Below are positions 1-64,000 of a DNA stretch of 64,000 nucleotides, piece by piece. Source of the stretch: Escherichia coli (GTDB lineage Bacteria > Pseudomonadota > Gammaproteobacteria > Enterobacterales > Enterobacteriaceae). A model generated the notes under the pieces. That model saw nothing but the letters and a program-made list of their open reading frames with translations, did no database searches and had not been told where the DNA came from. The DNA is taken from the NCBI RefSeq assembly GCF_003019035.1, contig NZ_CP027447.1; one strand, given 5' to 3'. The first letter of the stretch is position 1. Each line of letters opens with the position of its first letter. The position numbers and the translations under genes are program-made.

Positions 1-14807: not shown

Positions 14808-17714
14808 TTACTGATGCGTTACAACGATCAAACGCAGGGCATCCAGACGCCAGCCTGCCTGATCCAGGCTTTCCATTACCTGCTGACGGTTGCTCTCAAT
14901 GGCGGTCAGTTCGTCGTCACGAATGTTCGGGTTCACTGCACGCAGAGCTTCCAGACGAGACAGCTCGGCAGACAGTTTTTCGTCGGCTTCGTTACGTGCG
15001 GCATCAATCAGTGCACGGGCAGATTTCTCGATCTGCGCTTCACCCAGCTGAAGGATAGCGTGAACATCCTGCTGCACGGCGTTAACCAGTTTGCTGCCGG
15101 TGTGACGGTTAACCGCGTTAAGCTGACGGTTAAAGGTTTCAAATTCTACCTGCGCCGCCAGGTTGTTGCCGTTTTTATCCAGCAGCATACGTACCGGCGT
15201 CGGTGGCAGGAAGCGGTTGAGCTGCAACTGCTTCGGAGCCTGGGCTTCAACGACATAAATCAGTTCCACCAACAGCGTACCTACCGGCAACGCTTTGTTT
15301 TTCAACAGTGAAATCGTGCTGCTACCAGTATCGCCAGAAAGGATCAGATCCAGACCGTTGCGGATCAGCGGATGCTCCCAGGTAATAAATTGCGCATCTT
15401 CACGCGCCAGCGCCACTTCACGGTCGAAGGTGATGGTGATGCCATCTTCCGACAGGCCAGGGAAGTCCGGCACCAGCATATGATCGGACGGCGTCAGCAC
15501 GATCATGTTGTCGCCGCGATCGTCCTGATTGATACCGATGATATCGAACAGGTTCATAGCGAAGGCGATCAGGTTGGTATCGTCATCCTGCTCTTCAATG
15601 CTTTCTGCCAGTGCCTGGGCTTTTTCGCCACCGTTGGAATGGATTTCCAGCAGGCGGTCACGACCTTGTTCCAGTTGTGCTTTCAGCGCTTCGTGCTGCT
15701 CACGGCAGTTTTTGATCAGATCGTCAAAGCCTTCGGTTTGATCCGGTGAAGCCAGATAGTTAATCAGATCGTTGTATACGCTATCGTAAATAGTGCGTCC
15801 GGTCGGGCAGGTGTGCTCGAATGCATCCAGACCTTCGTGATACCAGCGCACCAGCACCGACTGAGCAGTTTTCTCCAGATAAGGCACATGGATCTGAATA
15901 TCGTGCGCCTGGCCGATACGATCCAGACGACCAATACGCTGCTCCAGCAGATCCGGGTTGAATGGCAGGTCAAACATCACCATGTGGCTGGCGAACTGGA
16001 AGTTACGTCCTTCAGAACCGATTTCCGAGCACAGCAGTACCTGCGCACCGGTGTCTTCTTCAGCAAACCAGGCGGCAGCGCGGTCACGTTCAATAATCGA
16101 CATACCTTCGTGGAATACCGCGGCGCGAATACCTTCACGTTCGCGCAGTACCTGCTCCAGTTGCAGCGCAGTGGCAGCTTTGGCGCAGATCACCAGCACT
16201 TTCTGAGAGCGATGGCTGGTCAGGTAGCCCATCAGCCACTCAACGCGCGGATCGAAGTTCCACCAGGTGGCGTTATCGCCTTCAAATTCCTGATAAATAC
16301 GCTCCGGATAGAGCATATCGCGAGCGCGGTCTTCCGCACTTTTGCGTGCGCCCATAATGCCGGAGACTTTAATAGCCGTCTGATACTGTGTCGGCAGCGG
16401 CAGCTTAATGGTGTGCAGCTCGCGTTTCGGGAAGCCTTTCACACCGTTACGGGTGTTACGGAACAGCACGCGGCTGGTGCCGTGGCGATCCATCAGCATC
16501 GAAACCAGCTCCTGACGGGCGCTCTGGGCATCTTCGCTGTCGCTGTTTGCTGCTTGTAACAGCGGCTCGATATCCTGCTCGCCGATCATCTCGCCAAGCA
16601 TGTTCAGTTCGTCATTGCTCAGCTTGTTACCTGCCAGCAGCATGGCAACGGCGTCCGCAACCGGACGATAATTTTTCTGCTCTTCAACGAATTGCGCGAA
16701 ATCGTGGAAACGGTTCGGGTCCAGCAGACGCAGACGGGCGAAGTGGCTTTCCATCCCCAGCTGTTCCGGGGTTGCGGTCAGCAGCAGAACGCCCGGCACG
16801 TGCTCTGCCAGTTGTTCAATGGCCTGATATTCGCGGCTCGGCGCATCTTCGCTCCACACCAGGTGATGCGCTTCATCGACCACCAGCAGGTCCCACTCGG
16901 CTTCACAGAGATGTTCCAGACGCTGTTTGCTACGACGGGCAAAATCCAGCGAGCAAATCACCAGCTGTTCGGTGTCGAACGGGTTGTAAGCATCGTGCTG
17001 AGCTTCGGCATAACGCTCATCATCAAACAGAGCAAAGCGCAGGTTGAAACGGCGCAGCATTTCTACCAGCCACTGATGCTGTAAGGTTTCCGGGACGATA
17101 ATCAGCACACGTTCAGCAGCGCCAGAGAGCAGTTGCTGATGCAGGATCATCCCGGCTTCAATGGTTTTCCCTAAACCCACTTCGTCAGCCAACAGGACGC
17201 GCGGCGCGTGGCGGCGACCAACATCATGAGCGATGTTGAGCTGGTGCGGGATCAGGCTGGTACGCTGACCGCGCAGGCCGCTGTACGGCATACGGAACTG
17301 TTCGCTGGAATACTTACGCGCGCGATAACGCAGCGCAAAGCGGTCCATACGGTCAATCTGCCCGGCAAACAGACGGTCCTGCGGTTTGCTGAACACCAGT
17401 TTGCTATCAAGGAAAACTTCACGCAGGGCTACGCCGGACTCTTCAGTATCCAGGCGAGTACCGATATAGGTCAGCAAGCCATTTTCTTCTTTTACTTCTT
17501 CGACTTGCATCTGCCAGCCGTCATGGCTGGTAATGGTATCACCAGGGTTGAACATCACGCGGGTCACGGGGGAATCACTGCGTGCGTACAGACGGTTTTC
17601 ACCAGTAGATGGGAAAAGTAAAGTGACAGTTCGCGCATCCACCGCGACAACGGTTCCAAGTCCCAATTCGCTTTCTGTATCGCTGATCCAGCGTTGACCA
17701 AGTGTAAAAGGCAT
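14808..17714 (-). CDS. rapA: RNA polymerase-associated Swi2/Snf2 ATPase RapA (HepA)
   Basis: 968-aa [29 protein letters not shown]...; helicase motifs (GLGKT, DEAH). Confidence 0.95.
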
Positions 17715-17877
17715 ATGTGTTCGGCTCTATATCTTTAATTGCAGGCAATAACCACCCGCTACCGTGCTTATGAGGTAGTGGTGTTATTCAGGTCCAGGAA
17801 TGGAAAGGGCGCTATGGTACTGGATGGCAAAGCATTCGTCACGCATCAAAATGGTATCTGGCGAACTCTTTTTTTGC

Positions 17878-20229
17878 TCAAAATAGCCCAAGTTGCCCGG
17901 TCATAAGTGTAGCAAAATTATCCTCAATAAAAGGGAGTATTCCCTCCGCCACGGGTTGTAGCTGGCGGGTCAGATAGTGTTCGTAATCCAGCGGTGAACG
18001 TTGATAGTCCAGCGGCTCCGGGCCGTTGGTGGTCCATACGTACTTAATGGTGCCGCGGTTCTGATATTGCAAGGGGCGACCACGCTTTTGGTTTTCTTCA
18101 TCGGCAAGGCGAGCGGCGCGTACATGAGGCGGCACATTACGCTGATACTCGCTCAGCGGACGGCGAAGGCGTTTACGATAAACCAGCCGCGCATCCAGTT
18201 CACCCGCCATCAGTTTGTCGATGGTTTCGCGGACGTATTCCTGATATGGCTCGTTGCGGAAGATACGCAGGTAAAGCTCCTGCTGAAACTGCTGGGCCAG
18301 CGGCGTCCAGTCGGTGCGCACGGTTTCCAGCCCTTTAAACACCATCCGCTGCTTATCGCCCTCCTGAATCAGCCCGGCATAACGTTTTTTACTGCCGGTA
18401 TCGGCTCCGCGAATGGTTGGCATCAGAAAACGGCAGAAATGGGTTTCATACTCCAGTTCTAATGCGCTGGTCAGCCGTTGTTTTTGCAGCGTTTCTGCCC
18501 ACCAGGCGTTAACGTGCTGCACCAGTGCACGACCAATTTTCGCCGCTTCTTCTTCCGAATGTGCGCCTTTCAGCCAGACAAACGTTGAGTCGGTATCGCC
18601 GTAGATCACGTCGTAGCCCTGCGCTTCAATCAACGCTTTGGTTTGCCGCATGATCTGATGACCACGCATGGTGATCGACGATGCCAGGCGCGGATCGAAG
18701 AAGCGGCAGGCGGTGGTGCCGAGCACGCCATAAAAGGCATTCATGATGATTTTCAGCGCTTGCGACAGCGGCTTATTACCCTGACGTTTGGCTTCATCGC
18801 GCCCGTGCCAGATGTTAGTCACAATCTCCGGCAGGCAATGTTTCTCCCGTGAGAACCAGGCATCGAGAAAGCCTTCGGTGCTGTGCTCTGGATCAGGCAG
18901 CGCCATTCCTTCCACCAGCCCGACGGGATCAATCAAAAAGGTGCGGATGATCGACGGGTACAGGCTTTTGTAGTCCAGCACCAGCACCGAATCATAAAGC
19001 CCTGGCCGCGAATCCATCACATAGCCGCCAGGGCTGGCGTGCGGCGGCACTTCGCCGAGATTAGGCGCGACATATCCGGCGCGATGCATCCGGGGAAAAT
19101 AGAGATGACCAAACGCCGCCACCGAACCGCCGTGCCGGTCTACCGGCAGGCCGTTCACCGTCGCGCGTTCGAGTAAAAATGGCATGATTTCAGTTTTATG
19201 GAAGATTTGCGTCACCAGCTCGCAATCTTTCAGGTTATAAGTTGCCAGCGCAGGTTTATCTTCGGCGAAACGGCGGTCAATTTCGTCCATTCGATCCCAC
19301 GGATTATCGATAGATTTTCCTTCGCCTAACAATTCCTGGGCGACGGTTTCCAGCGAGAATGAAGAGAAATTCCAGAACGCGGATTTCAGCGCCTCGATAC
19401 CGTCGATAATTAGTCGACCTTTAGCCTGAGCAAAAAAGACACCGTTTTTAAAACCGTGCTCGCGCCACTCCAGCTCGCTGTTATCGCGCCCCAGCCGCAG
19501 TGGAATACGGTAACGCTCGGCATGTTTTTGCAGCATTCGCAGATCAAACTGCACCACGTTCCAACCGATGATCACATCAGGATCGTAGTTTGCAAACCAG
19601 GCGTTGAGTTTTTCCAGTAGCTGCGGGCGACTGGCGACGTATTCCAGTTCGAAATCGAGCGCGGAGGCGTCGCCATTCTCTGGTCCCAGCATATAAACGA
19701 TGCGCTGCCCGCAACCTTCCAGGCCGATGCAGTACAGCTCACCGTGGCGGGTGGTTTCAATATCAATAGAAACCCACTTGAGCGGCGGACGATAGTCGGG
19801 ATGCGGTTTCAGACGGGCATTAACGATAGCGCCATTGTGCATATCACCCTCGACCCACACCGGCGAGGTGATAAACCGCTCCATCAGATAGCGTTCTGGC
19901 GGACGCACATCGGCCTCGTAAACGGTAACGCCACCTTCACGCAGGCGCTTTTCGTAATTCATCAACTGGCGATGGGCGCGACAGTAAAGGCCATACACCG
20001 GCTGGCGGTGAAAATCCTTTAACGCCAGCGGCGTCAGGCGAAAGCCTTGCTCACCCTGTAAAATATGCTGGGCGCGGGGAACCTGATCGGCGGGAATAAA
20101 CGCCACGGATTCTTGCGGCGCAAGGAAAACCTGCAACGGCCCGTTGTCCGTCGCCAGCCAGAAGGAGACCTCGGTTCCTTGCGGGGTATCCCGCCAGTGT
20201 CGGGTTAAGATAAAACCTGCCTGCGCCAC
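17878..20229 (-). CDS. polB: DNA polymerase II
   Basis: 783-aa [42 protein letters not shown]...; family-B polymerase motif YGDTDS present. Confidence 0.95.
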
Positions 20230-20244
20230 GCTGTAATTCCATCA

Positions 20245-20275
20245 AAAAACCAGGCTTGATTATAGCCTGGTTTAC
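20245..20275 (-). terminator. terminator-like hairpin immediately upstream of polB
   Basis: aaaccaggc-ttgattata-gcctggttt; on the minus strand the stem is followed by TTTTTTGA; marks the polB-proximal edge of the AT-rich island. Confidence 0.4.
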
Positions 20276-20527
20276 TGTGGGGTACTGATATTTTGTACAG
20301 TAATATTTAACGAAAATGGCATCAATTAACTTTGGTTTCTCTTGTGATAAAAAGGTTCCTGCTTTATTCAATGTTTACATTTTCTGATTATCGGACGATT
20401 TCTGTTTGGGTTATATTAAGGTAATAAGGTGTAATGGTAATCATATATAAATGGTGACATATATTCATTGCATCAATTGAGTTCAGGGGTGTGGTGAAAA
20501 AAGTGACTTTTGAAGGACCAAAGGGAA

Positions 20528-20860
20528 ATGAATACTCTGCCGAGTGATTGTATTATGGTAGTTAATATAAGTGATAATTTCATTGAAACTGTAGTGGCCG
20601 GATGTAATAACGTTAAAAAAATCCAACAGTTGGTTTTTTCTGGTAATAAAGACCGATTTAGCAAAAATATCAGTAATGAAAATGAAAAACTAAGTGTAAT
20701 CAATGAACTTATTAGTGCGGACGCTTTATTTTGCTTTGGTTATGGTTGGTATCCATCAGAAATTATAGCTGATTATACGCAGAAAGGTATTATTAACAGA
20801 CCCTATAAGATAATCACCTGGACTAGTAAAACGACATTTTTGATTGAAGAGCGTAATTAA
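20528..20860 (+). CDS. hypothetical protein (island ORF A), no family recognised
   Basis: ORF track 20510..20860 (TTG start); first ATG at 20528 preceded by aaggga; 110 aa MNTLPSDCIMVVNISDNF...; AT-rich codon usage. Confidence 0.4.
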   Translation: MNTLPSDCIMVVNISDNFIETVVAGCNNVKKIQQLVFSGNKDRFSKNISNENEKLSVINELISADALFCFGYGWYPSEIIADYTQKGIINRPYKIITWTSKTTFLIEERN

Positions 20861-20934
20861 TTCGGAGGGAAGATGAGAAAGGTTCGGGTTACCATTACAT
20901 TATACTCTTCAGAGCAAAAACGGCATCGTGGCCT

Positions 20935-21201
20935 TTGTTACCATCTAACCGTTTTTACGGCTGTCCTGTCTTTTTTAAAGGGAGCAATGAATTATCTTCA
21001 TATGGTTATGACTGCCGGATTGACATTGACAGCTATGGAAAAATGATTCACCCTGGCGAAACGGTCCACAATCTTGAGATGGCATTTTTATCTCCTGAAC
21101 TTGTAATGTCGTGGCTCATCTGTGGCAGTGAGTTTCTGCTGTGGGAAGCCGGATTTATAGGTGAAGGCGTTATAACGGATATTTTACCCGCAGAATTATG
21201 A
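20935..21201 (+). CDS. hypothetical protein (island ORF B); start uncertain (TTG 20935 per ORF track, ATG 21043 alternative; frame is open back to 20857)
   Basis: 88-aa frame ending ...LICGSEFLLWEAGFIGEGVITDILPAEL; overlapped by a 57-codon frame-2 ORF 20873..21046 that has a GGAGGG ribosome-binding site. Confidence 0.3.
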   Translation: MLPSNRFYGCPVFFKGSNELSSYGYDCRIDIDSYGKMIHPGETVHNLEMAFLSPELVMSWLICGSEFLLWEAGFIGEGVITDILPAEL

Positions 21202-21216
21202 TAAAAGGATGATGAA

Positions 21217-21660
21217 ATGAGTAAATTCCCTATTGTTAAATTGCATGAAAAATTTACGCTGGTGTCATGGGAACCCGTATTAGATTATAGTGGACTCGGT
21301 CAACTTATAAAAAATTATTTTCATATTGCCATTCATGATGAGTATTTAACCTTTGTTACCCTGATGGCAGACGTTGAATTAAAGGTGATGGATTCATCGT
21401 GGCATATCAGAATTTGGGGAGCCGCAGGATGTAGTGAGATGAATGCCGCATACCATATTCAGGATTATATTCCAGACGCTCTGGCGATTGGCGATAATGA
21501 AGGCGGGAAAGTGATTTTTTATGCCGAAGGAAAGGAGGGATTTGGTTTGTATCTCGTCGGTTTCGATAATGTAGATCTTGATGATGCGGTGTATATCGCC
21601 CCATCATTAAACGCACTGTTAATTGAGGGAATAGGGGCGGAAATTTTTCTTGCTGCCTGA
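21217..21660 (+). CDS. hypothetical protein (island ORF C); tentatively immunity-protein-like (SUKH/SMI1-KNR4-type C-terminal pattern)
   Basis: 147-aa ORF with good RBS (aaggatga, 21205-21212); C-terminal IAIGDNEGGKVIFYAEGKEGFGLYLVGFDNVDLDDAVYIAPSLNALL; family assignment is pattern recall, not a search. Confidence 0.5.
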   Translation: MSKFPIVKLHEKFTLVSWEPVLDYSGLGQLIKNYFHIAIHDEYLTFVTLMADVELKVMDSSWHIRIWGAAGCSEMNAAYHIQDYIPDALAIGDNEGGKVIFYAEGKEGFGLYLVGFDNVDLDDAVYIAPSLNALLIEGIGAEIFLAA

Positions 21661-21667
21661 GTGATAA

Positions 21668-21700
21668 TAAAAAAGAAGCACCTGTTACCCAGATGCTTCT
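21668..21700 (-). terminator. rho-independent terminator downstream of araD (hairpin also abuts the end of island ORF C)
   Basis: agaagca-cctgttacccag-atgcttct stem-loop; on the minus strand followed by TTTTTTATT. Confidence 0.5.
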
Positions 21701-21706
21701 CTTAAA

Positions 21707-22402
21707 TCACTGCCCGTAATATGCCTTCGCACCATGCTTACGCAGATAGTGTTTATCCAGCAGCGTTTGCTGCATATCCGGTAACTGCGGCGCTAACTGA
21801 CGGCAGAATATCCCCATATAAGCGACCTCTTCCAGCACGATGGCGTTATGCACTGCATCTTCGGCATTTTTGCCCCATGCAAATGGGCCGTGAGAATGGA
21901 CCAGGACGCCGGGCATTTGCGCCGCATCGATACCCTGTTTTTCGAAGGTTTCTACGATGACGTTACCGGTTTCCCACTCATATTCACCGTTGATTTCTGC
22001 GTCGGTCATTTTGCGGGTGCAGGGAATGGTGCCGTAGAAATAGTCGGCGTGGGTGGTACCGGTTGCTGGAATCGACTGACCCGCCTGCGCCCAGATGGTG
22101 GCGTGGCGCGAGTGTGTGTGCACAATGCCGCCAATGGACTGGAATGCCTGATAGAGCAGCCGGTGAGTTGGCGTGTCGGAGGAGGGCTTTTTCGTTCCTT
22201 CAACCACTTCACCGGTTTCGATGCTGACCACGACCATATCGTCAGCGGTCATGACGTTGTAATCGACGCCGGAAGGTTTGATCACCAAGACGCCGCGCTC
22301 GCGATCAACGGCGCTGACGTTACCCCATGTGAGCGTGACCAGGTTATGTTTTGGCAGCGCCAAATTGGCTTCTAATACCTGGCGTTTGAGATCTTCTAAC
22401 AT
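21707..22402 (-). CDS. araD: L-ribulose-5-phosphate 4-epimerase
   Basis: ORF track 21707..22432; start trimmed to [30 protein letters not shown]... giving 231 aa. Confidence 0.95.
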
Positions 22403-22424
22403 GTTGACTCCTGAGAGGTCGTTT

Positions 22425-22462
22425 CCCCTCACCCCGGCCCTCTCCCCAAAGGGGCGAGGGGG
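22425..22462. repeat. GC-rich imperfect palindromic intergenic repeat (cccctcaccc...ccctctcccc-aaa-ggggcgaggg)
   Basis: Read directly; a second copy lies at 27961-28010. Confidence 0.6.
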
Positions 22463-22470
22463 AAAACAAT

Positions 22471-22652
22471 GCCGGATGCGCTTTGCTTATCCGGCCTACA
22501 AAATCACAGCGTGTAGGCCTGATAAGACGCGTCGGCGTCGCATCAGGCGGTGAATGCCGGATGCGCTTTGCTTATCCGGCCTACAAAATCACAGCGTGTA
22601 GGCCTGATAAGACGCGTCAGCGTCGCATCAGGCGTTACACACCTGATGCGGC
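22471..22652. repeat. REP/BIME-type palindromic elements, ~84-bp unit duplicated in tandem
   Basis: gccggatgcgctttgcttatccggcctacaaaatcacagcgtgtaggcctgataagacgcgtc(g/a)gcgtcgcatcaggcg present twice (22471-22554, 22555-22638) plus a partial palindrome to 22652. Confidence 0.8.
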
Positions 22653-22655
22653 TAC

Positions 22656-24158
22656 TTAGCGACGAAACCCGTAATACACTTCGTTCCAGCGCAGCGCGTC
22701 TTTAAACGCTGGCAGGCGGGTGTCGTTATCAATCACCGTGATTTCAATGTCGTGCATCTCGGCGAACTGGCGCATATCGTTGAGGCTCAGCGCATGGCTG
22801 AAAACGGTATGGTGCGCGCCACCAGCGAGGATCCACGCTTCGGAAGCAGTTGGCAGATCCGGTTGCGCTTTCCACAGCGCATTCGCCACCGGCAGTTTCG
22901 GCAGGGAGTGCGGTGTTTTCACCGTGTCGATGCAGTTAACCAGCAGACGGTAACGATCGCCGAGATCAATCAGACTGGCGACAATGGCCGGACCGGTTTG
23001 AGTGTTGAAGATCAGGCGGGCAGGATCTTCTTTACCGCCAATACCGAGGTGCTGAACGTCGAGGATCGGCTTCTCTTCGACGGCGATCGACGGGCAGACT
23101 TCCAGCATATGGGAGCCGAGCACCAGGTCATTGCCTTTCTCGAAGTGATAGGTGTAGTCCTCCATAAAGGAGGTGCCGCCCTGCAGACCGGTTGACATCA
23201 CCTTCATGATGCGAAGCAGGGCGGCAGTTTTCCAGTCGCCTTCGCCCGCAAAGCCGTAGCCCTGCTGCATCAGACGCTGTACGGCCAGACCAGGAAGCTG
23301 CTTCAGACCGTGCAAATCTTCAAAGGTGGTGGTGAACGCGTGGAAGCCACCTTGTTCCAGGAAACGCTTCATCCCCAGCTCAATACGCGCCGCTTCCAGC
23401 ACGTTCTGTCGTTTTTCGCCGTGGATTTGTGTGGCAGGTGTCATGGTGTAGCAGCTTTCGTACTCATCGACCAGCGCGTTAACATCGCCGTCGCTGATGG
23501 AGTTCACTACCTGCACCAGATCGCCAACCGCCCAGGTATTGACGGAGAAACCGAACTTGATCTGTGCGGCAACTTTATCGCCATCGGTGACCGCTACTTC
23601 ACGCATGTTATCGCCAAAACGGCAGACTTTCAGATGACGGGTATCCTGTTTAGAGACCGCCTGACGCATCCAGGAGCCGATACGCTCATGTGCTTGTTTA
23701 TCCTGCCAGTGACCGGTAACGACGGCATGTTGCTGACGCATACGCGCGCCGATGAAGCCGAACTCGCGACCGCCATGCGCGGTCTGGTTCAGGTTCATAA
23801 AGTCCATGTCGATGCTGTCCCACGGCAGCGCCGCGTTGAACTGGGTGTGGAATTGCAGCAACGGTTTGTTGAGCATGGTCAGGCCGTTGATCCACATTTT
23901 GGCCGGGGAGAAGGTGTGCAGCCACACCACCAGACCAGCGCAACGATCGTCGTAATTCGCGTCACGGCAAATAGCGGTGATTTCATCCGGCGTGGTGCCC
24001 AGCGGTTTCAGCACCAGTTTGCAGGGCAGTTTCGCTTCCGTATTCAGCGCATTAACGACGTGCTCGGCATGTTGGGTGACCTGACGCAGGGTTTCCGGGC
24101 CATACAGATGCTGGCTGCCAATTACAAACCACACTTCATAATTATCAAAAATCGTCAT
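22656..24158 (-). CDS. araA: L-arabinose isomerase
   Basis: 500-aa [42 protein letters not shown]... Confidence 0.95.
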
Positions 24159-24168
24159 TATCGTGTCC

Positions 24169-26207
<2,039 letters not shown>

Positions 26208-27086
26208 ATGGCTGAAGCGCAAAATGATCCCCTGCTGCCGGGATACTCGTTTAACGCCCATCTGGTGGCGGGTTTAACGCCGATTGAGGCCAACGGTTAT
26301 CTCGATTTTTTTATCGACCGACCACTGGGAATGAAGGGTTATATTCTCAATCTCACCATACGCGGCCAGGGGGTGGTGAAAAATCAGGGACGAGAATTTG
26401 TCTGCCGACCGGGTGATATTTTGCTGTTCCCGCCAGGAGAGATTCATCACTACGGTCGTCATCCGGAGGCTCGCGAATGGTATCACCAGTGGGTTTACTT
26501 TCGTCCGCGCGCCTACTGGCATGAATGGCTTAACTGGCCGTCAATATTTGCCAATACGGGTTTCTTTCGCCCGGATGAAGCGCACCAGCCGCATTTCAGC
26601 GACCTGTTTGGGCAAATCATTAACGCCGGGCAAGGGGAAGGGCGCTATTCGGAGCTGCTGGCGATAAATCTGCTTGAGCAATTGTTACTGCGGCGCATGG
26701 AAGCGATTAACGAGTCGCTCCATCCACCGATGGATAATCGGGTACGCGAGGCTTGTCAGTACATCAGCGATCATCTCGCAGACAGCAATTTTGATATCGC
26801 CAGCGTCGCACAGCATGTTTGCTTGTCGCCGTCGCGTCTGTCACATCTTTTCCGCCAGCAGTTAGGGATTAGCGTCTTAAGCTGGCGCGAGGACCAACGC
26901 ATTAGTCAGGCGAAGCTGCTTTTGAGCACCACCCGGATGCCTATCGCTACCGTCGGTCGCAATGTTGGTTTTGACGATCAACTCTATTTCTCGCGAGTAT
27001 TTAAAAAATGCACCGGGGCCAGCCCGAGTGAATTCCGTGCCGGTTGTGAAGAAAAAGTGAATGATGTAGCCGTCAAGTTGTCATAA
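26208..27086 (+). CDS. araC: arabinose operon regulator AraC
   Basis: ORF track 26157..27086; start trimmed to [45 protein letters not shown]... giving 292 aa. Confidence 0.95.
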
Positions 27087-27171
27087 TTGGTAACGAATCA
27101 GACAATTGACGGCTTGACGGAGTAGCATAGGGTTTGCAGAATCCCTGCTTCGTCCATTTGACAGGCACATT

Positions 27172-42931: not shown

Positions 42932-43423
42932 ATGCGCCGGATATTATCAGTCTTACTCGAAAATGAATCAGGCGCGTTATCCCGCGTGATTGGCCTTTTT
43001 TCCCAGCGTGGCTACAACATTGAAAGCCTGACCGTTGCGCCAACCGACGATCCGACATTATCGCGTATGACCATCCAGACCGTGGGCGATGAAAAAGTGC
43101 TTGAGCAGATCGAAAAGCAATTACACAAGCTGGTCGATGTATTACGCGTGAGCGAGTTGGGGCAGGGGGCGCATGTTGAGCGGGAAATCATGCTGGTGAA
43201 AATTCAGGCCAGCGGCTACGGGCGTGACGAAGTGAAACGTAATACGGAAATATTCCGTGGGCAAATTATCGATGTCACACCCTCGCTTTATACCGTTCAA
43301 TTAGCAGGTACCAGCGATAAGCTTGATGCATTTTTAGCATCGATTCGCGATGTGGCGAAAATTGTGGAAGTTGCTCGCTCTGGTGTGGTCGGACTTTCGC
43401 GCGGCGAAAAAATAATGCGTTGA
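42932..43423 (+). CDS. ilvH: acetolactate synthase III small (regulatory) subunit
   Basis: [50 protein letters not shown]... (163 aa). Confidence 0.95.
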
Positions 43424-43447
43424 GAATGATCTCAATGCGCAATTTGC

Positions 43448-43478
43448 AGCCCAACATGTCACGTTGGGCTTTTTTTGC
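43448..43478 (+). terminator. rho-independent terminator after ilvH
   Basis: agcccaacatgtcacgttgggct hairpin followed by TTTTTTT. Confidence 0.7.
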
Positions 43479-43602
43479 GAAATCAGTGGGAACCTGGAAT
43501 AAAAGCAGTTGCCGCAGTTAATTTTCTGCGCTTAGATGTTAATGAATTTAACCCATACCAGTACAATGGCTATGGTTTTTACATTTTACGCAAGGGGCAA
43601 TT

Positions 43603-44607
43603 GTGAAACTGGATGAAATCGCTCGGCTGGCGGGAGTGTCGCGGACCACTGCAAGCTATGTTATTAACGGCAAAGCGAAGCAATACCGTGTGAGCGACAA
43701 AACCGTTGAAAAAGTCATGGCTGTGGTGCGTGAGCACAATTACCACCCGAACGCCGTGGCAGCTGGGCTTCGTGCTGGACGCACACGTTCTATTGGTCTT
43801 GTGATCCCCGATCTGGAGAACACCAGCTATACCCGCATCGCTAACTATCTTGAACGCCAGGCGCGGCAAAGGGGTTATCAACTGCTGATTGCCTGCTCGG
43901 AAGATCAGCCCGACAACGAAATGCGTTGTATCGAGCATCTTTTGCAGCGTCAGGTTGATGCCATTATTGTTTCGACGTCGTTGCCACCTGAGCATCCTTT
44001 TTATCAACGCTGGGCTAACGACCCGTTCCCGATTGTCGCGCTGGACCGCGCCCTCGATCGTGAACATTTCACCAGCGTGGTTGGTGCCGATCAGGATGAT
44101 GCCGAAATGCTGGCGGAAGAGTTACGTAAGTTTCCCGCCGAGACGGTACTTTATCTTGGCGCGCTGCCGGAGCTTTCTGTCAGCTTCCTGCGTGAACAAG
44201 GTTTCCGTACTGCCTGGAAAGATGATCCGCGCGAAGTGCATTTCCTTTATGCCAACAGCTATGAGCGGGAGGCGGCTGCCCAGTTATTCGAAAAATGGCT
44301 GGAAACGCATCCGATGCCGCAGGCACTGTTCACAACGTCGTTTGCGTTGTTGCAAGGGGTGATGGATGTCACGCTACGTCGTGACGGCAAACTGCCTTCT
44401 GACCTGGCAATTGCCACCTTTGGCGATAACGAACTGCTCGACTTCTTACAGTGCCCGGTGCTGGCAGTGGCTCAACGTCACCGCGATGTCGCAGAGCGTG
44501 TGCTGGAGATTGTCCTGGCAAGCCTGGACGAACCGCGTAAGCCAAAACCTGGTTTAACGCGCATTAAACGTAATCTCTATCGCCGCGGCGTGCTCAGCCG
44601 TAGCTAA
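43603..44607 (+). CDS. cra: catabolite repressor/activator Cra (FruR), LacI family
   Basis: 334-aa ORF with GTG start, [51 protein letters not shown]... Confidence 0.95.
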
Positions 44608-45127
44608 GCCGCGAACAAAAATACGCGCCAGGTGAATTTCTCTCTGGCGCGTTGAGTACGGGAATGGACATCAATATCCTTAAAGTAAATAAGACTATTC
44701 CTGGCTATTATTGATAAATGCTTTTAAACCTGCCCGTTAATTACCTCACCAGCTGAAATTCACAATAATTAAGTGATATCGATAGCGCGTTTTTGCATTA
44801 TTTTGTTACATGCAGAGATGAATTGCCGATTTAACAAACACTTTTCTTTGCTTTTGCGCAAACCCGCTGGCATCAAGCGCCACACAGACGCAACAGGGAC
44901 TGTTAACCGGGGAAGATATGTCCTAAAATGCCGCTCGCGTCGCAAACTGACACTTTATATTTGCTGTGGAAAATAGTGAGTCATTTTAAAACGGTGATGA
45001 CGATGAGGGATTTTTTCTTACAGCTATTCATAACGTTAATTTGCTTCGCACGTTGGACGTAAAATAAACAACGCTGATATTAGCCGTAAACATCGGGTTT
45101 TTTACCTCGGTATGCCTTGTGACTGGC

Positions 45128-45190
45128 TTGACAAGCTTTTCCTCCGCTCCGTAAACTCCTTTCAGTGGGAAATTGTGGGGCAAAGTGGGA
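45128..45190 (+). promoter_or_regulatory. mra (dcw) promoter with three TGGGN direct repeats (MraZ operator)
   Basis: TTGACA at 45128-45133, 17-18 bp spacer, TAAACT-like -10; TGGGA/TGGGG/TGGGA at 45166, 45176, 45186 with 10-bp periodicity just upstream of mraZ. Confidence 0.65.
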
Positions 45191-45208
45191 ATAAGGGGTG
45201 AGGCTGGC

Positions 45209-45667
45209 ATGTTCCGGGGAGCAACGTTAGTCAATCTCGACAGCAAAGGGCGCTTATCAGTGCCTACCCGTTATCGGGAACAGCTGCTTGAGAACGCTGC
45301 CGGTCAAATGGTTTGCACCATTGACATTCATCACCCGTGCCTGCTGCTTTACCCCCTGCCTGAATGGGAAATTATCGAGCAAAAATTATCGCGTCTGTCG
45401 AGCATGAACCCGGTTGAGCGCCGTGTGCAGCGCCTACTGTTAGGTCATGCCAGCGAATGTCAGATGGATGGCGCAGGTCGATTGTTAATCGCGCCAGTAC
45501 TGCGGCAACATGCCGGGCTGACAAAAGAAGTGATGCTGGTTGGACAGTTCAACAAGTTTGAGCTGTGGGATGAAACAACCTGGCATCAACAGGTCAAGGA
45601 AGATATCGACGCAGAGCAGTTGGCTACTGGAGACTTATCGGAGCGACTGCAGGACTTGTCTCTATAA
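45209..45667 (+). CDS. mraZ: transcriptional regulator MraZ
   Basis: ORF track 45173..45667; start trimmed to [49 protein letters not shown]... (152 aa). Confidence 0.95.
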
Positions 45668-45668
45668 A

Positions 45669-46610
45669 ATGATGGAAAACTATAAACATACTACGGTGCT
45701 GCTGGATGAAGCCGTTAATGGCCTCAATATCCGTCCTGATGGCATCTACATTGATGGGACTTTTGGTCGCGGTGGTCACTCACGTCTGATCCTCTCGCAG
45801 CTTGGCGAAGAGGGGCGTTTGTTGGCGATCGATCGCGACCCGCAGGCTATCGCCGTTGCGAAGACTATTGATGATCCGCGCTTCTCCATCATCCACGGAC
45901 CTTTCTCCGCGCTGGGCGAATACGTTGCCGAGCGCGAACTTATCGGCAAGATCGATGGCATTCTCCTCGATCTTGGCGTCTCTTCACCGCAACTTGATGA
46001 TGCTGAACGCGGCTTTTCCTTTATGCGCGATGGTCCGCTGGACATGCGTATGGACCCAACCCGTGGGCAGTCAGCCGCTGAATGGCTACAAACCGCAGAA
46101 GAAGCCGATATCGCCTGGGTATTGAAAACCTATGGTGAAGAGCGTTTTGCCAAACGCATTGCCCGCGCCATTGTCGAGCGTAACCGCGAACAGCCGATGA
46201 CCCGCACCAAAGAACTGGCGGAAGTCGTGGCTGCTGCAACGCCGGTGAAAGATAAGTTTAAACATCCCGCGACCCGGACCTTCCAGGCGGTGCGCATTTG
46301 GGTAAACAGTGAACTGGAGGAGATAGAGCAGGCGCTAAAAAGCTCGCTCAACGTGCTGGCCCCGGGGGGGCGGCTCTCGATCATCAGCTTCCACTCGCTG
46401 GAAGACCGCATTGTGAAACGCTTTATGCGTGAAAATAGTCGTGGTCCGCAAGTTCCGGCAGGGTTACCGATGACTGAAGAGCAGCTCAAAAAACTGGGTG
46501 GACGTCAGCTGCGAGCACTAGGCAAGTTAATGCCGGGCGAAGAAGAGGTGGCTGAGAACCCTCGTGCCCGTAGTTCAGTTCTGCGTATTGCAGAGAGGAC
46601 GAACGCATGA
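45669..46610 (+). CDS. rsmH: 16S rRNA m4C1402 methyltransferase RsmH (MraW)
   Basis: ORF track 45540..46610; start trimmed to [39 protein letters not shown]... (313 aa). Confidence 0.95.
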
Positions 46611-46972
46611 TCAGCAGAGTGACAGAAGCTCTAAGCAAAGTTAAAGGATCGATGGGAAGCCACGAGCGCCATGCATTGCCTGGTGTTATCGGTGACGATC
46701 TTTTGCGATTTGGGAAGCTGCCACTCTGCCTGTTCATTTGCATTATTTTGACGGCGGTGACCGTGGTAACCACGGCGCACCATACCCGTTTACTGACCGC
46801 TCAGCGCGAACAACTGGTGCTGGAGCGAGATGCTTTAGACATTGAATGGCGCAACCTGATCCTTGAAGAGAATGCGCTCGGCGACCATAGCCGGGTGGAA
46901 AGGATAGCCACGGAAAAGCTGCAAATGCAGCATGTTGATCCGTCACAAGAAAATATCGTAGTGCAAAAATAA
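46607..46972 (+). CDS. ftsL: cell division protein FtsL
   Basis: 121-aa [54 protein letters not shown]... Confidence 0.95.
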
Positions 46973-46987
46973 GGATAAACGCGACGC

Positions 46988-48754
46988 ATGAAAGCAGCGG
47001 CGAAAACGCAGAAACCAAAACGTCAGGAAGAACATGCCAACTTTATCAGTTGGCGTTTTGCGTTGTTATGCGGCTGTATTCTCCTGGCGCTGGCTTTTCT
47101 GCTCGGACGCGTAGCGTGGTTACAAGTTATCTCCCCGGATATGCTGGTAAAAGAGGGCGACATGCGTTCTCTTCGCGTTCAGCAAGTTTCCACCTCCCGC
47201 GGCATGATTACTGACCGTTCTGGTCGCCCGTTAGCGGTGAGCGTGCCGGTTAAAGCGATTTGGGCTGACCCGAAAGAAGTGCATGACGCTGGCGGTATCA
47301 GCGTCGGTGATCGCTGGAAGGCGCTGGCTAACGCACTCAACATTCCGCTGGATCAGCTTTCAGCCCGCATTAACGCCAACCCGAAAGGGCGCTTTATTTA
47401 TCTGGCGCGTCAGGTAAACCCTGACATGGCAGAGTACATCAAAAAACTGAAACTGCCGGGGATTCATCTGCGTGAAGAATCTCGCCGTTATTATCCATCC
47501 GGCGAAGTGACCGCTCACCTCATCGGCTTTACTAACGTCGATAGTCAGGGGATTGAGGGCGTCGAGAAGAGTTTCGATAAATGGCTTACCGGGCAGCCGG
47601 GTGAGCGCATTGTGCGTAAAGACCGCTATGGTCGCGTAATTGAAGATATCTCTTCCACCGACAGTCAGGCGGCGCACAACCTGGCGCTGAGTATTGATGA
47701 ACGCCTGCAGGCGCTGGTTTATCGCGAACTGAACAACGCGGTGGCCTTTAACAAAGCTGAATCTGGTAGCGCCGTGCTGGTGGATGTCAACACCGGTGAA
47801 GTGCTGGCGATGGCTAACAGCCCGTCATACAACCCAAACAATCTGAGTGGCACGCCGAAAGAGGCGATGCGTAACCGTACCATCACTGACGTGTTTGAAC
47901 CGGGTTCAACGGTTAAACCGATGGTGGTGATGACCGCGTTGCAACGTGGCGTAGTGCGGGAAAACTCGGTACTGAATACCGTTCCTTATCGAATTAACGG
48001 CCACGAAATCAAAGACGTGGCACGCTACAGCGAATTAACCCTGACCGGGGTATTACAGAAGTCGAGTAACGTCGGTGTTTCCAAGCTGGCGTTAGCGATG
48101 CCGTCCTCAGCGTTAGTAGATACTTACTCACGTTTTGGACTGGGAAAAGCGACCAATTTGGGGTTGGTCGGAGAACGCAGTGGCTTATATCCTCAAAAAC
48201 AACGGTGGTCTGACATAGAGAGGGCCACCTTCTCTTTCGGCTACGGGCTAATGGTAACACCGTTACAGTTAGCGCGAGTCTACGCAACTATCGGCAGCTA
48301 CGGCATTTATCGCCCACTGTCGATTACCAAAGTTGACCCCCCGGTTCCCGGTGAACGAGTCTTCCCGGAATCCATTGTTCGCACCGTGGTGCATATGATG
48401 GAAAGCGTGGCGCTACCGGGCGGCGGCGGCGTGAAGGCGGCGATTAAAGGCTATCGTATCGCCATTAAAACCGGTACCGCGAAAAAGGTCGGGCCGGACG
48501 GTCGCTACATCAATAAATATATTGCTTATACCGCAGGCGTTGCGCCTGCGAGTCAGCCGCGCTTCGCGCTGGTTGTTGTTATCAACGATCCGCAGGCGGG
48601 TAAATACTACGGCGGCGCCGTTTCCGCGCCGGTCTTTGGTGCCATCATGGGCGGCGTATTGCGTACCATGAACATCGAGCCGGATGCGCTGACAACGGGC
48701 GATAAAAACGAATTTGTGATTAATCAAGGCGAGGGGACAGGTGGCAGATCGTAA
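46988..48754 (+). CDS. ftsI: peptidoglycan D,D-transpeptidase FtsI (PBP3)
   Basis: 588-aa ORF; STVK and KTG motifs present. Confidence 0.95.
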
Positions 48755-50228
48755 TTTGCGCGACCTTCTTGCTCCGTGGGTGCCAGACGCACCTTCGCGA
48801 GCACTGCGAGAGATGACACTCGACAGCCGTGTGGCTGCGGCGGGCGATCTCTTTGTAGCTGTAGTAGGTCATCAGGCGGACGGGCGTCGATATATCCCGC
48901 AGGCGATAGCGCAAGGTGTGGCTGCCATTATTGCAGAGGCGAAAGATGAGGCGACCGACGGTGAAATCCGTGAAATGCACGGCGTACCGGTCATCTATCT
49001 CAGCCAGCTCAACGAGCGTTTATCTGCACTGGCGGGCCGCTTTTACCATGAACCCTCTGACAATTTACGTCTTGTAGGCGTAACGGGCACCAACGGCAAA
49101 ACCACGACGACCCAGCTGCTGGCACAGTGGAGCCAACTGCTTGGCGAAACCAGCGCGGTAATGGGCACCGTTGGTAACGGCCTGCTGGGGAAAGTGATCC
49201 CGACAGAAAATACCACCGGTTCGGCAGTCGATGTTCAGCATGAGCTGGCGGGGCTGGTGGATCAGGGCGCGACTTTTTGCGCAATGGAAGTTTCCTCCCA
49301 CGGGCTGGTACAGCACCGTGTGGCGGCATTGAAATTTGCGGCATCGGTCTTTACCAACTTAAGCCGCGATCACCTTGATTATCATGGTGATATGGAACAC
49401 TACGAAGCTGCGAAATGGCTGCTTTATTCTGCACATCATTGCGGTCAGGCGATTGTTAACGCCGACGATGAAGTGGGTCGCCGCTGGCTGGCAAAACTGC
49501 CAGACGCGGTTGCGGTGTCAATGGAAGATCATATCAATCCGAACTGTCACGGACGCTGGTTGAAAGCGACCGACGTGAACTATCACGACAGCGGTGCGAC
49601 GATTCGCTTTAGCTCAAGCTGGGGCGATGGGGAAATTGAAAGCCATCTGATGGGCGCTTTTAACGTCAGCAACCTGCTGCTGGCGCTGGCGACGCTGCTG
49701 GCGCTGGGCTATCCACTGGCTGAGCTGCTGAAAACCGCCGCGCGTCTGCAACCGGTTTGCGGACGTATGGAAGTGTTCACTGCACCAGGCAAACCGACGG
49801 TGGTGGTGGATTACGCGCATACGCCAGATGCACTGGAAAAAGCCTTACAGGCGGCGCGCCTGCACTGTGCGGGCAAGCTGTGGTGCGTCTTTGGCTGTGG
49901 TGGCGATCGTGATAAAGGCAAACGTCCACTGATGGGCGCAATTGCTGAAGAGTTTGCTGACGTGGCGGTGGTAACGGACGATAACCCGCGTACCGAAGAA
50001 CCGCGTGCCATCATCAACGATATTCTGGCGGGAATGTTAGATGCCGGACATGCCAAAGTGATGGAAGGCCGTGCTGAAGCGGTGACTTGCGCCGTTATGC
50101 AGGCTAAAGAGAATGATGTGGTACTGGTCGCGGGCAAAGGTCATGAGGATTACCAGATTGTTGGCAATCAGCGTCTGGACTACTCCGATCGCGTCACGGT
50201 GGCGCGTCTGCTGGGGGTGATTGCATGA
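48741..50228 (+). CDS. murE: UDP-N-acetylmuramoyl-L-alanyl-D-glutamate--2,6-diaminopimelate ligase
   Basis: 495-aa ORF with GTG start ([31 protein letters not shown]...). Confidence 0.95.
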
Positions 50229-51583
50229 TTAGCGTAACCCTTAGCCAACTTACCGATATTCTCAACGGTGAACTGCAAGGTGCAGATATTACCCTTGATG
50301 CTGTAACCACTGACACGCGAAAACTGACGCCGGGCTGCCTGTTTGTTGGCCTGAAAGGCGAACGTTTCGATGCTCATGATTTTGCCGACCAGGCGAAAGC
50401 TGGCGGCGCCGGCGCACTACTGGTTAGCCGTCCGCTGGATATCGATCTGCCGCAGTTAATCGTCAAGGATACGCGTCTGGCGTTTGGTGAACTGGCTGCA
50501 TGGGTTCGCCAGCAAGTTCCGGCGCGCGTGGTTGCTCTGACGGGCTCCTCCGGCAAAACCTCCGTTAAAGAGATGACGGCGGCGATTTTAAGCCAGTGCG
50601 GCAACACGCTTTATACGGCAGGCAATCTCAACAACGACATCGGCGTACCTATGACGCTGCTGCGCTTAACGCCGGAATATGATTACGCAGTCATTGAACT
50701 TGGCGCGAACCATCAGGGCGAAATTGCCTGGACTGTGAGTCTGACTCGCCCGGAAGCGGCGCTGGTCAACAACCTGGCAGCGGCACATCTGGAAGGTTTT
50801 GGCTCGCTTGCGGGTGTCGCGAAAGCGAAAGGTGAAATCTTTAGCGGCCTGCCGGAAAACGGTATCGCCATCATGAACGCTGACAACAACGACTGGCTGA
50901 ACTGGCAGAGCGTAATTGGCTCACGCAAAGTGTGGCGTTTCTCACCCAATGCCGCCAACAGCGATTTCACCGCCACCAATATCCATGTGACTTCGCACGG
51001 TACGGAATTTACCCTGCAAACCCCAACCGGTAGCGTCGATGTTCTGCTGCCGTTGCCGGGGCGTCACAATATTGCGAATGCGCTGGCAGCCGCTGCGCTC
51101 TCCATGTCCGTGGGCGCAACGCTTGATGCTATCAAAGCGGGGCTGGCAAATCTGAAAGCTGTTCCAGGCCGTCTGTTCCCCATAAAACTGGCAGAAAACC
51201 AGTTGCTGCTCGACGACTCCTACAACGCCAATGTCGGTTCAATGACCGCCGCTGTTCAGGTTCTGGCTGAAATGCCGGGCTACCGCGTGCTGGTGGTGGG
51301 CGATATGGCGGAACTGGGCGTTGAAAGCGAAGCCTGCCATGTACAGGTGGGCGAAGCGGCAAAAGCTGCTGGTATTGACTGCGTGTTAAGTGTGGGTAAA
51401 CAAAGCCATGCTATCAGCACTGCCAGCGGTGTTGGCGAACATTTTACCGATAAAACTGCGCTTATCGCGCGTCTTAAATCACTGATTGCTGAGCAACAGG
51501 TAATTACGATTTTAGTTAAGGGTTCACGTAGTGCCGCCATGGAAGAGGTAGTACGCGCTTTACAGGAGAATGGGACATGTTAG
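50225..51583 (+). CDS. murF: UDP-MurNAc-tripeptide--D-alanyl-D-alanine ligase
   Basis: 452-aa [56 protein letters not shown]... Confidence 0.95.
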
Positions 51584-52659
51584 TTTGGCTGGCCGAACAT
51601 TTGGTCAAATATTATTCCGGCTTTAACGTCTTTTCCTATCTGACGTTTCGCGCCATCGTCAGCCTGCTGACCGCGCTGTTCATCTCATTGTGGATGGGCC
51701 CGCGTATGATTGCCCATTTGCAAAAACTCTCCTTTGGTCAGGTCGTTCGTAACGATGGCCCGGAATCGCACTTTAGTAAGCGCGGTACGCCGACCATGGG
51801 CGGGATAATGATCCTGACGGCGATTGTGATCTCCGTGCTGCTGTGGGCTTATCCATCCAATCCGTACGTCTGGTGCGTACTGGTGGTGCTGGTAGGTTAC
51901 GGCATCATTGGCTTTGTTGATGACTATCGCAAAGTGGTGCGTAAAGACACCAAAGGGTTGATCGCTCGTTGGAAGTATTTCTGGATGTCGGTCATTGCGC
52001 TGGGTGTTGCCTTCGCGCTGTACCTTGCCGGCAAAGACACGCCCGCAACGCAGCTGGTGGTTCCGTTCTTTAAAGATGTGATGCCGCAACTGGGGCTGTT
52101 CTACATTCTGCTGGCTTACTTCGTCATTGTGGGTACAGGCAACGCGGTAAACCTGACTGATGGTCTCGACGGTCTGGCAATTATGCCGACCGTATTTGTC
52201 GCCGGTGGTTTTGCGCTGGTGGCGTGGGCGACCGGCAACATGAACTTTGCCAGCTATTTACACATACCGTATCTACGACACGCCGGGGAACTGGTCATTG
52301 TCTGTACCGCGATAGTCGGGGCAGGGCTGGGCTTCCTGTGGTTTAACACCTATCCGGCGCAGGTCTTTATGGGCGATGTCGGTTCGCTGGCGTTAGGTGG
52401 TGCGTTAGGTATTATCGCCGTACTGCTGCGTCAGGAATTCCTGCTGGTGATTATGGGGGGCGTGTTCGTGGTAGAAACGCTTTCCGTCATCCTGCAGGTC
52501 GGCTCCTTTAAACTGCGCGGACAACGTATTTTCCGCATGGCACCGATTCATCACCACTATGAACTGAAAGGCTGGCCGGAACCGCGCGTCATTGTGCGTT
52601 TCTGGATTATTTCGCTGATGCTGGTCCTGATTGGTCTGGCAACGCTGAAGGTACGTTAA
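51577..52659 (+). CDS. mraY: phospho-N-acetylmuramoyl-pentapeptide transferase
   Basis: 360-aa polytopic [52 protein letters not shown]... Confidence 0.95.
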
Positions 52660-52661
52660 TC

Positions 52662-53978
52662 ATGGCTGATTACCAGGGTAAAAATGTTGTCATTATCGGC
52701 CTGGGCCTCACCGGGCTTTCCTGCGTGGACTTTTTCCTCGCTCGCGGTGTGACGCCGCGCGTTATGGATACGCGTATGACACCGCCAGGCCTGGATAAAT
52801 TACCCGAAGCTGTAGAACGCCACACGGGCGGTCTGAATGATGAATGGCTGATGGCGGCCGATCTGATTGTCGCCAGTCCCGGTATTGCACTGGCGCATCC
52901 ATCCTTAAGTGCTGCCGCTGATGCCGGAATCGAAATCGTTGGCGATATCGAGCTGTTCTGTCGTGAAGCACAAGCACCGATTGTGGCGATCACCGGTTCT
53001 AACGGCAAAAGCACGGTCACCACGCTAGTGGGTGAAATGGCGAAAGCGGCGGGGGTTAACGTTGGTGTGGGTGGCAATATTGGCCTGCCTGCGTTGATGC
53101 TGCTGGATGATGAGTGCGAACTGTACGTGCTGGAGCTGTCGAGCTTCCAGCTTGAAACCACCTCCAGTTTACAGGCGGTAGCAGCGACCATTCTGAACGT
53201 AACTGAAGATCATATGGATCGCTATCCGTTTGGTTTACAACAGTATCGTGCAGCAAAACTGCGCATTTACGAAAACGCAAAAATTTGCGTGGTTAATGCT
53301 GATGATGCCTTAACAATGCCGATTCGCGGTGCGGATGAACGCTGCGTCAGCTTTGGCGTCAACATGGGTGACTATCACCTGAATCATCAGCAGGGTGAAA
53401 CCTGGCTGCGGGTGAAGGGCGAGAAAGTGCTGAACGTGAAAGAAATGAAACTTTCCGGGCAGCATAACTACACCAATGCACTGGCAGCTCTGGCACTGGC
53501 AGATGCCGCTGGTTTGCCGCGCGCCAGCAGCCTGAAAGCGTTAACCACATTCACTGGTCTGCCGCATCGCTTTGAAGTTGTGCTGGAGCATAACGGTGTG
53601 CGCTGGATTAACGATTCGAAAGCCACTAACGTCGGCAGTACGGAAGCGGCACTGAATGGCCTGCACGTAGACGGCACGCTGCATTTGTTGCTGGGCGGCG
53701 ATGGTAAATCGGCAGATTTTAGCCCACTGGCGCGTTACCTGAATGGCGATAACGTACGTCTGTATTGTTTCGGTCGGGACGGCGCGCAGCTGGCGGCGCT
53801 ACGCCCGGAAGTGGCAGAACAAACCGAAACCATGGAACAGGCGATGCGCTTGCTGGCTCCGCGTGTTCAGCCGGGCGATATGGTTCTGCTCTCCCCGGCC
53901 TGTGCCAGCCTTGATCAGTTCAAGAACTTTGAACAACGAGGCAATGAGTTTGCCCGTCTGGCGAAGGAGTTAGGTTGA
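52662..53978 (+). CDS. murD: UDP-N-acetylmuramoylalanine--D-glutamate ligase
   Basis: 438-aa [52 protein letters not shown]... Confidence 0.95.
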
Positions 53979-55222
53979 TGCGTTTATCTCTCCCTCGCCT
54001 GAAAATGCCGCGCCTGCCAGGATTCAGTATTCTGGTCTGGATCTCCACGGCGCTAAAGGGCTGGGTGATGGGCTCGCGGGAAAAAGATACCGACAGCCTG
54101 ATCATGTACGATCGCACCTTACTGTGGCTGACCTTCGGCCTCGCGGCGATTGGCTTTATCATGGTGACCTCGGCGTCAATGCCCATAGGGCAACGCTTAA
54201 CCAACGATCCGTTCTTCTTCGCGAAGCGTGATGGCGTCTATCTGATCCTGGCATTCATTCTGGCGATCATTACGCTGCGTCTGCCGATGGAGTTCTGGCA
54301 ACGCTACAGTGCCACGATGCTGCTCGGATCTATCATCCTGCTGATGATCGTTCTGGTAGTGGGTAGCTCGGTTAAAGGGGCATCGCGTTGGATCGATCTC
54401 GGTTTGCTGCGTATTCAGCCTGCGGAGCTGACAAAACTGTCGCTGTTTTGCTATATCGCCAACTATCTGGTGCGTAAAGGCGACGAAGTACGTAATAACC
54501 TGCGCGGCTTTCTGAAACCGATGGGCGTAATTCTGGTGTTGGCAGTGTTACTGCTGGCACAGCCAGACCTTGGTACGGTGGTGGTGTTGTTTGTGACTAC
54601 GCTGGCGATGTTGTTCCTGGCGGGAGCGAAATTGTGGCAGTTCATTGCCATTATCGGTATGGGCATTTCAGCGGTTGTGTTGCTGATCCTCGCCGAACCG
54701 TACCGTATCCGCCGTGTTACCGCATTCTGGAATCCGTGGGAAGATCCCTTTGGCAGCGGCTATCAGTTAACGCAATCGTTGATGGCGTTTGGTCGCGGTG
54801 AACTGTGGGGACAAGGTTTAGGTAACTCGGTACAAAAACTGGAGTATCTGCCGGAAGCGCACACTGACTTTATTTTCGCCATTATCGGCGAAGAACTGGG
54901 GTATGTCGGTGTGGTGCTGGCACTTTTAATGGTATTCTTCGTCGCTTTTCGCGCGATGTCGATTGGCCGCAAAGCATTAGAAATTGACCACCGTTTTTCC
55001 GGTTTTCTCGCCTGTTCTATTGGTATCTGGTTTAGTTTCCAGGCGCTGGTTAACGTAGGCGCGGCGGCGGGGATGTTACCGACCAAAGGTCTGACATTGC
55101 CGCTGATCAGTTACGGTGGTTCGAGCTTACTGATTATGTCGACAGCCATCATGATGCTGTTGCGTATTGATTATGAAACGCGTCTGGAGAAAGCGCAGGC
55201 GTTTGTACGAGGTTCACGATGA
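53978..55222 (+). CDS. ftsW: peptidoglycan glycosyltransferase / lipid II flippase FtsW (SEDS family)
   Basis: ORF track 53975 (TTG); ATG at 53978 overlaps murD stop; [29 protein letters not shown]... (414 aa). Confidence 0.93.
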
Positions 55223-56286
55223 GTGGTCAAGGAAAGCGATTAATGGTGATGGCAGGCGGAACCGGTGGACATGTATTCCCGGGACTGGCGGTTGCGCACC
55301 ATCTAATGGCTCAGGGTTGGCAAGTTCGCTGGCTGGGGACTGCCGACCGTATGGAAGCGGACTTAGTGCCAAAACATGGCATCGAAATTGATTTCATTCG
55401 TATCTCTGGTCTGCGTGGAAAAGGTATAAAAGCACTGATAGCTGCCCCGCTGCGTATCTTCAACGCCTGGCGTCAGGCGCGGGCGATTATGAAAGCGTAC
55501 AAACCTGACGTGGTGCTCGGTATGGGCGGCTACGTATCAGGTCCAGGTGGTCTGGCCGCGTGGTCGTTAGGCATTCCGGTTGTACTTCATGAACAAAACG
55601 GTATTGCGGGCTTAACCAATAAATGGCTGGCGAAGATTGCTACCAAAGTGATGCAGGCGTTTCCAGGCGCTTTCCCTAATGCGGAAGTGGTGGGTAACCC
55701 GGTGCGTACCGATGTGCTGGCGCTGCCGTTGCCGCAGCAACGTTTGGCTGGACGTGAAGGTCCGGTTCGTGTGTTGGTAGTGGGTGGTTCCCAGGGCGCA
55801 CGCATTCTTAATCAGACAATGCCGCAGGTTGCTGCAAAACTGGGTGATTCAGTCACTATCTGGCATCAGAGCGGCAAAGGTTCGCAACAATCCGTTGAAC
55901 AGGCGTATGCCGAAGCGGGACAACCGCAGCATAAAGTGACGGAATTTATTGATGATATGGCGGCGGCGTATGCGTGGGCGGATGTCGTTGTTTGCCGCTC
56001 CGGTGCGTTAACGGTGAGTGAAATCGCCGCGGCAGGACTTCCGGCGTTGTTTGTGCCGTTTCAACATAAAGACCGTCAGCAATACTGGAATGCGCTACCG
56101 CTGGAAAAAGCGGGCGCAGCCAAAATTATCGAGCAGTCACAGCTTAGCGTGGATGCTGTCGCCAACACCCTGGCCGGGTGGTCGCGAGAAACCTTATTAA
56201 CCATGGCAGAACGCGCCCGGGCTGCATCCATTCCGGATGCCACCGAGCGAGTGGCAAATGAAGTGAGCCGGGCTGCCCGGGCGTAA
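55219..56286 (+). CDS. murG: UDP-GlcNAc:undecaprenyl-PP-MurNAc-pentapeptide GlcNAc transferase
   Basis: 355-aa [54 protein letters not shown]... Confidence 0.95.
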
Positions 56287-56339
56287 TTGTAGCGATGCCT
56301 TTTGCATCGTATGAATTTAAGAAGTTAATGGCGTAAAGA

Positions 56340-58728
<2,389 letters not shown>

Positions 58729-58729
58729 T

Positions 58730-59560
58730 ATGTCGCAGGCTGCTCTGAACACGCGAAACAGCGAAGAAGAGGTTTCTTCTCGCCGCAATAATGGAACGCG
58801 TCTGGCGGGGATCCTTTTCCTGCTGACCGTTTTAACGACAGTGTTGGTGAGCGGCTGGGTCGTGTTGGGCTGGATGGAAGATGCGCAACGCCTGCCGCTC
58901 TCAAAGCTGGTGTTGACCGGTGAACGCCATTACACGCGTAATGACGATATCCGGCAGTCGATCCTGGCATTGGGTGAGCCAGGTACCTTTATGACCCAGG
59001 ATGTCAACATCATCCAGACGCAAATAGAACAACGCCTGCCGTGGATTAAGCAGGTGAGCGTCAGAAAGCAGTGGCCTGATGAATTGAAGATTCATCTGGT
59101 TGAATATGTGCCGATTGCGCGGTGGAATGATCAACATATGGTAGACGCGGAAGGAAACACTTTCAGCGTGCCGCCAGATCGCACCAGCAAGCAGGTGCTT
59201 CCAATGCTGTATGGCCCGGAAGGCAGCGCCAATGAAGTGTTGCAGGGCTATCGCGAAATGGGGCAGATGCTGGCAAAGGACAGATTTACTCTGAAGGAAG
59301 CGGCGATGACCGCGCGGCGTTCCTGGCAGTTGACGCTGAATAACGATATTAAGCTCAATCTTGGCCGGGGCGATACGATGAAACGTTTGGCTCGCTTTGT
59401 AGAACTTTATCCGGTTTTACAGCAGCAGGCGCAAACCGATGGCAAACGGATTAGCTACGTTGATTTGCGTTATGACTCTGGAGCGGCAGTAGGCTGGGCG
59501 CCCTTGCCGCCAGAGGAATCTACTCAGCAACAAAATCAGGCACAGGCAGAACAACAATGA
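58730..59560 (+). CDS. ftsQ: cell division protein FtsQ
   Basis: 276-aa [54 protein letters not shown]... Confidence 0.95.

Positions 59561-64000: not shown

Follow-up and report, generated by a model that had tools for sequence, protein, structure and literature searches.

Two short GC-rich repeats are present in the window, i.e. the whole stretch of Escherichia coli DNA analysed here (64,000 nucleotides, 64 kb). The first (termed copy 1) is situated between araA and araD, and the second (copy 2) between yabI and thiQ. The gene order of the window is that of E. coli K-12, and E. coli strain SCU-301 shows 100% identity to the window segments tested. The positions of both copies, of their parts and of the neighbouring features are collected in Table 1.

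Copy 1 is found about 195 nt past the araA stop codon, beyond two REP/BIME units. In the mRNA sense (minus strand), the order of elements is the araA stop, the two REP/BIME units (22650–22470), the sequence UUGUUUU, and copy 1. This is followed, on the same strand, by AAACGACCUCUC, an AGGAG Shine-Dalgarno sequence (22412–22408) and the araD AUG (22402). The Shine-Dalgarno sequence is 12 nt from copy 1, and the araD start codon is 22 nt downstream of copy 1. Copy 2 is located in the 81-nt spacer between the convergent yabI and thiQ genes.

Table 1. Positions in the 64-kb window of the two repeat copies, their parts and the neighbouring features.
Feature	Position	Strand	Basis or remark
araD	21707–22402	−	flanks copy 1
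57-nt strain-variable segment holding copy 1, between the araD Shine-Dalgarno and the first REP	22413–22469		alignments
BoxC profile match, copy 1	22422–22467		nhmmer, E = 1.8e-13
BoxC/TMECO core, copy 1 (type B, one mismatched triplet); minus strand CCCTCGCCCCTTTGGGGAGAGGGCCGGGGTGAGGGG	22425–22460	−	match to published pattern
Copy 1 arm A, CCCCTCACCCC; on the G-rich strand the third, reverse-Hoogsteen block, GGGGTGAGGGG	22425–22435	+	sequence, triad analysis
Copy 1 arm B, CCCTCTCCCC; direct repeat of arm A, complement of the purine block GGGGAGAGGG	22438–22447	+	sequence, triad analysis
Copy 1 arm C, GGGGCGAGGGGG; pairs with arm A or arm B, one mismatch in either case	22451–22462	+	sequence, triad analysis
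Two tandem REP/BIME units, ~86 nt each (separate repeat family)	22470–22650		sequence and alignments
araA	22656–24158	−	flanks copy 1
yabI stop	27934–27936	+	flanks copy 2
Extended type A unit, strain-variable: 5′ extension TTGCATCGGCGCTGGTTTGTT, core, 3′ extension ACTGTCCGTGCGCTTT; abuts the thiQ stop	27945–28018		alignments
BoxC profile match, copy 2	27962–28011	+	nhmmer, E = 2.8e-17
BoxC/TMECO core, copy 2 (type A, one mismatched triplet); minus strand CCCTCGCCCCTCTGGGGAGAGGGTTAGGGTGAGGGG	27966–28001	−	match to published pattern
thiQ stop	28018–28020	−	flanks copy 2

The core sequence CCCTCTCCCCNNNGGGGCGAGGG has two exact occurrences in the 64-kb window, at positions 22438–22460 and 27979–28001 (no mismatches), and none was found in 100 dinucleotide-preserving shuffles of the window. 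The two copies are the same over about 39 nt except for a 3-nt spacer (CGG vs TAA) and one loop base. On the plus strand, copy 1 (22425–22462) consists of CCCCTCACCCC-GG-CCCTCTCCCC-AAA-GGGGCGAGGGGG, and copy 2 (27966–28002) of CCCCTCACCC-TAA-CCCTCTCCCC-AGA-GGGGCGAGGGG.

An earlier first-pass annotation of this DNA, made from the letters alone, had reported a GC-rich sequence at two places in the window. Both are present, with none expected by chance, and the profile search described below finds exactly these two sites. The positions given there for copy 1 (22425–22462) are right. Those given for copy 2 (27961–28010) are close to the family-level match in Table 1, but the core itself is at 27966–28002. 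Both copies had also been placed at the 3′ ends of genes. The flanking genes were named correctly; copy 1, however, is not simply at a 3′ end, as it lies inside the araBAD operon.

Each copy displays three blocks. Arms A and B are direct repeats of CCCTCNCCC, and arm C complements each of them with one mismatch. Read on the minus strand, the order in each copy is a pyrimidine block, CCCCTCGCCCC, a 3-nt loop, a purine block, GGGGAGAGGG, a second 3-nt loop, and a G-rich block, GGGTGAGGGG. The second loop on the G-rich strand is CCG in copy 1 (type B) and TTA in copy 2 (type A). When the purine block is assumed to be Watson-Crick paired to block 1 and reverse-Hoogsteen paired to block 3, nine out of ten triads are canonical in each copy (eight C-G*G and one T-A*T), and there is one G.A*A mismatch, which is the published "mm" form. 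Judged by sequence, both copies fit a class II purine-motif triplex in which one mismatched triplet is allowed. The copies had previously been described as imperfect GC-rich palindromes. This description holds, but the third arm was missed, and it is the three-block layout that defines the published triplex motif.

It is nearly certain that both sequences are copies of the intergenic repeat known as BoxC, PIT or TMECO. The BoxC repeat of E. coli is said to have been described by Bergler et al. in 1992 and by Bachellier et al. in 1996. It was found again as PIT ("potential intrastrand triplex"; Hoyne, Maher et al. 2000, 2002) and was renamed TMECO (Holder et al. 2015, PMC4666352). In Cozzuto et al. 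(2008; PMC2267715), BoxC figures among the known families of E. coli, with a length of 56 bp and 32 copies, and 22 K-12 sequences are given.

The pattern that defines TMECO, CCCTCNCCC-N3-6-GGGNGAGGG-N3-GGGNGAGGG (PMC4666352), has exact minus-strand matches at positions 22426–22460 and 27967–28001 of the window, and no match in 100 shuffles. A profile built for nhmmer from the 22 published K-12 BoxC sequences (PMC2267715) yields the two matches shown in Table 1 and no further match with E < 0.09 in the 64-kb window. The nearest of the 22 sequences are 89% and 92% identical to the window copies. In addition, the 36-mer of copy 1 is identical to K-12 TMECO no. 3 (Table 1 of PMC4666352), which is type B with one mismatched triplet, and the 36-mer of copy 2 is identical to K-12 TMECO nos. 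19 and 22, which are type A with one mismatched triplet.

Both loci are found in the published catalogue of these elements (Table S8 of PMC4666352). The ara locus is no. 82 (E24377A positions 68414–68379), and it shows 100% identity to window positions 22416–22470. The yabI-thiQ locus is no. 258 (IAI39 positions 82649–82614), and there it also lies between yabI and thiQ. The IAI39 orthologue differs from copy 2 in the first loop (TCT in copy 2 vs TTC). Both loci are missing from the K-12-based catalogues of 22–33 copies, K-12 being empty there.

Everything tested agrees with BoxC/PIT/TMECO, i.e. the pattern, the 36-mers, the loops, the mismatched triplet, and the intergenic, multicopy and strain-variable character. 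Membership holds on every feature that is testable by sequence here, and the window copies show no difference of substance from the family. The first-pass annotation had set these copies apart from the REP units as a second family, had left that family without a name and had suggested a comparison with repeat catalogues. The separation is borne out, as the copies do not align to the K-12 REP alleles at the same sites; the name is BoxC, PIT or TMECO, and the catalogue holds both loci. The family has been known since the 1990s and both loci were catalogued in 2015. Thus there is nothing new in the identity, and the two copies have little weight as a discovery.

The similarity to other BoxC loci is not limited to the 36-nt core, as these match window positions 27943–28020. 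Six further copies were aligned: those at eutH-eutG, upstream of fepB, at tkt-ypfG, downstream of gabT, at rhaA-rhaD, and downstream of alx. In copy 2, the 5′ extension, TTTGCATCGGCGCTGGTTTGTT, is the counterpart of the 28–29-nt spacer of inverted type B/type A doublets, an arrangement found at five K-12 sites (PMC4666352). By this correspondence copy 2 resembles one half of a doublet, namely the type A half, and copy 1 is a type B unit standing alone. It may be added that the eutH-eutG element is an inverted doublet, and that the element between rhaA and rhaD (E. coli 98191) is situated in a second sugar operon, in a position that mirrors that of the araA-araD copy.

The two loci are polymorphic among strains. 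A junction-spanning query finds the ara copy in 1568 of 5426 E. coli genomes (29%), and the BoxC allele of the yabI-thiQ spacer is present in 182 of the 5426 (3.4%). K-12 MG1655 has neither copy; K-12 and O157 carry REP/BIME sequence at both sites. At the ara locus, K-12, O157 Sakai and S1-ISR-02-A display CTCCT-TCG-TGCCGGATGCG, i.e. TCG where the window has 57 nt, and in these three strains the first REP is directly next to the araD Shine-Dalgarno sequence. There are three BIME units at ara in K-12 and S1-ISR-02-A, and two in O157 Sakai as well as in the window. Because of these unit counts, the number of BIME units can be said to vary independently of the presence of BoxC.

At the yabI-thiQ locus, the alleles differ over the whole stretch that starts at position 27945 and ends with the first base of the thiQ stop codon. 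At least four forms are found: the type A BoxC (the window and IAI39), a BoxC with a 12-nt deletion (F3_13_1_3), a REP pair (K-12), and a partly deleted REP pair (O157). The thiQ stop codon is TAA in the window vs TAG in K-12, and the allele swap thus reaches the stop codon. In F3_13_1_3 the 12 nt are lost between two direct-repeat arms and a plain hairpin is left. This deletion is of the slippage type, i.e. what replication slippage between arms A and B would produce. Eroded elements of this kind are the "TMECO mutated" of Holder et al. (PMC4666352).

Neither a target-site duplication nor a clean empty site is seen at ara or at yabI-thiQ; at the former the 57 nt replace TCG, and at the latter the whole spacer is swapped. 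A simple insertion with target duplication was rejected at both loci on the basis of the allele alignments. TMECO loci have been reported to be more variable between strains than control intergenic sites or random hairpins (PMC4666352), and the alleles at ara and yabI-thiQ fit this excess variability. The variability near the copies could come from the neighbouring REP/BIME sequences rather than from BoxC. Insertions of boxC at BIME loci in natural isolates were reportedly described by Bachellier et al. in 1997 (Genetics 145:551).

It should be noted that in IAI39 two hypothetical genes and a fragment of an IS630 transposase are situated between araC and yabI (positions 80121–81665). The window has none of them, its araC ending at position 27086 and its yabI beginning at position 27172.

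A blastn search with copy 1 gives matches in 5403 of 5426 complete E. coli genomes, at 1–36 places per genome with a median of 18. This range agrees with the published TMECO counts per strain, which extend from 1 (IHE3034) to about 30 (PMC4666352). The repeat is a family and not a lone pair; the first-pass annotation had named the presence of only two copies, with no conservation, as the outcome that would speak against a family.

The E. coli repeats are almost entirely chromosomal, with just 46 of 91079 BoxC-related places on plasmids. Only three of 50697 phage records show a match and all are odd records. The records of Campylobacter phages A18a and A11a (MG065686.1 and MG065691.1; 174 kb) have three places each that are 94% identical to E. 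coli BoxC. These are unexpected in Campylobacter phages and may represent foreign DNA in the records. Matches are found in 503 of 72556 plasmid records, many of which are mislabelled chromosomes or alphaproteobacterial megaplasmids. BoxC-related sequence is also found on plasmids of Klebsiella, Rhizobium, Sinorhizobium and Azospirillum. Across the 50697 phage and 72556 plasmid records, nothing points to BoxC being carried by typical mobile elements in E. coli.

A scan across genomes with the published pattern shows at least five genomes with matches, and none is enterobacterial among the matches listed. The Methylomirabilota MAG JACPAT01 has at least 13 matches to the TMECO pattern and Mitsuaria chitosanitabida at least 145; the pattern is also present, among the matches listed, in a Candidatus Contendobacter MAG and in an unclassified MAG. 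By this pattern, the TMECO motif reaches beyond the Enterobacteria and also beyond the Proteobacteria. In the distant carriers (the Methylomirabilota MAG, Mitsuaria and the rhizobial plasmids) the three blocks are kept and the loops are different. Retention of the blocks in distant bacteria is not easily squared with purely neutral DNA, and it hints at possible selection on structure or recognition by a protein. Among the matches listed, the Methylomirabilota MAG shows the same doublet layout as E. coli, with 29–31-nt spacers, and Mitsuaria shows the opposite doublet arrangement, with variable spacers.

The doublets raise the question of mobility. BoxC may be a non-autonomous element of the REPIN or MITE type, whose unit is the inverted doublet (type B, ~29-nt spacer, type A), moved by a putative trans-acting enzyme that recognises the folded strand. 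The window copies would then be half-elements. The inverted doublets of E. coli, with the homology of the copy 2 5′ extension to their spacer, are consistent with this, as are the same architecture in the Methylomirabilota MAG, the high number of matches in Mitsuaria, the variation from 1 to 36 copies between E. coli strains, and the sharp presence or absence at both loci. We nevertheless consider such an element unlikely, given the alleles at ara and yabI-thiQ, where a target-site duplication and a clean empty site are both lacking, and the rarity of the sequence on phages and on E. coli plasmids. To our knowledge, BoxC has no associated transposase. In addition, most loci are common to strains (PMC4666352), which suggests little recent movement.

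A more specific proposal is that BoxC is the half-site of a REPIN-like mobile doublet, that its three blocks are recognised by a putative structure-specific enzyme, and that the ara and yabI-thiQ copies are insertion relics at sites which REP/BIME also use. This proposal is speculative and we hold it to be quite unlikely. If true, structure-specific recognition would explain the shared blocks and the doublet spacing in E. coli and Methylomirabilota despite the different loops.

The folding of the copies was predicted with ViennaRNA, whose model does not include triplexes. As RNA the predicted hairpins reach −24 to −28.5 kcal/mol, and as DNA they reach −10 to −12 kcal/mol; the favoured pairing is between the outer arms. 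The z-scores of the fold against shuffled sequence are modest (−1.5 to −2.5 for the RNA folds, −1 to −2.6 with RNA and DNA taken together), because any sequence with the composition of the BoxC copies folds well. With the araD leader context the z-score is −0.3.

Both copies are in transcribed spacers, and the transcribed element could act as a stem-loop that blocks 3′-to-5′ exonucleases or modulates translation. The araBA or the yabI/thiBPQ mRNA would then be stabilised, or araD translation would be tuned. The predicted stability of the RNA hairpin and the short distance between the end of copy 1 and the araD Shine-Dalgarno sequence downstream of it are in accordance with this, and BoxC is also found between rhaA and rhaD in another strain. 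Moreover, the alternative allele at both sites is REP/BIME, and REP elements are known to have mRNA-stabilising activity. The modest z-scores, in particular that with the araD leader context, do not favour such a role. Each copy is missing from most E. coli genomes; the cell can thus do without it at its locus, which speaks against an important role there. For elements of this family, PMC4666352 summarises the literature as showing neither promoter nor terminator activity (the latter citing Hoyne and Maher 2002), nor any influence on RNA polymerase, and K-12 elements show no bias in the orientation or the function of neighbouring genes (PMC4666352). On balance, we regard an RNA-level role as unlikely. 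An mRNA-stabilising hairpin and a protein-binding site were the two roles put forward in the first-pass annotation, and neither gained support from this analysis.

No Rfam match was found at either copy; the four Rfam hits in the window (SgrS, leucine leader, TPP and PssrA) are all elsewhere. An assignment to a known RNA family was rejected, as no Rfam covariance model reaches its gathering score at the two sites.

Copy 2, in its extended type A form, might serve as an intrinsic, possibly bidirectional terminator between yabI and thiQ. When its conserved 5′ and 3′ extensions are included (27952–28019), a longer hairpin is predicted, which is closed by GGCGC/GCGC (28012–28015) and followed by TTTT (28016–28019); for yabI this layout is terminator-like. 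A T-run is present 12–17 nt after the core in most of the type A copies examined, and there is no other terminator-like site in the 81-nt yabI-thiQ spacer. The U-tract (UUUUAACC), however, is short, the other copies examined do not retain the outer pairing, the thiQ-sense strand has no T-run after the hairpin, and no terminator activity is reported for PIT elements (PMC4666352, as above).

A consensus scan detected no promoter-like or terminator-like site overlapping either core, and gave no terminator call for copy 2. No U-run directly follows either core, the adjacent sequences being GAAAAC and ACTGTC on the plus strand, and GAAACG and AACAAA on the minus strand. Since there is no scan call at the cores and the outer pairing of copy 2 is not conserved, the terminator reading was not adopted; we consider it improbable. 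A local RNA effect at either site retains some standing because copy 1 is near the araD Shine-Dalgarno sequence and copy 2 is between convergent genes that have no canonical terminator.

Formation of the triplex in vitro was demonstrated by CD and NMR, with a Tm of 70–74 °C for type B mm and type A mm oligonucleotides (PMC4666352), which are the TMECO types of copies 1 and 2. In the chromosome, DMS footprinting in vivo gave no sign of the triplex (PMC4666352). The G-rich strand also has four G-runs (GGGG AGA GGG CCG GGGG TGA GGGG), and a three-tetrad G-quadruplex is possible in principle (PMC4666352). The NMR spectra of the same oligonucleotides, however, display 18 sharp imino signals, which fit the triplex and not the quadruplex (PMC4666352), and on these data the quadruplex was set aside. 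The complementary C-rich block in the same strand also favours a hairpin. As to a specific protein-binding site, we know of no protein that binds BoxC. Either of these, a quadruplex or a specific binding site, is very improbable as an explanation of the two copies.

The reading that we favour, with a probability of about 0.7, is that the two copies are repeated, structure-prone DNA that has no locus-specific job and is variable by insertion, by exchange with REP/BIME, by slippage and by loss. In favour of it are the absence of the copies from most strains, the lack of any promoter, terminator or Rfam signal at them, the negative functional reports on the family, and the published excess variability of TMECO loci. 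In a single strand, blocks 1 and 2 would pair as a hairpin, and block 3 would then fold into the groove to form a purine-motif intrastrand triplex. Blocks 1 and 3 could instead form the hairpin, and this is what the prediction gives for RNA. A hairpin or triplex formed in this way by the single strand during replication or repair may lead to instability. BoxC elements would be inserted, swapped with REP/BIME, eroded by slippage between the direct-repeat arms, and lost, and the spacers would as a result be unusually variable. The copies at ara and yabI-thiQ themselves presumably have no function. Structure as the cause of the instability is a step that we infer, because the in vivo DMS footprint saw no triplex.

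Over the length of the window, the plus strand has a positive GC skew. From this skew, the G-rich, triplex-forming strand would be the leading-strand template here. As published TMECO data show no strand bias (PMC4666352), no conclusion is drawn from this placement. In the literature searched, no later functional work on TMECO, PIT or BoxC was found after 2015.

BoxC may be compared with other repeats of this type. Like REP/BIME, BoxC elements are short GC-rich imperfect palindromes in transcribed intergenic spacers and are strain-variable, and REP/BIME is the neighbour of BoxC at ara and the alternative allele at yabI-thiQ. The sequences, however, are unrelated. The BoxC copies have no motif of the GCCGGATG/CATCCGGC type, and the BoxC profile gives no match on the adjacent REPs at positions 22470–22650. 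REP is a two-arm palindrome, whereas BoxC has three blocks, and REP is present in several hundred copies per genome compared with tens for BoxC. REP has known partners (RAYT/TnpA-REP, gyrase, IHF and Pol I) and a known stabilising effect on mRNA; for BoxC neither such partners nor such an effect are known.

REPINs and MITEs such as ERIC/IRU are similar to BoxC in being small, non-coding, intergenic sequences with strong hairpins, and the BoxC doublets are likewise inverted pairs with a short spacer. Unlike them, BoxC is without a known cognate transposase and has no target-site duplication at the two loci, and the window copies are single units. H-DNA or mirror-repeat motifs share with BoxC the purine- and pyrimidine-rich blocks, the G*G-C and T*A-T triads and a tie to genome instability. 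The BoxC triplex, in contrast to H-DNA, is formed within one strand by double fold-back (class II) and not from a duplex mirror repeat.

The strain differences have a consequence for annotation, as one based on K-12 misses both copies, K-12 having REP/BIME there. In the araA-araD spacer, just upstream of the araD ribosome-binding site, common laboratory strains differ from about 29% of E. coli genomes.

The Rfam hits elsewhere in the window include RNAs that are expected in this region: SgrS at positions 34165–34390 (plus strand), the leucine operon leader at 39149–39298 (minus strand), and a TPP riboswitch at 31300–31399 (minus strand), upstream of the thiBPQ operon. The remaining hit, PssrA (RF02797, "plasmid-encoded Shigella sRNA A"; positions 60799–60889, plus strand, 102 bits), corresponds to the chromosomal ftsA/ftsZ junction. 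The name is misleading for this locus, because the sequence is chromosomal and is present once in 5424 of 5426 E. coli genomes.

Follow-up and report, generated by a model that had tools for sequence, protein, structure and literature searches.

The araA–araD intercistronic region

In the window (the 64-kb stretch of Escherichia coli DNA analyzed here), the araA and araD genes of the araBAD operon lie on the minus strand and are separated by a spacer of 253 bp (22403–22655). The araA gene (22656–24158; L-arabinose isomerase, 500 aa) ends with the TAA stop codon at 22656–22658, and araD (21707–22402; L-ribulose-5-phosphate 4-epimerase, 231 aa) starts with the ATG codon at 22400–22402, which is preceded by the Shine-Dalgarno sequence AGGAG (22408–22412). 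Both genes are assigned from the list of open reading frames and from the RefSeq annotation of matching loci (identical or near-identical loci in the case of araA). The araD open reading frame itself opens at an upstream in-frame GTG, and the translation start (22400–22412) has been read from the sequence, the annotated araD start being at the same position in related genomes; the sequence AGGAGTCAACATG at this start is conserved in every allele that was compared. Since both flanking genes are on the minus strand, with araA followed by araD, the spacer is transcribed as part of araBAD. The RefSeq records of K-12 have no repeat annotation in the araA–araD spacer.

Two regions farther out differ between the window and other strains. 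Between polB and the araD stop codon, at approximately 20300–21705, there is about 1.4 kb of AT-rich DNA (32–42% GC) that is absent in strains 2016C-3878 and 980-2. This segment has three small plus-strand open reading frames, one of them having a subthreshold match to SUKH-1/SMI1_KNR4 (immunity protein-like; 17.3 bits versus a cut-off of 25.4). Beyond approximately position 27000, downstream of araC, the window departs sharply from 2016C-3878 and 980-2, differing at more than 180 positions per 500 bp and also by gaps, which points to another accessory segment in this part.

The spacer contains a BIME-2 array of alternating Y and Z2 REP palindromes

The spacer holds 2.0 tandem copies of an 85-bp unit at 22468–22637, forming a BIME-2 array in which Y and Z2 REP palindromes alternate. 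Tandem Repeats Finder detects one array (22468–22634; period 85, 2.0 copies, 98% matches, score 327), and a repeat search finds 85-nt copies at 22468–22552 and 22553–22637 that are 96% identical. Each unit consists of one Y-type and one Z2-type REP, inverted relative to each other, the Y REP being of the form CCGGAT...ATCCGG and the Z2 REP of the form CCTGAT...ATCAGG, with a longer GACGCNGACGCGTC center. In the araA-proximal unit 1 (22553–22637, minus strand, 85 bp), the Z2 REP (22598–22633) is followed by the tail-to-tail S linker (22585–22597), the Y REP (22556–22584) and bases of the head-to-head linker. In the araD-proximal unit 2 (22468–22552, minus strand, 85 bp), the same order is seen for the head-to-head linker (22549–22555), the Z2 REP (22513–22548, with the loop variant GCCGAC), the S linker (22500–22512) and the Y REP (22471–22499). 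The linkers, 13 nt tail-to-tail and 7 nt head-to-head, are both conserved across alleles and would be the counterparts of the S motif (between tail-to-tail REPs) and of the s, l or r motif (between head-to-head REPs) of BIME-2 elements.

The assignment to the REP family is based on several properties. REPs are imperfect palindromes of 20 to 40 nt, with GTAG/CTAC at the foot and the tail consensus CTTATC(A/C)GGCCTAC, and the REPs of the array have this structure. The tail consensus CTTATCMGGCCTAC has four exact matches in the 64-kb window, two per strand and all within 22486–22611, the expected number being 0.00 (100 shuffles of the window). The array is extragenic, being located between the araA stop codon and the araD start, and highly repeated, as an array-containing query matches a median of nine places per E. 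coli genome (megablast). When aligned to Y/Z2 references, both hairpin types align to the Y and Z2 halves of the Rfam naRNA4 family (RF02564; the REP325 Y–Z2 pair), and the head-to-head Y/Z2 pair at the unit junction (22516–22581, minus strand) aligns over the full 77-position model, with 57.4 bits (E = 7.5e-10) on the mRNA strand and 41.7 bits on the other strand. The composition is in agreement with the definition of BIME-2 elements, in which z2 and y REPs joined by a short S linker are repeated in tandem, with a strain-variable copy number (PMC3333891).

At the araA side, the array has a degenerate end (22624–22650, minus strand), recognized from its inverted repeat, from the comparison of its junction with other alleles and from the RNA fold. 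It comprises a Y-REP head fragment of nine bases (CGCATCAGG) and a 7-nt linker. The layout and length of this end (GCATCAGG-TGTGTAA-CGCC) are the same as those of the inter-unit junction (GCATCCGG-CATTCAC-CGCC), and the degenerate end is therefore what is left of one more, worn-down unit. Together with the head of the first Z2 REP, this segment forms a 12-bp hairpin that starts 5 nt after the araA UAA codon.

Between the array and araD, there is a repeat of another kind, the BoxC/PIT/TMECO element (22413–22470 with flanks, core 22426–22460, minus strand; type B, with CCG as second loop). Its consensus, CCCTCNCCC-N3-6-GGGNGAGGG-N3-GGGNGAGGG (Holder et al. 2015, PMC4666352), is matched exactly on the minus strand of the window at 22426–22460 and at 27967–28001, where zero matches are expected. 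BoxC elements are recognized by this consensus, by their intergenic position and by the presence of about 20 or more copies per genome, and the element at 22426–22460 has these properties. It is a dispersed repeat, found at a median of 12 and at up to 26 places per genome. The copy at 27967–28001 is of type A, with TTA as second loop, and lies approximately 5.5 kb away, beyond araC.

In the order of the mRNA, the araA UAA codon is thus followed by GUAGC (5 nt), the nine-base Y-REP head fragment and the 7-nt linker; then by two units, each with a Z2 REP, the 13-nt tail-to-tail linker, a Y REP and the 7-nt head-to-head linker; and then by the G/C-rich BoxC/TMECO element of approximately 54 nt and AGGAGUCAAC-AUG of araD. 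BoxC separates the last Y REP from the Shine-Dalgarno sequence of araD, and the BIME array itself therefore does not abut the araD start.

Much of this agrees with the initial annotation, made from the same sequence, which had placed between araA and araD a unit of two inverted REP-like palindromes. The location is borne out by the open reading frame list and by the RefSeq annotation of matching loci, and the palindromes are a Y and Z2 pair, as seen from the four tail matches and the RF02564 alignment. Two tandem copies are indeed found at the coordinates given, although the period is 85 bp and not approximately 84 bp. The single base difference described between the copies holds for their interior (G at 22534 versus A at 22619); two more differing bases (22550/22635 and 22552/22637) are among the three that close the unit, copy 2 bordering here on the degenerate array end. 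A partial palindrome such as was said to follow the copies exists (22624–22650); it is found on the araA side, 5 nt past the stop codon of araA, and not on the araD side. The array had also been described as overlapping the region just upstream of the araD start, which is not the case: it ends at 22468, approximately 65 bp from the ATG, with the previously unmentioned BoxC in between.

Unit number and the presence of BoxC vary between strains

When the spacer is extracted from nine other alleles and compared with the window (ten alleles in total), its length follows 29 + 85n bp in all ten, with 54 bp more when BoxC is present, n being 1 to 4. The observed lengths are 114 bp (n = 1, no BoxC; L003), 168 bp (n = 1, BoxC; 2016C-3878 and L002), 199 bp (n = 2, no BoxC; 980-2 and L004), 253 bp (n = 2, BoxC; the window and SCU-301), 284 bp (n = 3, no BoxC; K-12 and Nissle 1917) and 423 bp (n = 4, BoxC; PT62, TB06052 and 33F4). 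The 284-bp spacer has been confirmed in NC_000913. Tandem copies varying in number at one locus, here n = 1, 2, 3 and 4, are characteristic of BIME-2 elements, and multi-unit arrays of the same design are present in thousands of genomes. Strain-to-strain variation of BIME-2 copy number has already been published (PMC3333891). Among the papers searched, none gives an older account of REPs in araBAD.

The frequencies of these alleles were determined with a query of the unique flanks alone, from which the spacer length is read directly; query coverage is unsuited to separating copy numbers, as pieces matching repeated units get joined. In an even-step sample of 59 of the 5,398 matching genomes, 14% have the 114-bp spacer (n = 1), 24% the 168-bp spacer (n = 1 with BoxC), 17% the 199-bp spacer (n = 2), 2% (one genome) the 253-bp spacer (n = 2 with BoxC) and 44% the 284-bp spacer (n = 3), these percentages being database frequencies in which laboratory derivatives of K-12 are over-represented. 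Among the sampled genomes that lack BoxC, about 80% carry two or three units.

Of the 5,426 complete genomes, 1,565 carry a BoxC element next to the araD start. K-12 is without BoxC there, and 54 bases of 22413–22470 are missing from BoxC-less alleles such as that of K-12, which makes the element an insertion/deletion polymorphism. The pairing of BoxC with a single unit is nearly exclusive (about 1,558 of the 1,565 BoxC-bearing genomes), and BoxC with two or more units is very rare (probably 7 of 1,565).

The allele of the window, with two units and BoxC, is matched by one of the 5,426 complete genomes, that of SCU-301, and the two spacers are identical. A junction query, gated at E = 1e-20, has a coverage of at least 80% in 60 genomes, and SCU-301 alone is fully covered. 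Six of the 60 have BoxC with more than one unit of another sequence type, and the three that were checked (PT62, TB06052 and 33F4) all have four units. In the remaining 53, the match reaches a little way into the stop-proximal palindrome; of these, 14EC033 was cross-checked, and it has one unit with BoxC. The araA–araD BIME-2 is, as such, an already known kind of element, and what is particular here is its rare allele.

The strain-dependent copy number anticipated for this BIME is therefore seen at the araA–araD locus itself, with n from 1 to 4, and the suggested alignment with the K-12 spacer gives three units in K-12 and two in the window. The designation of the array as duplicated is correct in the sense that there are two tandem units; this is fewer than in K-12, and instead of being a new duplication the units are the equivalents of units 1 and 2 in a two-unit allele that is widespread.

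Origin of the two-unit allele with BoxC

The window allele resembles different common alleles at its two ends. Its head, unit 1, linker and unit-2 Z2 REP (loop GCCGAC) are those of the two-unit BoxC-less allele of 980-2, unit 1 being identical at 85/85 positions. The unit-2 S-linker variant, Y REP, BoxC and araD flank are those of the one-unit allele with BoxC of 2016C-3878, and in 280 bp of araD flank there are 2 differences between the window and 2016C-3878, compared with 12 between the window and 980-2. At least 730 genomes, among them Nissle 1917 and ATCC 11775, have the same 51-bp unit junction, with 100% identity, at the ara locus. As the window units match units 1 and 2 of the common allele, the G 22534/A 22619 difference is the old difference between these units and not a new mutation. 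In 980-2 and 2016C-3878, the AraA, AraB and AraC proteins are identical and the AraD and PolB proteins differ, which places a haplotype boundary at the BIME/BoxC spacer.

The simplest reading of these sequence comparisons is that the window allele would have been generated by one in-register homologous crossover inside the repeat, between two common alleles. The two-unit BoxC-less allele would have supplied the araA side through the Z2 REP of unit 2, and the one-unit BoxC allele would have supplied what remains of unit 2, together with BoxC and the araD flank. A second breakpoint cannot be located, because the donor-like alleles are identical on the araA side.

It could also be that the window type is an intermediate, from which the one-unit alleles with BoxC arose by loss of a unit. 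Another origin to be considered is that, in the SCU-301 lineage, an allele with one unit and BoxC had its unit duplicated in tandem, in situ, by replication slippage, unequal sister-chromatid exchange or TnpA_REP amplification. In favor of such a fresh duplication, the 59 nearest genomes by flank identity (99.3–99.5%) all have one unit with BoxC, and the units of the window have the S-linker variant of the lineage, CTGTGATTTT, in common and only one internal base difference; TnpA_REP is also able to add BIME units in vitro (PMC3333891). The junction speaks against it: no 85-bp segment of the one-unit allele yields GGCATT-CAC-CGCC, the triplets that it can provide at this place being TAA, GAA, GTA and GTT. 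In the two-unit allele of the same set of at least 730 genomes, in contrast, the junction between units 1 and 2 matches that of the window, including the GCCGAC loop, with 100% identity, and independent re-creation by mutation is unlikely. A duplication in this lineage is thus regarded as quite improbable. An artefact of assembly, or a similarity due to chance, would be suggested by the rarity of the allele alone, there being one matching complete genome; the probability of this is negligible, as two 85-bp copies at 96–98% identity are far beyond chance, the identical sequence is present in the independently finished genome of SCU-301 and arrays of the same design are so widespread.

Predicted RNA structure and possible roles of the array

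The spacer RNA is predicted to fold with -128.7 kcal/mol (z = -5.8), the individual hairpins having folding energies of -14 to -22 kcal/mol (Y -14.3, Z2 about -21.5). The stop-proximal hairpin (22624–22650) has a perfect 12-bp stem in the window, with -20.6 kcal/mol and a z-score of -5.6. The strength of this hairpin is polymorphic: compared with the -20.6 kcal/mol of the window, alleles of the Nissle type have -17.2 kcal/mol and those of the K-12 type, where the stem is mismatched, have -12.5 kcal/mol. No intrinsic terminator (a G+C-rich hairpin with a U run) is found on either strand between 22250 and 22800, and no sigma-70 promoter consensus, as expected for an internal araD promoter, is found in the spacer. 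The predicted accessibility of the araD ribosome-binding site is nearly equal across alleles (unpaired probability 0.40–0.43 for the Shine-Dalgarno sequence and 0.75–0.92 for the AUG codon), and folding therefore gives no sign that copy number affects araD translation.

By analogy with REPs at other loci, the array may act as a stabilizer of the araBA mRNA and as an attenuator of read-through into araD; the influence on araA mRNA stability raised in the initial annotation is one that REPs in general are reported to have in other operons. Once transcribed in the araBAD mRNA, the array would fold into stem-loops of high stability, by which 3'-to-5' exonucleases would be stopped, such that the araB–araA mRNA is protected. 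The stem-loops would also give a partial, Rho-assisted attenuation of read-through into araD, and the number of units would then adjust the AraBA:AraD ratio to a small extent. In addition, terminating ribosomes could be slowed by the hairpin that begins 5 nt downstream of the araA stop codon. Of REP325, it has been described that it is a partial Rho-dependent terminator (approximately 8- to 10-fold on the downstream gene) and a context-dependent stabilizer of the upstream mRNA, and the same study describes REP effects as context-dependent, REPs not uniformly changing mRNA half-life (bioRxiv 10.64898/2026.03.23.713779). REPs within 15 nt of a stop codon have been reported to stall ribosomes and to lower translation (Liang et al. 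2015, as summarized in PMC12306157).

These RNA effects would be incidental if the main role of the array were played by its DNA, as a BIME-2 site that binds gyrase or as a topological insulator in a strongly inducible operon. According to work cited in PMC3333891, BIME-2 elements are bound and cleaved by gyrase in vivo, and references given in the same paper describe REPs as insulators of transcription-induced supercoiling; the Y-S-Z2 composition of the array fits with this. BIME-2 elements are also a substrate of TnpA_REP (RAYT) for cleavage and strand transfer (PMC3333891). Nothing in the sequence separates a DNA-level from an RNA-level role, the two not being exclusive, and one, two, three and four units are each found in common alleles, so that there seems to be no need for a specific number of sites. 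A mainly DNA-level role is considered unlikely. It has also been considered that the array encodes an naRNA4-like, HU-binding nucleoid-associated RNA that organizes the chromosome. The RF02564 alignment of the head-to-head pair points in this direction, and a complete pair of this kind requires two or more units. In the Rfam search, naRNA4 matches were the only ones found, and these are below the gathering threshold (57.4 versus 59.5 bits); RF02564 is essentially a generic Y+Z2 REP pair, which any BIME-2 would match, and the resemblance stems from this shared composition. The chance that the array encodes such an RNA is very small.

A more far-reaching proposal can be made from the observation that BoxC is almost always accompanied by a single unit, whereas about 80% of the BoxC-less genomes are multi-unit. 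Unit number and BoxC, beside the araD ribosome-binding site, would together be a selected natural dial on the AraB/AraA-to-AraD ratio, and the pairing would reflect functional compensation and not shared ancestry. The ratio matters since too little AraD leads to a build-up of toxic L-ribulose-5-phosphate. We regard this proposal as highly doubtful. The account as a whole, by which the feature is a BIME-2 variable-number tandem repeat, its allele would have arisen by crossover within the repeat and it may have a role as mRNA stabilizer and attenuator, is considered very likely, the last two parts being those that we infer.

Significance

The araA–araD spacer provides an example of an intercistronic BIME-2 that behaves as a variable-number tandem repeat, with six or more length alleles within a single species, and at whose position haplotypes are separated by a recombination boundary. 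With araBAD being so widely used as an experimental system, it is of note that strain differences in the spacer could shift AraD slightly relative to AraA and AraB, and the work on REP325 suggests that such arrays can alter downstream expression several-fold. Of practical value is the use of the spacer as a typing marker and as a natural allelic series for relating REP copy number to operon polarity. Existing knowledge of REPs is unchanged by this locus, and its importance is modest.

Comparison with known systems

The BoxC element of the window is the same as the BoxC/PIT/TMECO elements described by Holder et al. (2015, PMC4666352) when considering its consensus, its intergenic and dispersed occurrence and its strain-variable locus, BoxC/TMECO loci being unusually variable between strains (PMC4666352). 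It belongs to a separate repeat family and is not a BIME component, having been inserted between the last Y REP of the array and the Shine-Dalgarno sequence of araD.

The closest counterpart of the array is the araD–araA BIME-2 of K-12 MG1655 (B315/B316; Ton-Hoang et al. 2012, PMC3333891), which has the same locus, the same flanking genes and the same 85-bp Z2-S-Y unit. This K-12 BIME is cleaved and recombined by TnpA_REP in vitro, as observed with the B315 and B316 substrates (PMC3333891). The 21-nt degenerate head beside the araA stop codon and the AGGAGTCAAC-ATG start of araD are also preserved. The two differ in that K-12 has three units, no BoxC and a spacer of 284 bp, whereas the window has two units, BoxC and a spacer of 253 bp. 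The head-to-head linker is CATTCAC in the window and CATTCAA in K-12, and the stop-proximal hairpin is perfect in the window (-20.6 kcal/mol) and mismatched in K-12 (-12.5 kcal/mol).

The malE–malF REP, the classic intercistronic REP, resembles the araA–araD array in that stem-loops are located between two genes of one operon, although the operon is a different one. In that case, the upstream mRNA is reported to be protected from 3' exonucleases and the upstream gene to be expressed more (Newbury et al. 1987, cited in PMC12306157). The best-studied functional analogy for the array of the window is REP325/naRNA4 (RF02564), the yjdM–yjdN BIME of K-12, in which tandem Y and Z2 pairs are likewise found inside an operon. 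Compared with REP325, the linker in the window is 6 nt shorter and the Y loop is also shorter, and REP325 has six repeats whereas the window array has two.
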